Origin: Gammaproteobacteria bacterium
GTDB lineage: Bacteria > Pseudomonadota > Gammaproteobacteria > Steroidobacterales > JABDMI01
NCBI GenBank assembly: GCA_013001575.1
Contig: JABDMI010000036.1
Location: 1,577-65,576 of the forward strand
Direction of reading: 5' to 3'
Length of the DNA stretch: 64,000 nt
In this document: piece by piece, positions 1 through 64,000 of the stretch
Layout: each line of letters opens with the position of its first letter
Numbering within the stretch: the stretch's first letter is position 1
Program-made: the position numbers and the translations under genes
The notes under the pieces: model-generated
What the model was told of the DNA's origin: nothing
The model's input: only the letters and a program-made list of their open reading frames with translations
Databases searched by the model: none

Positions 1-84
1 CACGACCACGGTGATGCTGTCCACGATCATGTCGATGCTGAGTTTGCCGGCGATCATTTACTGGATCATGCAGTGATTCATTGA
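1..84 (+). CDS. 3' end of an upstream CDS (partial), His/Asp-rich C-terminus
   Basis: Frame 1 is open from the window edge to TGA at 82-84 (…HDHGDAVHDHVDAEFAGDHLLDHAVIH*). The tail looks metal-binding, but the fragment is too short to identify. Confidence 0.25.
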   Translation, partial: HDHGDAVHDHVDAEFAGDHLLDHAVIH

Positions 85-1086
85 TCACATTTTCAATACC
101 ACCCGGTAACGCGCCTTGCCATCGGCCAGATGTTGCATGGCTTCATTGACTTTTTCCATTGGATAAACTTCAACCGTGGGCCGGATATCGTGTCGTGCGG
201 CAAACTCGATCATGGTGGCAATGGTGGCGGGACTACCAACCGGTGAAGAAGAAACCGACTTTTGTGCATTCATCAAGGAACCGGCTGTGATTGCGAGCGG
301 CTCTTGCACGGCACCAACAAAGTGCAAGCGGCCTTTGGTCGTCAGGGTGCTGATGTATAAATTCCAGTCCAGTGTCACATTCACCGTTGAGATGATCAGG
401 TCGAATTGACCACGCGCGGCTTTGATCGCTTCCGGGTCGCGCGAGTTAATGGTTTTATGCGCGCCGAGTTCCAAAGCCTGTTGCATTTTGTCTTCTGAAG
501 ACGTAAAGGCCGTTACTTCACAGCCCCATTTGTTCAAAAATCCGAGCGCCATATGCCCCAAACCACCAATGCCGATGACCCCGACCTTACCGGTCGGCTT
601 TAATTCGTAATCATGGATCGGAGTGAACACTGTGATGCCGCCGCAAAATAATGGACCGGCACTTTCCACATCCAGATCATCGGGTAACACAATGGCGCTG
701 GCTGCTTGAACGCGAACCTTGTCAGCAAAACCTCCATGCCGACCGATGATGATGCCTTGCGCCTGGCGGCAGAGATTGTGGTCGCCCTGCATGCATTGTT
801 TACAGCTTAAGCAATATCCTGCGTGCCAACCTATACCAACGCGTTGCCCAACCTTACGTGACGAGACATTGCTGCCGACCTGGCTGATGGTTCCAACCAC
901 TTCGTGTCCGGGCACAAATGGAAACTGGGTAATGCCCCAGTCGTTATTCAGCATGCTCAGATCACTGTGGCAAATTCCACAGTATTCGACCTTCACTTCA
1001 ACATCGTCTTGACCCAGCTCACCTGGATCGTACTCGAATGGCTCCAGTTTTCCACCGGCTTGGTTTGCAGCATAGGCTTTGATCAT
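85..1086 (-). CDS. Zn-dependent NAD(P) alcohol dehydrogenase (YahK / cinnamyl-alcohol-dehydrogenase-like)
   Basis: 333 aa. Carries the catalytic-zinc motif GICHSDLS…GHEVVG, a structural-Zn Cys cluster (CLSCKQCMQGDHNLC) and the Rossmann motif GIGGLGH. Confidence 0.9.
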   Translation of the reverse strand: MIKAYAANQAGGKLEPFEYDPGELGQDDVEVKVEYCGICHSDLSMLNNDWGITQFPFVPGHEVVGTISQVGSNVSSRKVGQRVGIGWHAGYCLSCKQCMQGDHNLCRQAQGIIIGRHGGFADKVRVQAASAIVLPDDLDVESAGPLFCGGITVFTPIHDYELKPTGKVGVIGIGGLGHMALGFLNKWGCEVTAFTSSEDKMQQALELGAHKTINSRDPEAIKAARGQFDLIISTVNVTLDWNLYISTLTTKGRLHFVGAVQEPLAITAGSLMNAQKSVSSSPVGSPATIATMIEFAARHDIRPTVEVYPMEKVNEAMQHLADGKARYRVVLKM

Positions 1087-1101
1087 GAGATTTTCCTGTA
1101 T

Positions 1102-1476
1102 TTATTCTTGATGGTAATTTTCCGGATATTTATCCAGGTCGTATTCAAACCGGTAACTCATACCGGTAATCGAGGTCGGCTTGCCATTGACATGCCTGGG
1201 CGTGTATTGAAACTGATAAATGGCTAATAAAGCGGAAGCGTCGAACACATCCGGCTGACTGCTGCTTGTTATCACCGGATTTATAACCGTGCCTTTATCA
1301 GTGACGGTATAGCGAACCCAGGCCCAGCCTTCAATGCCTTCCGCCAATGCTTTAGGCGGGTAAACGGGTTTCGCTTTTTTAACCATCACCGCCGGTTCAA
1401 TGTTCATGTTCTCTTGCGGAGTTTCGCAAGCCGTTAATACAACAACACAAAAAAGTAATAATATTCGCTTAGACAT
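1102..1476 (-). CDS. TonB C-terminal-domain lipoprotein
   Basis: Likely start is the internal Met (MSKRILLLFCVVVLTAC, lipobox LTAC). The region PVYPPKALAEGIEGWAWVRYTV…G.V matches the TonB_C fold signature. The ORF track extends it to 1494. Confidence 0.6.
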   Translation of the reverse strand: MSKRILLLFCVVVLTACETPQENMNIEPAVMVKKAKPVYPPKALAEGIEGWAWVRYTVTDKGTVINPVITSSSQPDVFDASALLAIYQFQYTPRHVNGKPTSITGMSYRFEYDLDKYPENYHQE

Positions 1477-1528
1477 AGATATGACTTTTAACATTTAGCT
1501 ATTTGTTCCAAAAACTATTCGAAGATAA

Positions 1529-2407
1529 TCAAATATGACTTGTCCAGACTTGAGCATTTTCCAACATCGGAAAGTGTCCCAGGCCTGACAATATGGTTTT
1601 GCGACTGTTCCTGGTCTCGTCGGAAATAACCTGCGCCATTTCCACCACCGCCACCGGATCATCTTCAGCCCATAAAATATGCATTGGCAATTGAGTCTCG
1701 CGCAAAGCTCCTATCCAGCGATCCCAGTGGGTATAGCGTTGATCAATGTATCGGGTCACCCTGGCCAACACTCGCCGGCCGTTATTATGCAACATCATGG
1801 CCCAGATGGCATCGAGTTCTTGGTCATCCACTTTGCTGGCATCGGAATAGATGCGCTGAAAATTGCGTTTAAGCGTGCGCTTGCTGGCCAATCGTGCAAT
1901 CAACGGGCCCACAAAACGACTTTTGAGCAATTTTTGGATCGGGCGTAGTTGCGATAACTCAATATGCATACTGCCATTGCATAAGGTGACATTTTCGATA
2001 GAAATATCCAGTTCCTTATGATTGTGGCGATGGATAATCTCTGTGGCCACGCTGGTGCCGTAGTCGTGCGCCAAGAGGTGCATGCTTTGCACCCCCAATT
2101 GCTTCCAGAGCTCTAAGGCAAAAGAGGCTTGATCGATCAATTGGTACCCGTATGCGACAGGTTTGTCGGATAAACCAAAACCGAGGTGGTCGTGCATGAT
2201 CACGCGATAGTGTTGCCTGAGAATTGGCAAAGCTTTCCAGTAGTCGTAACTGGACGTGGGGTAGCCGTGCAAAATACACAAGACCGGTTTGTCGGTCTCG
2301 CCAGTATCAATAACAAACAACTCATGCCTACCAAGACCGGGTAAGGAAAGCCGATGATATTCACCCATGGCTTGCCAGTCCTGCATAGATGGCGCAGCTG
2401 CGCTCAT
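1529..2407 (-). CDS. alpha/beta-fold hydrolase, Asp-nucleophile (epoxide hydrolase / haloalkane dehalogenase-like) subclass
   Basis: 292 aa. Has the HGYPTSSYDYW oxyanion motif (HGxP). The nucleophile elbow reads AHDYGT (Asp) rather than GxSxG. Confidence 0.85.
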   Translation of the reverse strand: MSAAAPSMQDWQAMGEYHRLSLPGLGRHELFVIDTGETDKPVLCILHGYPTSSYDYWKALPILRQHYRVIMHDHLGFGLSDKPVAYGYQLIDQASFALELWKQLGVQSMHLLAHDYGTSVATEIIHRHNHKELDISIENVTLCNGSMHIELSQLRPIQKLLKSRFVGPLIARLASKRTLKRNFQRIYSDASKVDDQELDAIWAMMLHNNGRRVLARVTRYIDQRYTHWDRWIGALRETQLPMHILWAEDDPVAVVEMAQVISDETRNSRKTILSGLGHFPMLENAQVWTSHI

Positions 2408-2946
2408 AACAAAAGGTCTTTTTTCAGATAATGAATAATGTCATGTTTTTTATTGTGCTTGTCAATCCAGGCCTTGAGCTTGGTGATGGTTTTAAAATCT
2501 TGCTCGCCTAATTGATCTTCCAGCTTTACCAAATAATCTTGTTGGAATTCTTGTTCACGAATACGCACTTGCCAGGGCGTGTTAAAAATTACCGTGAAAT
2601 GATCCTTGATGCCCAGATCCTCAAGCATTTTCCATTCACCATTATCAAACCACACATCGCCGCAGTCCTTGCACAAGTCGATCTGATTATCCACCTTGGA
2701 AGAAAAACGGTATTTGGTCATCAATTTGTAGCATTTCGGGCATGTGATGACCTGTTTGGTGTTTTTAACTTCTTGTAATTCGTGCTGAGTATCGGTTTTA
2801 GTGAACTCCGGCTGACGATCCAGCCAGTCGCGATAGGACAATATACTAACCAAAACCCCGCGGCAATCCACGCACGACATGGCGGGTAATCCGTACTCCA
2901 AACGCACTGGGACCATTTTTTGCTGTATGCATGCAGGACATTTCAC
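2404..2946 (-). CDS. double zinc-ribbon protein (TFIIB-type zinc ribbon family), function unknown
   Basis: 180 aa with two CPxC…CxxC modules (CPACI…CVDCRG and CPKCY…CKDCGDVWFDNGEW). Its stop overlaps the start of the downstream hydrolase by 4 nt. Confidence 0.6.
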   Translation of the reverse strand: MKCPACIQQKMVPVRLEYGLPAMSCVDCRGVLVSILSYRDWLDRQPEFTKTDTQHELQEVKNTKQVITCPKCYKLMTKYRFSSKVDNQIDLCKDCGDVWFDNGEWKMLEDLGIKDHFTVIFNTPWQVRIREQEFQQDYLVKLEDQLGEQDFKTITKLKAWIDKHNKKHDIIHYLKKDLLL

Positions 2947-3071
2947 GTTTACTCTCCCTTATTCACGGTATTTTTGAGTATCAATATTCACTCACTATAA
3001 GCAAAAATCCGTATAATTTCCAAATCATTTTTACTTGACTAAAAAAAACGGAACATTCAGGAGTTAATCAC

Positions 3072-3932
3072 ATGCGACCATGGCTATATTCCATTCTAAT
3101 TCTTACTCTGCTGTTGAGCGCTTGTGGTAAAAACGAGCCGGCAAAAACCGAGTACATTGAAAGCACCCCGAAAGTCATCACCATTCGCGAGTCATTGCAA
3201 ATGGCTATTGATGGTGAGCATCGCTCCGACAAAAATCGTGCACGTGACCAGTATCGACATCCTGCCGCAACCCTGGAATTTTTCGGGGTTAAACCCGAAT
3301 CCACGGTGGTTGAGCTATGGCCCGGCAGTGGCTGGTATTCGGAGATCTTGGGGCCGTATTTACGCGACAAAGGAACCTTTTATGCCGCAAGTTTTGGCAA
3401 TGTCAAAGAACCGGAGTATCGCGGGCGTTTACACAATAGTCTACTGAACAAATTCGCCACAGCTACCGAAGTTTATGGCAAACCCAATGTCACCACGCTT
3501 AATCCACCATTACAAACCTTGTTGGCACCATCCAATACAGCCGACTTTGTTCTGACATTCCGCAATGTACATAACTGGACCAAAGGCGAAGTGGATAAAA
3601 AAGTTTTCCAGGCTGCTTATCAGGCTCTTAAACCCGGTGGCGTATTCGGCGTGGTCGAACATCGTGCCCCCGAAGGTCGTGCGGTTGAAGATATGATGAC
3701 CTCGGGTTACATGACCGAATCCTACGTGATCGAACTGGCTGAAAGTGTTGGATTTAAACTCGCGGGTAAGTCTGAAGTGAACGCCAATCCAAAAGATACT
3801 GCCGAGCATGAAAAAGGTGTCTGGACACTGCCACCAAGTTTACGTTTGAAGGATGTGGATCGAGACAAGTATCTGGCGATTGGTGAAAGTGATCGCATGA
3901 CCTTGAAGTTTGTGAAACCGGCGAAGATGTAA
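3072..3932 (+). CDS. class I SAM-dependent methyltransferase, lipoprotein
   Basis: Signal peptide with lipobox (LLLSAC). VVELWPGSGWYSE resembles SAM motif I and LKPGGVFGVVEH resembles the post-I/II motifs. Confidence 0.75.
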   Translation: MRPWLYSILILTLLLSACGKNEPAKTEYIESTPKVITIRESLQMAIDGEHRSDKNRARDQYRHPAATLEFFGVKPESTVVELWPGSGWYSEILGPYLRDKGTFYAASFGNVKEPEYRGRLHNSLLNKFATATEVYGKPNVTTLNPPLQTLLAPSNTADFVLTFRNVHNWTKGEVDKKVFQAAYQALKPGGVFGVVEHRAPEGRAVEDMMTSGYMTESYVIELAESVGFKLAGKSEVNANPKDTAEHEKGVWTLPPSLRLKDVDRDKYLAIGESDRMTLKFVKPAKM

Positions 3933-3953
3933 TTGCTTGATGCCTTTGTTTCT

Positions 3954-4736
3954 TCATACTCTTCCATAAAAAGTCATTCTTGCTGATTTGGATAAGGCAA
4001 TTCCTGGCTCCGAGTTATAGGCTAGCACAACCAACATTCGTGTTGTTTCGCCTATAACCGGGGTTACACGATGCATTGCATTGCGACCTCGAAACAATAA
4101 TAAAGTACCTGCTTTCAAGCTTAATTTTTTCGCAGTAATTTCACCATCCAAAACCCTGGTAGCGATTGCATAATTCACATCTCCCGCATCTGCATCACGT
4201 ACATCTTTAACATACTCAAACTCACCGCCACTTTGCGGTTCCTGAATTAATAAAGTAATCGCGAATGATGAATTATCAAAATGCCATCCCAATTGCTGTC
4301 CTTTATCCGCATAATGCAAGTTGATGGATGACATCGAATCGGCATAAGGATGCAAAGCCTTTTCATTCAAAACCGAACACAGAAAGCTCTTGAATTCATT
4401 GGAGTTATACAATAAATGCAAGCACGAGTCTTGCGGGATCTGGTCGGTGGTAATACACCCTTTGGTGGAAGTTATTTGCCGGTTTCGAGGATGCCGGTCT
4501 GGAAAGTTTGAATCTGGCTCGGATAAATAAATATTATGCGTGCGTTCTGAAAAGTACGCTAAATGCTGTTGTTGCAAGCCTTCACGTCGAATTGATTCGA
4601 TCGAATTCCTGGTCAGAAAATCAGGTAACAACAATACACCATTTTTATCGAGAATATTTTTACACTCCACCTGAAAATCCGCATCACTCAGTGGGTGTTT
4701 TATAACATTTACAACATTTTGTAAGGAATTGGTCAT
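3954..4736 (-). CDS. Fe(II)/2-oxoglutarate-dependent oxygenase (hydroxylase-type HxD triad)
   Basis: 260 aa. WHFDN supplies the HxD, AMHRVTP a distal His, and LLLFRGRN a 2OG-binding Arg context. Confidence 0.6.
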   Translation of the reverse strand: MTNSLQNVVNVIKHPLSDADFQVECKNILDKNGVLLLPDFLTRNSIESIRREGLQQQHLAYFSERTHNIYLSEPDSNFPDRHPRNRQITSTKGCITTDQIPQDSCLHLLYNSNEFKSFLCSVLNEKALHPYADSMSSINLHYADKGQQLGWHFDNSSFAITLLIQEPQSGGEFEYVKDVRDADAGDVNYAIATRVLDGEITAKKLSLKAGTLLLFRGRNAMHRVTPVIGETTRMLVVLAYNSEPGIALSKSARMTFYGRV

Positions 4737-4742
4737 GTAAGT

Positions 4743-6482
4743 TTAAGGTGTAATTATCTCGTTCCCATGCACAAAGGTTTTTTGCACTTTTATATCCTTT
4801 ATTTTTTCCAAGGGAACTGCGTAAGGATCAGCGTCCACTACAATAAAATCAGCGTACTTTCCTTGCTCCAATGAACCGATCTTATTTTCCATGCCAATTT
4901 GCCAGGCTGCTTGAATGGTCATGGCTTTTAATGCCGAATCGACCTGAATTGAATGCTCAATACCAATAGTTGTGCCCTCTTTGGTTTTGCGTTCTATTGC
5001 GGTTTGCATTAAATGAAAGGGCTTACTTTCAAACATGGGTTGATCGGCGTGCATGGAATACTGCATACCAATACCCTGTGCAAATGCGATTGGTAACATT
5101 GCTCCAGCACGCCTTGTACCGAGAATATCTTGTTGCAAGGCTTGGCCGTAATAATACAAATGATTGGTGTGAAAATTCGCGCTCATGCCCATATTGTGTA
5201 ATTCATTCAGACTGTCAGTCGAGATCATTAAAGCGTGTTCAATCCGATGTCTGCCACTGGTGACATCCATAGTTTGATTCACATCTGCAAAAGCCTGTAC
5301 TACCTCGTGATTGGCCTGATCACCCTGGGCGTGTACGGCAATTTGCCAGCCTTGTTGATGATATTGTTTTATGAAGTTCTGTAACTCACCAGGGGCAAGC
5401 AATGCCTTACCCGCGTAACCTGGTGCTATATGCAAGCCGTTTCGGGTTAAGTCTGAGTCCAAATACGGTTTTTGCAAATACATGGAACCGGTATACGGTG
5501 AACCGTCGTACCAATGTTTTACCCCGAGAATATTGTAAAAATCATTCTCGGTTTTATTCTCGGGCAATAATTCAACCCGGTCGTGCCGCATATAAAGAAA
5601 ATGTCGTGGATTGGCTTCTCGTTCGGGTAAAAAACCCAACTTGCTTAGGAGTTGATTCAAAAAAACCGGTTTTTGGTCAGAGAGATGCTGATACAAACGC
5701 AAAGGCTTGGCATTGGTAATACTGATACCGGCGGAGACCACGGTGGTGTTACCGTTTTGGGCGTAGCCTTGCATGACTTTTACCGTGGAATCCAGTAACA
5801 CACTTGAAGTAAGGGCTTCCTTCAGCATGATCTCGTAAAAAGGTAATAAGGCTTCTTGCTCAACGATCAAACCGGTCAAATTCCCCTGCGAGTCTTTTTC
5901 GTAATAACTGGACTCACTGGGACTGACGGTATCACGGCTAATTTCTGCTTTCTCAAAGGCCAGCGAATTAGCCCAATAGGTATGCAAACTTTGCGACAGG
6001 ATCATTACCGGATTATCTGGCGCAAGTGCATCCAGGAACTGAATATCGGGCGTTTGCAGATCAGCAACTAAAATGGGATCCAGGCCTTTACAGATTATCC
6101 ATTCACCGGGTTCATAGTTTGCGACTTCTTGTTTTAAATATGCCCATACTGCCCGATCACTGGAATGTGTGAAACCGGACAAATCTACCATGGATTCCAG
6201 GAATGAAGACAAGGCGACATGGGAATGACTATCAATAAACCCGGGAAGAACTGTCGCACCCTCCAGGTCAACGCGATTTTTAAAATGTTCGGACGGTATC
6301 GAATCACCAATTTCTATAATCAGTCCATTTTCTACCACCATTGATTCAGCACGCGGCATTTCATCATTCAGGGTTATGATGTTTCCATTGTAGTAATAAG
6401 TGAGTGCTGCTTTGTTAAAGTCTTGTGCAAGCCAAAAATAAGCGGCGATTAGTACAAGTAATAGAAGCAGGATTTTTTTCAT
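4743..6482 (-). CDS. amidohydrolase family 3 metal-dependent hydrolase, N-terminal membrane anchor or signal
   Basis: 579 aa. Hydrophobic N-terminus (MKKILLLLLVLIAAYFW), the metal motif GFIDSHSHV, and HAQGD / HADQ later in the sequence. Confidence 0.85.
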   Translation of the reverse strand: MKKILLLLLVLIAAYFWLAQDFNKAALTYYYNGNIITLNDEMPRAESMVVENGLIIEIGDSIPSEHFKNRVDLEGATVLPGFIDSHSHVALSSFLESMVDLSGFTHSSDRAVWAYLKQEVANYEPGEWIICKGLDPILVADLQTPDIQFLDALAPDNPVMILSQSLHTYWANSLAFEKAEISRDTVSPSESSYYEKDSQGNLTGLIVEQEALLPFYEIMLKEALTSSVLLDSTVKVMQGYAQNGNTTVVSAGISITNAKPLRLYQHLSDQKPVFLNQLLSKLGFLPEREANPRHFLYMRHDRVELLPENKTENDFYNILGVKHWYDGSPYTGSMYLQKPYLDSDLTRNGLHIAPGYAGKALLAPGELQNFIKQYHQQGWQIAVHAQGDQANHEVVQAFADVNQTMDVTSGRHRIEHALMISTDSLNELHNMGMSANFHTNHLYYYGQALQQDILGTRRAGAMLPIAFAQGIGMQYSMHADQPMFESKPFHLMQTAIERKTKEGTTIGIEHSIQVDSALKAMTIQAAWQIGMENKIGSLEQGKYADFIVVDADPYAVPLEKIKDIKVQKTFVHGNEIITP

Positions 6483-6564
6483 CGTTGTAATTTCATAAAA
6501 TCTTGATAATAAATTTATACAAAAACGTCACCGAAAACGTTGGTCAACCACTTGCACTCATTGC

Positions 6565-6978
6565 TTATGCGGCTGCTTCAATCTCTATTTCCACCATCAA
6601 CTCTGGAAGCACCAGGCGATTAACACCCAACAAACTTTGGGGTGGACGAGTTCCTGCCGGGGCTATCCATTCAGCATACACATCGTAATTAGCCAGGAAT
6701 CCATCGATATCCGTTGTATAGAATCTGAGTGCGACTATATTGGCTTTTTCCATTCCAGCTTTTTCCAATATGGCATCCACATTCCGCAAGCTGTGTTGCA
6801 TTTGACCACGAATATCATTTGGCGATACGACAGCAAAACCCAGCTCGGTATCGGGAGCTGGATCGACCGAGACCTGACCTGAGCATCTGAGATGTTTGCT
6901 TGTGCCTTCCACAATTTCGCCTTGATCCATACTGAATTGAAGACCCCAATCGACCGGATTGATAGATGTGCGTTGCAT
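6565..6978 (-). CDS. RidA/YjgF-family reactive-intermediate deaminase-like protein
   Basis: 137 aa. Family-typical C-terminus (…RPPQSLLGVNRLVLPELMVEIEIEAA) and central region (QMQHSLRNVDAILEKAG). Confidence 0.8.
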   Translation of the reverse strand: MQRTSINPVDWGLQFSMDQGEIVEGTSKHLRCSGQVSVDPAPDTELGFAVVSPNDIRGQMQHSLRNVDAILEKAGMEKANIVALRFYTTDIDGFLANYDVYAEWIAPAGTRPPQSLLGVNRLVLPELMVEIEIEAAA

Positions 6979-7053
6979 AAGTAATTCTCCTGTTGTTCAT
7001 TTAATCTAAGCTGGTCAAACAGTAGCATGATCTCTTAAATGCTTAAACCGGTT

Positions 7054-8397
7054 TTATTTACGATAACTTTCTCGTAACAATTCCGGAACATTACTTGCAT
7101 CGGTCTCAAAGCCATTAGCGCCTTTTACGCCAAAGATAGCAACTGGCTGGAACATCGCTGTTTCCAAAGCCAGATCGCACAGATCCTCTGCCGATAAGGT
7201 TGGTCGCCCGGCCCGCTCTCGGAGTTCGATGTCCATGTGTTCGATGCCGTCAAAAGCGCGATACATAAGCTCAGTACACACCAGACGGTCGGAACGGAAA
7301 AAGTCAAAATCAAAGTTATATTGTTTGCCTTCATGCACCACGATCCGCTCGATCGCCTGTTTGATGCCATTTTGCGAAATAGTCGGACGCAAGATCACAA
7401 AACCATCTACGGCCAGAGTATTTTCCAATGGCCGAAACAACACCCCGTCTTTTAAGGCTTCAAAGGTGCATTTATTGCCGTTCCAGCGCTTTTGCACGCG
7501 AGCATCCAGTTCAATCTTATAGGCCTCGCGCTCTTTATCCGAACCGACGAACAAGGCGGCGTGCGGCCAATAACCGGGTAACAGAAAATTGGTTAATGCC
7601 ATGCGATGCCGGGTAACCAACACGTCACCCGGCAGCAAGATTTCACGCGCCTGGGCACGAATTCGCTCATCCACGCGATTAAGTTTAGGATTATTGATCT
7701 CGGAAAAAACCCGACCCGAGGCTTCCAGGATCTTGAACTGGGTGTGTTGTCTAATGGTCGCGCCACGTCGTTTGACCGCGTGTCGTAAAAAATGATGGGC
7801 GCGTTTTAAATACTGTTGTTTGCTTGGATCAAGATAGCCGCGATAACGCCAGATATTATCCACAAATTGTCCAACGTCCTTATCCTGAGCCAGACGCTTG
7901 ATCTTACTGCGCTCCTTGGCGGCAAAATTCATCACCATCAACATGCGCTGCGCATTATCGATATCAATAAAGGACTCGAATATGTGGGTGTATTGTTTTC
8001 GCGCCACATTCAAATGTGGAATGCCCTCGTTAAGTTTGCGCTGGATAAACGTGTGGGTAGCGAATTGTTCGAGTAAAAAACGATCCAGCCGTACCACATG
8101 ACATGCCGTGACATAGCCGATCACAAACATTTGATACTCTTCGTAGGTAGACAGATTTTTCAGGCCCACGGTGACTTCTTCGTGTGCGGTATCAATAATG
8201 TCCCACAGATTGCCACGGATGGTCAGAAACTTGGCAAACCATTCTGTTATGCGTTCGTCTTGTTCAGGCCGAAAATATTTGGCCTCAATGATCAGCTGCA
8301 ACTCCTGTGGCGCAATGGCATCTTGCTCAACTTCGGGCACCAGCTCGATCAGGGATGCCAGAGTGCGTGACAATTGCGCTATACGTGCCGGATCCAC
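7054..8397 (-). CDS. YiiX/permuted-papain (C92-like) domain protein with an uncharacterised ~270-aa helical N-terminal domain
   Basis: 447 aa. The C-terminal part has, in permuted His-then-Cys order, LLPGDVLVTR…WPHAALFVG…GKQYNFDFDFF…LVCTELMYRAF. The GTG start at 8397 directly follows the hutG TGA (8400-8398). Confidence 0.5.
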   Translation of the reverse strand: MDPARIAQLSRTLASLIELVPEVEQDAIAPQELQLIIEAKYFRPEQDERITEWFAKFLTIRGNLWDIIDTAHEEVTVGLKNLSTYEEYQMFVIGYVTACHVVRLDRFLLEQFATHTFIQRKLNEGIPHLNVARKQYTHIFESFIDIDNAQRMLMVMNFAAKERSKIKRLAQDKDVGQFVDNIWRYRGYLDPSKQQYLKRAHHFLRHAVKRRGATIRQHTQFKILEASGRVFSEINNPKLNRVDERIRAQAREILLPGDVLVTRHRMALTNFLLPGYWPHAALFVGSDKEREAYKIELDARVQKRWNGNKCTFEALKDGVLFRPLENTLAVDGFVILRPTISQNGIKQAIERIVVHEGKQYNFDFDFFRSDRLVCTELMYRAFDGIEHMDIELRERAGRPTLSAEDLCDLALETAMFQPVAIFGVKGANGFETDASNVPELLRESYRK

Positions 8398-9201
8398 TCA
8401 GTGCTCCAATGATTCCAGCAGCGCAACAAACAGAGCCTCAAGACGTGTCTTGGCTTGAATGAAGCGTTGTGACTGAACAGCTAGCTGTGCATCACCTGCG
8501 TGTTCGGACTGCATATACACTTCCTGATTCATTTCTATTTGTAGCGCTTCAACGTTTGCGTCCTGCCCATAGTGATGGGTAATGTAACCGCCTTTGTATG
8601 GTTGGTTCTTTTGCACACTGAATTTGTGCTGCATAAATTCATCCGCAATCATTTGGGTCCATTGCCCGGAACAACTGTTTCCATCGCGATCGCCCAGATA
8701 AATATCTTTATCCAGTTCGGCGTGGATTAGGGTTGCCGACTTGGCAATACTGTGCAGATCGAACAAATACACTTTCCCATGCGCTTGCTGAAGACTTGTC
8801 AGGCATTGCTGCAAGGCACGGTGGTAAGGCACATGCACTTGTTGCGTATACAGATCTATTTGTTGTTGTGACGGATAACTGGAAAAGATGGATCGCCCCT
8901 GAAAATCTGAATCGGCGACCAATTTGGTCTCGAACCGACCCGGGTACAATTCCAATGGGAGGGGTGAGCGATTCATATCAATAACATAGCGACTGACATT
9001 CGCGGCGACCACACTTACCCCTAGACCTGGTAAAAAGTCGTATAGATGATACAAAAACCAATCGGTCATGGGCAAATGCGCCACGCTTTTATTCGCAAAC
9101 AAGACCCGGATGTCATCTGGTACATAGGTGCCGGAATGCGGAATACTCGCAAGCACGGGAAGTGCGGGTCCGACTGGCTGGGTCAAGGTAAAAGCTTGCA
9201 C
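8398..9201 (-). CDS. hutG: N-formylglutamate amidohydrolase
   Basis: 267 aa. FGase-family N-terminus (LASIPHSGTYVPDD). Lies 8 nt downstream of hutF inside a hut cluster. Confidence 0.85.
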   Translation of the reverse strand: MQAFTLTQPVGPALPVLASIPHSGTYVPDDIRVLFANKSVAHLPMTDWFLYHLYDFLPGLGVSVVAANVSRYVIDMNRSPLPLELYPGRFETKLVADSDFQGRSIFSSYPSQQQIDLYTQQVHVPYHRALQQCLTSLQQAHGKVYLFDLHSIAKSATLIHAELDKDIYLGDRDGNSCSGQWTQMIADEFMQHKFSVQKNQPYKGGYITHHYGQDANVEALQIEMNQEVYMQSEHAGDAQLAVQSQRFIQAKTRLEALFVALLESLEH

Positions 9202-9209
9202 AGTTTTCC

Positions 9210-10556
9210 CTAGACCATTTTCAAAGATCGCATCGTGGTAGCGAAGTCTTTTTCTATCTCATCTGCAAACACATGTTGCTGCCCATTGACCACTTGTTTA
9301 CCACCGACATACACCTCTTTCACCAGGTCTCTTGCCCCACCAATAACGGCCGCGTCCAGCATGCGTTCAACCGGTAAACCGTTGAGCGGGGCTCGCTTTG
9401 TATCCAGCACCACGATGTCGGCAAAATGCCCGGTTTGCAGTTCGCCTACAGTAAATTGCACTGCTTTGGCTCCAGCCTTGGCAGTCATATCCCAGAGGCT
9501 GTGGCCGATACCCTGACTGGAAGCCAGACGTGAACGCTTGCGACTGATCAAGCGCTGGTTGTATTCCAGAAAACGCATTTCACCCAGCGCATCAATACGC
9601 GTGTTACTGTCGGTACCTAGCGCAAAACGGCCACCCGACTGGAAAAACTGGGCAGCGGGAAACACCCCGTCGCCCAAATACGCCTCGGTATACGGACACA
9701 AAACAACTTGCGCATGCGCGCGCGCCAGAAGATCCATCTCGCGACCATTAATGTGGGTCGCATGGATCAGATTCCATTGCGAGGTCAAGGGCACGCTATC
9801 GGCCAGTAATTGCACGGGTGAGGCGTGATGTGCGCTGAGACAATCTTGCACTTCTTTTTTTTGTTCGGCGATGTGGATGTGCACCGGGAAATTTTTACCC
9901 AAAATGGCTTCGGCGTAATGTAAGAGCTTGGGAATATTTTCAATCGGGACGGCGCGTAATGAATGCGGCGCAACCCCGGTTGCCACATGTTTATTGCAAT
10001 GTTCAAGCAATTTGCAGTATTGCGACAAGGATGCGATCACAAAACGGTAATGTTCGGGTTGTGCGGGCAAGGTAAAACCGCCGCGCATGTACAAGACCGG
10101 CAACAGGCGCAATCGGATCCCGGTGTCGCGAGCAGCCAGAATGATGGCATCCAACATCGCAAGGGTGGCAGTGCCCTCCTTATCGTGATGCAAATAATGA
10201 AATTCTGCCACCGAGGTAAAACCGGCTTGCAACATTTCCATAAAGGCCTGGCGTGCAATGCCGTATAGCTGTTTTTCATCGAGTTGATTGGCCAGGGCAT
10301 ACATGCTTTGCCGCCAACTCCAGAAATTCTCATCGCCTTTTTTGAAATTCGGGATCTCGCCATAGCCGATCAAGGCACGCTGGAAACTGTGACTGTGCGC
10401 ATTGGGAATGCCTGGCAGGGCCAGACCGGGTCGGCAAATTGCCGCATTGGCGTCCGCGATACGGCTAATACGGCCTTCATTTCCGATGGTTATGGTCTGG
10501 TTTTCACGCAATCCATCCGGAGTCAGCACATATTGAAAACTCAATGATTCGGGCAT
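9210..10556 (-). CDS. hutF: formimidoylglutamate deiminase
   Basis: 448 aa. Amidohydrolase motif PGIPNAHSHSFQRAL. Size and hut context match HutF. Confidence 0.85.
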   Translation of the reverse strand: MPESLSFQYVLTPDGLRENQTITIGNEGRISRIADANAAICRPGLALPGIPNAHSHSFQRALIGYGEIPNFKKGDENFWSWRQSMYALANQLDEKQLYGIARQAFMEMLQAGFTSVAEFHYLHHDKEGTATLAMLDAIILAARDTGIRLRLLPVLYMRGGFTLPAQPEHYRFVIASLSQYCKLLEHCNKHVATGVAPHSLRAVPIENIPKLLHYAEAILGKNFPVHIHIAEQKKEVQDCLSAHHASPVQLLADSVPLTSQWNLIHATHINGREMDLLARAHAQVVLCPYTEAYLGDGVFPAAQFFQSGGRFALGTDSNTRIDALGEMRFLEYNQRLISRKRSRLASSQGIGHSLWDMTAKAGAKAVQFTVGELQTGHFADIVVLDTKRAPLNGLPVERMLDAAVIGGARDLVKEVYVGGKQVVNGQQHVFADEIEKDFATTMRSLKMV

Positions 10557-10595
10557 ACGGCTTATCTTGTGTCCTATTCCTGTTAGCAGCTTATA

Positions 10596-11852
10596 ATGAC
10601 TTTTTTATTTACCTGGATCAACCGGCCTGTGAAGCAACATAGCGATCAACAAAGCGTGCATGATCTGGTTATCCATAATGCACGATTGTACCCGATGTCG
10701 GGGAATATTGAGTGTTCCGAGTGTGATCAGATTGCGATTGATAATGGCCTGATCAGTTCGATCAGCAAAAGTCAGTCAGAGGGTGTTTTAGCCGCCCGCA
10801 CAAGCATCGATGCACAACAGCGCGTATTATTACCGTCTTTTATCGATTGTCACACCCACATTGTGTACGCGGGAGATCGCAGCGCAGAACATAACCAGCG
10901 CTTACGCGGGGTGGATTATGCCGAGATTCACGCCAGTGGCGGTGGCATCTACGCCACAGTGAACGCGGTTCGCAAGGCCGATGAGGCTGAATTGATCCAG
11001 CAAAGCATGCAACGCATCCAAGCCTTACAAAGCGAAGGTGTGACCACGCTTGAGATCAAAAGTGGTTACGGTCTGGATACTGATAATGAATTAAAAATGC
11101 TGGGTGCGATCCGCACCCTCAAGCAAAACCTGCCGATGAATATCGTGAGCACTTTCCTAGGCGCCCACACCATTCCCAAAAACACCACCCAGAATGAATA
11201 TCTTGATTTGATCATTTCCGAGATGTTGCCGCTTATTGCCAAACACGATCTGGCCGACGCTGTAGACATGTATGTTGAGAACATCGCTTTTGATAACGCA
11301 GCCATGACACAGTTATTTAAAGCCGCCCAAGACCTCAAGCTGAATACCCGGGTGCACGCCGAACAATTGAGTCATATGCGCGCTGCCGAAACGGCGGCCT
11401 CGCTGGGCGCCTTGAGTGCGGACCATTTGGAGTATCTGGATAAAGGTGGAGCGCGGGTTATGGGCGAACACGGCTGTGTTGCCGTTTTGCTACCCAACGC
11501 CTTTTACTTTCTGCAAGAAACCCGCAAGCCACCCGTCGCCTCGTTACGCAAACATAAGGTATCGATTGCTGTAGCCAGTGACACCAATCCCGGCACTTCA
11601 CCCATTCCAAGTTTGTTAACCGCATTGCATTTTTCGGTGCATTTGTTCGGTCTTGATTGCCAGGAAGCCTTATTGGGAATCAGCTTGAATGCAGCAAAAG
11701 CCCTGGGCTTGCAACAAAAGCTTGGCAGCCTCGAAGTCGGCAAACAAGCAGACTTGGCTTTATGGGACATCCCAGGCCCGGAGTTTTTATGTTATCAACT
11801 GGGTGGTTTGGGTCCCGACCAGGTTTGGCACAAGGGAGTAATGTGCCGTTAG
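10596..11852 (+). CDS. hutI: imidazolonepropionase
   Basis: 418 aa. Contains SFIDCHTHIVYAGDR, IKSGYGL and ASDTNPG, which are typical HutI motifs. Confidence 0.9.
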   Translation: MTFLFTWINRPVKQHSDQQSVHDLVIHNARLYPMSGNIECSECDQIAIDNGLISSISKSQSEGVLAARTSIDAQQRVLLPSFIDCHTHIVYAGDRSAEHNQRLRGVDYAEIHASGGGIYATVNAVRKADEAELIQQSMQRIQALQSEGVTTLEIKSGYGLDTDNELKMLGAIRTLKQNLPMNIVSTFLGAHTIPKNTTQNEYLDLIISEMLPLIAKHDLADAVDMYVENIAFDNAAMTQLFKAAQDLKLNTRVHAEQLSHMRAAETAASLGALSADHLEYLDKGGARVMGEHGCVAVLLPNAFYFLQETRKPPVASLRKHKVSIAVASDTNPGTSPIPSLLTALHFSVHLFGLDCQEALLGISLNAAKALGLQQKLGSLEVGKQADLALWDIPGPEFLCYQLGGLGPDQVWHKGVMCR

Positions 11853-11902
11853 TACTTAGAATTTGAATTTAAATTTTTTAGACTGATCATTGAGAATACA
11901 AC

Positions 11903-13426
11903 ATGAGTAATATCATTACACTGACTGGCAATGACCTCAAGCTGGAACACATCCATGCGTGTTTTGCAGGACCAGTAAAGGCCCAACTGTGTGATAGCGC
12001 CAAAACCCGAATGCAACAAAGTGTTGATACAGTTGTTCGTGTCGTTACCGATAATAAAACCTGTTATGGCATCAACACCGGCTTTGGCGCATTCGCGAAA
12101 CAGAGTATTTCATCAAAACAAGTGCAACAACTACAGTTAAACCTGGTGCGCAGTCACGCCTGTGGTGTGGGCAATGAACTGGAACCCGGACTGGTGCGCG
12201 CAATAATGTTATTAAAAGCCAATAGTCTGGCACAAGGGGTGTCCGGGATCCGCCCACAAGTGCTTGAAACCTTATTGGCCTTGCTTAATAAGGATGTGAT
12301 TCCACGAATTCCCGCTCAAGGTTCGGTTGGCGCCTCGGGTGATCTTGCACCACTCGCACATCTTGCCTTGTGTTTGATCGGCGAAGGCAAGGCGCAACAT
12401 GCCGGGCAAACTTTGCAGGCTGAAAAAGTTTTGCATGCGGTCGGATGCAAGCCTGAAGTTTTACAAGCCAAGGAAGGACTGGCTTTACTCAACGGAACCC
12501 AGGTCAGTGCCGCCTTAGCAATGCAAGCGGCCAGACAAACCCGTGTATTACTCAAAACCTCGATCCTGGCGGGAGCCTTATCGGTGGAAGCCTTGTGCGG
12601 AAGTTATGCTCCTTTTGATGCGCGCATTCATCAGGTCAGAAACCTCGACACCCAGGCGCGCATTGCCGCGGCTTTTCGGAGTCTGTTAAGTGGCAGCAGC
12701 GTGAACCAGAGTCACACCGCCTGTGACCGGGTACAAGATCCTTACGCCCTGCGTTGCATGCCGCAAGTTTATGGTGCGGTTTTGGCCACACTCGAACACG
12801 CCGAAGAAATTCTGCAAAAGGAATGCAACTCTGTGTCGGACAATCCCTTGATCTTTGACGACGAGGTCTTATCAGGCGGTAATTTTCATGCGGCTCCATT
12901 GGGCTTTGTGAGTGATTTTCTGGCCATCGCATTGACTGAATTGGGAAATATGTCAGAACGCCGCACAGATTGTTTGTTGCGGCAGGTCAATCCGGCCTTG
13001 AATATGTTTTTAACCAGCTCGCCCGGGCTTGAGTCCGGATTAATGATGGCGCATGTCACCGCCGCCGCATTGGCGTCGGAAAACAAAACATTGGCGCACC
13101 CGGCTTCTGTGGACACCATTCCGACCTCGGCAGGCCAGGAAGACCATGTCAGTATGGCACCCTGGGCTGGACGTAAGTGTCTGAATATTTGTGAGAATGT
13201 TGTTAATATTCTGGCCATTGAGCTACTATGCGCCAGCCGTGGCTTGCACGCGCTGCTACCGCTGGAAACCACAGTCGAATTAAAACCCCTGCTTGCTACA
13301 ATTCAGTTATTGAGTGAAGACAGCTTGCAGGATCAGCCATTTGCTACTTGTATTCAGGCCCTGTCTAATGCGATTATGTCGCAAGCATTAATTACAAATA
13401 TAATTATCCAGGGTCGCAAGGCCTAA
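11903..13426 (+). CDS. hutH: histidine ammonia-lyase
   Basis: 507 aa. Has the MIO-forming GSVGASGDLAPLAHL motif. Confidence 0.95.
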   Translation: MSNIITLTGNDLKLEHIHACFAGPVKAQLCDSAKTRMQQSVDTVVRVVTDNKTCYGINTGFGAFAKQSISSKQVQQLQLNLVRSHACGVGNELEPGLVRAIMLLKANSLAQGVSGIRPQVLETLLALLNKDVIPRIPAQGSVGASGDLAPLAHLALCLIGEGKAQHAGQTLQAEKVLHAVGCKPEVLQAKEGLALLNGTQVSAALAMQAARQTRVLLKTSILAGALSVEALCGSYAPFDARIHQVRNLDTQARIAAAFRSLLSGSSVNQSHTACDRVQDPYALRCMPQVYGAVLATLEHAEEILQKECNSVSDNPLIFDDEVLSGGNFHAAPLGFVSDFLAIALTELGNMSERRTDCLLRQVNPALNMFLTSSPGLESGLMMAHVTAAALASENKTLAHPASVDTIPTSAGQEDHVSMAPWAGRKCLNICENVVNILAIELLCASRGLHALLPLETTVELKPLLATIQLLSEDSLQDQPFATCIQALSNAIMSQALITNIIIQGRKA

Positions 13427-13437
13427 AGGTTTAAATT

Positions 13438-14370
13438 ATGAGTGATCTGAGCCAAGAATTATTTCGACAGGTAATCGACCATTTTGATACCGGAATTATA
13501 GTGACCGAGAATCACACCTCGGACTGGTCGGTCTGTTATGTGAATTCGACCTTCACCGAAATGACCGGATACACCGAAGAAGATGTGCTGGGAAAAAACC
13601 CACGATTTCTACAGAATGACGACGAACAACAAGCCGCATTGTACGACTTGCATACCGCCTTGAATCAAAACACTTCTTGCACCGTGACCTTGCGAAATTA
13701 CACCAAAGACGGTGATGCTTTCTGGAATCGATTGACCATCCGACCATTATTGTCCAAAGAAGGCATCATCACGCACTATGTCGGCAGCATGAAAAACCTG
13801 GGCAAGATCACCAGCGATGAACTCGAAAGAGCTCGGCGTAAAGCCAACCATGTAACGGCCTTCCGTGACCAGCAAACCGGTTTATTCAATCAGGAATATT
13901 TTGAATCGCATTTTGTGCGTGACTGGCACTTGTGGTTGCGCGAGAAAAAAGACATCACATTGGTTATGTTCACCCCGGACCATTTCGAGATCTACAAAAA
14001 AACCTTTGGATTAGCCGCGGCTGAGTCAGCCTTGCGTAAGATCGCCTATCTGATCAATACCAATTTGCAACGTGCCAGTGATACCGTTGCCCGCTATAAA
14101 GAAAACAGTATTGTTGCTTTGATGCAAGGTGACTTCACCGAAGATAAACGCTATTTTCTAGACCAGATTGCCGACAAGATCCATGATCTGTGTGTCCATC
14201 ACCCGCATTCACCGGATGAACAGTATCTCACTGTGAGTTTGACCGCCGTTTCGGCCCAGCCGGACCATGATAAAAACCCGGGTGAGCTACTTAATAAACT
14301 GGTCACGCTGCACAACTCTCAAGACGTAAACAGCAACGCCCGTCAATTTTATGAGTACACCCCGCAGTAA
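13438..14370 (+). CDS. LOV-type PAS domain (Cys-less) fused to a degenerate GGDEF domain with a retained I-site
   Basis: 310 aa. GKNPRFLQ…NYTKDGDAFWN is the LOV signature with Cys replaced by Pro (CCA, 13600-13602). The C-terminal part aligns to GGDEF, with RASD-TVAR-Y-KENSI in place of RxxD-x4-Y-GGDEF. Confidence 0.8.
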   Translation: MSDLSQELFRQVIDHFDTGIIVTENHTSDWSVCYVNSTFTEMTGYTEEDVLGKNPRFLQNDDEQQAALYDLHTALNQNTSCTVTLRNYTKDGDAFWNRLTIRPLLSKEGIITHYVGSMKNLGKITSDELERARRKANHVTAFRDQQTGLFNQEYFESHFVRDWHLWLREKKDITLVMFTPDHFEIYKKTFGLAAAESALRKIAYLINTNLQRASDTVARYKENSIVALMQGDFTEDKRYFLDQIADKIHDLCVHHPHSPDEQYLTVSLTAVSAQPDHDKNPGELLNKLVTLHNSQDVNSNARQFYEYTPQ

Positions 14371-14403
14371 TTAATTTGCGGTTTATCAAATAAAGGGAAA
14401 ATT

Positions 14404-14859
14404 GTGTCAACGGCCATTCATAAAAAAGTCGCCGCGTGTAAAGCCGGAACCAATCCACAACTCATCACCCGTATGCCATCGGGCTGGTTAATTCTGGGCG
14501 ATGTGCAGTTCTTACACGGCTATTGTTTGCTAATGCCAGACCCGGTCGTACCGGATCTGAATGCGATGTCGTTGAAAAAGCGTAACGAATTTTTGCAAGA
14601 CATGAGTCTGGTCGGAGATGCCTTACTTGATGTCACCGCTGCAATACGAATCAATTACGAGATCCTTGGTAATCTGGAACCAGCATTGCATGGCCATATT
14701 TTCCCGCGATTCTCGGATGAAGACCCCGAACTAAAAACCAAACCCGTATGGTTCTATGATTGGGAAAATGCCAGAGCATTTGATGCAGATACGGACCAGG
14801 AAATAATGTTGAAAATTCGTAACCACCTGGAACAACATGGCCTTACTGAAAGTCAATGA
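14404..14859 (+). CDS. HIT-like (histidine-triad-fold) protein, putative
   Basis: 151 aa with a GTG start. ALHGHIFPR aligns to the HxHxHxx triad with the first His replaced by Ala. The assignment is by eye only. Confidence 0.45.
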   Translation: MSTAIHKKVAACKAGTNPQLITRMPSGWLILGDVQFLHGYCLLMPDPVVPDLNAMSLKKRNEFLQDMSLVGDALLDVTAAIRINYEILGNLEPALHGHIFPRFSDEDPELKTKPVWFYDWENARAFDADTDQEIMLKIRNHLEQHGLTESQ

Positions 14860-15464
14860 ATACTGTTTATCCGCCCAAATATCACCTGGAAACGGATGAG
14901 GAAAAGATTTTTCATGTGATCGAGCGCTTCCCCTTGGCGATCCTGATCTCCAGCAGCAACGATGAAATACAAACCACCCAAATTCCTCTTGTTCTTGACC
15001 GGGGATCGAAAACCCTTCTGGGGCACATAGATAAAAACAACCCACATGGCAAACTTCTCGATAACAGAAAAGTCTCGCTTGTGTTCAATGGGCCAAATGC
15101 CTACATTTCACCAACCACATATGCTGTAAGTGAATTACCCACCTGGAATTATATCAGTGTGCACGCAAGCGGAACTGTGACAACCATTCACGACTTCGAT
15201 AAAGTCAGTGATTCAATAATTGCCATGGCAGAATTTCTTGAAACAGAAGATAGTAATTATCAACTTGCTAAAGGTGACGAAAAGTTGAAAGCCCTGGTTC
15301 CCTATGTGACCGGATTTGAAATTGAAATTGATGAGATGATCGGCCGTTATAAATTGTCGCAGGATAAGTCCGCACAGGATACCGGTCTCGCCAGACAACA
15401 TCTGATTAACGCCAACAAACACGACCACACGGCCTTGCTTGATTATCTACTGGATACCCAATGA
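14856..15464 (+). CDS. paiB: FMN-binding negative transcriptional regulator PaiB family
   Basis: 202 aa. Contains LLGHIDKNNPH…FNGPNAYISP…PTWNYISVHASG, typical of PaiB. There is a 4-nt ATGA overlap with the upstream gene. Confidence 0.8.
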   Translation: MNTVYPPKYHLETDEEKIFHVIERFPLAILISSSNDEIQTTQIPLVLDRGSKTLLGHIDKNNPHGKLLDNRKVSLVFNGPNAYISPTTYAVSELPTWNYISVHASGTVTTIHDFDKVSDSIIAMAEFLETEDSNYQLAKGDEKLKALVPYVTGFEIEIDEMIGRYKLSQDKSAQDTGLARQHLINANKHDHTALLDYLLDTQ

Positions 15465-15943
15465 CAATAGACATACTGGTTGCCGACTACTCCAATCCAC
15501 AACACGCCAAAGATGTGGGGTTTTTATTGAATGAATACGCCAAGGACCCTATGGGTGCGGGCAAACCACTGGATACTGGCATCCAGGAAAAAGTCGCCAG
15601 CGAACTCGCCAAACAAGCCGGCGCATTCAGCGTGCTCGCTTATGTCGATGGCAAACCCGCTGCCTTAACCAACTGTTTGCAAAGTTTCTCAACATTCAAA
15701 TGCAAACCCCTGATCAACATTCATGACCTGGCTGTGGTCAAAGAATTTCGCGGCATGGGACTCAGTACCCGTATGTTGGAGAAAGTTGAAGAAGTTGCCA
15801 GAGAGCGTGATTGCTGCAAACTGACCCTGGAAGTGCTGGGTAAAAACATTCCTGCCAAGAAGTCATATCAAAAATTTGGTTTTAAGGCTTATGAGCTGGA
15901 TCCGATAGCGGGTGTGGCTGAATTTTTGGAAAAAGAGCTTTAA
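15461..15943 (+). CDS. GNAT-family N-acetyltransferase
   Basis: 160 aa. Acetyl-CoA motif A (VKEFRGMGLSTRML) and C-terminal KSYQKFGF. There is a 4-nt overlap with paiB. Confidence 0.85.
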   Translation: MTIDILVADYSNPQHAKDVGFLLNEYAKDPMGAGKPLDTGIQEKVASELAKQAGAFSVLAYVDGKPAALTNCLQSFSTFKCKPLINIHDLAVVKEFRGMGLSTRMLEKVEEVARERDCCKLTLEVLGKNIPAKKSYQKFGFKAYELDPIAGVAEFLEKEL

Positions 15944-16039
15944 CAGCTTAAATAAAGCTATAAATATGTGTTTTTAGAGTCAAATTGTGGCATAGTGCGC
16001 ACCCTCAAACTGTCGCAATCGCTCAATTAAGGCTTAATC

Positions 16040-17629
16040 GTGTTAACAACTTCCAATATCACCATGCAATTTGGTGAAAAACCCCTGTTTGAAAATGTTT
16101 CGGTCAAATTTGGCACCGGCAATCGCTATGGACTGATCGGCGCGAATGGTTGTGGGAAATCGACCTTCATGAAAATTCTCGGTGGTGAGTTGGAACCCAC
16201 TTCCGGCAATGTATCCAAAGACCCACATGAACGAATAGCCACTTTGAAACAGGACCAGTTTGCCTATGAAGAATACAGTGTTCTGGATACGGTCATTATG
16301 GGGCACAACGAACTCTGGGCAGTGAAATCAGAACGCGATGCGATCTATGACAACCCGAACATGACCGAAGCAGATGGCATGCGAGCGGCCGATCTGGAAA
16401 CCCAGTTTGCAGAAATGGACGGCTACACAGCTGAAGCCCGCGCAGGCGAATTACTACTAGCCGTAGGCATACCTGAAGAGCAACATTTTGGCCCGATGAG
16501 TGAAGTGGCCCCAGGCTGGAAATTGCGTGTACTGTTGACTCAAGTTCTATTTTCCGAGCCTGACATCATGTTGCTGGATGAACCGACCAACAACCTGGAT
16601 ATCAATGCCATTCGTTGGCTAGAAGGTGTTTTGAAAGAGCGTAGTTGCACCATGGTCATTATTTCGCATGACCGTCACTTTCTAAACAGTGTGTGCACTC
16701 ACATGGCTGATCTGGATTATGGCTCGATCAGCTTATATCCTGGGAACTATGATGAGTACATGACTGCCTCCACTCAGGCGCGTGAGCAAATGCAGGCCGA
16801 TAACGCGAAAAAGAAAGCCCAAATTGCCGAGCTCAAGGCCTTTGTGAGTCGCTTTTCGGCCAATGCCTCCAAATCCAAACAAGCCACCTCACGCGCCAAA
16901 CAGATCGACAAAATCAAACTGGCCGATATCAAACCGTCGAGCCGAAGAAATCCCTATATCCGCTTTGAGCAAGAGAAAAAACTCTATCGCATGGCTTTGG
17001 AAGTTGAAGGCCTGGCAAAAAGTTTTGAAGAAAACCTGTTTAAGAATCTCGACTTATCCATCGAAGTCGGAGAACGGGTTGCGATCATCGGAGAGAATGG
17101 CATTGGTAAAACCACCCTGATGCGCTGTTTGTTTGGTGACCTGGATGCCAATTCGGGCGAGATCAAATGGTCCGAGAATGCCAATATCGGTTACTACGCC
17201 CAGGACCATGCGCATGAATTTGAACACAACAAAATTGTATTTGACTGGATGGACGCATTTGGAAAACCTGAAGACGATGAACAAAGTATCCGATCGGTAT
17301 TGGGTAGACTGCTGTTTTCACAAGACGATATCAGTAAAAATGTGAAAGTACTTTCGGGTGGTGAACAAGGCCGCATGATCTTTGGTAAATTAATGCTGCA
17401 AACCCCTAATATCCTGTTACTCGATGAACCAACCAATCACCTCGACATGGAATCGATCGAGTCCTTGAACCTGGCCTTGGAAAATTACGAGGGCACCCTG
17501 CTCTTCATCAGCCATGACCGAGAATTTGTCTCCTCGATCGCGACGCGAATAATAGAACTGACCCCAACCGGCATCAATGATTATCACGGAACTTACGAAG
17601 AGTATTTAGCCAAACAAGGGCTAAATTAA
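16040..17629 (+). CDS. ybiT: ABC-F family ATPase (YbiT-like)
   Basis: 529 aa, two ABC cassettes (GANGCGKST and GENGIGKTT; LSGGE ×2) and no TM domain. The N-terminus closely matches E. coli YbiT as I recall it. Confidence 0.9.
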
Positions 17630-19626
17630 AGATCAACTATTTCAAACACGTCTTCATCGACTAAATTGGGGACCGTTACTTTTAACTCAGGTGTCCGTGC
17701 CATTTCTCTATTCAGGGCAAACATCGCTTCTTTATTTCTTGCCCAGCTACGCCTGGCAATGCCATTATTGACATCGTAAAACAACATAGCCTTGAGGCGT
17801 TTAGCGGCTTTTTTGCTGCCATCCAGTAACATCCCGAAGCCGCCATTTATCACTTCACCCCAGCCTACACCGCCGCCGTTGTGGATAGACACCCAGGTCG
17901 CACCCCGGAAACTGTCACCGATGGCATTATGGATGGCCATATCGGCGGTGAATTGACTGCCATCATAAATATTGGAGGTCTCGCGAAACGGTGAATCGGT
18001 TCCACTCACATCGTGATGATCGCGTCCGAGAACCACTGGACCGATCTCGCCAGCTTTAACGGCGTCATTAAAGGCTTTGGCGATCTTGATACGCCCTTCT
18101 GCATCTGCATAAAGTATTCTCGCCTGTGACCCAACAACCAGTTTGTTCTTTTTCGCATCCGCGATCCAGCTAATATTGTCTTGCATTTGTAACTGGATCT
18201 CGGGTGGCGCGTCTTGCATGATCTCTTTAAGTACCTGCATGGCGATGTCATCCGTCTTATCCAGATCTTGCGGTTTTCCCGACGTACACACCCAGCGGAA
18301 AGGGCCAAAACCGTAATCAAAACACATCGGACCCAGAATATCTTGCACATAAGACGAGTATTTAAAATCGATATTATTGTCGGCCATCACATCCCCACCG
18401 GCGCGTGAGGCCTCAAGTAAAAAGGCATTGCCGTAATCGAAAAAGTAGGTGCCTTTCGCCGCATGCCTGTTGATGGCATTTGCCTGACGGCGTAAGGATT
18501 CCTGGACTTTTTGTTTAAACTCTTCCGGCTGTTCACGGATCAATCGATTCGATTCCGCATAAGTCACATCCACCGGATAATATCCCCCCGACCAGGGGTT
18601 GTGCAATGAAGTTTGATCTGAACCAACGTGCACGAATATATTTTCACGATCAAAGTCTTCCCAGACGTCCACGATGTTTCCGATGTAGGCAATGGAAACC
18701 ACTTCTTTATTGTCTTGGGCCTGTTTTACACGAAGGATCAAGTCATCCATATCATCAATGAGCACATCGACCCAGCCCTGGGCATGACGTTTTTTTGCAG
18801 CGTCCGGGTTAATTTCAGCACATACCGTAATACATCCGGCAATATTCCCGGCTTTGGGTTGTGCCCCGCTCATGCCACCGAGACCCGAGGTTAAGAATAT
18901 TTTTCCGGCAGAGGTATCGTCTTTATTTAATATTTTACGAAACGCATTCATCACGGTAATGGTCGTGCCGTGCACAATGCCTTGTGGCCCGATGTACATG
19001 TAGGAACCGGCGGTCATTTGCCCGTATTGGGTAACCCCCAAAGCATTATATTTTTCCCAATCGTCCGGACTGGAATAGTTCGGTATCATCATGCCATTGG
19101 TCACGACCACACGCGGAGCATTCTTTGAGGACGGAAACAGTCCCATCGGATGACCGGAATACATGTGCAAAGTCTGTTTGCTGGTCATGCTGGCCAGATA
19201 CTGCATGCTGAGCAGATACTGTGCCCAGTTCTGGAATACCGCACCGTTTCCGCCATAAGTAATCAATTCTTCCGGGTGTTGGGCCACGGCCGGATCCAGA
19301 TTGTTCTGGATCATTAACATGATCGCAGCAGCCTGTTGGCATTTGGCGGGATATTGATCTATTGGACGTGCATACATCTTGTATTGCGGTTTAAACCGGT
19401 ACATGTATATGCGACCGTAGTTTTTCAATTCATGCGTAAACTCGAGAGCAAGTTCTTGATGCCAGTCTTGTGGGAAATAACGCAGGGCATTACGAATGGC
19501 GAGCTTTTTTTCTTCGAGAGTAAGAATGTCTTTGCGCTTGGGTGCGTGGTTCACGCTTGATGTATATTCTCTTTTCGGAGGAAGTTCGGTAGGGATGCCC
19601 TGGAGTATTTGGGATTGAAAAGTCAT
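17626..19626 (-). CDS. hutU: urocanate hydratase, long (666-aa) form
   Basis: Urocanase throughout (ALRYFP…, [23 protein letters not shown]). It is about 100 aa longer than the ~557-aa forms I know from E. coli-like or Pseudomonas genomes. Its stop overlaps the ybiT stop (TTAA). Confidence 0.95.
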
Positions 19627-19756
19627 GTTTTGACGTTTATTCGTTTAATTTAAAAACATACTTTACCGCGGCTTGACCACGGTATCTACATTTTTAAGGG
19701 TTCCGGCGCTCAAGCCGCTGGAAAGTAAGTTAATAATCAATGTCTGCTTTTGTAGC

Positions 19757-19779
19757 CATCCTGAAATAAACTCAGGATG
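19757..19779 (-). terminator. perfect 8-bp hairpin downstream of purL (possible terminator, no clear U-tract)
   Basis: catcctga (19757-19764) / tcaggatg (19772-19779) with a 7-nt loop, 14 nt past the purL stop. No T-run follows on either strand. Confidence 0.35.
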
Positions 19780-19792
19780 TGAAAAATTCTTA

Positions 19793-22700
19793 CTAGTCTA
19801 CCCAAACCCTGGCATTTCGAAATATCCGCATCCACGGACTGAACTCACCCCATTCCTGTTCGTGCTGCTTGGACACATACGACATCTGGATGGTACGGAA
19901 CACGCGCTCCGGATGCGGCATCATGATGGTGACGCGACCATCCAAGCTTGTCAATGAAGTAATGCCTTCAGGAGAACCGTTGGGATTATGCGGATAGGCA
20001 TCGTTAAGTTGATGACGATTATCCACATAACGCATGGAAATAATCTCAGAGGCCGATGCCAGGTGAGCAGCATCGACAAATCCGGCGCGACCTTCCCCAT
20101 GCGAAGTGACCACTGGCACAACTGACCCGGCCATGCCTTGCAGCAGAATGGACGGAGACTCTTCAATCCGAACATTGGAAAAACGTGCTTCGTATTGCTC
20201 GGAACGATTGCGTAAAAACTTCGGCCAGTGCTCGGCACCTGGAATAATGTCTTTAAGTGTGGACATCATCTGGCAACCGTTACACACTCCGAGTGAGAAA
20301 CTGTCTGTCCTTTCGAAGAACTGACTGAATTCATCACGCGCCTTGTGGTTGAACAAAATCGTTTTTGCCCATCCTTCACCGGCACCCAGTACATCACCAT
20401 AAGAAAAACCGCCACAAGCAACCAGACCTTTGAATTCAGACAATTTGTGGCGTCCTTGCAAAATGTCAGTCATGTGCACATCGTAAGTCTCAAAGCCGGC
20501 CAGATCGAACGCGGCGGCCATTTCCACATGACTGTTTACGCCTTGCTCACGGATCACGGCAACTTTAGGACGACTGTTCATATTCAAAAACGGCGCAGCA
20601 ATATCTTCTGCCACTTCAAAAGTCAATTTGGGCTGAACGCCTGGATCATTCAAATCCAGGATACGGTCATACTCTTCCTGGGCACAATGCGGATTGTCTC
20701 GCAGACTTTGCATGTGGTAAGACGTTTCCGACCATAAACGATGCAGTTCCTCGCGTGCGGCAGAAAAAACTGAATTATCATTTCGTTTGAAGTCGATGTG
20801 GTTCGACTTGAGCGGCCGACCGATCTCGACACAGAATTCACTCAAACCATACTGTGCAATTATCTTGGTAACCGCTGCCAGATCGTTTTGACTGACTTGT
20901 AACACAGCGCCCAGTTCTTCACTGAACAGTGCGGATACGTTATCGGTATTTAATTGATCCAAATTAATATCCAGACCACAACGACTCGCAAACGCCATTT
21001 CTGTCAGAGTTGCAAAAAGACCGCCATCGGAACGATCATGATAGGCCAGCAATAAATCATTCTGATTGAGACTTTGAATCAACTGGAATGCCGATTTCAG
21101 GATCTCGGCATCATCCACATCCGGTGTTTCAGATCCGGTTTGTTGATATACCTGGGTCAGGATGGAACCGCCCAGGCGATCTTTACCAGCTCCAAGATCC
21201 AGTAATATCAATACGGATTGCGTTTCCAAATCCAATAACGGGGTTAAGGTTTTGCGCGCGTCTTTAACTGGCGAAAAACCGGAAATTATTAATGACAATG
21301 GCGCAACCACTTCGTGTTCATTCTCGCCCTCATTCCACTTGGTGCGCATGGACAAGGAATCCTTACCCACCGGAACCGCAATCCCCAAGTCTGGACAGAG
21401 CTCTTCGCCAACCGCTTTGACTGTGGCATACAAAGCCGCGTCTTCACCGTCGTACCCGCAGGCCGCCATCCAGTTGGCCGACAGTTTAATATTTCCGATG
21501 TCGCCAATATTGGAGGCAGCCATATTGAGCAAACACTCTCCGATCGCCAAGCGCCCTGATGCCGGTGCGTTCAAACTGGCGACCGGGGCGCGTTCACCCA
21601 TGGCCATGGCTTCACCGGTAAAGCCTGACAAGGAACCGGTCGTTACCGCCACATCGGCCACCGGAACTTGCCAGGGCCCGACCATTTGGTCGCGCGCGGT
21701 ATGCCCCATTACCGCCCGGTCACCTATGGTCACCAGAAAAGTTTTATCGCCCACAGTCGGGTGACGCAGAACGCGTGAAACGGCGTCTTGAAGGTCCAGT
21801 GAGCTGGTATCAAAATCATCCCCGGTAAGCGAGCGTGACTCAACATCGCGCAACATTTTCGGTGCTTTGCCGAGCAACACTTCCATCGGCATATCGACCG
21901 GATTATTACCAAATTTTTCATCGCTGATGATGAGTTGCTTTGCTTCAGTTAATTCACCGACCACACAATATAAAGCGCGTTCGCGTTCACAGATCGCTTT
22001 GAATTCGTCAATTCGTTCGGGAGTGATGCACAACACAAAACGCTCCTGGGCTTCGTTACACCAGATCTCCATCGGCGACATGCCCGGTTCGTCATTCAGC
22101 ACATTCCGCAGTTCGATCACGCCGCCATGTTTGGAGTGATCAATGAGTTCCGGCAAGGCATTGGAAATTCCTCCCGCGCCCACATCATGGATCAGTGCGA
22201 TCGGGTTGTTCTCGCCCATTTGCCAACAACGGTCGATAACTTCCTGAGCGCGTCGTTGCATTTCGGGATTGCCGCGTTGCACCGAGGCAAAGTCCAGATC
22301 TTCGGAAGACGTCCCCGATGAGACCGACGAGGCTGCACCGCCACCCAGACCGATCAACATCGCCGGCCCACCGAGCACAACCAGCTTAAGCCCTGGATGT
22401 ACATCGGGTTTGACAGCGTGTTCCGCTTTGATGTTTCCCATGCCGCCGGCGATCATGATCGGCTTGTGATAACCACGACGCATGGATGAGTCAGACCCGG
22501 GTTTTGCTGCCGTTTGTTCGTAACTACGGAAATAACCGGTTAGATTCGGGCGGCCGAATTCGTTATTGAATGCGGCACCCCCAATCGGCCCTTCCAGCAT
22601 AATATCGAGTGCCGAAGCAATACGATCGGGTTTGTGTAGCTCACCTTCCCAGGGTTTGGAGGCATCGGGCAAATGTAAATTGGACACTGAAAATCCACAC

Positions 22701-23692
22701 AGTCCGGCTTTGGTTTTCGCCCCCAGACCAGTGGCCGCTTCATCGCGTATTTCACCACCATTACCGGTTGATGCGCCGGGATAAGGTGAGATAGCGGTTG
22801 GATGATTATGCGTTTCTACCTTGATCATGATGTGCGCGGGTTCCGTATGCCAGGCATAATCACCGGCAACTTGCTCGGCATAAAAACGTCTGGTCTCAGC
22901 CCCGGCAATGACGGCCGCATTATCCGAATAGGCAGACAGCACGCCTTCAGAATAATGTTCATGGGTATTACGAATCATGGAAAACAGCGATTTTGGCTGC
23001 TCAACACCGTCAATGACCCAGTCGGCGTTAAAGATCTTGTGGCGGCAGTGCTCCGAGTTGGCCTGTGCAAACATCATCAATTCGGCATCGCTTGGATTAC
23101 GGCCCGACTTGGAAAAATTTTCGAATAAATAGTCCACTTCGTCCTCGGACAAAGCCAAACCCAATTCGGCATTGGCGGTTTGCAAGGCTTGTTTGCCATG
23201 TTGCAAAATATCGATGCGCACTAAAGGCTTTGCTTCGGCACTTGAAAAAAGCTGTTTGGCATCGGCCAGATCAAACACCAGCATTTCGATCATTCGATCG
23301 CGCAATATATTGGATATGCTAAGCAGTTCAGATTCGTTCAAATCCTTTGCAGCGGAAATTTCGAAGGCAATGCCGCGTTCCACGCGTTTGACCTTTTCCA
23401 GGCCTGCATTGTGCACAATATCGCTTGCTTTGGATGACCAGGGTGAAATGGTGCCCAAACGCGGAAAGACCCACACGTTAGGTTTCAGTGATTGTTTTGA
23501 GCCGGTTTCACCGTAGCTTAATAGAGCCACAAGTATGTCGTGCTCTTTAGAATCCAGTTCGGCATTGAGCTCGGCAATGTGTACAAACTGCGACTGGATC
23601 GAACTGATCGACGGTAATTGATCTTGTAATTGGGTAAGTATTTTTTTTAAACGAAAAGACGAATGCGCCGCGGTGCCATGTAAAGTTAGCAT
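19793..23692 (-). CDS. purL: phosphoribosylformylglycinamidine synthase (single-chain)
   Basis: 1299 aa, full-length large PurL with a C-terminal glutaminase domain (GVCNGCQM). Confidence 0.97.
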
Positions 23693-23727
23693 GCTTACCC
23701 TAGTTTGTTGGTAATTTAAAAATCAAT

Positions 23728-24066
23728 TCAGCTTTGACTGCTGGTCGGGGTGTAAATTGGTGACGGGAAACGCGTAACATTGTCACCATCTACTTTGGAT
23801 ATTTTACTTACGCCTTTTTTTTCAACTTCATCAATTCGTATTATGTGATGCAAGGGAATGTAACTACGCGTGACACCGGCAAATTCACTTTTGAGTTTTT
23901 CTTCTGACGGGTCGACCACCAGGGTGGTTTTTTCGCCAAAAACCATTTCTTCAACTTCCAAAAATCCGAACAAGCCGCCTTCACTGATCTCACGCGCGTA
24001 GATCTCGTAAACCTGGCCCTGGTTCATGAAGATCACTTTGAATAATGACTGGGTTTTGGTGTTCAT
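23728..24066 (-). CDS. DUF1820-family protein
   Basis: Conserved core (FKVIFMNQGQVYEIYAREISEGGLFGFLEVEE…VVDPSEEKLKSEF…IPLHHIIRIDEV). The start is placed at the internal Met (MNTKTQ, ATG 24066). The ORF-track start at 24177 would overlap mltF. Confidence 0.6.
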   Translation of the reverse strand: MNTKTQSLFKVIFMNQGQVYEIYAREISEGGLFGFLEVEEMVFGEKTTLVVDPSEEKLKSEFAGVTRSYIPLHHIIRIDEVEKKGVSKISKVDGDNVTRFPSPIYTPTSSQS

Positions 24067-24158
24067 ATTTTCGACAAAAGGCACAAAAAAGAGTGGGTAT
24101 TTTACCCGATGCAGATGCCTCCTGCAGGCCTCAGTCGCATGTGCTACATTCCCTACAA

Positions 24159-25685
24159 ATGACAATAAATTGGGCACGCAATCCGGAAAACCTCAAGTGG
24201 CTGAGTGTACTCGCTATTCTGGTGATATTGTCCCTGCTTCTGGTTACCTGTTCACCCGGGGTTAGTCCGTACCAAGAAATTATCGAAACCGGAGAATTGC
24301 GCGTTGTCACGCGCGAGAACCCGTCGACGTATTTTATTGAAAATGGCGAAGCCAACGGGTTTGAGTATGATCTGGCCCAGGGATTTGCCGATTTTCTTGG
24401 CGTTGAGCTGAAAATATATCCGGCCTCAGTCTCTCAGGCCTTGGCCGATGTTGAAAATGGTCGGGCGCATATAGCCGCGGCTGGTTTAAGTGTGACCGAG
24501 GCGCGTAAGTTGAACGTGAACTTTGGACCGGCTTATCAGGAAGTCACCCAAATTTTACTGGGACGTCAACAAAGCCGTCGACCCAAAGATCTGAGCGAAT
24601 TACCCAACTTTAATATTGCCGTGTTAAAGGACAGTAGTCATCAGGAACGACTGATCCAGTTAAAAGCCAATTTTCCGTATTTAAGTTGGGATGAAAAGAT
24701 CGCTCAAAGCTCACTTGACTTGATGCGCCTGCTTGAAGCCAGAGAATTCGATCTGACCATTGTAGACTCGGTGGAGTTTGCCGTGACGCAACGCTATTTT
24801 CCTAAATTAATCCCTTTGTTTGATCTAACTGAACCTCAGGAACTTGCCTGGGCCTTACCGGAGAATTCTCCACAACTGCAGTTAAAAGTTGCAGAGTTTT
24901 TTAATTTACTGGAGACCTCGGGTGACCTCGACCAACTGAAGGAATATCACTTTGGTTACATAAAAAGTTTCGATTATGTGGAAGTCACCAGTTTTACGCG
25001 TGATATTGATACTCGCTTGCAAGACTATATCGGGCTGTTTAAACAAGCCGAACAAAACTACGGCCTGGATTGGAAACTACTGGCGGCAATCTCTTATCAG
25101 GAATCGCATTGGCGTAGAAATGCGATATCTCCTACCGGGGTGCGTGGATTAATGATGTTGACAAAACACACTGCTGCAGAAATGGGAATCGCTGATCGGC
25201 GTGACCCGGCACAAAGTATCGATGGTGGCACGCGATATTTACTCAAAGTTATGGATAAAATTCCGAAACGTATCAAATACCCGGATCGCCTGTGGTTTGC
25301 CCTTGCCGGGTATAACGTAGGATTTGGCCATCTCGAGGATGCGCGAATACTTACCGAGCGTGCCGGAAATAATCCTGACCTTTGGAGTGATGTACGCGAA
25401 CATTTACCTTTATTGTCCGAAAAAAAATATTACAGCACCGTGAAACGTGGCAAGGCACGCGGTTCCGAGCCGGTTAAATACGTGGAAAACATTCGTGATT
25501 ATTATGACCTGTTACGTTGGTTAACGCGTGAAAATGAAGTCACAGCGGATCCACAAGCAGAAAGCGATTCCCCCGAAACACAGGACCAGCAAAGCGATGA
25601 GGAAGTTACCGTTCCACAGGAGGATGCTCCGGATGAGAACAATAAAGACTTGTCCGAAAACCTGATAAACGATGAGGTCATCTAG
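24159..25685 (+). CDS. mltF: membrane-bound lytic murein transglycosylase F
   Basis: N-terminal SBP_bac_3-like domain plus a C-terminal SLT domain (AISYQESHW…GLMMLT…AGYNVG). The start is placed at Met39 (ATG 24159), preceding the signal/anchor WLSVLAILVILSLLLVTC. Confidence 0.9.
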   Translation: MTINWARNPENLKWLSVLAILVILSLLLVTCSPGVSPYQEIIETGELRVVTRENPSTYFIENGEANGFEYDLAQGFADFLGVELKIYPASVSQALADVENGRAHIAAAGLSVTEARKLNVNFGPAYQEVTQILLGRQQSRRPKDLSELPNFNIAVLKDSSHQERLIQLKANFPYLSWDEKIAQSSLDLMRLLEAREFDLTIVDSVEFAVTQRYFPKLIPLFDLTEPQELAWALPENSPQLQLKVAEFFNLLETSGDLDQLKEYHFGYIKSFDYVEVTSFTRDIDTRLQDYIGLFKQAEQNYGLDWKLLAAISYQESHWRRNAISPTGVRGLMMLTKHTAAEMGIADRRDPAQSIDGGTRYLLKVMDKIPKRIKYPDRLWFALAGYNVGFGHLEDARILTERAGNNPDLWSDVREHLPLLSEKKYYSTVKRGKARGSEPVKYVENIRDYYDLLRWLTRENEVTADPQAESDSPETQDQQSDEEVTVPQEDAPDENNKDLSENLINDEVI

Positions 25686-25843
25686 ATGTGTATTGAACAC
25701 CGATCTGATATTTACGGTCGTGCCGGGCTTGACAGTGCTATTGCAATTGCAGTCTTGCTTGGCCGTAGAGCGAATAAGCGCTTGATATACCAGTCATTTT
25801 TTGAGACTATAATTTGGGCTAAGCACATATCCAGGGCAAATAG

Positions 25844-26524
25844 ATGCTGCATTCAAGTACACATAACACCAAATCACAAATTAAAACCTCATTATCAGGA
25901 CTGATCATTTTCGCGATGCTGTTGACTAGCCTCGCAATGATTGCTCAAGATGAAGCCGTAAATATCGCCCAGCCTGTTGACGCGAGTGTGGAAGCCGTTG
26001 CTGAAACCATTGAAAACGCATTAGATACAGATCTAACTGCAGAAGATACACCGGTTTCACAAACACTCCCTTCACCCACAATCAGTGTGGACAACCCGGT
26101 TGAAACTCCACCGCAAGAGATCAAACTGGCCTGGGACTCAATCGACGATGCCAATTCTTACAGCTTTGAATTATGCAGCGATAGCGCTTGTGAATCGGTA
26201 ATGTTGTTTTACAATAATTTGAAAGATCCTGAAATAGAATTTCCCAGTTTGAATGAGCAACAATATTTTTGGCGTGTGCGTGCTGTGAACGCGAATGGCG
26301 AACAAGGTGATTTTTCCTCGGCTCAACCACTATTGGTCAGTGCGGAATTTATTCCTGCTACGCCGGTACCAACTACTCCGACGCCTACAATCAGCGAAGC
26401 TGAATCCGGAGAAGCACCCTGGTTTGCAACCTATTTAGGCCCCTTGCCCTGGTATCTCTGGATCATTATGCTGGCCTATTTGTACTTTATTCTGCGAGTC
26501 TCTTACTGGTATATGGGTCGTTAG
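25844..26524 (+). CDS. hypothetical membrane-anchored protein with an FN3-like module
   Basis: 226 aa. N-terminal signal-like helix, an acidic linker, the segment LAWDSIDDANSYSFEL…YFWRVRAVNANGEQG, a Pro/Thr linker and a C-terminal TM helix. No family was recognised. Confidence 0.45.
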   Translation: MLHSSTHNTKSQIKTSLSGLIIFAMLLTSLAMIAQDEAVNIAQPVDASVEAVAETIENALDTDLTAEDTPVSQTLPSPTISVDNPVETPPQEIKLAWDSIDDANSYSFELCSDSACESVMLFYNNLKDPEIEFPSLNEQQYFWRVRAVNANGEQGDFSSAQPLLVSAEFIPATPVPTTPTPTISEAESGEAPWFATYLGPLPWYLWIIMLAYLYFILRVSYWYMGR

Positions 26525-26802
26525 GCATTTTCGTCAATAGTGTTCGGCAAAACACCGGTTTCTACGATGTTTTCTTTTTCAATCTTACTCAGACTTTTAA
26601 ACCAGGCTTCCCTTTTTAAAGCCTCGGAACGGTCACCGATCGCACTGTGCAAGATCAGTTCAAGCGGACCTTTGCCGCGTAATGCTTTGGCGGTTTTTTT
26701 CCCCATGGCCTGATGCTCTGAAAAACGTCTGTTTACGTCATTAGTAATACCGCAATACAAAGAATTATTCGCGCATCGAATTATGTACACCGACCAGATC
26801 AT
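26521..26802 (-). CDS. GIY-YIG nuclease-family protein (YhbQ-like)
   Basis: 93 aa. WSVYIIRCANNSLYCGITNDVNRRFSEH is the GIY-YIG motif. Confidence 0.85.
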   Translation of the reverse strand: MIWSVYIIRCANNSLYCGITNDVNRRFSEHQAMGKKTAKALRGKGPLELILHSAIGDRSEALKREAWFKSLSKIEKENIVETGVLPNTIDENA

Positions 26803-26840
26803 AGTTAGAGTTTAACCTAATAGTGGTGTCTAAATCTTGG

Positions 26841-26870
26841 TGCAAAAAAAAACGGGAGCCAATGCTCCCG
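26841..26870 (-). terminator. rho-independent terminator of the sigma-54 activator gene
   Basis: On the minus strand: cgggagc-attg-gctcccg followed by T9. It lies 24 nt after the stop at 26894. Confidence 0.75.
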
Positions 26871-26893
26871 ATATTAATTTGATTGCGTAAAGA

Positions 26894-28297
26894 TCAATGC
26901 TGACTATCGTCAAATTTTCCCAATAAACGATACAGACTGGTTCTGGATATTCCGAGGGACTCTGCTGCCAAGGTGTGGTTATTGCCACAGGTCTCCAGCG
27001 CTTCCAAAATGGCTTTTTTCTCGGCCACCTGGCGTGCGGTATTCAGATCAATGATATTGGCTTTGAGTGCTCCATCCAACCCGATATCATCAGCTGTAAT
27101 CGCTTTGTCACTAGAGACCACGATCGCGCGTCGAATTTTGTTCATCAACTCACGTACATTGCCCGGCCAGTCATAGGATTGCATGGCGCGCATGCACTCA
27201 TTGGAAAAGTATTTTTTGGTTTTACCGCGATTAAAGCGTGCCAAAAATGCTTCGGCCAGATCAGGAATATCGGCTCGATGATCTCGCAAAGCGGGGACAT
27301 TCACCGGAATAACATTAATGCGATGATAAAGATCTTCGCGAAAGCGACCCTCCGCAACAGACTGCTCCAGGTTAACATTGGTCGCGAGTATGATGCGACA
27401 ATCCACATCGATCTCTGTTACCCCGCCCAGACGCTGTATTCTGCGGGTTTCAAGAAAACGTAAAAGGCTTACTTGGATATTCATGGGCATGTCACCAATC
27501 TCGTCCAGGAATAAAGTACCCAGATCTGCCGCTTCGATCTTGCCAATCGAACGCTTGTCTGCACCGGTAAACGCGCCTTTTTCATTACCGAATAACTCGG
27601 AGTGGATCAGAGACTCTGGTAATGATGCACAGTTGATAGCAATAAAGGGGTGCTGGTGACGCGCCGATTGCAAATGTATGTTGCGCGCAATGAGTTCCTT
27701 GCCTGTTCCACTTTCACCCATCACCAGAACGGTCAAACTTTCTTCTGCGATAACCTTGATCATACGACGCATTTCGCGCATAACATCACTGTGGCCAATG
27801 ATCTCATCCACACTGGAATCCGAGATCAGGATCTGGTGTTGTGAGGTATTCTCGAGTTCAACCTGTGACAATTTGGCCATGCCATAAGCATGCCCAACGG
27901 TATCAAGAAAGCGACTTTCCTGAATTGGCAAACGATGATAATCATAGAATAGCTGGCTGAAGCGCATGTTCAGATGTCGTTGCAACCATTCCTCATCAGG
28001 AACAACGGCAATCCATTTGGTGGTGAAATTAGACAATGCATGATGCTCGATACTTCTCAGCAAACTGTCATCTTCAGTAAAAATGGTAATCACCACAGGA
28101 TAGTGGTTTTTTTCAATAAAGCCGGTAAATTCTGTGTCCGTACTACAGACATCAAATTGCCAATTATTCTTCTCAAGCACCTCGGCAAGCTTGTCGCGAT
28201 GCTTGCCCGATCCCACCAGGAGTATTTTATCTTTAATATACTCTTCTTTGTTTTTTGAATCGGAACCCTCCGTTTCCGTGTTATCTACTTCATCCAT
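26894..28297 (-). CDS. sigma-54-dependent transcriptional activator (bEBP) with an atypical receiver-like N-domain
   Basis: 467 aa. Walker A (GESGTGKE), the GAFTGA loop (EKGAFTGA) and a C-terminal Fis-type HTH. The N-domain lacks the acidic pocket (ILLVGSGKH in place of …DD). Confidence 0.9.
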   Translation of the reverse strand: MDEVDNTETEGSDSKNKEEYIKDKILLVGSGKHRDKLAEVLEKNNWQFDVCSTDTEFTGFIEKNHYPVVITIFTEDDSLLRSIEHHALSNFTTKWIAVVPDEEWLQRHLNMRFSQLFYDYHRLPIQESRFLDTVGHAYGMAKLSQVELENTSQHQILISDSSVDEIIGHSDVMREMRRMIKVIAEESLTVLVMGESGTGKELIARNIHLQSARHQHPFIAINCASLPESLIHSELFGNEKGAFTGADKRSIGKIEAADLGTLFLDEIGDMPMNIQVSLLRFLETRRIQRLGGVTEIDVDCRIILATNVNLEQSVAEGRFREDLYHRINVIPVNVPALRDHRADIPDLAEAFLARFNRGKTKKYFSNECMRAMQSYDWPGNVRELMNKIRRAIVVSSDKAITADDIGLDGALKANIIDLNTARQVAEKKAILEALETCGNNHTLAAESLGISRTSLYRLLGKFDDSQH

Positions 28298-28588
28298 TCC
28301 CGTTCTCCATTAATAATTGCCTGTATTTACGCAATACAAAATCGGTAAACTAATGCGCCTAAGTTCGAACTATAATATTTAGTGTAAGTTTATCTTTACT
28401 GAGCAAGTTTGTCAGTGGCCTAAATTTAACACAATTCTAAAGCCCGACCTTTGACTTGCAGGACATGAAATCATTTTTAATAATAAAAACAATCATTTAT
28501 GTAATTATTGCGAATGCAAAAAATGTAACAATTTGTGTCATGGTTACGCAATTTCCGTAGATTTGTGCAGCTCGAAGGTCTTTGATTG

Positions 28589-29719
28589 ATGCAAATAAAC
28601 TCACATTTTAATCCGGGTGAATTTCTGACCGATTATTGGCAAAAACAACACCTTGTCGTAAAAAATGCTTTCACTCTAAACCGAGATTTGATCACAGCCG
28701 ATGAGCTGGCCGGACTGGCTTGTGATGAAAACATGCAATCCAGGCTGATCTTAACGGATTCCGCGCAATCAAATTGGACCTGCGACTACGGTCCTTTTAA
28801 TGAGCAAGCTTTAACAAATTTACCTGCCACGCTATGGACATTACTGGTTCAAGCGGTGGATGAATATATTCCCGAAATGCAAGATCTACGCGACGCGTTT
28901 GACTTCATACCCAAGTGGCGACTGGATGATGTGATGGTCAGTGCCGCAAATACCGGGGGTGGTGTCGGGCCACATTTTGACTACTACGATGTGTTTCTGG
29001 TGCAATTATCGGGCACGCGCGAATGGAAGATCGGACAAGCATGCAATTCAAGGTCAACATTGAGAGAACATACGGATCTTAAATTACTCGAAAATTTCAA
29101 TACCCAAGACACACACATTCTCAAGCAGGGCGACTTGTTGTATATTCCGGCCGGTTTGGCGCACTGGGGTACCGCCATGAGTGATGATTGCATCACTGCA
29201 TCGATTGGATTCAGGGCGCCGTCTTATCGGGAACTGGTCATTGGTGCGCTGGAGAATCTCGCCGAACAATTCAAGCAAGATCAACGCTATCGCGATCGAG
29301 ACTTAACGCCAAACCAAGACCCTTATTTAATTAGTGCTTCTGTATCCCAAGAATTGGACAGCATTTGGCAGCACATTGATAAAAACGCATTGATACAAAA
29401 TCTGGAAAAAGAGTTTTCACGCCAGGTGACCGAAGTGCGTGACCCGGATCTATTCTCATTCAAAAATTACAGCGTAGAAGAGATCAAGGAACTTATTGAT
29501 GCAGACCGCTTGCACCTATCCAAACATCCTTCTGCGCGTTTTGCCTATTTGCAACAAAACGAAAATACAACTTTATACGTAAATGGCATAGATTATTCGA
29601 CCAATCTGGAGAGCGCGCTGTTTAGTTGTCATAACGATGTGTCCAAACTGCAAAACGTTGACCTGGAATTGATCGCCGAGCTGCTCAATGAAGGGTTTTT
29701 ATTGCTGCAAAAACCGTAA
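28589..29719 (+). CDS. roxA: cupin/JmjC ribosomal protein oxygenase (YcfD/RoxA-like)
   Basis: About 376 aa. N-terminus FLTDYWQKQHLVVKNAF and an HxD…H triad (GPHFDYYD…AHWG). The ATG at 28589 is preferred over the TTG at 28586. Confidence 0.8.
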   Translation: MQINSHFNPGEFLTDYWQKQHLVVKNAFTLNRDLITADELAGLACDENMQSRLILTDSAQSNWTCDYGPFNEQALTNLPATLWTLLVQAVDEYIPEMQDLRDAFDFIPKWRLDDVMVSAANTGGGVGPHFDYYDVFLVQLSGTREWKIGQACNSRSTLREHTDLKLLENFNTQDTHILKQGDLLYIPAGLAHWGTAMSDDCITASIGFRAPSYRELVIGALENLAEQFKQDQRYRDRDLTPNQDPYLISASVSQELDSIWQHIDKNALIQNLEKEFSRQVTEVRDPDLFSFKNYSVEEIKELIDADRLHLSKHPSARFAYLQQNENTTLYVNGIDYSTNLESALFSCHNDVSKLQNVDLELIAELLNEGFLLLQKP

Positions 29720-30298
29720 TTGATGTGTATCGCAATCCTGCATCAGGGAATCTATGGTATTTATTTTTACGCATTTCAGCCAGGTTCTGCACTGCTTTTG
29801 TTCGATGAATAAAGGCAGTCGGATGGTTTTTTTGATATTTGTAAGCCTTTGTGATTTTGTCAATAAAGCAACTTGCATATTGCCATCCACATTGAACTGA
29901 TACAGTGCCCCTAATAGAAATGCTTCATTATTCCGGTGTTGTAATGTCGTACCATGTGTCATGCCATGCTTAGTCGTTCTAATGGTAAATCCATTAACCG
30001 CAATGATTGCCCGATAGCGACGTATCAGTGATTTAAATGAAACCCGTTCATGAATCGTTTCAGTTCTAGCGATGGTTAATGGACGAGTAATTCGTTGCTT
30101 TTTATCCCAGTTCGGCAGCATGCCCCATTCTGCTGGAGCAATTTTTACTTTACCGAAAGTGGAATACACTGCCCACAAGGGCTCGGGTGGTTGAACGATT
30201 GATCTTGACGTGAAATAGGCTTCCGGGAAACCCACTCCCAGCAATTCCAGTGCAGACTGGATGGATGCATAGTCATCAATGCGAAGTTCTAAACTCAA
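29699..30298 (-). CDS. SRAP (YedK/DUF159)-like protein lacking catalytic residues
   Basis: 199 aa with a TTG start overlapping the tadA stop. EWGMLPNW…LTIARTET…RAIIAVNGF…RLPLFIEQKQCRTWL aligns to YedK, but Cys2, Asn75, Glu105 and His160 are Ser, Ile, Ile and Thr. Confidence 0.65.
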   Translation of the reverse strand: MSLELRIDDYASIQSALELLGVGFPEAYFTSRSIVQPPEPLWAVYSTFGKVKIAPAEWGMLPNWDKKQRITRPLTIARTETIHERVSFKSLIRRYRAIIAVNGFTIRTTKHGMTHGTTLQHRNNEAFLLGALYQFNVDGNMQVALLTKSQRLTNIKKTIRLPLFIEQKQCRTWLKCVKINTIDSLMQDCDTHQLRFLQQ

Positions 30299-30765
30299 GT
30301 TTTTATGAGTCGCTTTTGTTGAAAGAAAGTTTTAAGTTGCTGACTGCATTCTTCCTGCAAAACACCTTCAATGCATTCAACCCGATGATTCAAAAACTCA
30401 CCATTTAATAAGTCGAACACACTACCCGCCGCACCAGTCCTCGGATCTTTGGTTCCGTAAACCAACTTAGCGACCCGTGCATGCACCATCGCCCCGGCAC
30501 ACATCGAACACGGTTCTAAAGTAACGTAGAGTGTGACATCGGCAAGTCGATAATTCTGAAAATTTTTCGCCGCTTCACGTAAAGCGATCATTTCGGCATG
30601 CGCAGATGGATCATGCGACGAGATCGGTCGATTATAGCCTTCTGCGATGACTTCCCCTTGATGCACAAGCACTGCACCCACCGGCACCTCACCCTCCGCT
30701 TCGGCTTGAGCAGCAAGCTCGATGCAGCGACGCATGAAATGTTCGTGAGAATTTTCATCAAACAT
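30295..30765 (-). CDS. tadA: tRNA adenosine(34) deaminase
   Basis: 156 aa. HAEMIALR and TLEPCSMCAGA are the CDA zinc motifs. Confidence 0.95.
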   Translation of the reverse strand: MFDENSHEHFMRRCIELAAQAEAEGEVPVGAVLVHQGEVIAEGYNRPISSHDPSAHAEMIALREAAKNFQNYRLADVTLYVTLEPCSMCAGAMVHARVAKLVYGTKDPRTGAAGSVFDLLNGEFLNHRVECIEGVLQEECSQQLKTFFQQKRLIKT

Positions 30766-30788
30766 AAAATTTAATCCTGTCGCGTAGG

Positions 30789-30901
30789 AATTTTGATTCA
30801 GTACAAGGCATAAATCGAGCGCAGTGAAGGAGCTTACTTAGGTAAGTGACTGAGTGAGCACGAGTTATAACGCAGTAATGAAACAAAATAACGAGCGAGA
30901 G
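30789..30901. repeat. structured ~110-nt element, copy A, directly 3' of guaA
   Basis: Shares flanks (ATTTTG…ACAAGGCA … TAACGCAGTA) and an apical hairpin (GGAGCTTAC-TTAG-GTAAGT, 30832-30847) with copy B. Its own arms, 30811-30828 and 30850-30867, are partly complementary. Confidence 0.6.
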
Positions 30902-32476
30902 TTATTCCCACTCAATAGTCGCCGGCGGTTTCCCGGAAATATCATAAACAACCCGGGATATGCCATCGACTTCGTTAATGATTCGACGTGAAACATGATC
31001 CAGAAAATCATACGGCAGGTGTGCCCATTGGGCGGTCATGAAATCTATGGTTTCAACGGCCCTGAGTGCGACCACATAATCGTATTTACGCCCATCGCCC
31101 ATAACCCCGACGGATTTAACCGGCAGGAATACGGCAAAGGCCTGACTGGTCTTGTGATACAACTCGTGATTCCATAGCTCTTTGATAAAAATGTCGTCGG
31201 CACGGCGCAACAAGTCGGCGTACTCTTTTTTCACTTCGCCCAGGATACGCACCCCGAGTCCGGGTCCCGGGAAGGGATGGCGCTGGATCATTTTTTCGGG
31301 CAATCCGAGAGTAAAACCGATCTTGCGCACTTCGTCTTTAAACAACTCTCTCAAAGGTTCGATCAATTCAAAACTCATGTCATCCGGCAATCCGCCAACA
31401 TTATGGTGTGACTTGATCACATGCGCTTTTCCGGTTTTCGATCCGGCCGACTCGATCACGTCCGGATAGATGGTACCTTGTGCCAACCATTTAATACCCT
31501 GCAATTTGGAGGCCTCTTCATCAAACACCTCGATGAACTGATGGCCAATGATCTTGCGCTTCTTCTCCGGATCGGTTTCGCCTTTTAAGGCGTCCAGAAA
31601 ACGTTTTTCCGCATCCACGCGAATGACTTTGACGCCCATGTTCTCGGCGAAGGTTTGCATGACCTGGTCGCCTTCCTTGAGCCTAAGCAAGCCGTGGTCC
31701 ACAAATACACAGGTTAGCTGGTCACCAATGGCTTTATTCAATAAAGCCGCGACCACGGATGAATCAACCCCACCCGACAAGCCTAAAAGTACCTGATCGG
31801 ACCCGACCTGTTTACGGATGCGTTCGATGCTGTCTTCAATAATATTTTCCGGGTTCCACAAGCCCTCGCAACCGCAAAACTCGCGTACAAAACGGAACAA
31901 GATTTCATGACCCTGTGAGGTATGCGTGACTTCCGGATGAAATTGCACCCCGTAAAAACCGCGAGCCCGATCTTCCATAGCCGCAAAAGGTGCATTGTCG
32001 GAACTTCCGATTGCCACAAAGCCTTCCGGTAATGACTCGACCCGATCACCATGACTCATCCACACATCAAAAATTCGTGTACCGTCTTCATCCATGCGAT
32101 CGCCCAGGCCCTGGAACAATTGCCCGTGCTCTTTGGAACGCACTTCGGCATAACCAAACTCTTTATGCGCCGAGGTACTGGTTTTCCCGCCAAGCTGGGT
32201 GGTCATGGTTTGCATGCCATAACAAATGCCCAAAACCGGCACGCCCAGGGTATAGACCACTTCGGGAGCGACGGGTGCATCGTCACCGATCGTACTTTCC
32301 GGACCACCCGATAGAATAATGCCGCTGGGTTTAAAAGCTTCCACATCCTGGTTACTGATGTCCCACGGATGTATTTCCGAATACACCCCCAATTCACGCA
32401 CGCGACGTGCAATCAGTTGGGTGTATTGAGCACCGAAGTCGAGAATTAGAATTCGTTGTTGGTGAATGTCTTGCAT
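30902..32476 (-). CDS. guaA: GMP synthase (glutamine-hydrolysing)
   Basis: 524 aa. GATase domain (GICYGMQ), ATP-PPase motif (SGGVDSSV) and C-terminal …PPATIEWE. Confidence 0.97.
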
Positions 32477-32503
32477 TTAAGTCTTCTTACTTTTTGAGTT
32501 GAG

Positions 32504-32538
32504 ATTGCTTCGTCGCTATTTGAATAGCTCCTCGCAAT
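32504..32538. repeat. compound palindrome in the guaB-guaA spacer
   Basis: attgc-[ttcgtc]-gctatt-tg-aatagc-[tcctc]-gcaat. It resembles a REP-type palindromic unit. Confidence 0.5.
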
Positions 32539-32582
32539 GACAAAAATTATTAATATTTTATAAGCTGTGAACCATCCGAGAA

Positions 32583-32696
32583 ATATTTTGCTTGTAGACA
32601 AGGCAAAAAGGATTTTGAAAAACGGAGTTTACGTAGAGTAAATGAGTATTTTCTAAATTCTTTTTAACGCAGTATACGAGCAAAAGATGAAACGGA
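32583..32696. repeat. structured ~110-nt element, copy B, directly 3' of guaB
   Basis: Same flanks as copy A. Apical hairpin GGAGTTTAC-GTAGA-GTAAAT (32627-32643). Long arms 32606-32621 and 32649-32664 pair at 14 Watson-Crick positions plus 1 G·T out of 16. Confidence 0.6.
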
Positions 32697-34160
32697 TTAT
32701 CGTCTGTAGTTTGGTGCCGCTTTAGTAATCGTCACATCGTGTACGTGCGACTCCTGCATCCCAGCATTGGTGATCTGCACAAATTCCGGCTTGGTGCGCA
32801 TTTCAAGCATATTCTGGCAACCGGTATAACCCATGGCCGAACGAACACCGCCCATCATCTGGTGCACAATGGATACCATGCTGCCTTTGTAGGGAACGCG
32901 GCCTTCAATGCCTTCGGGCACCAGTTTTTCCACTTCATCGGTCTTATCCTGGAAATAACGATCACTGGAGCCGTGGGTTTTGGCCATAGCGCCGATCGAG
33001 CCCATGCCGCGATACGATTTGTAGGAACGTCCCTGATATAACTCGACTTCGCCCGGGGCTTCGTCGGTACCGGCGAGCATGCTGCCAACCATGATCGAGT
33101 AGGCGCCGGCCACCAAGGCCTTGGCAATGTCGCCCGAGTAGCGAATTCCACCATCCGCGATCAGTGGAACGCCTGAATCTTTAAGCGCTTCAGCCACATT
33201 CGCGACCGCACTGATCTGAGGAACTCCTACACCCGCGACAATACGCGTGGTACAAATAGAACCCGGGCCGATGCCGACCTTAACCCCGTCGGCGCCTGCT
33301 TCGACCAGGGCTACGGCCGCGGAACCGGTAACGATGTTACCGCCGATCACCTGTAAATGTGAATACTGTTGTTTGACCAATCGCACCATGTCGATCACGC
33401 CTTTAGAATGCCCATGTGAAGTGTCCACCACAATGACATCTACGCCGGCGGCTTCCAGAGCCGCGACACGTTCCAGAGTGTCTGCACCAGTTCCCACGGC
33501 AGCACCAACTCGTAGACGACTGCGCTCGTCTTTGCATGCGATGGGGAAATCGGTGGATTTTTGAATATCCTTGACCGTGATCATGCCACGTAATTCAAAG
33601 GCGTCATTCACCACCAGGATTTTCTCGATGCGGTGCTTGTGCAATAAATGCAATACCTCATCGCGCTGAGTGCCTTCTTTGACCGTGACCAGTTTTTCCT
33701 TGGGGGTCATGACCGTATGCACGGGCGCGTCGAGTTTGGTCTCAAAACGTAAATCACGGTTGGTCACAATACCGACCAGGTCTTTACCGTCAACTACCGG
33801 CATGCCACTGATCTTGTGACGACGGCTAAGTTCCAGGACATCACGGATGGATGATTTTGGGGTAACCGTGATTGGGTCGGAAATGATTCCGCTTTCGTAT
33901 TTTTTAACTTGCTGAACCTGGTCGGCTTGCTCTTCGGCAGTCATGCTTTTGTGGATTATGCCAATGCCACCTTCCTGGGCCAGTGAGATCGCCAAACGGG
34001 CCTCGGTCACGGTGTCCATGGCCGCCGAGATCAAGGGAATATTGAGTGGAATGTCCCGGGTTAAGCGGGTAGTGAGATCGACATCGCGTGGTAGCACTTC
34101 CGAATAAGCGGGCTGCAAAAGTACATCGTCAAATGTGAGAGCTTGTTGAATTATGCGCAT
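32697..34160 (-). CDS. guaB: IMP dehydrogenase
   Basis: 487 aa. Tandem CBS insert and the catalytic loop [11 protein letters not shown]. Confidence 0.97.
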
Positions 34161-34374
34161 GTTAACCTCTATCCTGTGTTGATCGCGTCAAGAGGAGTTG
34201 AAGTAAACTCGCTAAAGCTCTATGACGACTGAAGTTAACAATTCATTATACTTGCTCTGCAGCATGCGGTAAATGTGACCACGTGGATAAATTTCAAATT
34301 ACCATTTGCATCCAAAGGCGCTAAGATGTCAGCTGATTGATATTTAGCGCTCAAACATTCAACAGGACAGCAGT

Positions 34375-35733
34375 CTGGAAAACAGCACTCGACATATTTA
34401 TAGCGTATCGGAACTGAATCGCACGGTCCGGCAGATCCTGGACATTGAGTTGCCCGCGGTGTGGCTGGAAGGCGAGATCTCCAACCTGGCGCGCCCGTCT
34501 TCGGGGCACTGGTATTTCAGTCTGAAAGACGAAAATGCGCAAATCCGCTGCGCAATGTTCCGGCGTGCCAACGCCAGGGTCGGCTTTGTACCCGAAAACG
34601 GTGACAAAGTCATGGTTCGTGGCAAGATCAGTTTGTACGAGGCACGCGGTGACTATCAACTCATCGCCGAACACATGGAAGACGCCGGCAGCGGGGCTTT
34701 GCAACGTGCCTATGAGCAGTTGCGCGACCAGTTATCCAAAGAAGGGCTGTTTGCCGCCGAGCATAAACAGAGTTTGCCCACCCTACCGCATCGCATCGGC
34801 ATCATCACTTCAGGCAGCGGCGCTGCCTTGCACGACATCACCCAGGTCATGCAACGACGCATGCCGCTGGTTGAGGTGTTGCTTTACCCGGTTTTGGTAC
34901 AAGGCGAACTGGCTCCGGCCGAGATCAGTCATGCCATTATGCAAGCCGACCACGAAGGAAAATGCGATGTCTTGATCGTGGGTCGCGGGGGCGGCTCACT
35001 GGAAGATCTATGGGCCTTTAATGATGAGCGCGTCGCGCGTGCCGCCTTTGCGTGTAAAACCCCGATCATTTCAGCGGTTGGGCATGAAGTCGATTTCACC
35101 ATTCTGGATTTTGTTGCCGACTTACGCGCACCAACGCCCTCGGCCGCCGCCGAATTGGCCACCCCGATCAGCAGTGATGATCTTTTAGGCCGCTTGAGCA
35201 GTTTGTTGCAGCATATGGCTCGCATGCTGAGTAATCGTTTGCAGCGCGAGCAAAATCAGCTGGGGCATTTGCGCAAACGCTTGCACCTGGCGCATCCCGG
35301 TCAGTGGGTGAATCAGCAACAACAACGTCTGGATGGCTTGAGTAAACGATTACAGCAGTTGATGACACGGATCACAGGAGATAAAAGAACACGATTTGAA
35401 CGGATCTCACAACGGTTGGGGCGCCAAACGCCTGCGCACAAACTAACAGAAAACCAAAAACAACTGGCTTATTTGTATAAGCGATTGCAGGACAATGTGC
35501 AGCACAAGATTGCTTTGCACAAGCATCGTCTGGGTCTGCAAAGTGGCAAACTCGATGCCCTCAGCCCATTAGCCACCCTGCAACGCGGTTATGCCGTGGT
35601 TCAGCTTGACGATGCTAAGCTGGGCAAAACGGTGGTCTCGTCGGTAGAACAAATTCAAAGCGGTGTAGAATTGAACACCGAACTGCACGATGGGTATTTT
35701 TCGGCACAAGTCACCTCAGTCACAAAAAAATGA
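34375..35733 (+). CDS. xseA: exodeoxyribonuclease VII large subunit
   Basis: The OB-fold N-terminus (IYSVSELNRTVRQILD…VWLEGEISN) lies upstream of the ORF-track TTG at 34450. The frame is open from the stop at 34345, with no ATG, GTG or TTG before 34450. The best candidate is CTG at 34375, with AGGA 7 nt upstream. The start is uncertain. Confidence 0.85.
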   Translation: MENSTRHIYSVSELNRTVRQILDIELPAVWLEGEISNLARPSSGHWYFSLKDENAQIRCAMFRRANARVGFVPENGDKVMVRGKISLYEARGDYQLIAEHMEDAGSGALQRAYEQLRDQLSKEGLFAAEHKQSLPTLPHRIGIITSGSGAALHDITQVMQRRMPLVEVLLYPVLVQGELAPAEISHAIMQADHEGKCDVLIVGRGGGSLEDLWAFNDERVARAAFACKTPIISAVGHEVDFTILDFVADLRAPTPSAAAELATPISSDDLLGRLSSLLQHMARMLSNRLQREQNQLGHLRKRLHLAHPGQWVNQQQQRLDGLSKRLQQLMTRITGDKRTRFERISQRLGRQTPAHKLTENQKQLAYLYKRLQDNVQHKIALHKHRLGLQSGKLDALSPLATLQRGYAVVQLDDAKLGKTVVSSVEQIQSGVELNTELHDGYFSAQVTSVTKK

Positions 35734-36698
35734 GCACTATAAATACGATGAAACTATTCAAGATCCTTTTTCTGTCCACATTGCTATTTGGCACATTTTT
35801 AACCAATGCGAATCCCGCTCCAGAACAAAGCATGTCGGATCCGGACATAGTCGAACCGCCTGTTAACGCACAAGCTTTGCCGGAAGAATCTCTGGTGCCG
35901 GGCGGAATTGCCATAGTCCCGACCGGGATCAGCACAAAATTCCCCAAACCCAAAGTGACCTTGTACAAAAGAAAGGTCGCGGTGATCGCAAAAAATGACG
36001 AATGGGTGGCGGTGTCGGGCATTCCCTTAAAACAAAAACCGGGCAAAGCCGAATTGATCGTGCATGGTGTCTTAAACAAAACCAACAAACTCAAAAACCC
36101 GACCTTAGCGGTCACAATTCAAGACAAAAAGTACCGCACCCAGGAATTAACTGTTAAGCCGGGCCAGGTGAACTTGAGTGAAAAGAATCTGGCGCGTTAT
36201 CAAAAAGAAAAAGTGCGCATCAATAATGCCAAAGCGACCTGGACCGATTCCGACCACGTGCCGTTTGATTTTATTTATCCGGTCATGGGTCCACGCAGCA
36301 GTTCTTTTGGTTTACGCCGCGTGTTCAATGGTCAGTCGCGTAACCCGCACAGCGGGATGGACATTGCCGCCGATACTGGCACGCCAATATTAAGCGTTGC
36401 CGACGGCACCGTCATTGAGACCGGGGATTATTTCTTTAATGGCAACACGGTGTTTGTGAATCACGGCCAGGGCTTGATCACGATGTATTGTCATATGAGC
36501 AAGATCGATGTAAAAGCCGGTGATATTGTTGCGCAAGGCGACAGGATCGGTGACGTGGGCGCAACTGGCAGAGTGACCGGGCCGCATTTGCATTTCGGAG
36601 TGCAAATGAACCGCACCTGGGTGGACCCGGCCTTGTTATTACCCAAGGAAGCCGCGGCCGATAAAAACGTGGCCAGTACACAATCAACGAATAAATAA
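35730..36698 (+). CDS. M23-family metallopeptidase (LytM domain), secreted
   Basis: 322 aa with a signal peptide. Contains HSGMDIAADTGTPI…GPHLHFGV. There is a 4-nt overlap with xseA. Confidence 0.9.
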   Translation: MSTINTMKLFKILFLSTLLFGTFLTNANPAPEQSMSDPDIVEPPVNAQALPEESLVPGGIAIVPTGISTKFPKPKVTLYKRKVAVIAKNDEWVAVSGIPLKQKPGKAELIVHGVLNKTNKLKNPTLAVTIQDKKYRTQELTVKPGQVNLSEKNLARYQKEKVRINNAKATWTDSDHVPFDFIYPVMGPRSSSFGLRRVFNGQSRNPHSGMDIAADTGTPILSVADGTVIETGDYFFNGNTVFVNHGQGLITMYCHMSKIDVKAGDIVAQGDRIGDVGATGRVTGPHLHFGVQMNRTWVDPALLLPKEAAADKNVASTQSTNK

Positions 36699-36749
36699 AA
36701 CGCCCTTTTCTCTTATCTAATATTCCGTGAGGAATGTTGCTGACGGTTG

Positions 36750-37475
36750 ATGAATGCAAGCATGACTGATAAAAATAATTTCATTGGCATTTACCCCGAT
36801 TGTCTGAACGCGGAATTTTGCCAAACCCTGATCAACAAATTCGACAGTGACTCACGCACCTATCAAGGCCAAACCGGTCAAGGCGTAGACGCCAACAAGA
36901 AAGACAGTCTGGATCTCATGCTCGACCCACATCAAGACTGGCATGCGGAACTCAGCGCTATTCACCAGATAACCCTGCATGGGCTAATTCGATACGCCCG
37001 CGAATATCCACATTTTCTGGTCGGTGCATTGTCACTGAACTGGACACCCCCGGGTTCAAATCAGGCCAAAGAAATTCGAGCCGAGGATATTACTTCGATG
37101 GATGATAGTTTGTTGGCAAATTTCATTACCTCGGTATTTCGCTTGGGTAAAACCAATCTGCAAAAATACAATAAGGGGTCGGGCGGCTATCACCACTGGC
37201 ATTCCGAGCATTACCCGCACCCGCATGACGAGAGCAATGCGTCATTGCATCGCACCTTGTTGTGGATGTATTACTTGAATGACGTTGAGAAAGGTGGAGG
37301 CACTTCGTTCTATTACCAAAATCAGACCATTTCACCCAAGACCGGTACTTTGGTCATTGCGCCCGCGGGTTTTACGCATACACACAAAGGTGAGATTCCC
37401 GAGTCGAATGACAAATACATTTTGACTTCCTGGGTAATGTATAAGACGCGTGAGGAATTGTATAAGATCAAGTGA
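36750..37475 (+). CDS. putative 2OG-Fe(II) oxygenase-superfamily protein
   Basis: About 241 aa. GGYHHWHSEH…LLWMYYLNDVEKGGGTSFY…FTHTHKG resembles the small 2OG-FeII_Oxy_5/TIGR02466-type family. The start is ambiguous (36747, 36750 or 36762). Confidence 0.55.
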   Translation: MNASMTDKNNFIGIYPDCLNAEFCQTLINKFDSDSRTYQGQTGQGVDANKKDSLDLMLDPHQDWHAELSAIHQITLHGLIRYAREYPHFLVGALSLNWTPPGSNQAKEIRAEDITSMDDSLLANFITSVFRLGKTNLQKYNKGSGGYHHWHSEHYPHPHDESNASLHRTLLWMYYLNDVEKGGGTSFYYQNQTISPKTGTLVIAPAGFTHTHKGEIPESNDKYILTSWVMYKTREELYKIK

Positions 37476-38430
37476 CGCCAAATACAGTAAAACTCAGGCC
37501 TATATAAACACCAAAACCCGCCAAAAGTACGCCACCTTCCAAGCGGTTTAATTGCCGACCTGTATACAAAAACAGTAAAAGCAATACCGATATACCCAGC
37601 ATCACCCATTGATCGAATTGCAAAATTCTTGCATGCACAGGGAGTGGCTGCAGTAAAGCGGATATACCCAGAATTCCCAACAAATTAAAAATATTGCTGC
37701 CGAGTACATTGCCAACCGCCACATCAGCATGCCCGCGTAAAGCGGCAATCACCGAAATAGAAAGTTCTGGAAGTGATGTTCCTACCGCAACCAGTGTCAA
37801 ACCGATAACCGCTTCGGAAACGCCAAAGTTCTCGGCAATCCCGACCGCCCCCTTAAGTAGCACTTGTGAGCCACTTATTAAAAGCAGCAGCCCGACAATC
37901 ACCATCGTTACTGTCCAGATTGCCGATCTCGGCAACGCTGTTATTTCTTCGGATTCGGCTTTATGCAGTTCCGCCGAAGGTGCAGCATGAAAACGTTCAG
38001 TCCTATACGCCCATACCAGATAAGCCGCCAAGGCCAGCAATAAGATCATGGCGTCTGTTCGCTGCAACGCTTTTCCACCAGCCAATATTAGAAATAACAT
38101 ACTTGCCACTACCACTGTGACAGCATCCCGGCGAAGAACCAATGGCCTGACTTGTAATGGTGTGATCAGGGCACATATGCCCAAGATCAGCAATACATTA
38201 CTGATATTACTCCCAACAACATTGCCGATAGCAATATCCGGTCGTTGGTTAAGTGCTGCATCAAGCGTGACTACTAACTCTGGTGCTGAGGTGCCGAAAC
38301 CGACAATGATCAGGCCGCTTAATAATGGAGACACACCAAGTCGCTTGGCTGCAGCCAAGGATCCTCTGATCAATGCTTCACCACCAAGCGCAAGCAAGGC
38401 CATGCCTAAAACCAGAAGTAGAAAATTCAT
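37468..38430 (-). CDS. yrbG: Ca2+/Na+ antiporter (CaCA family, YrbG-like)
   Basis: 320 aa, polytopic, with duplicated alpha-repeats (GTSAPEL and GTSLPEL; GNVVGSNI and GNVLGSNI). Confidence 0.9.
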   Translation of the reverse strand: MNFLLLVLGMALLALGGEALIRGSLAAAKRLGVSPLLSGLIIVGFGTSAPELVVTLDAALNQRPDIAIGNVVGSNISNVLLILGICALITPLQVRPLVLRRDAVTVVVASMLFLILAGGKALQRTDAMILLLALAAYLVWAYRTERFHAAPSAELHKAESEEITALPRSAIWTVTMVIVGLLLLISGSQVLLKGAVGIAENFGVSEAVIGLTLVAVGTSLPELSISVIAALRGHADVAVGNVLGSNIFNLLGILGISALLQPLPVHARILQFDQWVMLGISVLLLLFLYTGRQLNRLEGGVLLAGFGVYIGLSFTVFGVT

Positions 38431-38646
38431 GCTTTGTCAGCTCTTTGAAATAGTGAGATTTTTCAATTTGGCGGTGATACTGAAGGCACTAAATAAATGG
38501 TGCCCATCACAACACAATTAGAAAAATTCTTGCGGCGGAACTTTAAAACAGCTTAATTTTTTATATATCTACAAGTCTTGTTAAAAGTGGGGCGATTGAA
38601 AATTGCCGTCCAATTTACTCAAGTTGGTTTGCCTTTAGCTTGCAGA

Positions 38647-39279
38647 TCACATTATAGATTGTACCTGTTTCGCACAATCTTTTGCCGGACTCCAGTACCA
38701 GCCATTAGGATCCCAGGTACGTCCACAGGTCATGTACATACACTGGCTATAGGCCTGCTTGGCTTGTTCAGTCTTGCCTAGCATGTGCAATGAACGTGCT
38801 TTAGCCCATAGTGCCGTAGAGACGTCGTTCATCAGGTAATTTTTTTCAATTTTCCCTTTACTTTTCGCGCCAACCTTGCCGGTCGGAGGGCATTTCTTGC
38901 CTTCATCGTGATACATTTTTTGCTGTTGACCCGCATCCGGGCCCCACTGACTGAAGCAGGTATTTACTGTGTTAACTGCGTTTTCGTATTGCTTGTCGGC
39001 AAATTGTTCTATCGCCGTGATCGCCCAAAATGCCGAATCACCGAGCTCGGGCTTTGTAGAGATGCAGGGATTCTTTTCTGCCTCTTCAATAACAGGACTT
39101 TCTGCATTGTCAGTAACATCGCTATCTGACTTTTCAATAACCGCACTTTCCGCAACTTCTGTTTTGGAATCTTCCATTGCCATATTGTCAGCAATGACAC
39201 TCTCACCTGCAAACACTGCACAATTCACAAGTCCGATGAGAATGATATTGACCGGTTTAAAATTATTTACAAAACTCAT
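38647..39279 (-). CDS. hypothetical secreted Cys-containing protein with an acidic repeat
   Basis: The ATG at 39279 is preceded by GGAGAG. Signal peptide, a duplicated AES(A/P)VIE(K/E) segment, and a C-terminal helical region with seven Cys. No family was recognised. Confidence 0.4.
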   Translation of the reverse strand: MSFVNNFKPVNIILIGLVNCAVFAGESVIADNMAMEDSKTEVAESAVIEKSDSDVTDNAESPVIEEAEKNPCISTKPELGDSAFWAITAIEQFADKQYENAVNTVNTCFSQWGPDAGQQQKMYHDEGKKCPPTGKVGAKSKGKIEKNYLMNDVSTALWAKARSLHMLGKTEQAKQAYSQCMYMTCGRTWDPNGWYWSPAKDCAKQVQSIM

Positions 39280-39412
39280 TGTGCTCTCCAAATACAGGTA
39301 CTAAAACTATTGAGGTAGACATCATAGCGTAACCTTTACAGCAATTCATGTCCGGCTCCTGAAAGAGACATGAGCGTCCAGACTAAACAGGTGATTCAAA
39401 TACAACATTGAA

Positions 39413-39601
39413 TCACTCCACGCGTATAATTTTTTTCGCAAACGGCATGATCACAATGGCAATGCCGATCCAGATGTAGAGCAAGTAATCTCCGGTGTTG
39501 TCCGGCATTTTTATCTCACCGGCAGCTACCACAACTGCAACCACGAGCAAGATACCGAAACTGATGATCAGTGACCCTGCAAAGTATTTTAGGTATTTCA
39601 T
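39413..39601 (-). CDS. small two-TM membrane protein, hypothetical
   Basis: 62 aa with two hydrophobic helices. No homology was recognised. Confidence 0.35.
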   Translation of the reverse strand: MKYLKYFAGSLIISFGILLVVAVVVAAGEIKMPDNTGDYLLYIWIGIAIVIMPFAKKIIRVE

Positions 39602-39743
39602 TTTGATTCAACTCTAATAACAAATAAGTTTTAACTTTGATTGTACCGAATGCCCGAACATGGTTTCAGAAAACATGGTGGCAGTATTGAAAAGCGCGCC
39701 CTATTACAAGATTCGGCATTAAATGCCGGTTATGACCTTAAGA

Positions 39744-40100
39744 CTAACACTCGAGAATGGTAACAAATCCACCGTATATCATCCGTTTACCATCAAAAGG
39801 CATTTTACTCATATCCCAACCCTGCAAGCGAGGATCCTCCATCGCGGCTTTATTGCCTGCATCACGGGCTTCACGGGAAGGCCAGGTGATCCAGGAAAAA
39901 ACCACAACTTCGCCTTCCTCACACTTAACCGCCATCGGTAGTGATGTCAGTTCTCCATCTGGCACATCGTCTGCCCAGTTCTCGACGACTGACAAGGCAC
40001 CATGATCTTTAAACACGACAGCGGATTCTTGAGCAAGCTTAATGTAATCGGACTTGTTCTTCTTCGGAACCGCAAGCACATAACCATCTACATAAGACAT
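39744..40100 (-). CDS. DUF1428-family protein (YbaA-like)
   Basis: 118 aa. MSYVDGYVLAVPKKNK…FSWITWPS…MPFDGKRMIYGGF is the typical DUF1428 pattern. Confidence 0.8.
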   Translation of the reverse strand: MSYVDGYVLAVPKKNKSDYIKLAQESAVVFKDHGALSVVENWADDVPDGELTSLPMAVKCEEGEVVVFSWITWPSREARDAGNKAAMEDPRLQGWDMSKMPFDGKRMIYGGFVTILEC

Positions 40101-40181
40101 AAATTACTTCTCCTTTTTTGATAACAGCAATCATCAAGTGTACGCTTAAGTTTATCATGACTCGTTATCTAACATTCCTTG

Positions 40182-41150
40182 TCACTTGTTCGCTATAACT
40201 ACCGCCCTAACCGGTCTTGGGTGTCCTTCCACGGTTTTACTCTTATCATCCTTATCCAGAAAATCGGGTAATGATTCAAAACTCATCCACTCGGTGCAGC
40301 GTTGTTCATCGATTGTTGTTTCAGTCACGTCCACAATGCGGACATTGTTAAAACCGGCGTCTTTAGTCCATTGTTTTAGTACGGACAAAGACGGCACCGC
40401 CCAAACGTTTCGCATTTTCGCGTAACGTCCTTCGGGGATCAAAACTTTATCTTCATCTGTATCAAGCACCAAAGTTTCCAACACCAGTTCACCCTCCTCG
40501 CGCAACAAACTTTTTAATTTGGCCAGATGTTCTAAATGCGATTTACGGTGATACAAAACGCCCATCGAGAACACCGTATCAAAACCAGTAAGATTTTCCG
40601 GTAGATCGTCTACCCCAAGCGGCAAAACAAAATTGGGAACGTTTCCGGCAAACTCGCGCAACACCAGAAATTGTGAAATGAATAGCCACATCGGATCAAT
40701 ACCCAACACCGCTTTGGCACCAGCGCCTAACATCTGGTATCCGAAATACCCGTTACCGCAACCCACATCCAGAACCGTTCTGTAAGTCATGTCACTCAAA
40801 TGCGGTGCCACGCGTTGCCATTTCCAGTCCGAGTGCCATTCGGTATCAATAAACACATCAGCCAGATTGAATGGCCCCTTGCGCCAGGGTTTGAGTTGCT
40901 GCAAATGTGGGATCAGTTTTTCAGGGTGCGATGCCGAATATCCCAAATTCAGAGTTTCACCGACCTCACACAGGGGCGAGGCAAATTGTTGAATCGCTTC
41001 TAAAGCCGCCATCCAGCGAGGTATATCACCATGCTGACAATTCTGAATAAGCGATTCGACACGCGAGAATAAGGCCTCTTTAGCCTGCAATTCTGTTGTC
41101 CCGAGTAAATACTTGAGATCATCCAGTGGATAAAAGTCTTTAATTGGCAT
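40182..41150 (-). CDS. cmoB: tRNA U34 carboxymethyltransferase
   Basis: 322 aa. WRKGPF…IDTEWHSDWKW…LDVGCGNGY, adjacent to cmoA. Confidence 0.92.
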   Translation of the reverse strand: MPIKDFYPLDDLKYLLGTTELQAKEALFSRVESLIQNCQHGDIPRWMAALEAIQQFASPLCEVGETLNLGYSASHPEKLIPHLQQLKPWRKGPFNLADVFIDTEWHSDWKWQRVAPHLSDMTYRTVLDVGCGNGYFGYQMLGAGAKAVLGIDPMWLFISQFLVLREFAGNVPNFVLPLGVDDLPENLTGFDTVFSMGVLYHRKSHLEHLAKLKSLLREEGELVLETLVLDTDEDKVLIPEGRYAKMRNVWAVPSLSVLKQWTKDAGFNNVRIVDVTETTIDEQRCTEWMSFESLPDFLDKDDKSKTVEGHPRPVRAVVIANK

Positions 41151-41174
41151 AGGTAAGAATTCGAAGCGTTCGGG

Positions 41175-41921
41175 CTATTTAATTGCGAGATACGACACGA
41201 AATTAAAGGCCTGAAACCATTTAATGACTTTTTGGAAACCAAGGTCTTTAAGCCGCTGTATTTGCACCGAATCCGTGTCCAGGCGCATGACCTCTTCCAG
41301 AGCATTACGTTTTTGGGCAATCTCAAGCTCGGAATATCCCTGTGAGCGTTTGAAATCGTGGTGCAGATCAAAAACCAGTGCGTCATCAGTTGGATCATCA
41401 AACTTGATCTTTTCCGACAAGATCAATGCACCACCCGCATTCAGCGACGCATGAATCTTTTGTAGCATCGTGATCCGATCCGCAGGCTCCAGAAACTGTA
41501 AAACGAAATTCAACACCGTGAATGAATTCGACTGCAGATCAATATCACGAATGTCGGCAACTACAGTCTTGAATGGATGTTGCCATTGATAATCTTTGGT
41601 CACCTCGGTTAATCGATTTAACATGGCTTGTGAATTATCCACCGCAATAATCTCGAATTTTTTATCCTGTACCGACTGATCCACACTCAAACTGACCGCC
41701 CCCAATGAACAACCCAGATCATAAACTCTGGAATCGGGTTCAACGTAACGCTGTGCAAGCAAACCAATGTACTTGACCAGATCGGCATACGCTGGAATGG
41801 AACGATTGACCATGTCGGTAAATACCGAGGCCACGGCATCATCAAAACGAAAATCTTCCACCTGAGTGATCTTTTTGGCGTAGATGGCGTCGGCGGTCAA
41901 ATTTGAAAAGGATTCGGACAT
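41175..41921 (-). CDS. cmoA: carboxy-S-adenosyl-L-methionine synthase
   Basis: FDDAVASVFTDMVNRSIPAYADL…VYDLGCSLGA. The ATG at 41921 gives 248 aa, comparable to E. coli CmoA. The ORF-track TTG at 41942 is also possible. Confidence 0.9.
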   Translation of the reverse strand: MSESFSNLTADAIYAKKITQVEDFRFDDAVASVFTDMVNRSIPAYADLVKYIGLLAQRYVEPDSRVYDLGCSLGAVSLSVDQSVQDKKFEIIAVDNSQAMLNRLTEVTKDYQWQHPFKTVVADIRDIDLQSNSFTVLNFVLQFLEPADRITMLQKIHASLNAGGALILSEKIKFDDPTDDALVFDLHHDFKRSQGYSELEIAQKRNALEEVMRLDTDSVQIQRLKDLGFQKVIKWFQAFNFVSYLAIK

Positions 41922-41983
41922 TAGAATATTCGGATTGAGCAATACTGGTAAAATGGCATTTTAAACGATTCGATAGATTTCCT

Positions 41984-43339
41984 GTGTCTGATTCCCCTTC
42001 TACAACAATCCCTGCCCACGGCACCGTCGGCTTTGTCAGCCTGGGCTGCCCTAAAGCCCTGGTGGATTCCGAAAGAATACTCACCCAGTTGCGGGTGGAT
42101 GGTTACGACATTGTCGGTAATTATGACGATGCCGATGTGGTGGTGGTGAATACCTGTGGCTTCATTGACTCCGCAGTGGCCGAAAGTCTGGATACCATTG
42201 GCGAGGCTCTGAACGAGAATGGCAAGGTCATTGTGACCGGTTGTCTGGGCGTACATCCCGACGTGATTCGTGAACAACATCCGAATGTGCTGGCCATAAC
42301 CGGACCGCAGCAATACGAATCGGTGGTCTCGGAAGTGCATAAACATGTGCCGATTCCTGAAGTGAATCCGCATCTGGACCTGATCCCGAGACAATTGACC
42401 GATACCGGCGTCAAGCTCACGCCCCGGCATTACGCGTATTTGAAAATTTCCGAAGGCTGTAATCACAAATGCAGTTTTTGCATTATTCCGAGCATGCGCG
42501 GCAAACTCCAAAGCCGTAATATTTCCGATGTGATGGGTGAAGCCCAACGCCTGGCAGCCGCCGGGGTTAAAGAACTCCTGGTTATCGCTCAGGACACCAG
42601 TGCCTATGGCGTCGATATTAAATACCAAAAAGGTTCATGGCTAGGCAACGAATACGACACCCGTTTTGAAGACCTGTGTGTGGCGCTTGGGCGTTTAGGG
42701 ATCTGGGCGCGTTTGCATTATGTCTACCCTTACCCGCATGTGGACAAGGTCATACACTTGATGGCCGAAGGCAAGATTCTTCCCTATCTCGACATTCCTT
42801 TACAACATGGCAGTCCGTCCGTACTCAAAAGAATGAAACGCCCGGCTGCTGCGGTCAATACCCTGGAGCGCATCAAGAAATGGCGCGAGATCTGTCCTGA
42901 GATCACCATTCGCAGCACCTTTATTGTCGGCTTTCCGGGTGAGACCGATGAAGAGTTTGAAGAATTGCTGGCATTCTTGAAACAAGCCCAACTCGACCGG
43001 GTTGGCTGTTTTCAGTATTCGCCGGTAGAGGGTGCTCGCGCAAATGCACTGGAAAACCACGTGCCGGACGCTATCAAAGAAGCGCGTTGGCATAAGTTTA
43101 TGCAAACCCAACAAGCAATCTCATCAGCTAAACTACAAAACAAAATTGGCAGCACCCAACGTGTCCTGGTAGACGAGATACTTGAGGATGTGATCATTGC
43201 CCGTAGCGAAGCCGACGCCCCGGAGATCGATGGACTGGTCAAGATCGATCCACACCCTGAGGTTAAAGTGGGTGAGTTTTATGAGGTGCTTATCGATGAC
43301 GCCGACGAATACGACTTGTTTGGGAAAATAAAACCCTAA
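41984..43339 (+). CDS. rimO: ribosomal protein S12 methylthiotransferase
   Basis: 451 aa with a GTG start. [16 protein letters not shown], the radical-SAM motif CNHKCSFC, and a TRAM domain at the C-terminus. Confidence 0.95.
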
Positions 43340-43404
43340 ATTTACGCAGATTGGATTTAAAATTTATACCTGAAAAAAACTTGTAGATGCCCGGGATCAA
43401 TAGC

Positions 43405-43941
43405 ATGAAAAAAACAGCACTGCTTCTTACTTTCATCCTGACGGGCATTATGTTGGCCGCCTGCAGTAAAACACATAGTGATCCAGATTCAGAATATACC
43501 GGTCCTAAAGCGAGCATTGAGGATTTCACACCCTTGATCAATAAAGAATGGTCCGGAACCCTAACCTATCTGGATTACAGCGGCAAGAATAAACGCTACA
43601 CAATTCCAAGCAAGGCAAAGGTGGATATCAGATCGAATTATAAAGTCGCTTATCAAATAGAATATCCGGATGAACCGCACATGAATTCGACCGGCAAAAT
43701 TCGGCTATCCAGGGACGGAACAAAACTGGATAAAAATATTATATCCAGGCGTGAATTGATTCCTGAAAATTCACTGGTCCTGGTCACTGAAGCGATGGGC
43801 AAAGACAATAACCAGGCTGCGATGATACGTACGACCTATGAGATATCAGATTCGCGCTTTGTTATCCGGAATGACTTTAAAACACCAGAATCTGAAAAAT
43901 ACATCAACCGTAATGAATACGTTTTTAAGAGCAATAATTAA
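43405..43941 (+). CDS. hypothetical lipoprotein
   Basis: MKKTALLLTFILTGIMLAAC carries a lipobox. The remainder looks beta-rich and no family was recognised. Confidence 0.5.
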   Translation: MKKTALLLTFILTGIMLAACSKTHSDPDSEYTGPKASIEDFTPLINKEWSGTLTYLDYSGKNKRYTIPSKAKVDIRSNYKVAYQIEYPDEPHMNSTGKIRLSRDGTKLDKNIISRRELIPENSLVLVTEAMGKDNNQAAMIRTTYEISDSRFVIRNDFKTPESEKYINRNEYVFKSNN

Positions 43942-43974
43942 AACCGCTGTGTTTGCACTTCAGTCTAAACCCGG

Positions 43975-44586
43975 TCACGCGGTACTGATCACGCCCTGAA
44001 AATGTGCGGGTGACATACCCAGGTCGGAAGCTATTTTTGCCAGGTATTCCTGTTCGGCGTCTTGAAATTCGCCATCGGCCATCGCTACATAGAATGCGGC
44101 CTTGAGCACCAGTTCCTTGCCTTCATCATTGAGATTTCCTTGCAGGCGTCGCAGCGTTTTTTTCAAGTCGTATTCTTGTCCCTTAAGCAAACTTGCTTCA
44201 CGTTTTAACTGTTCGATACTGATGGATTTACGCGTGAGGCGTTGATAAACCTGCTGCACCATGTCGAATTCGGCCTGACGCAGTTTGTTGTCGATCAACA
44301 GCATTAATAGCATCACTGTTTTAATCGCTGAATGGTACTCGGCTTCAAACTCGGATTTACTCAGATCTCTATCCGAATCCAGAACTAAAGGCTTATACGT
44401 ATCCTTACAAGCCAGACACTCCACATAATCACCCAACTGGTTTAAAGGGATTAAAGGCACCTGGTAAAAGGTGACAAAATCACGCACTCTTTTTAATTCA
44501 AAATTTTGCACCGAGCGGCAATTGGGGCAATGGAAATCGCCTTTTTTTATCGGTGAACTCAAACCTTTTTTGCCAAATAGAATCAT
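43975..44586 (-). CDS. zinc-ribbon + TerB-like domain protein
   Basis: 203 aa. N-terminal CPNC…CLAC ribbon. The C-terminal two-thirds resembles a TerB-type helical bundle (…AAFYVAMADGEFQDAEQEYLAKIASDLGMS). Confidence 0.6.
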   Translation of the reverse strand: MILFGKKGLSSPIKKGDFHCPNCRSVQNFELKRVRDFVTFYQVPLIPLNQLGDYVECLACKDTYKPLVLDSDRDLSKSEFEAEYHSAIKTVMLLMLLIDNKLRQAEFDMVQQVYQRLTRKSISIEQLKREASLLKGQEYDLKKTLRRLQGNLNDEGKELVLKAAFYVAMADGEFQDAEQEYLAKIASDLGMSPAHFQGVISTA

Positions 44587-44674
44587 ATTCGCTCGAGTTC
44601 TCTGTTGGTGTGTGTCAGTGTCGCGTTACGTTTGTATCGATTCTAGCCGATGTACCAATAAGTTAAAGAACTAT

Positions 44675-45235
44675 TTAACTTTTTCGGCCAGATCCTTGCT
44701 CAAGCCAGCCCAGACCGGCGCCGACCAATAATCCGAACAAGTGTCCTTCCCAGGACACGTGGCTTTGTAATGGTGAAATACCCGAGAAAATTATCCCGCC
44801 GTACAAACTGAACACGATCGCCGAGCCCATCAAGGGCACACTTTCTTTGGTTCTCAGTCCGGCGACTAACAGATAGCCGATCAAACCAAATACCAGACCA
44901 CTGGCGCCAATGTGAATGGCAGTGCGCCCGAATATCCACAACAAGATTCCGCTGCCAATCACAATGCTGGCAATGACTTGCCAGAAATTGCGCGTGGTGT
45001 TGGCGAGAATATTCAGCAACACCAGAAGTGGCCAGGTGTTGTTTAGGATGTGTTTCCAGTCACTATGCAAAAAAGGCATGCTCACAATCCCGTACATCCC
45101 TTGCCCGCTGCGCGGTATCAAACCGTAGTTTTCCAGCGGTAGAAATCTGTCGAATACAAAAATAAGCCAGATGGCAACCAGAAACCCGATGGTTCCAACT
45201 GCCCGGTTTTTAATATGTTCGAGATTGTATTTCAC
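44675..45235 (-). CDS. rhomboid-family intramembrane serine protease (short 6-TM form)
   Basis: HILNN (HxxxN), HIGASGLVFG (catalytic Ser) and WEGHLFGLLVG (catalytic His). The start is placed at GTG 45235, which overlaps the upstream gene's TGA (GTGA). The ORF-track start at 45385 would be translated through that gene. Confidence 0.85.
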   Translation of the reverse strand: MKYNLEHIKNRAVGTIGFLVAIWLIFVFDRFLPLENYGLIPRSGQGMYGIVSMPFLHSDWKHILNNTWPLLVLLNILANTTRNFWQVIASIVIGSGILLWIFGRTAIHIGASGLVFGLIGYLLVAGLRTKESVPLMGSAIVFSLYGGIIFSGISPLQSHVSWEGHLFGLLVGAGLGWLEQGSGRKS

Positions 45236-45540
45236 TTGTTTTCCAGCAGGATGGCAGCAAAAACCGCCACCAAAGCCGGTGTGGCGAAATAGCCGATGAC
45301 TTTGACTGACCAATTCATGATCCAGAGATTCATGTCGCGGGGAATGCCGCCATAATCCATGGGGATAATGAAGATCAACACCCACACAATCGGGCTAATG
45401 ATCAGCATGGCTTTACGTATGGTTTTTTTGGATTCGGGTTTGCCTTTAAATTTGTCCAAAGAACGGTAAATCACATTCATGCTCAAACGCATGGCAGCAA
45501 AAGCGACAACTGAAACTACGGCAAGAACGATAAGAGACAT
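45232..45540 (-). CDS. small three-TM membrane protein, hypothetical
   Basis: 102 aa with three hydrophobic segments and a basic loop (KFKGKPESKKTIRK). Its stop overlaps the rhomboid start. Confidence 0.5.
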   Translation of the reverse strand: MSLIVLAVVSVVAFAAMRLSMNVIYRSLDKFKGKPESKKTIRKAMLIISPIVWVLIFIIPMDYGGIPRDMNLWIMNWSVKVIGYFATPALVAVFAAILLENK

Positions 45541-45561
45541 GATTAACCTGTGATCAAGATT

Positions 45562-47289
45562 TTAATAGCCTGCGGCCTGACCATCTTTGCGTGATTCGGA
45601 AGCGCCATAAAACACTTTATTCTTTTCATCCCATAAAATCGCCTGATAGCCGCCATAACCACCAACCCCAAAACGGACTTTGTGACCCTTCAGCATCAGT
45701 CCACGCACAATGTCATAGGGAACACCGGATTCCACTTCCACATAACCGCCATCGCTTAAATATTTGGAATTCGACTCGGTTGGTTCGGTGGAACCAAAGT
45801 GTTGCCAACGGGCGGCATCTCCGGCTTCCTGCAAATTCATGCCGAAATCGATGTGATTCACAATGATCTGCACATGTCCCTGCGGTTGCATACCGCCACC
45901 CATTAAACCAAAACTGATGTAAGGCTTGTCATTTTTAGTGACAAAGGCAGGAATGATAGTGTGAAAAGGTCTTTTATTCGGGGCATACACATTCGCGTGT
46001 CCCGGATCCATAGAGAATAACTCACCGCGGTCTTGCAGCATAAAACCGGTATCCGGGATCACAATACCCGACCCCATGCCTCGATAGTTGCTTTGAATTA
46101 ACGACACCATGTTGCCGTCTTTATCCGCCGTGGTCATGTAAATGGTGTCACCCTTGCGTAAGCCCGGATGACCCGCGTCAACTGTACGTGCTGAACGTTC
46201 ACCTATCAAGCTGGCGCGTTGCTTTCCGTACTTGTCGGATAACAATGCAGCGATGGGTTGTTGGCTAAAATCCGGATCGGCATAAAATTTTGCCCGATCT
46301 TCAAAGGCCAGTTTTTTGGCCTCGATCAAATGATGCAGTGATTCGACCGAGTTATACCCCATGGACTTAATATCAAAATTTTTCAGGATCGATAGCATTT
46401 GCAAAGCCGCAATCCCCTGACCGTTCGGAGGTAACTCCCACACATCGTATCCACGGTAATTCACACTCAAAGGCTCTACCCATTCGGATTTGTGCGAAGT
46501 GAAATCTACTTTACGCATATAGCCACCATTAGCTCGCATAAACGCATCCATTTTGTCGGCGATCTCGCCCTGGTAAAAAGCCTCGCGACCCTTGCTTGCC
46601 AATAAAGCTAACGTCTTGGCCAAGTCCGGATTTTTAAACACCTCGCCTTTTTTAGGTGCCTTACCACTCGGATAATAAGTTTCTTGCCAGGCACCCGGCT
46701 GATCCTTGAAACGCGATTGGCTGCGTTCCCAGTAAAAAGCAATAAGCTCCGAGACTGGAAAGCCCTTGTTGGCATAGTCAATTGTTGGCTGGAGGATGTC
46801 GGACATTTGCATACTGCCAAATTTATTATGCAACTCAAACCAGCCATCCACCGTACCGGGCACACTGATCGGCAACACACCATAAGCCGGAATCTTGTGG
46901 GTGCCGCGTTTTTCCAGTTCGGATTGAAGATCGACGTAACTCATGCCTTGCGGTGAACGACCGGATGCATTCAAGCCATAAAGTTTTTTATCTTTGGCAC
47001 TCCAGACGATCGCAAACAGATCGCCCCCGATACCGTTGCCGGTGGGCTCCATCAGACCTAAAGCCGCATTCGCAGCAATGGCTGCATCAATGGCATTACC
47101 CCCGGCTTTGAGAATATCCAGACCAACCTGGGTAGCGAGCGGCTGGCTGGTTGCCACCATGCCGTTTTGCGCGATCACTTCAGAACGTGTGGTTCCGGGA
47201 ATTCCGGTGACCCGGTCGGGACCGGCCATTAGCGCGGTAGTTGTAAAAACAAATGAGAAAAATAAAAGGCCAATGGAAACATGTTTCAC
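45562..47289 (-). CDS. ggt: gamma-glutamyltransferase
   Basis: Autoprocessing site …KGDTIYMTTADKDGN (Thr nucleophile) and GGMQPQG. The start is placed at GTG 47289, with GGAG upstream and a signal peptide following (VKHVSIGLLFFSFVF…). Confidence 0.92.
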   Translation of the reverse strand: MKHVSIGLLFFSFVFTTTALMAGPDRVTGIPGTTRSEVIAQNGMVATSQPLATQVGLDILKAGGNAIDAAIAANAALGLMEPTGNGIGGDLFAIVWSAKDKKLYGLNASGRSPQGMSYVDLQSELEKRGTHKIPAYGVLPISVPGTVDGWFELHNKFGSMQMSDILQPTIDYANKGFPVSELIAFYWERSQSRFKDQPGAWQETYYPSGKAPKKGEVFKNPDLAKTLALLASKGREAFYQGEIADKMDAFMRANGGYMRKVDFTSHKSEWVEPLSVNYRGYDVWELPPNGQGIAALQMLSILKNFDIKSMGYNSVESLHHLIEAKKLAFEDRAKFYADPDFSQQPIAALLSDKYGKQRASLIGERSARTVDAGHPGLRKGDTIYMTTADKDGNMVSLIQSNYRGMGSGIVIPDTGFMLQDRGELFSMDPGHANVYAPNKRPFHTIIPAFVTKNDKPYISFGLMGGGMQPQGHVQIIVNHIDFGMNLQEAGDAARWQHFGSTEPTESNSKYLSDGGYVEVESGVPYDIVRGLMLKGHKVRFGVGGYGGYQAILWDEKNKVFYGASESRKDGQAAGY

Positions 47290-47358
47290 CGTGTAACTCC
47301 GTTCAAGTTGAAAATTAAATATAGCATAAAACTTTAATCTCTCGCTTATAATCACTGC

Positions 47359-48735
47359 ATGTCAGAACATCAGCCATTAACCATCATCGGTGCCGGTCTT
47401 ACGGGTTCACTGCTGGCTATATTTCTCGCCCGCCGTGGCTATCACGTCAATGTCTACGAACGCAGCATGGACATGCGTTTACAGGAAGTTGACGCCGGAC
47501 GCTCGATCAATCTCGCCCTGGCGCACCGCGGGATTCGAGCATTAAAAAAAGCCGGGGTTTTCGACAAGATCAAACCCATGCTGGTGCCCATGGCCGGAAG
47601 ACAACTGCATGCGGCGGATGGCACGCAACAGTTTCAGGCCTATGGCAGCAAACGTCATGAAGTGAATTACTCATTGTCGCGCGCCGGTTTGAATAAAGCC
47701 TTGATGACCGAGGCCGAAGAAACCGGTCAGGTGACATTTCATTTCAGACACGCATGTCTGGGTGTGAATCTGGAAGCATTGTGTATAAACATTCGCGATC
47801 AAGCTAATCAAGAGGTCATTGATATTCCCGCTGAACATGTATTTGCCTGTGACGGCGCCGGCTCACGCATTCGTCGTGATCTGGTCGCGGCAAACATCTT
47901 GTCTAATCGCGACGAGTTACTCGACCACGCTTACAAGGAATTAACTATTCCGGCTGGAGTTAATGGTGAATACCAGATCATCCGCGAAGCCTTGCACATT
48001 TGGCCGCGTGGTCAATACATGTTAATTGCCCTGCCTAACGATGACGGCAGCTTCACTTTAACCTTGTTTATGCCAAAACACGGAGAGAATAGTTTTTCTG
48101 AATTAAGAGATGACGACTCTATTTTAAAATTCTTCCGGCAACAATTCCCCGACACCCTGGATCTGATTCCCGACCTCTTGAAAGATTTTAAAAACAACCC
48201 GCAAGGCGTGCTTGGAACTGTATATTGCAACCCCTTACATTGGCAAAACAAGGTATTGCTGGCTGGCGATTCATCCCACGCGATTGTTCCATTTCATGGT
48301 CAGGGCATGAATAGCGGGTTTGAGGATTGCATTTTGATTGACGAATTAATCGAAACTTTCAATCAGGATTGGGGCGCGGTGTTTAGTCAATTTTCTATTC
48401 GCCGCAAACAAAATGCCGACGCCATTGCCCAAATGGCACTGGAAAATTACATCACCATGCGTGACAGCGTTCGGCATCCGAAATTTCATTTACGCAAAGC
48501 AATTGAATGGGAGCTGGAATCGAATTTTCCGGATTATTTTATTCCCCGCTATTCCATGGTCATGTTTCATCACATTCCGTACGCCGAAGCATTACGCCGG
48601 GGTGATACACAAAACAAGATCCTGGACGTATTGTGTGAAGAATTAAATGATGTTTCGGAACTGGATCTTGGAACAGCGGAAAAGCTGGTTAAAAACAGCT
48701 TGAGTGAAATAGATAAAGCGTATTTATCTAGCTGA
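47359..48735 (+). CDS. kmo: kynurenine 3-monooxygenase (FAD-dependent)
   Basis: 458 aa. IIGAGLTGSLLAIFLARRGYHVNVYE (GxGxxG), RSINLALAHRG, and GDSSHAIVPFHGQGMN. Confidence 0.85.
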   Translation: MSEHQPLTIIGAGLTGSLLAIFLARRGYHVNVYERSMDMRLQEVDAGRSINLALAHRGIRALKKAGVFDKIKPMLVPMAGRQLHAADGTQQFQAYGSKRHEVNYSLSRAGLNKALMTEAEETGQVTFHFRHACLGVNLEALCINIRDQANQEVIDIPAEHVFACDGAGSRIRRDLVAANILSNRDELLDHAYKELTIPAGVNGEYQIIREALHIWPRGQYMLIALPNDDGSFTLTLFMPKHGENSFSELRDDDSILKFFRQQFPDTLDLIPDLLKDFKNNPQGVLGTVYCNPLHWQNKVLLAGDSSHAIVPFHGQGMNSGFEDCILIDELIETFNQDWGAVFSQFSIRRKQNADAIAQMALENYITMRDSVRHPKFHLRKAIEWELESNFPDYFIPRYSMVMFHHIPYAEALRRGDTQNKILDVLCEELNDVSELDLGTAEKLVKNSLSEIDKAYLSS

Positions 48736-48743
48736 GATATCAC

Positions 48744-48938
48744 GATGGGCACACGGTGTTTTGCCCATCCTACGGATATTTGTCATGACCAAACATAACT
48801 CGAATTCCCGGACCTGATCCGGGATCTCACAAAGTTAAACGGGATTTTTAAGAACCTCAGTTGTAGGATGGGCAAAGCTTGCGTGCCCATCGCCAATGAA
48901 ACAAATTGATGGGCACATTACATTTTGCCCATCCTACG
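48744..48938. repeat. REP/BIME-like cluster: three copies of a ~30-nt palindromic unit in alternating orientation, plus a separate 7-bp hairpin
   Basis: GATGGGCAC-N9-11-TTTGCCCATCCTACG at 48744-48774 (+) and 48908-48938 (+), with its reverse complement at 48863-48891. There is also a tcccgga/tccggga hairpin at 48806-48824. Confidence 0.8.
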
Positions 48939-48948
48939 AATTCAAAAA

Positions 48949-49548
48949 CTACTCTACCCGGTCCAATTGCATAAAATTGTACGCATACTTATGCTTTTCG
49001 TCTTTCGGGTTTTGCTGGTGATGATCCATTTTCCATTTTTTGAGATCGATCTTGGGATAAAAAGCATCGCCGTCCAGATCAACATCAACCAAAGTGACGA
49101 ATAGGCGCTTGGCGTCTTCCAAAGTTTGTTCATACAAATTACCGCCGCCGATGATCATTAACTCGGGGTCGTCCTTACACAAGGCATAAGCCTGTGCAAC
49201 TGAGGTAACGACCTCACACCCATCAAGTTTGAGATCCGGGTTACGGCTTAAAACGATATTGCGTCTTTTGGGTAAGGGCTTACCGATGGAATCGTAGGTT
49301 TTACGCCCCATTAAAATGGGTTTGTTCAGGGTGAGTTTTTTGAAATGTTTGAGGTCATTGGGCAAGCGCCACGGCAAGCCACCATCCACCCCGATCACGC
49401 GATTATTGGAGAAGGCCACCACATGACAGATCAAGTCCGGCCGCCCGGTGGACTTTTCTTCGGTTTGTTTTTGTTCTTCAGCCGTGTCGTCAGATGCTGC
49501 TTTTTTATCAGACGGCAATAGGCGCTTTAATCGACTTATGATACTCAT
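48949..49548 (-). CDS. folA: dihydrofolate reductase
   Basis: The DHFR core starts at …[35 protein letters not shown]. The ORF-track ATG (49548) adds a 38-aa charged extension that overlaps thyA by 41 nt. The TTG at 49434 would give a canonical 162-aa protein. Confidence 0.88.
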
Positions 49549-50302
49549 AATCTGTGATCTCGAAGTCTGTGTACTGGTAATCGAAAATACTTTCCGGTTT
49601 GCGCTTGATATTTAGTTTGGCCAGTCCGTATGGCTCGCGCGATAATTGTAAACGGGTTTGCTCCAGATGATTGGAGTATAAATGGCAATCACCACCAGTC
49701 CAAATGAAATCGCCCACGTCCAGATCACATTGCTGCGCCATCATATGGGTGAGCAAGGCATAAGAAGCGATGTTGAACGGTACACCCAGGAAAATATCGG
49801 CACTGCGCTGGTAGAGCTGGCAAGACAGTTTGCCTTCGGCCACATAGAACTGGAACAAGGCATGACACGGGGTTAGCGCCATTTGTGACAATTCACCCAC
49901 GTTCCAGGCGTTTACGATTATGCGGCGTGAATCCGGATTGGTTTTGATCAATTCAACAGCCCGACTGATCTGATCAATGACCTCACCCGTCGGACTGGTC
50001 CAGGACCGCCATTGTTTGCCATACACCGGGCCAAGATCACCATTCTCATCGGCCCACTCGTCCCAGATACTGACTTTGTTGTCTTTAAGATAAGCGATAT
50101 TGGTGTCGCCTTTTAAAAACCACAACAGTTCATGAATGATTGAACGTAAATGCAGGCGCTTGGTAGTCACCAGCGGAAAACCCTGTTGCAGATCAAAACG
50201 CATTTGGTGGGCAAACACACTGAGCGTGCCGGTGCCGGTGCGGTCTTCTTTTTTCACCCCGTTCTCAAGAACGTGGCGCATCATGTCGAGATATTGTTTC
50301 AT
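49508..50302 (-). CDS. thyA: thymidylate synthase
   Basis: 264 aa. [15 protein letters not shown]…DRTGTGT…[12 protein letters not shown]. Confidence 0.97.
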
Positions 50303-50334
50303 TGCTTATTGAAGGTATTACTAAAGGTTAAAAT

Positions 50335-51147
50335 TTAAGTCACTTGATTGAGTGGCTGATTTCGAGAGGTATAGATCAGATACAAACCAAACACGACCAT
50401 CAAAAAACACAATTGTTGTCCGCGAGTAACCCAGCCAAACATTTGATACCCCAAATGACTGTCAGGCACTCTGACGAATTCAATCATAAAACGGAACAGG
50501 CCGTAAAAGAACAGGAACAGACCCGATATTAAACGGGTTCTGGTCGGTTTTCTAGAAACCCACCACAGGATGATGAACAAGACCAGTCCTTCGAGCAAGG
50601 CTTCGTAGAGTTGCGAAGGATGCAGGACTTGGCCACGATAATTCACCCCGAGAACCGAATCGGTCGGCTTGCCCCAGAGTTCGCCATTAATAAAATTACC
50701 CATTCGACCAAACAGTAAACCCGGTGCAACGCCAGGTGCAAGAAAATCCGTAACCTGAAAAAAGGTTCGTTGCGTGCGTTTGGCGTACAACCACATCATA
50801 GCCAAAACGCCCAACAAGCCCCCGTGAAATGACATTCCGCCTTCCCAGAACTTGAAAATACCGATCGGATCGGTCCATAACATGTTGGTGTTGTAAAACA
50901 GCACATAACCCAGGCGTCCACCCAGGATCACACCCCAGATGCCATAAAAGATCATGTCCTCGGCTTGTTCGGAGGTCCAGCCACGCCAGGCTTGTAATTT
51001 TGCCCGGCGTTTCAAAAACACGATCGCAAATACAAAGCCGAGCACATACATCAAACCGTACCAGGTAGGTCCAATGGGGCCGAGCTTGAAGATATAAGGA
51101 TTGATTTCAGGATAGGTGAACATCGCGGAATAGTGTAGCATGAGCAT
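50335..51147 (-). CDS. lgt: phosphatidylglycerol:prolipoprotein diacylglyceryl transferase
   Basis: 270 aa. GPTWYGLMY…GGRLGYV…GGMSFHGG…[13 protein letters not shown]. Alternative ATG starts exist at 51141 and 51123. Confidence 0.93.
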
Positions 51148-51187
51148 TTGTTACCAGTTGTTTCAAAAGCACACAAGATCGCTGCAT

Positions 51188-53245
51188 ATGCCCATAAATC
51201 GCCTGCAAGACTCCACCAGCCCCTATCTCCTGCAACACGCCAATGACCCTGTGCACTGGCAACCGTGGGACACTGAAGCACTGGCTCAGGCGCGTGCGCA
51301 AAACAAACCCATTTTGTTGTCCATCGGGTACTCGGCCTGTCACTGGTGTCATGTGATGGCGCATGAATCGTTTTCGGACAAAAACACCGCGGCCATCATG
51401 AATGAACATTTTGTGAACATTAAACTTGATCGTGAAGAACGCCCCGACCTCGACAAGATCTATCAACTCACGCATCAACTTTTGTTACAACGTCCTGGCG
51501 GTTGGCCGTTAACGGTGTTTTTAACCCCCGATCAACACATCCCCTTTTTTGCCGGCACCTACTTTCCGCCCGAACCTCGCCATGGCATGCCGGGCTTTCC
51601 GGAATTGATCCAGCGAATTGCCCAATATTTTCAAAACGAAGGCGAAAGCATTCAGACCCAGGGCGAACAGATCAAGAATTTTTTCAATTCCTTCGACCAA
51701 CGCGAACTGACTCCGAGCAACAAACTCGACAAGACCCCGATCATTAAGGCCTTGACGGTGTTGCGGGGTCAATTTGATCAACAGTTTGGTGGTTTTGGCG
51801 GGGCTCCGAAATTTCCTTTCCCCTCCAGTCTGGAATTCTTATTACAGCAGTGGGCACTTACCGCATACGACGAGGAACCGGATCGGCAATTGCTGTTTAT
51901 GGTCAGTCAAACCCTGCAACACATGGCGCGTGGTGGCCTGTATGACCAGATCCGCGGAGGTTTTTATCGCTACAGTGTGGATCAAGCCTGGATGATCCCG
52001 CATTTTGAAAAAATGTTGTACGACAACGCCCAACTGATTCCCTTGTACGCTCAACTTTTCCAGATCAGCGGGGAACCCTTTTACCGTGAGATCGTCAGTA
52101 ACAGTATTGAATGGCTGGTGGCCGATATGCAGCATCCAAACCGGGCCTTTTATGCAACCCTCGATGCGGATTCGGAGGGCGTTGAAGGAAAATTCTATGT
52201 CTGGTCACGTGAGGAACTGGAGAGTGTGCTGGATTTCGATGACTTGCACCTGCTTGAGCAACATTACAATATTGCTGGCTCAGCAAATTTTGAGGGCCAC
52301 TATCATTTACACCAGATCGCCGATGTCGCGGCACTCGCCGAAAACACCAACACGCCACGCGAACAAATTCAAAACAGAATCAATCTCAGCAAGCAACAAT
52401 TACTTGAGGTCAGGAATCGGCGTGTTCGCCCACAACGAGATAATAAACTCTTAACCGCCTGGAATGCCCTACTCGCCCGAGGCTTGAGTATCAGTGGACG
52501 CATTCTGGAATCGGAAAACATCAAACACCAAGCCTTCGCACTCTTACACTCCATCAAGTCGGAATTAGACCAGCATGGCAATCTGCGCGTACAAATGGGC
52601 GAACATTCCCACCCCAAACACGCCTTTATTGATGAATACGCTTTCACCTTGGACGCCATACTCGAAGCACTGCAAAATAACTGGGACACAGATCTATTGC
52701 TTTGGGCGTGTGATCTGGCCGATGTGATCATTAAGGAATACCAGGCCGAGAATGGGGGTTTTTATTACACCGCGCACAGTGATGAAGAGACTTTACTTTA
52801 TCGCCCGCTGACCTTCAGTGACGATGCCTTGCCATCGGGCAATGCAGTTGCCATAAAGTGTTTGTTACGCCTGGGTTATTTACTCGGTAACCCGGATTAT
52901 TTACAAGCGGCTGAAAAAGCCTTGAATTGCAGTTACCTGGAAATGGATAAATCGCCCCAGGCGCACGCCAGTTTGCTCACAGTACTGGATGAGTATCTGG
53001 AACCTGGAAAACAGTTCATTATTCGAGGCGAAAGTGCCGACATCGACAACTGGAAAAACAGTTTACAAAAACTCTATAGCCCCAAAACCCTGGTTTTTGC
53101 CATTCCAAACCATGCTGAAAATTTACCCGATGCCTTAAGCAGTAAAGTATTCCGTGAAATTTCCGTTGCGTATGTGTGTGAAGGTACAATGTGCAGTGCG
53201 GCTATTCATGATCTAGAATCCCTGATCGCTCAACTTGTCAATTAA
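51188..53245 (+). CDS. thioredoxin-domain (DUF255) / six-hairpin protein, YyaL-like
   Basis: [24 protein letters not shown]…[11 protein letters not shown], followed by a long alpha/alpha-toroid-like region. The start is placed at ATG 51188; the ORF-track start at 51140 would overlap lgt. Confidence 0.85.
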
Positions 53246-53254
53246 CCCACAGGA

Positions 53255-53884
53255 ATGTATATGCAAAACCCGGAACCCGAACAGCACGATAACGAGATCG
53301 AAACAAATAACGATTATCATGCAAGTCCTGAATTGAGCGCTCATCCCTATGTCATGAAAAATCTGACCGGCATTGGAAAACGCTTGAACCGTCTGGATTT
53401 TGCTATTCTGATATTTACGGTTTACTTGTTTGAATTACTGGCGCACAAGTTATTTGGAATAAATCCGATCATTATTGCTTTTACGGCAGCTTTTGATCCC
53501 GACAGTATGGATAGATCCGCAAATCTGGGGTTGTGGATCAACTTGATCGGTATGCTTGCGGTGTTGTCATTTGCCATTCAGCGATTGCATGACCTGGGCT
53601 ACTCGGCCTGGACCGCCACTATCTTTTTTATTCCAGCTCTGGGTATTCCGGTTATTTCTTTACTGGCGGTACCAGTGAGCATGATCATTGGTTTGATCCT
53701 GTTGTTTGCCCGTGGTGTCGCTCAGCCCAATAAATACGGGCCGCCTCCGGCCGGACACAAAAAAAACAAGCTCCTGATATTTATCGCAGTACTGATCGTT
53801 ACCTTCATGTTGTACAGCAGTCACTTCCAGGAAGCCAAACCGGTCATTGACCCGATAATTCAGAACATACTTAATGTTCAGTAA
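53255..53884 (+). CDS. DUF805-family inner-membrane protein
   Basis: 209 aa. Contains the IQRLHDLGYSAW motif within a multi-TM core and the C-terminal NKYGPPP. Confidence 0.7.
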   Translation: MYMQNPEPEQHDNEIETNNDYHASPELSAHPYVMKNLTGIGKRLNRLDFAILIFTVYLFELLAHKLFGINPIIIAFTAAFDPDSMDRSANLGLWINLIGMLAVLSFAIQRLHDLGYSAWTATIFFIPALGIPVISLLAVPVSMIIGLILLFARGVAQPNKYGPPPAGHKKNKLLIFIAVLIVTFMLYSSHFQEAKPVIDPIIQNILNVQ

Positions 53885-53904
53885 GTAATTTGAACTAGCC
53901 ATAC

Positions 53905-53933
53905 AAATAAAAAAGCCCACATGAAGTGGGCTT
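53905..53933 (-). terminator. rho-independent terminator (minus-strand sense); may also stop the convergent plus-strand gene
   Basis: 8-bp stem aagcccac/gtgggctt with a 5-nt loop. On the minus strand it is followed by TTTTATTT. It sits between the convergent genes ending at 53884 (+) and 54033 (-). Confidence 0.6.
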
Positions 53934-54032
53934 GAAGGGTTTGCTTGTGGGTTTTTATAGTTTTAGATTCTTCACTTACACCTTTAATTCTTTACTGAAG
54001 ATTTGATTTCTTCCGATTGATCTATCCGAGAT

Positions 54033-54359
54033 TTAATCTTTTACGGTTGCGAATAAGCTCTTCAGTGCAACCAGTAAAACCGCAGGCGACAAGAACACCA
54101 CCAGATTGTTCATGATCGTGGTGACAACATCTCCGACCATTGGAATCGAGTCCACAGCATCGGCTGCAACGATCAAGCCAATCGCGGCCAACAAGAACCT
54201 TCTAGATTCGGCATCACTGACATTAAAAAAGCCTGTGAGCAAACCTGCTACAACCAGCACCCAGGTGAACCACTCGGGCATGGCGGCGAATGCACCGACT
54301 ACTGAAAGACCAAGGCCAATAATGACCGCTATACCACCTAACTTACCAAGATTTGACAT
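54033..54359 (-). CDS. small three-TM membrane protein, hypothetical
   Basis: 108 aa, Gly/Ala/Val-rich helices. No family was recognised. Confidence 0.45.
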   Translation of the reverse strand: MSNLGKLGGIAVIIGLGLSVVGAFAAMPEWFTWVLVVAGLLTGFFNVSDAESRRFLLAAIGLIVAADAVDSIPMVGDVVTTIMNNLVVFLSPAVLLVALKSLFATVKD

Positions 54360-54581
54360 CTGACTCCTCCCCAGGAATGTGTGTCGTTATGAAAATATTA
54401 TTTGCTTTTGTTCTTGGGTTAAGCGCCAAAAGCACTGTCCCAATTAGCGGTAATGTAGCATAATTCATTGATTTAAAAAGGATTTAGACGGTCAATGAGC
54501 AAGCTTGGGCAAATTTTTATAATTGGAATAGGTCTAAAATTTCGGGATTTCGCCAGTCTTTGCTATGATGGACGGCCGTCT

Positions 54582-55034
54582 TTATGAAAATGCTTGTTCA
54601 AGTATTTCTTGCACTTCATATGAAAACCCGGCCAGGTCTGGCCATAGCATTGTTTCTTTGGCCTGTGCCGATTGCAGTTGCTCGGGCGTATAAAGCCCCT
54701 TAAGCAAATCCAAAGCATGATATTCAAGATCCGGATGTCGGGATAACCAGTCGGCAAAATTTTGCAGATTTTTTTGCGCAATTACTCGCGTTACTACCTC
54801 GGCCGCCAACACGGCTGTAACCGTCAAATTAAATTTATCCGCCGCGCCTAAAACCTTTACATAGCTTTGAATATCCGCACACATACGTAGAACAGCTTGG
54901 TGTGGTTCATGACTATGGGCGTGCAACCAGGCTAAATGCAAATGCTTGCGATGCGTGAATTGCTCACCCGGATAAGTGCCTTGTGATATTTGCTCAACAA
55001 GATCCAACTCTTCCTGGTTCGGGATGTACGACAT
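54582..55034 (-). CDS. hypothetical helical protein with a His-rich segment
   Basis: 150 aa. Contains THRKHLHLAWLHAHSHEPH. The start lies 7 nt downstream of the protease gene stop. No family was recognised. Confidence 0.4.
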   Translation of the reverse strand: MSYIPNQEELDLVEQISQGTYPGEQFTHRKHLHLAWLHAHSHEPHQAVLRMCADIQSYVKVLGAADKFNLTVTAVLAAEVVTRVIAQKNLQNFADWLSRHPDLEYHALDLLKGLYTPEQLQSAQAKETMLWPDLAGFSYEVQEILEQAFS

Positions 55035-55041
55035 GCTTAAA

Positions 55042-57858
55042 CTACAATACTTGCCGTTCCCAGCCTTTAGTGGTTTTGACCAATTGATAGAACGGCCAGA
55101 ACTGGGTATCTAGTTTTAAGGTGATAACGCGAGCCTGATTATTCCAAGCCAACGTTTTAATGCGTAAAGACTCGCGATGTTGTTTGTTCTTGACCGCATT
55201 GATAAGGTCGTCGAGATCGGCTATTACCTGACCATCGATCTCGACAATGCGTTGCCCGGCCCAGAGTCCGTAGCGTGTGGCGGGTGAACCAAAGGCGTAA
55301 TACGAGACATAAACCCCGTCAGTATCCATTTTGCGTTGTGCCAATAAAGCGCGATGCGGTTTGTGTAAATAAGCCCCGGACCACACCACCACACGTTCCA
55401 CGCTCTCGTGACTCAAGACCACAGTCGGAATTTCGAGCGTGATCAATTCATTATTGCGCCACAAACTGAGTTTGATCCGGTCTTTTTGCATGGCCAGTTC
55501 CACATCGCGGAAACTGCTGACCGCACGATCATCAATCGCCAGTAACAAGTCTCCGGGTTTGACCATATCTTCGGAAGGCGCACCACTCACGGTACGCTCC
55601 ACTTCCAGAACTTTGCGCCGTTGCGGATTGTGTTTTTCCAGGCGTTTGGCCCACTCATTCGGCAAGCCACGTTTGCGCGCCCCGGCCAGTGAGATCGTCG
55701 ACAACTCGATCTCGGCCGAACGGTAATTGCGTTTTTCTACTTGCTCGGCGGCATCGATCAGATACACACTGGGAATGCCACGGGCAACCTGGCCTCCGCT
55801 GCGTCCGGCCGAATACGCAAAACTCGCCCATTTGGCCCGTACCCGACCTTTGCTATCCACGATCACGCCATCAATATTGTCCGGCGCATTCACCAGGGAG
55901 ACTACTTCAATATTGGTGTCGCGGTAACCAAAGTAAGAAGACAATGGCGCGTACCATTCATCCACGGATGAGACCTGGGTACGCTGGCTGAGAAGCTTTT
56001 GATCCGGCTGCAAACCGATCACGCTCACTTCCTCGCCAGACTGCAAGGGTCGGGTGTCAAACTGCACGGCCTTGACTGGTGTAGTTCCAATTAATTCAGG
56101 ATTGTATGAAACCACGGCCAGATTATGGACCGGGTGGATGTATTCGACCTTTCCTGAAATCTCCAGTGACCCTGCAAAGGTCAGTCGCACATCACCGATC
56201 TCGATCGGAACGGTGTTGCGATCCACCATGACGTAGCCTTTTTTGGCATTGGTCACAATTCCGGTGCCGTAATAATTGGTTTCGGCAATACCGGCCACAT
56301 AATACGGCGCATCAAAACTGACCATGACCAGGGACGGCGCCAGTTTATTCGCCAGAGGATCCCCATTCAGAACAAACGAGGTACTTGAAACTTCGGGATC
56401 AACGCCATTATCCGCACCGCTGATGCGGGCACATGGCCAACTGCCATTGCGGTCATCGCGTTTGCAGCGCTGCACCGGAAACCATTGGTGTTCCATGTAA
56501 ACCACGCGGGTTTCCAAAAGCTTGGGATCGCTTGCGGTGAAATATTGCACCGGAATTTTTTCTTTATCGTGCATTTCACTGATCACCGCGATCATATCGT
56601 CCAGCGAATCAATATTTTTATTATTCATACTGCGTACCACCGCAGCACGCGGAATGCCGGCATTACCAAACATGTAACCCGGATTCGCAATAAACGCACC
56701 CTGCACCGGCACATTGAAATTACGCGCTTGTTGATACGACAAGGTATGTACGACCCCATTGCCGATCTCTAAATATTCGTCGGCGGTCAGTTTATGCAGA
56801 TCATCAACCTGGATACTAGCGTCAAAATTCTTGTCCCCGCGTTGAATAGAAAAATTCACATTTTGTTCAACGCTGTTATCCAGAGTGGCTTCCAGTGTGA
56901 CAAAATCGGCAAACAAGCGACCATTAATATGGGTCACGATATCGCCGGGATCAAGGGCATCACTGGCCGGACTGCCAGGCAAGACCTGGGTAACCACCAA
57001 CAAGCCTTTGGATTCCGGGAATTGTTGGCGCGCTTGTCGCTCTACATCCTCACTCAAACCCAAACGACGCAGCTCATCATAGGGTTTGTGTTCGAATACC
57101 GTCTGGATACTGCCGCGTGTAACCGGCCGTTGTTGCTGAATCAGGCGTAAAGCACGCACTACCCGATCCAGGGGTAAGAAGAAACTCGATGCCGCCTGGG
57201 AACTAGCGCCCGCATTCAAAGCAATCACATTGCCGTGCACATCCAATACCGGTGAACCGGATGAGCCCCCGGAAGTGCTGGAAGCGGCCTGAAAATAAAA
57301 GGTATTAAAATCGTTGAAGCTATTCCGTCCATAGGCCGGTGCAGTGCGGTCGAGTTTGGCCAGCGTGCCCGCCAAAATTGATAATTGTTCACCGGCATCG
57401 TTTCCCACTACGCGAATATCCAGACTTTTTACCGCATTCTCGGGCTTTAAAGGCAGTTCCACCGGCTCAATAAATTTAAGTTGTTCGGGGTTGTACTGAA
57501 AAAAACCAAAGTCATGCACAGGGTCCCGATAGATGGGTTTGAGTTCGATCTCCTCATGATTTAAAAACACACCTTCGGCGATCGCCGGCCCACCCATAAC
57601 CACATGCCGGTTGGTCAAAATGATGCCGCGTTGTTTATCCACAATAAATCCGGTTGCCTGAGTGGACTGGTTCCAGTCGGTGTCAAAAGCACGGGTGCCA
57701 TCCACCCGGATCGAGATCACGCCATTACTGATGTGGTCCAGGGTTTTTTGCCACTGGGCGCTGGTGTTGAGCGGGGTGACGTCTGCGAAGCTGAAATTGA
57801 CGACAAACAGCCACACACACAATACACACAGGCGCGAGAAAACAGAAAATTTATTCAT
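55042..57858 (-). CDS. Nma111-type tandem HtrA-like serine protease with PDZ domains, secreted or periplasmic
   Basis: 938 aa with a signal peptide. The first half has an intact triad context (LTNRHVV, RDPVHDFGFFQY, GGSSGSPVLD) plus PDZ domains (LPGSPA…GDIVTHING). The second half repeats the fold with the Ser motif lost (NIDGVIVDSKG) and has two further PDZ-like segments. Confidence 0.8.
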   Translation of the reverse strand: MNKFSVFSRLCVLCVWLFVVNFSFADVTPLNTSAQWQKTLDHISNGVISIRVDGTRAFDTDWNQSTQATGFIVDKQRGIILTNRHVVMGGPAIAEGVFLNHEEIELKPIYRDPVHDFGFFQYNPEQLKFIEPVELPLKPENAVKSLDIRVVGNDAGEQLSILAGTLAKLDRTAPAYGRNSFNDFNTFYFQAASSTSGGSSGSPVLDVHGNVIALNAGASSQAASSFFLPLDRVVRALRLIQQQRPVTRGSIQTVFEHKPYDELRRLGLSEDVERQARQQFPESKGLLVVTQVLPGSPASDALDPGDIVTHINGRLFADFVTLEATLDNSVEQNVNFSIQRGDKNFDASIQVDDLHKLTADEYLEIGNGVVHTLSYQQARNFNVPVQGAFIANPGYMFGNAGIPRAAVVRSMNNKNIDSLDDMIAVISEMHDKEKIPVQYFTASDPKLLETRVVYMEHQWFPVQRCKRDDRNGSWPCARISGADNGVDPEVSSTSFVLNGDPLANKLAPSLVMVSFDAPYYVAGIAETNYYGTGIVTNAKKGYVMVDRNTVPIEIGDVRLTFAGSLEISGKVEYIHPVHNLAVVSYNPELIGTTPVKAVQFDTRPLQSGEEVSVIGLQPDQKLLSQRTQVSSVDEWYAPLSSYFGYRDTNIEVVSLVNAPDNIDGVIVDSKGRVRAKWASFAYSAGRSGGQVARGIPSVYLIDAAEQVEKRNYRSAEIELSTISLAGARKRGLPNEWAKRLEKHNPQRRKVLEVERTVSGAPSEDMVKPGDLLLAIDDRAVSSFRDVELAMQKDRIKLSLWRNNELITLEIPTVVLSHESVERVVVWSGAYLHKPHRALLAQRKMDTDGVYVSYYAFGSPATRYGLWAGQRIVEIDGQVIADLDDLINAVKNKQHRESLRIKTLAWNNQARVITLKLDTQFWPFYQLVKTTKGWERQVL

Positions 57859-57888
57859 GTAAAAACTTATTTTTATTAATAATGCAGT

Positions 57889-58824
57889 TTAGAGACTTCG
57901 GCCAAAAGAACGTTCAAATTGTTGTGAGAATTCTTGCTGACTAAAACTGTGATTTTGAGTGCCCGCGTGAGAAATTTTTATCGAGCCGAGTAAAGAGGCA
58001 ACGCAACCGGCGGTTTCAAGATCCATGCCTTGCATCAAAGCGTACAAGAGTCCGGCCCGGTAAGCGTCACCGCAACCGGTGGGATCGATCACATCAATCG
58101 GGGTGACCGCCGGGATATCGGTACGCCGGGTATCGGGCGTAAAGATAATAGACCCTTCAGCACCGCGGGTAATGATCATGGCTTTGGCGCGGTCGGCCAT
58201 TTCCATTGGTGACATACCGGTTTTATCCTGCATCATTTTGGCTTCGTAATCATTAACCACAATGTAATCGGCCAATTCGATAAAACGATTCAGCTCTTCA
58301 CCATTGAACATGGGTAAGCCCTGGCCCGGATCAAACAAAAACGGGATCCCGGCGTCAGCAAATTGTTCGGCGTGTTCTTGCATGCCCTGTTTGCCATCGG
58401 GGGATATGATCCCGATCTTGAAACCGGCATCGCTTGGTACCGCGTTCAAATGCGACTCGCCCATGGCCCCGGGGTGAAAAGCGGTGATCTGATTATCGTC
58501 AAGATCGGTCGTGATGTACGCCTGTGCGGTGTATTGCCCCGAAATTTCCTGTAAATAATCACGCGCTATGCCATTGGAGTCCATCCAGTCGGCGTAGGGA
58601 GCAAAGTCGCTGCCAACCGTGCCCATGGGCTTGCCTTCGCCACCGAGTAATTTCAGATTGTAGGCAATGTTTCCGGCACAACCACCAAATTCCTTACGCA
58701 TTTGCGGAACCATGAATGACACATTCAACATATGAATGCTGTCGGGCAGAATATGATCTTTGAAATGGCCGGGAAAAACCATAATGTTATCGTAAGCAAA
58801 AGAGCCACAGATCAACGCGGACAT
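57889..58824 (-). CDS. PfkB-family carbohydrate/nucleoside kinase
   Basis: 311 aa. GGCAGNIAYNL near the N-terminus and the C-terminal DPTGCGDAYRAG motif. Confidence 0.85.
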   Translation of the reverse strand: MSALICGSFAYDNIMVFPGHFKDHILPDSIHMLNVSFMVPQMRKEFGGCAGNIAYNLKLLGGEGKPMGTVGSDFAPYADWMDSNGIARDYLQEISGQYTAQAYITTDLDDNQITAFHPGAMGESHLNAVPSDAGFKIGIISPDGKQGMQEHAEQFADAGIPFLFDPGQGLPMFNGEELNRFIELADYIVVNDYEAKMMQDKTGMSPMEMADRAKAMIITRGAEGSIIFTPDTRRTDIPAVTPIDVIDPTGCGDAYRAGLLYALMQGMDLETAGCVASLLGSIKISHAGTQNHSFSQQEFSQQFERSFGRSL

Positions 58825-58890
58825 AGCGATTTCCTTTTGTATCTATCTGGTTGAAAAACTCGGGAATTAAATTATTTCTTAAATGCCAAT

Positions 58891-59280
58891 TTACAGGGTG
58901 GCCAAAAAGGCCAGAAAGTCATCATACAATACACAGGTCCAGACCACTATATGATTCACAAAGGCAAGCAAGACCACCGCCGACCCCATGTCTTTGGCAC
59001 GTCCGGATAATTGGTGTATTTCGCCACCAAAACGATCGACCACCGCTTCCAGGGCACTGTTAACCAGTTCGGCGATCAATATTATGATCAGGGTACTGAT
59101 CAGTAGTGCGTACTCAAGCCCGTTATCGCCCCACCATAATGCGAGCGGAATTCCGAGTGCCACTTTGACCAATTCTTGTCGAAAGGCTTGTTCATTCTGA
59201 TACGCGGCAACCAGTCCCTGCCAGGAATATTTAAACGCATTGAGGATACGTTTTAGACCGGTCGCTTTCTGGTTAGCCAT
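58891..59280 (-). CDS. dgkA: diacylglycerol kinase
   Basis: 129 aa. FKYSWQGL…NEQAFRQE…ELVNSALEAVVDR is typical of DgkA. Confidence 0.9.
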   Translation of the reverse strand: MANQKATGLKRILNAFKYSWQGLVAAYQNEQAFRQELVKVALGIPLALWWGDNGLEYALLISTLIIILIAELVNSALEAVVDRFGGEIHQLSGRAKDMGSAVVLLAFVNHIVVWTCVLYDDFLAFLATL

Positions 59281-59405
59281 GCTTATAATTCCCGATGTAC
59301 TTATTTTTATTCGCCACCATCGGGTCCATAAAAAAATGCCCAGGTGGATGACGTCGACAACCGCTCCAGTGCTTTATCAAGCGTGAAATGCATAGACCCT
59401 TTTCG

Positions 59406-60869
59406 CTAAGCGGCATCCGGTTGATAACGCACGTCCAATTGCTTAGCAGCACGCACATCATCCAGTCGTCTTACCGGGGTGGTGTAGGGAGCGCCTTTAA
59501 CCTTGGCTGCGTCGGTTTCGGAATCGTGCAAGATTTTGATCATGGCATCAATAAATCCATCCAGATCTTCTTTGGCTTCGGTTTCGGTCGGTTCGATCAG
59601 TAAACATTCCGGTACCAGCAATGGAAAGTAGGTAGTGGGTGCGTGGTAGCCTTCATCGAGCAGGGCTTTGGCAAAATCCATGGCATTGACCTTGAGTTCT
59701 TTGGCCTGTTTTTTCAGGGTAACAATAAACTCATGACTGGCGCGGCGCTCCGGGAAAGCCAGATCGAATCCGCCATCGGCCAAACGTTTCATCAGGTAGT
59801 TGGCATTCAAAGTAGCAAATTCGGCCACCCGTTGCATGCCCTCCTTTCCGAGCATACGTGCGTAAACATAAGCGCGCAACAACACTCCGGCATTGCCCAT
59901 AAAGGCCGATAAACGTCCGATGCTTTGTGGCATTTCTTTTTCGGTTGCCCAGGTATACGTGCGTTCGGATTGCTCCGAGCCTTTTAACACAAAGGGAATA
60001 GGCATGAACGGTTTCAAGCGCTTGCTCACCCCGACCGCACCGGCACCCGGGCCTCCACCGCCGTGCGGGGTGGAGAAAGTTTTGTGTAAATTCATATGGA
60101 TCACATCAAAGCCCATGTCACCGGGACGAACCTGACCAAGAATGGCGTTGAGGTTGGCGCCGTCGTAATACAACAAGCCACCGGCGTCGTGCACCAGTCC
60201 GGCGATCTCTTTAATGCGACGTTCGAACACACCCAGAGTGGACGGATTGGTCAGCATAATGCCGGCCGTTTTCGGACCAAGTACCGCCTTAAGGGCTTCG
60301 ATATCCACATCGCCGTCTTTTTTGGTTGGAATCTCGATGACTTCGCAGCCACACATGATCGCGGTGGCCGGATTGGTGCCATGTGCCGCGTCCGGAACAA
60401 TGATCTGATTACGTTCCAGGTCATTATTGGCCTTGTGATAGGCCATGATCATGGCAACACCGGCAAACTCGCCCTGGGCACCGGCCATGGGCGACAAGGT
60501 TACGGCCGCCATACCCGTCACTTCCTCGAGCATGTCCTGTAATTCATACATACATTGCATAAAACCCTGACCATGCGAAACCGGCGCCAGGGGATGACGC
60601 TGTATAAATTCCGGCAACATAGCCAAGGAGTTACAAGCCCGCGGGTTGTACTTCATTGTGCACGAACCAAGTGGATAAAAATGCGTATCGATGGAGAAAT
60701 TCTTTTGCGACAAACGCGTGTAATGTCTGACCGCCTGCATTTCCGACACTTCCGGCAAGTTGGCACGACTGCGGCGTTGCAGATGCTCGGGAATATTGGT
60801 GTCGGCCAGTGCGTGTGGCGCCTGTGCGTTTGCAAAGCGACCCGTGTGAGAATGTTCAAAAATCAACAT
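59406..60869 (-). CDS. gcvPB: glycine dehydrogenase (aminomethyl-transferring) subunit 2
   Basis: 487 aa. PLP-lysine context ([16 protein letters not shown]) and the split-P-protein arrangement. Confidence 0.95.
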
Positions 60870-60924
60870 TGGTATTATCCGGTTTTGAAAGTATGAATTA
60901 AAAGGTATGTTAGGTGGCGAATTA

Positions 60925-61428
60925 TTATTTAGCTAAAGCAGCCAAAGCCGATTCATAATCCGGCTCATCACCGATCTCGCCGACCAATTCTGTGTGCAAC
61001 ACTTTATTGTCACCATCAAGCACAACAATCGCACGCGCCGTCACACCGGCCAGCGGACCGTCTTGCAACAATACGCCGTAGTCTTTGGCGAAATTCTTGT
61101 CGCGCATCATTGACAAAGTGTGCACATTTTCAAGCCCTTCGTCGCCACAAAAACGACCTTGCGCAAAAGGCAGATCGGCCGAGATCATTAACATCACGGT
61201 GTCGGCGTGCTGTTTGGCGTAGTCATTGAATTTTTTAGTCGACAAGGCACAGGTTGCGGTATCGACACTTGGAAAAATACTCAAGAGTTTTTTCTTGCCT
61301 GAAAAATCACCCAGACTCACATCAGCCAAATCGCCATTGGTTAATTTGAAATCCGGTGCGCTTTGTCCGACTTTAGGGAGCTCACCATTTACTGAAACGG
61401 CATTGCCGCCAAGATTTACTGTAGTCAT
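60925..61428 (-). CDS. tpx: thiol peroxidase
   Basis: 167 aa. [10 protein letters not shown] (peroxidatic Cys) and FCG (resolving Cys context). Confidence 0.95.
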
Positions 61429-61476
61429 GCTATTTTCTCCATTAAATTTCTAAAATTATTGAAATACATTTAATTT

Positions 61477-62847
61477 CTAGTGCGACAGGATGGTTTTAAG
61501 CTCGAGGGCGAATACATCCAGGTCTTCTTCGGTTTTGGTTTCGGTGGCACAGACCACAATGCAGTCTTTTAATTCGGGATAAAAGTCTCCCAATGCCACA
61601 CCGCCAGCAATATCCTGATGAGAAAGATCTTCCAGAACCTTGGTTGCACCGCGTGGCAGTTGTACCACCGCTTCGTGAAAAAACTCGCCACTGAATACGG
61701 GTTCGACCCCGTCAATGGCGGTCAGTTTTTTAACCAACTTTTGGGTATTGTTATACGAACTTGCCGCAACCCGCTCCAGTCCTTCCGACCCCAGCAAAGA
61801 CATGTATATGGTCGCGGCGGTCACCATCAAACCCTGGTTGGTGCAAATGTTCGAGGTCGCTTTGGAGCGACGAATGTGTTGTTCACGCGCCTGCAACGTT
61901 AGGGCAAAACCCTGTTTGCCGTCCAGATCAACGGTACGCCCGACAATGCGCCCCGGCATTTGACGCACATGGGCCTGTTTGCAGCACATGAAGCCAAAGT
62001 ATGGGCCACCCGAAGACACTGGCACTCCCAGTGGCTGGCCTTCTCCACACACAATATCGGCACCGCGATTCTCTTCCGCATTGCCCCACTCGCCCGGCGC
62101 TTTGAGCAAGGCCAGTGAGATCGGATTAACCACAGCAATGGCCAAAGCATTGGCAGCATGCGCCATATCCACCAACTCATCCACCGGTTCAAGCACCCCA
62201 AAGAAATTGGGTTGTGGGATCACCAGCGAGACAATGCCCTTTTCGATCTCGGCCTTGACCGCATCAAGATCGATCTTGCCGCTTTGCGGGTCGAAAGGAA
62301 TATCCACAAATTCCAGATCTTGGGTGCCGGCAATGTTCTTGACCACTTCGCGATAAAACGGATGCACCGTTTGCGGCAATAGAATACGTTTACTTTTGTT
62401 GCGTCGTTGCGCGCGCACCGACATCAAACAGGCTTCGGCAAGCGCCGAGGCACCGTCGTACATCGAGGCATTGGAAATATCCATACCGGTCAGTGCCGTC
62501 ATCATGGTCTGGTATTCATAAATGAGTTGCAACGTGCCCTGACTGGCTTCGGCCTGATACGGGGTGTAGGCACTGTAAAACTCACCCCGGGTAGTAATCT
62601 GCCAGACCGCAGCAGGAATGTGGTGCTCATAGGCTCCGGCGCCAATAAAGTTCAGCACTTCGCCATCCAGTTTGGCGCGATCGTGCATTAAACGCGTGAC
62701 TTCCATTTCGTTCATGCCGGTGGGCACTTTTAATGACTTGATACGCAACTCGTCGGGGATCTCGTCAAACAAGGTATTGATATCCGGCGCTCCAATGGTC
62801 TCGAGCATTTCCTGAATATCGGTTTCGGTATGAGGAATAAACGGCAT
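61477..62847 (-). CDS. gcvPA: glycine dehydrogenase (aminomethyl-transferring) subunit 1
   Basis: 456 aa. MPFIPHTE…[12 protein letters not shown]…[11 protein letters not shown]. Confidence 0.95.
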
Positions 62848-62916
62848 AGTGATTGATCTTGTGTTTAATAATTATTTGTGATGGTGATAACGCAAAGGTA
62901 TTTGATGTCGCAAGTT

Positions 62917-63312
62917 CTAGTGATCTTCGTCATCCAGTTGAGCCTGGTAGGCACTCGCGTCGAGTAATTCTTCCACTTCGCCCATGTCGGTGGGTTGCAA
63001 ACGGAAGATCCAGCCACGTTCAAAGGCGTCTTCATTTACAAGTTCTGGGGTAGCTTCCAGCTCTTCATTCGAGGCGATGATCTCGCCGGAGACCGGTGAA
63101 TAGATATCCGAAGCCGACTTAACCGACTCGACCACCGCCACGGCATCACCCGCGACTACGTTGATTCCCTGGTCCGGGATCTCGACAAACACCAGTTCGC
63201 CCAGTGCATCCTGGGCGTGATCGGTGATACCGACCAAGACACTGCCGTCGTCTTCGACTTTGACCCACTCATGAGTTTTGGTGTATTTGTAATTTTCAAG
63301 AACTGTACTCAT
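62917..63312 (-). CDS. gcvH: glycine cleavage system protein H
   Basis: Lipoyl-lysine motif VESVKSASD. The start is placed at ATG 63312, with GGAG upstream, giving 131 aa. The ORF-track start at 63357 would overlap gcvT. Confidence 0.95.
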   Translation of the reverse strand: MSTVLENYKYTKTHEWVKVEDDGSVLVGITDHAQDALGELVFVEIPDQGINVVAGDAVAVVESVKSASDIYSPVSGEIIASNEELEATPELVNEDAFERGWIFRLQPTDMGEVEELLDASAYQAQLDDEDH

Positions 63313-63346
63313 TGTTTTCTCCAGAGAAAATTGATTTAAATATCGA

Positions 63347-64000
63347 TTAAATGTCAATCACAGGTTTGCCATGGCGCACAAAACTCAATTTGCCGATCTT
63401 GGCATCAATAAGTTTGTTACGGATCTCCACCTGGCAAACGCCTTTGGCTGGTTTGGGAATGCGGGCGTAGGCGATCGAGCGTTGCAAGGTGGGCGAGAAT
63501 CCGCCCGAGGTAATTTCACCATCGCCAAATTCGGTCACTACGCGTTGATGCGAGCGCATCACACCGCGGCCTTCAAGCAATAGTCCCACCAGTTTTTCAT
63601 TGATGCCTTCGGCCTTTTGTTTCACCAGGGGGGCACGGCCAATAAAATCGCGTGTTTCAGGCTCAAAAGCAATAGTCCAGCTCAAGGCAGAGATCAATGG
63701 CGAAGTGGCTTCGGTCATGTCATTGCCGTACAAATTCATGCCCGCTTCCAGCCGCAAGGTATCGCGCGCGCCCAGTCCGCAAGGGTGCACATCCGCGTCA
63801 ACTAACAGATTCCACAATTCGATGGCTTTGTCCGGATCCAGAACGATCTCAAATCCGTCTTCCCCGGTGTAACCCGTTCGCGCAATGAATAATTCATCCT
63901 CGTCCAGGCCATTGAATGGCGACATGGCAAGAATTTTTTCTTTATCAAGGTCGAATAACTTCGTCAAACAATCCACCGCAAGTGCCCGCGACTGCGGTCC
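63347..64000 (-). CDS. gcvT: aminomethyltransferase (glycine cleavage T protein), C-terminal part; gene continues past the window edge
   Basis: ARTGYTGEDGFEI…GLGARDTLRLEAGM. The frame remains open from 63976 to 64000 (…GPQSRALA-VDCLTK), so the ORF-track start is an artefact. Confidence 0.9.
   Translation of the reverse strand, partial: GPQSRALAVDCLTKLFDLDKEKILAMSPFNGLDEDELFIARTGYTGEDGFEIVLDPDKAIELWNLLVDADVHPCGLGARDTLRLEAGMNLYGNDMTEATSPLISALSWTIAFEPETRDFIGRAPLVKQKAEGINEKLVGLLLEGRGVMRSHQRVVTEFGDGEITSGGFSPTLQRSIAYARIPKPAKGVCQVEIRNKLIDAKIGKLSFVRHGKPVIDI

Follow-up and report, generated by a model that had tools for sequence, protein, structure and literature searches.

What is a gene of no recognized role in histidine catabolism doing directly behind hutG, with its start codon abutting the hutG stop? 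The locus lies in a 64-kb window (the whole stretch of gammaproteobacterial DNA that was analysed), and the gene, referred to here as the C92 gene after the Peptidase_C92 family of its catalytic domain, has been proposed in a preliminary description to encode an amidase or peptidase that feeds histidine- or imidazole-containing conjugates into the hut pathway or, alternatively, to be an unrelated passenger. We have addressed this question by defining the gene and its product, by following its linkage to hut genes across related genomes, and by weighing the candidate activities against the family as a whole.

The gene and its junction with hutG

The 447-aa open reading frame announced in the preliminary description, opening at a GTG that abuts the hutG TGA, was verified in the sequence in both its coordinates (7054–8397, minus strand) and its zero gap (Table 1), and all four of the motifs ascribed to it are present in the translation (PGDVLVTR, YWPHAALFVG, GKQYNFDFDFF and LVCTELMYRAF). 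On the minus strand the junction reads ...TTGGAGCACTGAGTGGATCC..., where the hutG TGA is followed by the C92 GTG with a gap of 0 nt (TGAGTG), so that the two genes share one reading frame, and a GGAG located 6 nt 5' of the GTG falls within the 3' end of hutG. A protein identical to the C92 product is on record from a Gammaproteobacteria MAG (P0001), and 1,592 homologues were found at E <= 0.001, most of them of about 445 aa and aligned over the full length; the open reading frame is therefore a real gene and not a chance one. Its start does not lie further upstream, since the hutG stop bounds it, nor far downstream, since P44, W53 and R61 are invariant (invariance among the homologues thus reaching residues 44–65) and the starts of the homologues differ by only a few positions.

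Table 1. Features of the hutF-hutG-C92 region, in window coordinates
Feature	Position	Strand	Basis
hutF (formimidoylglutamate deiminase), first in the same-strand run	9210–10556	-	TIGR02022, 449 bits
hutG (N-formylglutamate amidohydrolase), upstream gene	8398–9201	-	Pfam FGase, 203 bits
hutG/C92 junction	8395–8407	-	GGAG 8407–8404, TGA 8400–8398, GTG 8397–8395; sequence
C92 gene (two-domain YiiX/C92-type cysteine hydrolase)	7054–8397	-	complete, 447 aa + stop; ORF list, translation, homologues
N-terminal all-helical domain, aa 1–~245, basic, outside known families	7663–8397	-	AF2 model; profile, PDB and Foldseek searches
Permuted NlpC/P60 domain (Peptidase_C92, YaeF/YiiX-like), aa 255–447	7057–7635	-	PF05708, domain model, Foldseek
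His279 codon CAC, proposed catalytic histidine (YiiX His49)	7561–7563	-	invariant 54/54; motif match only
Glu313 codon GAA, third triad residue (YiiX Glu64)	7459–7461	-	invariant; aligned with Glu64; role per PMC3142127
Tyr360 codon TAT, NlpC/P60 signature tyrosine (YiiX Tyr115)	7318–7320	-	invariant; hmmsearch, hhalign, MAFFT
Cys374 codon TGT, catalytic nucleophile (YiiX Cys128)	7276–7278	-	invariant; aligned with Cys128

The identity of the neighbors is clear in the case of hutF, which passes the 413-bit cutoff of its NCBIfam equivalog model; hutG is matched by the Pfam model, and its best NCBIfam match (TIGR02017, 175 bits) is under that model's cutoff. The window encodes all five hut enzymes (HutH, HutU, HutI, HutF and HutG), with no step missing. 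The C92 gene itself displays no GC anomaly, no second copy occurs within the window, and a plasmid search revealed no plasmid-borne relatives.

Given the 0-nt gap, the Shine-Dalgarno sequence within the end of hutG and the tight junctions in six related contigs (see below), it is plausible that hutF, hutG and the C92 gene form a single transcription unit. Transcriptional read-through appears likely, since the junction is of 0 nt and no terminator is predicted.

A permuted NlpC/P60 domain joined to a helical domain without known matches

The C-terminal half of the protein matches Pfam family PF05708 (Peptidase_C92) over aa 256–385 (41.3 bits vs. a cutoff of 27, E = 2.1e-10), as do all of the 54 aligned homologues (best E = 1.9e-18). 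Four residues, H279, E313, Y360 and C374, show no variation over the alignment (54/54) and follow one another in the permuted order His...Glu...Tyr...Cys. The YaeF/YiiX family was defined by a Cys/His/polar triad and a signature tyrosine, which in YiiX are His49, Glu64, Tyr115 and Cys128 (Xu et al. 2011, PMC3142127). In comparisons with the E. coli K-12 YiiX sequence (taken from the annotated genome), Y360 falls on Tyr115 and C374 on Cys128 by hmmsearch, hhalign and MAFFT alike, and MAFFT also pairs E313 with Glu64 and G257-D258 with Gly24-Asp25. The assignment of His279 is by motif and invariance (WPHAALF resembles YSHTGML of YiiX, and the residue opens a beta strand in the model), while MAFFT sets YiiX His49 against Ala292, a misplacement due to the insertion of ~19 aa that follows His279.

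Structural comparison was performed with a separate model of residues 241–447 (pLDDT 91.6, pTM 0.90), as in a full-length Foldseek query the helical half drew generic bundle and BAR matches (best E = 0.04) that masked the catalytic domain. The only specific PDB matches of this model are YiiX (2if6; E = 2.9e-4, probability 1.0, TM 0.50/0.56) and a B. cereus homologue (3kw0; E = 1.3e-2, TM 0.52/0.54, rmsd 4.3), the next match being at E = 0.33; in BFVD, the full-length model matched poxvirus and giant-virus homologues of G6R/OPG091 (E = 4e-7 to 1e-3). Direct sequence likeness to YiiX is weak (E = 0.75 for the 54-sequence profile vs. 2if6; hhalign probability of 85% against the single YiiX sequence, over 71 columns of the Tyr-Cys half only), and PDB sequence searches with phmmer and with the 54-sequence profile gave marginal matches only. 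Profile and predicted structure nonetheless support the view of the C-terminal half as a divergent YaeF/YiiX (MEROPS C92) circularly permuted papain-like domain of the NlpC/P60 type. The same reading had been offered in the preliminary description, and it is upheld by the Pfam score above cutoff, by the invariant residues in permuted order and by the Foldseek matches to 2if6, 3kw0 and G6R.

With YiiX and the B. cereus protein (BcPPNE, 3kw0) the C92 protein shares a permuted papain-like core, the same order of His, Glu, Tyr and Cys, a common GD...H...E...GKxY...C pattern and a similar Tyr-to-Cys spacing (14 residues here vs. 13 in YiiX). YiiX, however, is a single-domain protein of 202 aa with an N-terminal signal, whereas the C92 protein has 447 aa, no leader, an N-terminal domain of ~245 aa and the ~19-aa insertion between its His and Glu strands. 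It thus departs from the typical architecture of the C92 family (a single domain of ~200 aa, often with a signal or lipoprotein peptide), an architectural difference that leaves the catalytic criteria unaffected. The poxvirus G6R/OPG091 proteins display the same catalytic fold (TM up to 0.71 normalised to the target) but are viral, ~190–280 aa long, devoid of the N-terminal domain and only 12–20% identical. Canonical NlpC/P60 cell-wall peptidases (P60-like, AcmB/LytN-like) differ in that here His279 precedes Cys374 and an export signal is lacking.

The N-terminal region had been described as an unrecognised domain of 270 aa. The absence of known matches holds, but the length does not: the region comprises ~245–255 aa, since the C92 match begins at residue 256 and the helices end near residue 253. 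The AF2 model places helices over residues 3–253, with pLDDT > 85 for aa 1–190 and ~50–60 for aa 190–240, where a long low-confidence helix spans 193–233. Neither a Pfam match at E < 0.08 nor a recurrent Pfam match over 54 members was obtained for this domain, and searches of NCBIfam, of the PDB by sequence profile and of structures by Foldseek returned no match, no match and no significant match, respectively; the weak likenesses that Foldseek lists for the helical half, to long helical bundles, BAR domains and PspA-type proteins, all fall short of significance (E >= 0.04). The domain is strongly conserved, with 13 invariant residues (P44, W53, R61, C99, D105, A113, Q119, K121, N123, H206, R210, E225 and G228) and the motifs QRKLNE and RRRG, and the two halves are of opposite charge over 54 homologues (median pI 9.3 and net +6.5 for the N-terminal domain vs. 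5.2 and -8 for the C-terminal one).

An exhaustive HMMER search with the N-terminal domain alone yielded 144 cluster representatives, the full-length ones being of ~440–470 aa and of the same architecture. Ten inspected short matches (237–338 aa) are mostly visible truncations or frameshifts just before or in the catalytic domain. Among seven longer or variant matches that were scanned, six contain C92 and one (P0182) is without any Pfam match; extra domains were seen only in P0109 (Sm_multidrug_ex and DUF1697). A stand-alone version was not found among these representatives, and the domain is known solely in fusion with the C92 catalytic domain. Since no segment of the protein is hydrophobic enough for a signal peptide or transmembrane helix (maximum KD19 = 1.39), its location is most likely cytoplasmic; an amphipathic or hydrophobic membrane anchor was not identified in it either.

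The two-domain protein is widespread: it accounts for over 1,500 protein clusters and, in species-representative genomes, for at least 440 matches, most of them from marine-sediment lineages. The 80 species-representative loci whose neighborhoods were analysed (see below) come from Woeseiaceae, Granulosicoccaceae, Cocleimonas, Sedimenticola, Acidobacteriota, Planctomycetota, Verrucomicrobiales and Myxococcota. Public pipelines already name relatives "YiiX/YebB-like NlpC/P60 family cysteine hydrolase", and the catalytic domain is indeed a known family; what appears to be new is the two-domain architecture and its N-terminal domain, for neither of which a description was found in the searchable literature, Pfam or NCBIfam. 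This makes for a large and well-conserved subfamily carrying a second strongly conserved domain.

Linkage to hut genes and other neighborhoods

Conservation of the hutG-adjacent position proved to be partial: it is kept in close relatives and absent from the more distant ones that were checked. On each of the six contigs examined for relatives of 63–71% identity the order hutF-hutG-C92 is kept, with a hutG-C92 gap of 0–40 nt (listed gaps of 1, 1, 11, 12 and 40 nt), and the genes downstream of C92 vary among these hut-linked relatives. In a NJ tree the relatives at 63–71% identity, which are those covered by the context count, form a single subclade with the window protein and three closer homologues. 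The hutG proteins of the window and of one related locus (L001) are only ~59% identical, so the junction has been retained over substantial divergence, which is more than a very recent accident would produce and leaves room for a clade-specific functional tie. A hutG-C92 fusion by read-through of the TGA, conceivable in the window itself, was also considered as a conserved feature and rejected, given the gaps of 1, 11, 12 and 40 nt in relatives and the presence of an FGase domain in 0 of the best 120 homologues.

All relatives checked at <= 59% identity are without hut neighbors, including five contigs at 46–59% identity (P0017, P0019, P0022, P0024 and P0062), and of the 80 species-representative loci, surveyed up to 6 kb to either side as far as the contig reached, none had hut genes nearby. 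In one locus (L091) hutF is apparently split and hutI absent, and the C92 gene is intact. The invariant residues of both the catalytic and the N-terminal domain are alike in hut-linked and unlinked proteins, which argues for one function shared by the two groups.

A family-wide operon partner of another kind did not emerge: upon clustering of 822 flanking ORFs, no family occurred in more than 7 of 88 loci. The C92 gene does follow closely behind a same-strand gene (gap < 120 nt) in 33 of 68 cases, and the identity of this upstream partner depends on the lineage, being SBP_bac_3 in Granulosicoccaceae, an XRE-type HTH protein in Woeseiaceae, a cytidylyltransferase-like protein (CTP_transf_like) in Sedimenticola and Chromatiaceae, and YaeQ in Cocleimonas. 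In 3 of ~77 loci an APP1-type phosphatidate phosphatase (APP1_cat) is located directly upstream, abutting or overlapping. The site next to hutG is a further example of this dependence on lineage, old enough to be stable within its clade but not characteristic of the family. With the linkage limited to one subclade and the family free-standing elsewhere, the function of the C92 protein probably lies outside histidine catabolism. A practical lesson for annotation is that a location next to hutG, even where the start codon abuts the hutG stop, is no ground for assigning this protein to the pathway.

Proposed chemistry and competing explanations

To our knowledge, a physiological substrate has been established for none of the bacterial YaeF/YiiX-type enzymes, save for the distantly related LnsA and toxin clades. 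The permuted NlpC/P60 enzymes have hydrophobic S1 pockets that are ill-suited to peptides; YiiX crystals contained a fatty acid, lodged in a hydrophobic tunnel, and N-acyl peptides or lipoamino acids were proposed as substrates; the B. cereus homologue, for which lipoamino acids were suggested, bound a free amino acid in its S1' site. Among the lipid-acting permuted enzymes, LnsA contributes to the N-acylation of lipoproteins, phospholipase activity is known for Tox-Act1 and TseH, and the LRAT/HRASLS proteins work as acyltransferases or phospholipases, operating via a lipid acyl thioester (PMC7387801, PMC12994826). LRAT/HRASLS, S. aureus LnsA, Salmonella Tox-Act1 and V. cholerae TseH share the permuted Cys/His core and serve as a model for the chemistry proposed here, although they belong to other clades of the superfamily, are secreted, membrane-anchored or eukaryotic, and do not have the N-terminal domain.

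By analogy with the C92 family, we infer that His279, oriented by Glu313, would activate Cys374 for attack on the carbonyl of an acyl-amide or acyl-ester substrate, with Tyr360 stabilising the oxyanion; the resulting thioester acyl-enzyme would then react with water, in the case of a hydrolase, or with an acceptor, in that of an acyltransferase. Its acyl group would most likely be hydrophobic and of a fatty-acyl or lipid-like kind, in line with the permuted members characterised so far. Such a substrate is favored because these members act on fatty-acyl groups and because the loop matching the S1 wall of YiiX (beta1-beta2) is a conserved hydrophobic ALTNFLLPGYWP, which together with the YNFDFDFF found at Tyr360 constitutes a sequence-level hint. 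The basic helical domain may recruit or gate the substrate, possibly via an anionic ligand or a membrane surface, a conjecture drawn from its charge and conservation. The explanation that we prefer, and hold to be reasonably probable, is thus that of a cytoplasmic two-domain cysteine hydrolase or acyltransferase of the acyl-thioester type, acting on a substrate unrelated to histidine and captured behind hutFG in a lineage-specific manner. In one subclade the gene would have become a fixture just downstream of hutFG, where it is probably co-transcribed and translationally coupled, whereas in the family overall it would be free-standing and follow different genes from one lineage to the next.

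The principal competitor builds on the hut linkage itself and sees in the hut-linked clade an amidase co-expressed with hutFG, which splits a conjugate (such as an N-acyl-histidine, N-acyl-glutamate, His-dipeptide or carnosine-like compound) to set free histidine, glutamate or an imidazole compound and thereby feeds or clears the hut pathway. The 0-nt junction with a Shine-Dalgarno sequence inside hutG agrees with it, as does the behavior of C92, which in its clade acts like the closing gene of the hutFG unit (kept on six of six contigs while the downstream genes vary), and the amino acid in the S1' site of the B. cereus homologue, along with the lipoamino acid substrates proposed, would suit such an activity. 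Nevertheless, we consider this explanation improbable: the linkage is seen in one subclade and in none of the 80 other loci, linked and unlinked proteins have the same invariant residues, the five-enzyme pathway is complete without C92, the gene is intact at L091 despite the defects of its hut genes, and the hydrophobic S1 pockets of the family are poor for peptides. The feeding of histidine or imidazole conjugates into the pathway, as put forward in the preliminary description, therefore loses ground on account of the one-subclade linkage, the 0/80 count, the lack of a family-wide neighbor and the completeness of the pathway, as well as the use of fatty-acyl or lipid rather than peptide substrates by the characterised permuted enzymes (PMC3142127, PMC12994826). 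The alternative it had named, an unrelated passenger gene, is a better fit to the evidence than a hut role.

The preferred explanation of a histidine-unrelated acyl hydrolase or acyltransferase also admits a narrower version, that of a lipid-remodelling phospholipase A or acyltransferase at the inner face of the cytoplasmic membrane, where the basic N-terminal domain would dock on anionic phospholipid and the acidic catalytic domain would remove or transfer an acyl chain. The charge contrast between the two domains over 54 homologues, the weak fold likeness of the first to helical bundles, BAR domains and PspA-type proteins, the phosphatidate phosphatase gene upstream in three loci, and the phospholipase or acyltransferase activities of Tox-Act1, TseH and HRASLS with the same permuted core are all consistent with this version. 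It is rather unlikely in this specific form, however, as the helical fold matches do not reach significance, the APP1 linkage concerns only three loci, a membrane anchor was not identified, and CoA, nucleotides or nucleic acid would be equally suitable ligands for a basic domain. A peptidoglycan endopeptidase or amidase of the canonical NlpC/P60 kind, or a toxin secreted against other bacteria, as Tox-Act1 and TseH are, would be suggested by membership in the superfamily, some permuted members of which are T6SS effectors, but is hardly credible for a protein with a permuted catalytic order and no signal peptide or transmembrane segment; moreover, none of the 88 loci displayed an immunity-like, secretion-system or conflict-system context, PADLOC and PHROGs searches were empty, and no plasmid copies were found.

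A more far-reaching and quite doubtful extension would treat the basic helical domain of ~245 aa as a new domain family and, together with the C92 core, as the hallmark of a widespread group of cytoplasmic acyl-hydrolases or acyltransferases in marine-sediment bacteria that has so far escaped description; in the hut-linked subclade the enzyme would be expressed along with hutFG and act on a conjugate of the N-acyl amino-acid type, such as N-acyl-histidine or N-acyl-glutamate. If true, it would tie lipoamino-acid turnover to the catabolism of histidine and glutamate. The family offers a tractable entry point to these questions, since mutagenesis can target two sets of invariant residues and one host, Cocleimonas flava, is in culture.

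The junction of hutG with the C92 gene

A single TGA stop (junction at 8395-8400, minus strand) is all that separates hutG from the C92 gene, and the two genes share one reading frame, so that read-through of this codon, as computed from the window sequence, would yield a hutG-C92 fusion of 715 residues. Nevertheless, this common frame looks coincidental, judging from sequence comparison, because the corresponding gaps in relatives measure 1, 11, 12 and 40 nt and because the FGase domain (that of HutG) was found in none of the best 120 homologues of the C92 gene.

The hut genes and the genes downstream

Within 10556-19626 the hut genes follow a split arrangement: hutF and hutI are divergent, with 39 bp between their start codons, hutH comes after hutI, and hutU stands apart, beyond genes for a PAS-GGDEF protein, FMN_bind_2, GNAT and ABC-F proteins and a 151-aa ORF that lacks a Pfam match in relatives. 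The PAS-GGDEF gene adjoining the hut genes is kept in four loci of relatives (L001, L002, L089 and L091). In L091, a relative of 71% identity, gene calling divides hutF into two ORFs of 172 and 255 aa (2830-4066), and hutI is missing between hutF and the PAS-GGDEF gene, which could reflect either decay of the hut genes or an assembly error; despite this, its C92 gene is intact.

Downstream of the C92 gene, three further genes occupy the same strand (3954-6978), a trio not kept at this position in the relatives' loci compared. The last of them encodes an oxygenase whose WHFD motif (HxD) makes a hydroxylase a likelier reading than a halogenase.

Coordinates of hut-associated, downstream and APP1-type genes
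Feature	Locus	Position	Strand	Remark
hutU	window	17626-19626		apart from hutH
RidA-like protein	window	6565-6978	-	
Amidohydro_3 protein	window	4743-6482	-	579 aa; hydrophobic N-terminal leader
HalD/BesD-like 2OG-Fe(II) oxygenase	window	3954-4736	-	6 nt after Amidohydro_3 gene
APP1-type phosphatidate phosphatase	L038	4892-5989		
APP1-type phosphatidate phosphatase	L046	1046-2209		
APP1-type phosphatidate phosphatase	L054	4893-6017		

Neighbourhoods outside the hut-linked subclade

In the sister group (55-59% identity; L005, L006, L007, L010 and L012), the C92 gene occupies another recurring neighbourhood, comprising Bac_globin, ABC-F ATPase, SelU-like AAA and DUF3047 genes in L005-L007, with L010 and L012 compared for the ABC-F neighbour only. 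Three other loci carry an APP1-type phosphatidate phosphatase gene directly upstream of C92 (see table); the two genes abut at two of these loci and, by crude gene calls, overlap at the third. This phosphatase gene provides the only hint of lipid metabolism among the C92 neighbourhoods surveyed. One homologue, P0109 (713 aa), is called as the two-domain protein fused to Sm_multidrug_ex and the start of DUF1697, and may represent merged gene calls.

Follow-up and report, generated by a model that had tools for sequence, protein, structure and literature searches.

A LOV-type PAS protein without the adduct cysteine, fused to a degenerate GGDEF domain, adjoins the histidine catabolism genes of uncultured bacteria

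ORF X lies among histidine catabolism (hut) genes in the window, by which we mean the whole 64,000-nucleotide stretch of DNA analysed here, and its ATG follows the stop codon of hutH (13426) after a gap of 11 nt (Table 1). The true start of hutI is probably the GTG at 10656, judging from its orthologues. In the predicted X protein, residues 19-121 match Pfam PAS_9 (9e-18) and residues 141-286 match Pfam GGDEF (1.3e-19). The closest solved structure is that of MsLadC (8C05), which matches over the full length (E 1e-46) and is also the top Foldseek match of the AF2 model (E 1e-23). The modelled LOV core superimposes on PpSB1-LOV with a TM of 0.76, and the GGDEF-fold on the GGDEF domain of WspR with a TM of 0.79. 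Profile searches and residue alignments with MsLadC, PpSB1-LOV and WspR agree with the fusion of a LOV-type PAS and a GGDEF domain recognised in the preliminary description of this locus, and every motif named there (Pro55, Met118, GLAAAE, RASD and KENSI) lies exactly where it had been located. An identical protein, MBT8142065.1, carries the name 'diguanylate cyclase' in NCBI.

Table 1. Genes of the hut neighbourhood and features of ORF X (positions are those of the window)
Feature	Position	Strand	Description and evidence
hutG-like N-formylglutamate amidohydrolase	8398..9201	-	Pfam FGase 9e-60; TIGR02017 below its cut-off
hutF, formimidoylglutamate deiminase	9210..10556	-	TIGR02022 449 bits; divergent from hutI
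hutI, imidazolonepropionase	10596..11852	+	TIGR01224 395 bits
hutH, histidine ammonia-lyase	11903..13426	+	TIGR01225 618 bits, cut-off 539; directly upstream of X
ORF X	13438..14370	+	310 aa, ATG start; N-cap helix, LOV-type PAS, linker, degenerate GGDEF, variable tail
LOV-type PAS core	13492..13800	+	residues 19-121; PAS_9 9e-18, YtvA_fam 119 bits, PDB LOV matches 1e-23
Pro55 at adduct-Cys position	13600..13602	+	CCA, within GKNPRFLQ; aligned to MsLadC and PpSB1-LOV
Met118 at I-beta active-site Gln position	13789..13791	+	ATG, within YVGSMKN
Inter-domain linker	13801..13866	+	residues 122-143; of constant length, MsLadC having 8 residues more
Degenerate GGDEF-fold domain	13867..14295	+	residues 144-286; Pfam 1.3e-19, WspR and 8C05 alignments
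Arg168	13939..13941	+	CGC; equals WspR R198 (secondary I-site Arg) and MsLadC R174; ungapped alignment
GLAAAE replacing GHxxGD substrate-binding segment	14008..14025	+	WspR and 8C05 alignments
RASD, RxxD inhibitory-site motif	14071..14082	+	R212, D215; five residues before the former GGDEF motif
KENSI replacing GG(D/E)EF	14098..14112	+	K221-E-N-S-I; 8C05 and WspR alignments
HIT-like protein, 3' of X	14404..14859	+	151 aa; weak PDB HIT matches, 7.6e-5
PaiB-like FMN_bind_2 protein	14856..15464	+	Pfam 1.2e-37; overlaps HIT gene stop codon
GNAT acetyltransferase	15461..15943	+	Pfam 1.6e-15; overlaps PaiB-like gene stop codon
hutU, urocanate hydratase	17626..19626	-	666 aa; TIGR01228 403 bits, above cut-off

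X adjoins a hut gene in 16/16 orthologue loci, its neighbour being a preceding hutH, a preceding hutI or a divergent hutF, and hut adjacency was seen in none of four distant relatives (31-34% identity). The linkage to hut genes raised in the preliminary description is therefore upheld at every orthologue locus, but the position directly 3' of hutH is kept only in the window and several lineages, hutI or hutF being the neighbour elsewhere. The HIT-like gene is syntenic with X in most orthologue loci. We rejected the HIT-PaiB-GNAT block as the primary partner of X, because the block is patchy (missing from L085, L088 and L089, and modified in L091) while X adjoins a hut gene at every orthologue locus. 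Synteny suggests that X is co-transcribed with hutI/hutH. On the plus strand, no terminator-like site was found from hutI to the GNAT gene in a terminator/promoter scan that yielded no more sites than shuffled sequence. The hutF-hutI and hutF-X gaps hold a conserved -10-like TTATAATG; comparison of these gaps revealed a 10-bp inverted repeat in L086 and L087 and no common operator. No HutC/GntR regulator was found among the cluster genes and about 30 window ORFs scanned, and a literature search combining histidine ammonia-lyase, diguanylate cyclase and LOV returned nothing.

The X family consists of 17 orthologue clusters among 5.8 billion proteins, with 52-100% identity and all traits in common, and a metagenome scan added one further orthologue only, L092. 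It occurs in three species-level genomes, including the window's own MAG, all of them from uncultured bacteria. The hosts are marine. The X protein is under strong purifying selection, with dN/dS of about 0.01-0.05 wherever dS could be measured; values of pN are 0.17 in the PAS, 0.21 in the GGDEF, 0.38 in the linker and 0.46 in the tail. The C-terminal half of the linker is variable among orthologues, Pro being present in some, and linker residues 131-140 have low pLDDT in the AF2 model. In a distance tree, the family was monophyletic in 30/30 bootstraps, and the Pro-type relatives L093 and P0155 were its sisters in only 10/30.

The PAS domain carries the LOV signature (FxxxT(G/E)Y and N(Y/F)xxx(G/D)xx(F/L)xN) as F39TEMTGY45 and N87YTKDGDAFWN97, and its best NCBIfam model is YtvA_fam (119 bits; the generic sensory_box model scores 59). 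An exhaustive HMMER search of 1.84 billion representatives, in which the matches, mostly multi-PAS proteins by summed score, were re-scored per domain, showed that the nearest domains outside the family are overwhelmingly canonical GxNCRFLQ...GxQ LOVs. A position outside the LOV clade, which the preliminary description had named as grounds for abandoning its reading, is ruled out by the YtvA_fam score, the nearest LOV domains and the monophyly of the family. In place of the canonical motif Gx(N/D)C(R/H)(F/I)L(Q/A), X has GKNPRFLQ. The alignments place Pro55 and Met118 on the positions of the adduct Cys and the I-beta Gln, as had been proposed; Pro55 is invariant in 16/16 full-length orthologues, and position 118 is M, L or I in all X orthologues and Q in none. 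A base-call error at Pro55, already thought improbable, is ruled out because at least two changes separate CCA from TGY and every orthologue has Pro. The proposed loss of the Gln likewise stands, but it is not disabling by itself, since a Met-type LOV-GGDEF protein is light-regulated (PMC9098866).

C33 and C81, both conserved in the X family, were considered as alternative adduct residues and rejected. C33 aligns with the outward-facing V40 of YtvA, beside the pocket residue I39, and C81 would sit in the G-beta strand, six residues ahead of N87; by homology, taken from the alignment and not from a structure, neither is near flavin C4a, in keeping with the earlier view that the photoactive Cys is lacking. 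We infer strongly that X does not form a Cys-flavin photoadduct. The exact GKNPRFLQ motif recurs in hundreds of PAS domains, many of them fused to intact GG[DE]EF cyclases, and elsewhere Pro-type PAS sensors appear to govern live enzymes. A literature search on 'NPRFLQ' gave no match.

With regard to the flavin pocket, X holds eight of the nine residues of a published LOV filter, namely G52, N54, R56, F57, L58, Q59, N87 and N97, and by this count it formally passes the filter (PMC9098866). The polar flavin-binding residues N54, R56, Q59, N87 and N97 are invariant in the family (at sequence level they correspond to YtvA N61, R63, Q66, N94 and N104). At the positions that we take to be flavin contacts, as mapped from AsLOV2, 14/21 are invariant compared with 30/83 elsewhere (p = 0.011), rising to 7/8 for the H-bond set (p = 0.0096), and the pocket positions are more conserved than the remaining LOV domain. 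There are also family-specific invariant changes at or near the pocket, W30 and H72, where canonical LOVs have Asn, and Arg or Lys, and these could reflect a different ligand. Moreover, Pro55 together with a hydrophobic residue 118 would take away the two residues through which the protonation of flavin N5 is read out, which counts against X being a flavin sensor. In YF1 and NmPAL, signalling was lost when Gln was changed to Pro, at a position different from that of Pro55 in X.

In the GGDEF half, the segment equivalent to GGEEF reads K/Q/Y-[DE]-[NDH]-S-I across X orthologues (x[DE]xSI in 16/16 full-length sequences) and the GHxxGD equivalent is GxAAAE or GxSAAD. The DxD motif is TPD; in terms of WspR, D209 corresponds to T179, N217 to K187 (variable) and D226 to E196 or D, the guanine-binding Asn varying among K, T, R and A in the orthologues. 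DxLT is replaced by D144-Q-Q-T, and the NRR turn is likewise replaced. The loss of the active site that KENSI and GLAAAE had suggested thus extends to the metal- and guanine-binding residues, orthologues included, and it is strongly indicated that X does not synthesise c-di-GMP. Computation supports the earlier conclusion that X is probably neither a blue-light photocycle sensor nor a cyclase, the adduct Cys and the cyclase residues being gone; judging from its residues, X almost certainly does not work as a photoreceptor through adduct formation, or as a cyclase.

The canonical spacing reported for the RxxD motif was borne out by comparison with WspR, and the secondary Arg, R168, which had gone unmentioned, is also kept. 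The I-site triad R168, R212 and D215 corresponds to WspR R198, R242 and D245 and is invariant in X orthologues; within the motif itself, R, S and D are invariant in the 16 full-length sequences, one of which has RSSD. At the level of sequence, X has the RxxD five residues upstream of its degenerate active site and the secondary Arg that characterise degenerate I-site receptors. Retention of RxxD does not by itself imply c-di-GMP binding, because in the LadC family the RxxD loop doubles as a LOV-docking surface (PMC10396304, PMC12805367).

The explanation that we favour, to which we give about an even chance of being correct, is that X is a Cys-less flavin or redox 'LOV*' sensor whose dead GGDEF domain serves as a c-di-GMP-binding or docking output, and that it is co-expressed with histidine catabolism. 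X would be a soluble two-domain signalling protein in which the LOV pocket still binds flavin, a step we hold with moderate confidence, and acts like Cys-less 'LOV*' domains. Reduction of the flavin, through cellular redox or slow photoreduction to the semiquinone, would change the conformation of the LOV domain. The dead GGDEF domain would be the output, its intact I-site (R168, R212xxD215) either binding c-di-GMP or docking the LOV dimer as in dark-state LadC, and a partner would be bound or released according to the output state. As suggested by synteny, co-transcription with hutI/hutH would mean that X is made during histidine catabolism, and X might couple the histidine-catabolic state to redox or light and to c-di-GMP signalling or, in the other direction, adjust the activity of hut. 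The siting of the family beside hut genes points to a putative regulatory link and not to an enzyme. Descent from a LadC-like LOV-GGDEF architecture, in which a light-activated enzyme would have become a non-catalytic sensor or adaptor, is part of this explanation and shares its even standing.

It is possible, with a limited but appreciable chance, that X is instead a docking adaptor that does without c-di-GMP, the RxxD loop and R168 being kept as an intramolecular LOV-GGDEF interface like that of dark-state LadC. The dead GGDEF domain would then be no more than a module for conformational change or protein contacts, which the state of the sensor either releases or sequesters. In MsLadC, the RxxD loop and R174 belong to the LOV-GGDEF inhibitory interface, and replacement of RxxD relieves the dark-state inhibition of LadC (PMC10396304, PMC12805367); the homologous R168, R212 and D215 are invariant in X. 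However, the same three residues exactly match the set with which WspR contacts c-di-GMP, and on the LOV side the partner of R174 (MsLadC D44) is T, S, N, V, A or D in the X family and not conserved. The geometry of LadC may also not be kept, because the linker of X is shorter by 8 residues and in some orthologues includes Pro, and coiled-coil signal transmission of the LadC type may not apply to X, given the linker Pro in several orthologues and the poor modelling of this region.

We consider it improbable that a hut metabolite, such as urocanate, histidine, imidazolone propionate or formiminoglutamate, has become the ligand of the PAS pocket in place of flavin, which would make X a metabolite sensor; the speculation on urocanate in the preliminary description gained no direct support. 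The universal hut adjacency, the W30 and H72 changes beside P55 and M118, and the lack of HutC/GntR among the cluster genes and other scanned window ORFs are in its favour, but N54, R56, Q59, N87 and N97, which form hydrogen bonds to isoalloxazine and phosphate, are all invariant, which is hard to explain with a small imidazole acid as the ligand, and literature searches yielded no precedent of a LOV-type pocket with such ligands. Equally doubtful is the related proposal that X is the missing pathway-specific hut regulator of these marine gammaproteobacteria, whose cluster includes no HutC, with a pocket that senses flavin redox state, light or a hut intermediate and a dead GGDEF domain whose c-di-GMP-dependent binding partner is a Hut enzyme or else a factor in transcription or translation.

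There is little chance that X is still a genuine blue-light receptor. Cys-less VVD and YF1 do signal via the semiquinone (PMC4682037), and the Gln is dispensable, a natural Met variant being light-responsive (PMC9098866); yet X has neither residue, no signalling lacking both is documented, and photoreduction in vivo requires a reductant and low oxygen. It is scarcely credible that X is an active cyclase with a non-canonical motif or a decaying pseudogene: its NCBI name suggests the former, and some near-canonical variants such as AGDEF are reported to be active (PMC3974145), but X has other residues in place of both glycines, both acidic residues, the first metal Asp, the guanine-binding Asn and the NRR turn, and intact ORFs in all orthologues together with the selection data (dN/dS 0.01-0.05) exclude the latter.

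If our favoured explanation is correct, the X family would represent a sensor-enzyme, a LOV-activated cyclase, that turned into a non-enzymatic adaptor while keeping its fold, pocket and allosteric site, and through it a core pathway of nitrogen and carbon breakdown would be connected with c-di-GMP and with the sensing of flavin/redox or light. Were X the hut regulator, amino-acid catabolism would be controlled post-translationally, in a second-messenger-gated manner, by a former photoreceptor-cyclase; were it a blue-light receptor, histidine/urocanate metabolism would be tied to light in surface-ocean bacteria. The name 'diguanylate cyclase' in NCBI points to a systematic misannotation. As a conserved natural domain without Cys and Gln, the X LOV could be used to probe a LOV pocket that lacks both readouts. 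The immediate impact is limited, because the family is rare and confined to uncultured bacteria.

The nearest known system is MsLadC of Methylotenera sp. (8C05; PMC10396304, PMC12805367), the top match in both sequence and structure, which has a similar size, the same order of N-cap, LOV, helical linker and GGDEF, and about 34% identity over the full length. Both proteins have FxxxTGY, NYxxxGxxFxN, RxxD and the Arg equivalent to R174. In contrast, MsLadC is a light-switched enzyme with the adduct Cys, the Gln, DxLT and GGEEF, where X has Pro, Met, DQQT and KENSI; X further differs in its shorter linker, with Pro in some orthologues, and in its fixed hut context. Thus, the LOV Cys motif, DxLT and GG(D/E)EF by which LadC proteins are recognised (Vide 2023) are all missing from X.

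BAT-LOV* and other Cys-less LOVs (Yee et al. 2015, PMC4682037) resemble X in being LOV-type with Pro at the Cys position; as a class, LOV* domains are defined by Ala, His, Pro or a similar residue at the Cys site, with the strictly conserved LOV residues otherwise in place. BAT-LOV* accepts FAD, FMN and riboflavin, and its conformation changes when the flavin is reduced (PMC4682037); it had only a modest flavin content when expressed in E. coli. It was chosen for retaining the other strictly conserved LOV residues, whereas X, with Pro at the Cys site and eight of the nine residues of the later filter, is missing the active-site Gln as well; the LOV-type domain of X is fused to a dead GGDEF domain, while BAT is a large REC-GAF-HTH regulator from archaea. 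The LOV(Met)-GGDEF-EAL protein of Mesorhizobium loti, like X, has Met at the Gln position and a GGDEF fusion, and it is still light-regulated, the active-site Gln of LOV domains being dispensable (Dietler et al. 2022, PMC9098866). Gln-deficient LOV receptors keep the adduct Cys, and the one tested is a light-repressed active cyclase, while X has neither the Cys nor the residues of an active cyclase.

Degenerate-GGDEF receptors act on Pel synthesis, cell-cycle proteolysis and exopolysaccharide. PelD, PopA, Bdellovibrio CdgA and Listeria PssE (PMC3271064, PMC4125290) have, like X, lost GG(D/E)EF and kept RxxD at the canonical spacing and the secondary Arg, but their partner domains are REC, GAF or membrane domains, whereas X has a LOV-type sensor and lies in a putative catabolic operon. 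Pro-for-Cys LOV* domains, Gln-less LOVs and degenerate I-site GGDEF receptors have each been described already; what is new in X is the combination of these losses with a fixed linkage to hut genes, which has not been described previously.

X is an intact ORF lying 11 nt behind the stop codon of its upstream gene in the hut cluster, and its product joins a PAS half to a GGDEF half (see table). Against NCBIfam models, X scored 119 bits with the YtvA-family LOV model versus 63 with NifL and 59 with the generic sensory_box. The PAS half was compared with 1.84 billion representative proteins in an index-free HMMER search with per-domain re-scoring of matches. The closest domains from outside the family of X and its orthologues scored about 80-104 bits, and were in the great majority canonical GxNCRFLQ...GxQ LOV domains, Pro variants being few, whereas family members scored at least 186 bits, indicating that the family is a well-separated branch. 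In a distance tree it was monophyletic in 30/30 bootstraps, and its most frequent sister, the Pro-type relatives, appeared in just 10/30 replicates. X retains 8/9 residues of an operational LOV filter (YtvA G59, N61, C62, R63, F64, L65, Q66, N94 and N104; at least 8/9 to pass; PMC9098866), the sole missing one being the Cys. Taken together, these comparisons argue that the PAS domain of X is of the LOV type.

In HMMER alignments, P55 aligns with the adduct Cys of GKNCRFLQ, M118 with the I-beta Gln of GIQKD, GLAAAE with GHTAGD, RASD with RGSD and KENSI with GGEEF. Conservation was counted over 16 full-length family members: all 16 have Pro55, and M, L or I but no Q at position 118; x-[DE]-[NDH]-S-I stands in for GGDEF and GxAAAE or GxSAAD for GHxxGD, and the R, S and D of the RxxD motif are invariant. 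The GGDEF half aligns with WspR without gaps, so that residues map one-to-one; the substrate-binding positions are replaced and differ among orthologues, and R168, R212 and D215 make up the whole c-di-GMP inhibitory site as mapped from WspR. It appears from these alignments that the family has given up catalysis and that its allosteric surface is under selection. X almost certainly neither forms a Cys-flavin adduct nor synthesises c-di-GMP. The preliminary description had read X as a LOV-type PAS domain with Pro55 and Met at the Cys and Gln sites, fused to a GGDEF with a degenerate active site and a preserved RxxD; these readings were borne out, its quoted motifs all being found where it had placed them. 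Proteins identical to X are deposited at NCBI as 'diguanylate cyclase' (MBT8142065.1, NNC97088.1, NNM14075.1), a misannotation that X exposes and that its degenerate active site contradicts.

Features of X, of its neighbourhood and of related loci (window coordinates unless a locus is named)
Feature	Position	Match or counterpart	State in family
ORF X	13438-14370 (+)	310 aa	
PAS_9	residues 19-121	Pfam 9e-18	
GGDEF	residues 141-286	Pfam 1.3e-19	
Pro55 codon CCA	13600-13602		
Met118 codon ATG	13789-13791		
GLAAAE	14008-14025		
RASD	14071-14082		
KENSI	14098-14112	WspR GGEEF	x-[DE]-[NDH]-S-I
Active site	T179	WspR D209	invariant Thr
Active site	E184	WspR K214	E, D or N
Active site	K187	WspR N217 (guanine-binding)	K, T, R or A
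Active site	L192	WspR H222	highly variable
Active site	E196	WspR D226	E or D
I-site	R168	WspR R198, MsLadC R174	invariant
I-site	R212	WspR R242, MsLadC R218	invariant
I-site	D215	WspR D245, MsLadC D221	invariant
HIT-PaiB-GNAT block	14404-15943 (+)		
ATGA overlaps	14856-14859, 15461-15464		
hutI start	GTG 10656 (probable), not ATG 10596		
-10-like box	about 10590-10597		
hutU	17626-19626 (-)	TIGR01228	
Peptidase_C92 protein	7054-8397 (-); L001 902-2248		
2OG-Fe(II) oxygenase-type proteins	3954-4736 (-), 36747-37475 (+)		
Inverted repeat	L086 about 3600-3640; L087 about 850-890		
Distant relatives	L007 9974-10978; L093 1220-2473; L095 6914-7927		

The reading that we prefer, with about even confidence, is that X is a dimeric sensor of flavin reduction expressed with the hut genes. 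The dimer would hold flavin in its Cys-less (LOV*) pocket, reduction of that flavin would be the signal, and the dead GGDEF would provide the output through its I-site surface, which would bind c-di-GMP, dock on the LOV dimer or do both. Degenerate GGDEF domains with an I-site are established c-di-GMP receptors. In a PDB search, the top solved-structure match was 8C05, the LOV-activated diguanylate cyclase MsLadC of Methylotenera sp. in its dark state, covering the whole protein (E 1e-46); numerous short LOV proteins came next, along with YtvA and phototropin LOV domains (1e-23 to 1e-17). An AlphaFold2 model from the orthologue alignment (pLDDT 79, pTM 0.62) also had 8C05 as its best Foldseek match (E 1e-23), and its separate domains resembled PpSB1-LOV (TM 0.76) and the WspR GGDEF domain (TM 0.79). 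However, the linker, of constant length within the family, falls 8 residues short of that of MsLadC; it includes Pro in several orthologues and its model is of low confidence, which makes a continuous register-switching coiled coil, as a direct transfer of the LadC mechanism, doubtful. A docking-only adaptor in which c-di-GMP is not involved is a possible but doubtful alternative.

Positions presumed to contact flavin, by homology to AsLOV2 with an offset of 395, are invariant at 14/21 versus 30/83 elsewhere in the core (Fisher p = 0.011), at 13/20 without the least certain contact (p = 0.021), and at 7/8 for the H-bonding set with positions 55 and 118 (p = 0.0096). The polar N54, R56, Q59, N87 and N97, which bind isoalloxazine or phosphate in LOV domains, are all invariant; two further invariant residues are peculiar to the family, W30 and the H72 that takes the place of the phosphate-binding Arg or Lys. 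The invariant contact and polar positions suggest that a functional ligand pocket has been kept, for which flavin would be the most economical ligand.

The gene upstream of X is hutH (TIGR01225 equivalog cut-off passed, 618 versus 539 bits), and the local order is hutG-like (-), hutF (-), hutI (+), hutH (+), X (+), HIT-like, PaiB-like FMN_bind_2, GNAT, ABC-F ATPase, hutU (-). When the window's neighbouring proteins were searched by tblastn against every fetched locus, X directly adjoined a hut gene in 16/16 orthologue loci: it follows hutH in the window, L002-L004, L085 and L088-L091, follows hutI in L001, L005, L006 and L092, and is divergent from hutF in L086 and L087. Thus the linkage to hut proposed earlier stands, and the position directly after hutH holds in some lineages only. 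The HIT-PaiB-GNAT block lies 3' of X in most loci, and is altered in L091, where PaiB is missing. L085, L088 and L089 lack it; in these three loci X is followed by a convergent gene, which in L085 and L088 is parC. Since this block varies and hut adjacency is found in all, hut is the constant partner of X. We consider it unlikely that the pocket has been repurposed for a hut metabolite.

The three genes of the block are translationally coupled, and the HIT-like 151-aa protein had no Pfam or NCBIfam match and weak PDB HIT matches. Co-transcription from hutI to GNAT, X included, is tentatively suggested; no + strand terminator-like site was found between these genes by a consensus scan whose yield did not exceed that of shuffled sequence. 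Neither the hut cluster nor any other window ORF scanned yielded a HutC/GntR gene. The -10-like TTATAATG in the hutF/hutI gap is conserved in L001, L003, L005, L006 and L092; orthologue matches to hutI begin at residue 18-21, and its orthologues all have the N-terminus MxDLVIHNARLYPM. In L086 and L087, where X is the first gene, the hutF-X intergenic region carries a TATAAT box near X and a perfect 10-bp inverted repeat, CTAGTTAATT-N19-AATTAACTAG, which may be an operator. The 666-aa HutU matches the urocanase model from residue 95, so that about 90 aa extend it at the N-terminus. A 447-aa Peptidase_C92 protein (permuted papain-like amidase) after hutG, seen also in L001, L003 and L086, may be an uncharacterised accessory member of the hut cluster. 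The minus-strand 2OG-Fe(II) oxygenase-type protein matches HalD and WelO5, which represent carrier-independent halogenase families.

Relatives at 31-34% identity (L007, L093-L095) have Pro-type LOV-like domains, degenerate GGDEF signatures (TDEVRF, EGASV) and RxxD, and no hut linkage was found at their loci; L007, L093 and L095 represent independent lineages. The L007 relative shares the derived motifs FAPD, TFGxxAADS and RASD with X; its gene belongs to a GH3-MscS-PRTase-nucleoside phosphorylase operon, where it overlaps the PNP_UDP_1 nucleoside phosphorylase gene at the latter's stop codon. The exact motif GKNPRFLQ was present in 279 genome-encoded and 222 metagenome-encoded PAS relatives retrieved, from many phyla; the I-beta Gln is retained in many, and many form fusions with intact GG[DE]EF cyclases, which argues that Pro-type domains are working sensors, not wrecks. 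As Cys-less LOV-like sensors they constitute a large class that is essentially uncharacterised. About 70 Cys-less LOV-like domains have been reported, in which Ala, His or Pro replaces the Cys. One of the Pro type, BAT-LOV*, binds FAD, FMN and riboflavin; light reduces it only slowly, but chemical reduction is easy and brings a conformational change (PMC4682037). About 350 Gln-less LOV receptors have been reported, and light regulation persists in a natural Mesorhizobium loti LOV-GGDEF with Met at the Gln site (PMC9098866). It is quite unlikely that X truly senses light, by way of the semiquinone.

The family comprises 17 protein clusters of 52-100% identity in a 5.8-billion-sequence collection, with additional orthologues in two species-level genomes and one metagenome contig, all from uncultured Gammaproteobacteria MAGs or metagenome assemblies. 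Synonymous sites are saturated in most pairs; where dS was measurable, dN/dS was 0.01-0.05 (e.g. L001 versus L005, dN 0.025, dS 1.19). Constraint is tighter in the two domains (pN 0.17 and 0.21) than in the linker (0.38) and the tail (0.46). X is therefore functional despite its degeneracy. An active cyclase or a pseudogene is barely credible. The cautious overall interpretation of the preliminary description is supported, with corrections.

In the literature searched, we found no report of hut operons that include a LOV or PAS-GGDEF gene. HutC of Pseudomonas aeruginosa binds the arr promoter, and the product of arr is a c-di-GMP phosphodiesterase (PMC12977541), giving some precedent, at the transcriptional level, for a link between hut and c-di-GMP. 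Each single degeneracy of X is already known; what has not been described is their combination on a scaffold derived from LadC, in which Pro stands for Cys and Met for Gln and the active site is dead while the I-site is kept. Strong purifying selection acts on this combination, which is fixed in hut clusters.

Follow-up and report, generated by a model that had tools for sequence, protein, structure and literature searches.

The defining feature of proteins of the YedK/HMCES type within the SRAP family is an invariant cysteine at the N-terminus, which forms crosslinks to abasic (AP) sites, and to our knowledge SRAPs are generally regarded as catalytic throughout. At its C-terminus, human HMCES also has a long extension that contains PIP motifs. 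In E. coli YedK, the substitutions W67A, R77A, T149A and R162A each abolish binding of ssDNA, N75A, R4A and W106A each weaken it 8-17 fold, H160A binds more tightly, and Glu105 repels the phosphate of intact ssDNA and in this way senses AP sites (PMC6821365). When the nucleophile is replaced, no stable crosslink is formed by YedK C2A or C2S (PMC9436759) and no crosslink by HMCES C2S (PMC10505908). The family also has a non-covalent side: in alternative end joining, HMCES is reported to bind ssDNA overhangs and to protect them (review PMC9828324). The SRAP-like gene that we describe here is apparently a member of a small pseudo-enzyme branch of the SRAP family that has not previously been described; our search of the literature on cysteine-less or pseudoenzyme SRAPs found nothing relevant.

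A conserved gene with the SRAP fold

In the window, that is, the whole 64-kb stretch of DNA that was analysed, the SRAP-like coding sequence occupies positions 29699-30298 of the minus strand and encodes 199 amino acids plus a stop, with a translation that begins MSLELRIDDY. Its homology to SRAP proteins is far beyond chance. The Pfam profile PF02586 (SRAP), which has a cut-off of 27.1 bits, matches the ORF with 64.6 bits (E=1.2e-17) over profile positions 35-204 of 214, and in BLASTP the protein shares 37% identity with the canonical SRAP P0175 (E=6e-36), the alignment running without gaps from the first residue. An AF2 model built on a 126-sequence alignment has a pLDDT of 91.4 and a pTM of 0.88; a smaller 14-sequence alignment gave a pLDDT of 61, with residues 35-76 below 50, and that model was left aside. 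When the former was compared with the PDB by Foldseek, all 20 significant matches were SRAP proteins (TM 0.71-0.80), with values of 0.77-0.80 and E of about 1e-12 for the YedK structures. The profile and structural matches thus bear out the SRAP fold that had been assigned to this ORF in an earlier note, which read it as a non-catalytic SRAP-fold protein that perhaps retains binding to ssDNA, a main reading that the present analysis supports. No second intact SRAP gene is found within the window, as hmmsearch of all 528 six-frame ORFs matched this ORF only.

The start codon is a TTG (30296-30298, minus strand) that overlaps the TGA stop of tadA (30295-30297) by 4 nt as TTGA. It is a weak start, and no obvious Shine-Dalgarno sequence was found. 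The stop-to-stop frame opens at 30331, following a stop at 30334-30332, and the first ATG, GTG or TTG past that stop is the TTG at 30298; a Cys codon was sought among the 11 in-frame codons upstream of the start (NFLSTKATHKN), and there is none. A hidden MCGR N-terminus is ruled out by this closed, Cys-less upstream frame, and it is also contradicted by the identical start position in nine family loci (eight distinct), which use TTG six times, ATG twice and GTG once. At its 3' end the gene overlaps the convergent roxA-like ORF by 21 nt (29699-29719). The closed frame and both overlaps had been described before, and they are confirmed here from the frame and the ORF coordinates.

The gene is real, conserved and under purifying selection, and it is not decaying. 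Its 14 orthologues share 44-51% identity, are approximately 202 amino acids long and have intact frames, with neither frameshifts nor stops, and their alignment contains 56 invariant columns. We find dN/dS values of 0.08-0.18 where dS is unsaturated, and for the same genome pairs 0.10-0.25 for roxA and 0.02-0.05 for tadA. Scans of GTDB genomes and of JGI metagenomes for further family members yielded only 1 and 2 loci, respectively.

Among its neighbors, tadA (30295-30765, minus strand) encodes the tRNA adenosine(34) deaminase (NCBIfam NF008113, 227.8 bits versus a cut-off of 150), and the convergent JmjC/cupin gene (28586-29719, plus strand; Pfam JmjC_2, E=3.4e-34) is roxA-like, its product matching PDB structures of the E. 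coli L16 arginine hydroxylase with E of about 1e-47. Upstream of tadA lies guaA (30902-32476, minus strand), for which GATase/GMP_synt_C domains are found in the orthologues of loci L002, L003 and L008, and a terminator-like hairpin lies at 30914-30892. The conserved order of the family is guaB-guaA-tadA-SRAPlike / roxA / vpsR-like: the SRAP-like gene adjoins tadA in 9/9 family loci (eight distinct), mostly at 0-14 nt or overlapping, and the convergent roxA-like gene is present in all of them. Neither a promoter-like nor a terminator-like site was found between tadA and the SRAP-like ORF, and co-transcription of the two is plausible from the sequence; expression from the tadA transcript would then proceed by tight translational coupling across the TTGA overlap. 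Adjacency to tadA is absent from three of three wider-clade relatives (P0016, P0275, P0280) and from three of three canonical relatives (P0021, P0175, P0165). The linkage may be lineage synteny only, and a functional link between the SRAP-like gene and tadA is not supported. A LexA box of the form CTGT-N8-ACAG with at most one mismatch was sought between 28 and 37 kb as a sign of SOS regulation and is absent, a search that covers the gammaproteobacterial consensus only, and an Rfam scan of the window gave zero matches.

Catalytic columns and DNA-binding residues

Relative to YedK, the nucleophile Cys2 is replaced by Ser2 (codon AGT, 30293-30295), Asn75 by Ile76 (ATC, 30071-30073), Glu105 by Ile106 (ATT, 29981-29983) and His160 by Thr158 (ACC, 29825-29827), all on the minus strand. 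The placement of all four columns is agreed by hhalign against YedK, MAFFT with approximately 150 homologs and BLASTP, and Ser2 stands in an alignment that is ungapped from residue 1. Every column has an invariant anchor within 0-2 residues (the N-terminus, A-R-x-E-T, N-G-F or R-x-P), with no intervening gap. The four substitutions listed in the earlier note are therefore correct by three alignment methods, none of which shifts the alignment so as to restore a catalytic residue.

These replacements are found in 15/15 members of the SRAP-like family. The Asn75 column holds I or V, the Glu105 column V, I, L, C or S, and the His160 column S or T, as against N, E and H, respectively, in 21/21 canonical SRAPs. 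None of C2, R4, N75, E105, W106, H160, D161 and the R206/N210 tail is kept in the family, in which the contacts to the AP-site sugar and those to the DNA on the 3' side (Arg4, Trp106 and the C-terminal tail) have all been lost, the tail being deleted from the window protein.

Position 2 is invariably Ser (15/15); five loci use the codon AGT for it, and four use TCA or TCT. As interconversion of these two codon classes needs two substitutions, their joint use points to selection for Ser at this position, and Ser2 itself appears to be under selection. Recoding of codon 2 to Cys by TadA A-to-I editing was considered and rejected: editing of AGU would give GGU, a glycine codon, and Cys cannot arise from UCU or UCA, which four orthologs use.

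A second set of residues has been retained. The window protein keeps, as invariant residues, Trp64 (30107-30109), Lys67, Arg78 (30065-30067), Glu80, Thr81, Thr147 (29858-29860), Arg160 (29819-29821) and Pro162 (codons on the minus strand), which correspond to YedK Trp67, Lys70, Arg77, Glu79, Thr80, Thr149, Arg162 and Pro164 and make up the 5'-side wedge and phosphate anchor. Trp64 and the phosphate-anchor residues Arg78 and Arg160 are invariant in all groups compared, and the third anchor residue, Thr147, is T or S in 15/15 family members. All those YedK residues that are essential for ssDNA binding by their Ala mutants and also conserved in this subgroup (W67, R77, T149 and R162) are thus kept in the family. 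As judged from the alignments, retained and lost residues partition sharply, with the putative ssDNA anchor kept and the catalytic set gone.

The SRAP-like family forms the tip of a monophyletic clade that lacks the catalytic residues (bootstrap 94.5%). The tree is a neighbor-joining tree (numpy implementation), and monophyly holds with the catalytic columns masked as well. The clade is nested within canonical gammaproteobacterial SRAPs of the MCGRxN[IV]xD type. In one sister sequence Cys2 and Asn75 have been lost and Glu105 and His160 are still present, as would be expected at an intermediate stage if the catalytic residues were lost stepwise. The clade has persisted without its catalytic residues down to approximately 30-50% identity, and it has gained the clade-specific invariant residues Trp42, Pro55, Glu57 and Tyr95, to which the SRAP-like family adds an invariant ALYQFNVDGNMQ block. 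It is rare: among 5.8 billion sequences we saw approximately 28 clusters at 90% identity, every one from uncultured Gammaproteobacteria-type metagenomes, and due to this rarity its ecological weight is small.

Candidate functions of the protein

Based on the residues that were kept and those that were lost, we favor, with a probability of roughly 0.6, the hypothesis that the protein is a non-covalent binder of single-stranded nucleic acid and is incapable of the thiazolidine crosslink. It would be an SRAP-fold protein that is functional and maintained by selection but unable to perform SRAP chemistry: the nucleophile has been lost with the change of Cys2 to Ser, and the residues for ring opening, Schiff-base formation and holding of the thiazolidine (Asn75, Glu105, His160 and Asp161) are, by alignment, now aliphatic or Ser/Thr. 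The ligand, most probably ssDNA, would be bound reversibly by its backbone, on the 5' side of where the active site used to be, and no DNA-protein crosslink would result. Discrimination of AP sites is probably relaxed, because the Glu105 with which YedK repels undamaged ssDNA is now aliphatic. We note that the combined losses at the N75, R4 and W106 positions could leave little affinity for ssDNA. Separately, the neighboring genes act on tRNA (tadA) and a ribosomal protein (roxA), which leaves room for an RNA ligand in place of ssDNA.

The alternative that survives best, and one that we consider possible but unlikely, is that the SRAP scaffold was recruited beyond ssDNA, to an RNA (e.g., tRNA or rRNA), a small hydrophobic ligand or a role as protein-protein adaptor. 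Consistent with this, the residues that line the pocket of the former active site at the Asn75, Glu105 and Asp161 columns are Ile, Val and Leu, and the clade has acquired the new invariants described above along with the family's own block. The family-wide neighbors tadA and roxA-like, whose targets are tRNA and ribosomal protein L16, would fit as well, but this neighborhood is missing in three wider-clade relatives and thus carries no independent weight. Moreover, the residues that were kept invariant are exactly the YedK contacts to the DNA backbone, and the recruitment of an SRAP to RNA would lack a precedent, as we know of no RNA-binding SRAP.

A further alternative, which we regard as doubtful and place below recruitment, is a re-tooled enzyme, that is, a natural counterpart of YedK C2S/C2A in which, after removal of Met, the free alpha-amine of Ser2, with or without the help of its hydroxyl, attacks the AP-site aldehyde to give a reversible Schiff base, an oxazolidine or AP-lyase cleavage. 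Position 2 is Ser or Ala, permitting Met excision, in most of the wider clade, and the phosphate anchor that positions the lesion has been kept; the invariance of Ser2 across two codon classes would also fit. Against this, P0016 and P0020 carry Glu2 or Ile2, and by MetAP specificity a protein with either residue retains its initiator Met, which would bury the amine. YedK C2A and C2S do give a borohydride-trappable Schiff base of the N-terminal amine, and C2A cleaves AP-DNA, but the additional change E105Q in YedK C2A lowers lyase activity 25-fold and trapping 10-fold (PMC9436759). In the SRAP-like protein His160, Asn75 and Asp161 have been lost as well, the analyses made here could assign to the pocket no new conserved residue that is acidic or basic, and the HMCES C2S result cited above likewise speaks against such chemistry. 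We think it improbable that Ser2 is a working nucleophile or amine in a remodelled hydrophobic pocket, with the long-lived thiazolidine crosslink given up in the clade for a reversible oxazolidine or Schiff-base adduct, or that it recognizes another type of aldehyde or lesion, which might be on RNA in view of the tadA/roxA neighborhood; if true, either case would mean that the SRAP scaffold supports a chemistry, or the reading of a lesion, that is new for it. Taken by itself, the invariant Ser2 across a codon-class switch hints at a more specific role of the N-terminus than passive binding would require.

Finally, a pseudogene in decay, the alternative kept open in the earlier note, or a chance ORF that remains of an SRAP gene might be suspected from the loss of all catalytic residues, the weak TTG without an obvious Shine-Dalgarno sequence and the deleted tail, but this reading is refuted, and we consider it extremely improbable, given frames that stay intact in 14 orthologs down to 44% identity, a dN/dS equal to that of the functional neighbor roxA, the 56 invariant columns, the conserved start position and the confident AF2 model.

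Comparison with known SRAP proteins

Non-covalent binding of single-stranded nucleic acid, the function that we favor, can be set against five groups of SRAP proteins. E. coli YedK (PDB 6NUA, 6KBZ, 2ICU) has the same fold, belongs to the same single-domain size class and likewise starts its domain at residue 2, but identity is only approximately 18%. YedK Cys2, Gly3, Arg4, Asn75, Glu105, Trp106, His160 and Asp161 are all replaced in the SRAP-like protein, and the C-terminal tail of YedK (approximately 20 amino acids, with the DNA contacts Arg206 and Asn210) is absent. As the catalytic residues are replaced and the tail is missing, the SRAP-like protein is predicted to be unable to form a YedK-type thiazolidine crosslink with AP-site ssDNA. 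The protein is nevertheless named "SOS response-associated peptidase" in nr, and the JGI name of at least one relative in the wider clade, P0019, is "putative SOS response-associated peptidase YedK". This would be a systematic annotation error, in that the reaction named is predicted from the sequences to be impossible for both.

The closest relatives outside the clade are canonical gammaproteobacterial SRAPs (MCGRxN[IV]xDxxG; e.g., P0175, P0200, P0021), at 37% identity, which share the DGxMQ and RYR motifs with the SRAP-like protein. The canonical C2/N75/E105/H160 set, which is lost in the SRAP-like family, is kept in 101 of the 107 close relatives listed. Unlike the SRAP-like protein, these SRAPs keep a VSxYVNNxRNxGPxC tail, and they are found in varied gene contexts and not beside tadA. 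The wider clade (P0016, P0019, P0020 and P0272-P0280) resembles the window family in having lost C2/N75/E105/H160 and kept the same anchors, but most of its members retain the C-terminal tail. Residue 2 of the wider clade can be S, A, E or I, where the window family has Ser, its His160 column shows C, D, N, K or S as compared with S/T, and the three members checked (P0016, P0275 and P0280) are stand-alone genes in unrelated contexts.

The YedK C2S/C2A and HMCES C2S mutants share with the SRAP-like protein a Ser or Ala at residue 2 with a free N-terminal amine, and a stable DNA-protein crosslink is not expected of either. The mutants, however, have not lost Glu105, His160 or Asn75, and for this reason they still form a Schiff base and cleave AP-DNA, whereas the SRAP-like protein is without all three. 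A clade that is maintained without the nucleophile and three supporting residues suggests that there is a crosslink-independent SRAP function worth keeping. Lastly, the SRAP domain of human HMCES (PDB 5KO9, 6OOV) has the same fold (TM 0.76-0.78), but it is eukaryotic, associated with replication forks and possesses the full catalytic set that the SRAP-like protein lacks. The clade may offer a natural separation-of-function protein for a question raised by HMCES, namely the role of SRAP DNA binding alone.

An SRAP fold without catalytic residues

The 199-aa product of the ORF at 29699..30298 (−) has an SRAP fold. It matches Pfam PF02586 with 64.6 bits (E=1.2e-17), in the profile comparison proposed in the earlier note, and an AlphaFold model based on a 126-sequence alignment reached pLDDT 91.4 and pTM 0.88 (an earlier 14-sequence input gave a poor pLDDT of 61). 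Foldseek searches of this model against the PDB returned 20 significant matches, every one an SRAP protein, including E. coli YedK (6KBZ, 8D2M, and 6NUA; TM 0.77–0.80), BT_1218, and human HMCES (5KO9 and 6OOV); the following match had E=0.14.

After the YedK reference sequence had been checked against the PDB, columns were mapped with hhalign (family profile against YedK), MAFFT (~150 homologs), and BLASTP (a canonical relative). All three methods pair YedK Cys2 with Ser2, Asn75 with Ile76, Glu105 with Ile106, and His160 with Thr158, which upholds the four substitutions read in the earlier note. Each catalytic column lies at most two residues from an invariant anchor, with no gap between. The N-terminal stretch is left unaligned by Pfam. 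Based on BLASTP, in which MSLELRIDDYASIQSALELLGV of the window protein aligns gap-free from residue 1 with MCGRMNISDHEGIQWLLNELGL of a canonical subgroup, this stretch is clearly homologous to that subgroup. The ORF begins with TTG (N-terminus MSLELRIDDYASIQ), and its frame, stop to stop, opens at 30331, making the TTG at 30298 the earliest possible start. The 11 in-frame codons 5' of it read NFLSTKATHKN and none encodes cysteine, which rules out a hidden MCGR N-terminus, as had been concluded previously from the closed frame.

A rare clade of divergent SRAPs

Relatives were collected by an exhaustive profile search (1.84 billion representatives) and a further word-indexed search, and they form a gradient of residue loss. 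In the order position 2, Asn75, Glu105, and His160 columns, the window family has S, I/V, I/V/L, and S/T; the relatives P0273 and P0277 have S, I, A, and D; P0274–P0276, P0278, and P0279 have S, I, V, and C; P0019 and P0272 have A, H, T/L, and K/D; P0280 has A, H, V, and S; P0016 has E, V, V, and N; and P0020 has I, T, I, and N. The remaining close relatives are canonical (C/N/E/H) throughout. In a neighbor-joining tree the clade lacking catalytic residues is monophyletic with 94.5% bootstrap, and masking the catalytic columns and those next to them leaves this value unchanged. Its sister, P0281 (60–72% bootstrap), has Ala2 and Val75 yet retains Glu105 and His160, a state consistent with the residues having been lost stepwise. 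At the most derived tip stands the window family, which lacks the C-terminal VSxYVNNxRNxGPxC tail as well. The clade is rare: 5.8 billion sequences yielded about 28 clusters.

In public databases the window protein is annotated as "hypothetical protein" or "SOS response-associated peptidase." Neither the founding SRAP paper (PMC3765255) nor the literature searched on inactive, pseudoenzyme, and cysteine-less SRAPs was found to describe a clade of this kind. Within the SRAP family we class it as an apparently undescribed branch of pseudo-enzymes, or possibly of re-tooled proteins.

Three groups of sequences also stand out. In P0274, P0275, P0276, P0278, and P0279 (e.g., DNA locus L016, 6001–6663), a subfamily of the clade with Ser2, Ile75, and Val105, the conserved Cys at the His160 column sits in the motif ECCERLP and may represent a thiol that has moved within the former active site. 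P0349 and its cluster members P0356 and P0357 belong to a separate lineage of longer SRAPs (247 aa), outside the window, with a natural C2S substitution (MSGRFALT...) and with Asn75, Glu105, and His160 retained; by analogy with YedK C2S, P0349 could be a natural AP lyase instead of a crosslinker. Finally, ten otherwise canonical clusters (P0025, P0026, P0028, P0181, P0213, P0229, P0244, P0265, P0269, and P0286) retain the same three residues and begin with MN[IV]xDH rather than MCGR; they would reflect miscalled start codons or else a second type of SRAP lacking the cysteine.

Gene neighborhood

The neighbors are tadA (30295..30765, −; NCBIfam equivalog, 227.8 bits vs. a cut-off of 150) and a convergent ORF (28586..29719, +) whose JmjC_2/cupin product is homologous to RoxA/YcfD of E. 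coli, the arginine hydroxylase of ribosomal protein L16 (E about 1e-47). Both identities given in the earlier note are thus borne out, as are the two overlaps it described: the TTG start overlaps the TGA stop of tadA in the tetranucleotide TTGA, and the 3' end overlaps the roxA-like ORF by 21 nt (29699–29719). Overlap of these convergent 3' ends is kept across loci with variable length, being 18 nt in L011 and 4 nt in L002, L003, L004, L005, L008, L009, and L010; in L001 the genes lie 4 nt apart.

All family loci share the order guaB-guaA-tadA-SRAP-like, convergent roxA-like, and then a VpsR-like sigma-54 activator. In seven loci tadA and the SRAP-like start (TTG or GTG) overlap or are 4–14 nt apart; L002 (about 5850–6000) and L010 (about 105–234) have a spacer of 130–150 nt and an ATG start, and the L002 spacer holds the GC-rich palindrome ccgcggttgaaccgcgg. 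No promoter-like or terminator-like site was found between the two genes in the window, and this, together with the tight spacing, makes co-transcription and translational coupling plausible. Of the earlier claim of co-transcription with tadA, the adjacency holds in all nine family loci examined and the co-transcription itself is plausible. A terminator-like hairpin with a T-run lies at the guaA stop (30892–30914, −), and thus tadA may be transcribed together with the SRAP-like gene as a separate unit; the 136-nt gap upstream of tadA gave no match to a sigma-70-like promoter. All tadA-linked loci belong to one synteny block, and P0016, P0275, and P0280 of the wider clade and three canonical relatives have unrelated gene contexts; thus the adjacency does not by itself argue independently for a functional link. 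A CTGT-N8-ACAG scan (gammaproteobacterial consensus) found no LexA box near the SRAP-like gene (28–37 kb, up to one mismatch). The scan's sole zero-mismatch match within the 64-kb window is the LexA-box-like palindrome CTGTATACAAAAACAG at 37560–37575 (+), about 7 kb away. No canonical SRAP paralog was found within the same 64 kb.

Retained DNA contacts and predicted function

We set the published YedK–ssDNA contact map and mutant data (PMC6821365) against our alignments. Trp67, Lys70, Arg77, Glu79, Thr80, Arg162, Pro164, and the hydrophobic pocket residues are invariantly kept, and Thr149 is kept as T or S; no ssDNA binding remains in any of the YedK mutants W67A, R77A, T149A, and R162A (PMC6821365). 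The residues lost are Cys2, Gly3, Arg4, Asn75, Glu105, Trp106, His160, and Asp161, along with the TTxAN motif and the Arg206/Asn210 tail, a set that comprises all contacts to the AP sugar and to DNA 3' of it. The main DNA anchoring of YedK is on the 5' side (PMC9436759). In YedK, charge repulsion by Glu105 disfavors intact ssDNA, and the H160A mutant shows tighter binding (PMC6821365). Aliphatic residues now occupy the Asn75, Glu105, and Asp161 columns, which would make the pocket hydrophobic.

We predict, with a probability of about 0.6, a non-crosslinking, reversible binder of single-stranded nucleic acid. Conservation of the phosphate anchor and of the Trp wedge points to such reversible binding, and discrimination of AP sites would probably be relaxed. 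As a precedent, HMCES is reported to act non-covalently at ssDNA overhangs (review PMC9828324). A non-DNA ligand or partner seems to us an unlikely alternative, and residual chemistry at the N-terminal Ser a still more doubtful one.

Among the family loci, five encode Ser2 by AGT (the window, L002, L006, L010, and L011) and four by TCA or TCT (L001, L005, L008, and L009), which nest inside one subclade in the identity matrix. Interconversion of AGY and TCN takes two substitutions, via Thr or Cys, and retention of Ser across this switch argues for selection on Ser2. Ser at position 2 permits excision of the initiator Met (MetAP specificity); therefore the mature protein should begin with Ser and a free α-amine, as YedK begins with Cys. 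YedK C2A and C2S form a Schiff base through this amine, C2A is an AP lyase, and E105Q lowers Schiff-base/lyase activities 10–25 fold (PMC9436759). Little or no lyase activity would be expected of the window protein.

The suggestion in the earlier note that the gene is decaying does not survive. Thirteen orthologs (202–224 aa, 45–51% identity) were found among 5.8 billion proteins and a further one, P0015, among representatives; 56 columns of the 14-sequence family alignment are invariant, including Ser2 and the blocks PAEW.M.PNWD, RPL..AR.ET, RYRA, and ALYQFNVDGNMQ. Nine family loci (eight distinct, L005 and L008 being near-identical) share the start position (six TTG, two ATG, and one GTG). 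The proposed dN/dS comparison (Nei-Gojobori, restricted to pairs with unsaturated dS) gave 0.08–0.18 (e.g., L001–L005, dS 0.70, ratio 0.124; L006–L011, dS 0.93, ratio 0.125), and the same genome pairs gave 0.10–0.25 for roxA and 0.02–0.05 for tadA. Purifying selection acts on the SRAP-like gene with a strength comparable to roxA, and with intact orthologs and a conserved start a pseudogene is extremely improbable.

No stable crosslink is obtained from YedK C2A or C2S (PMC9436759) or from HMCES C2S (PMC10505908), and a thiazolidine crosslink would be impossible for the natural Ser2 protein, which, unlike the YedK C2S and C2A mutants in which Cys2 alone is replaced, additionally lacks Glu105, His160, and Asn75.
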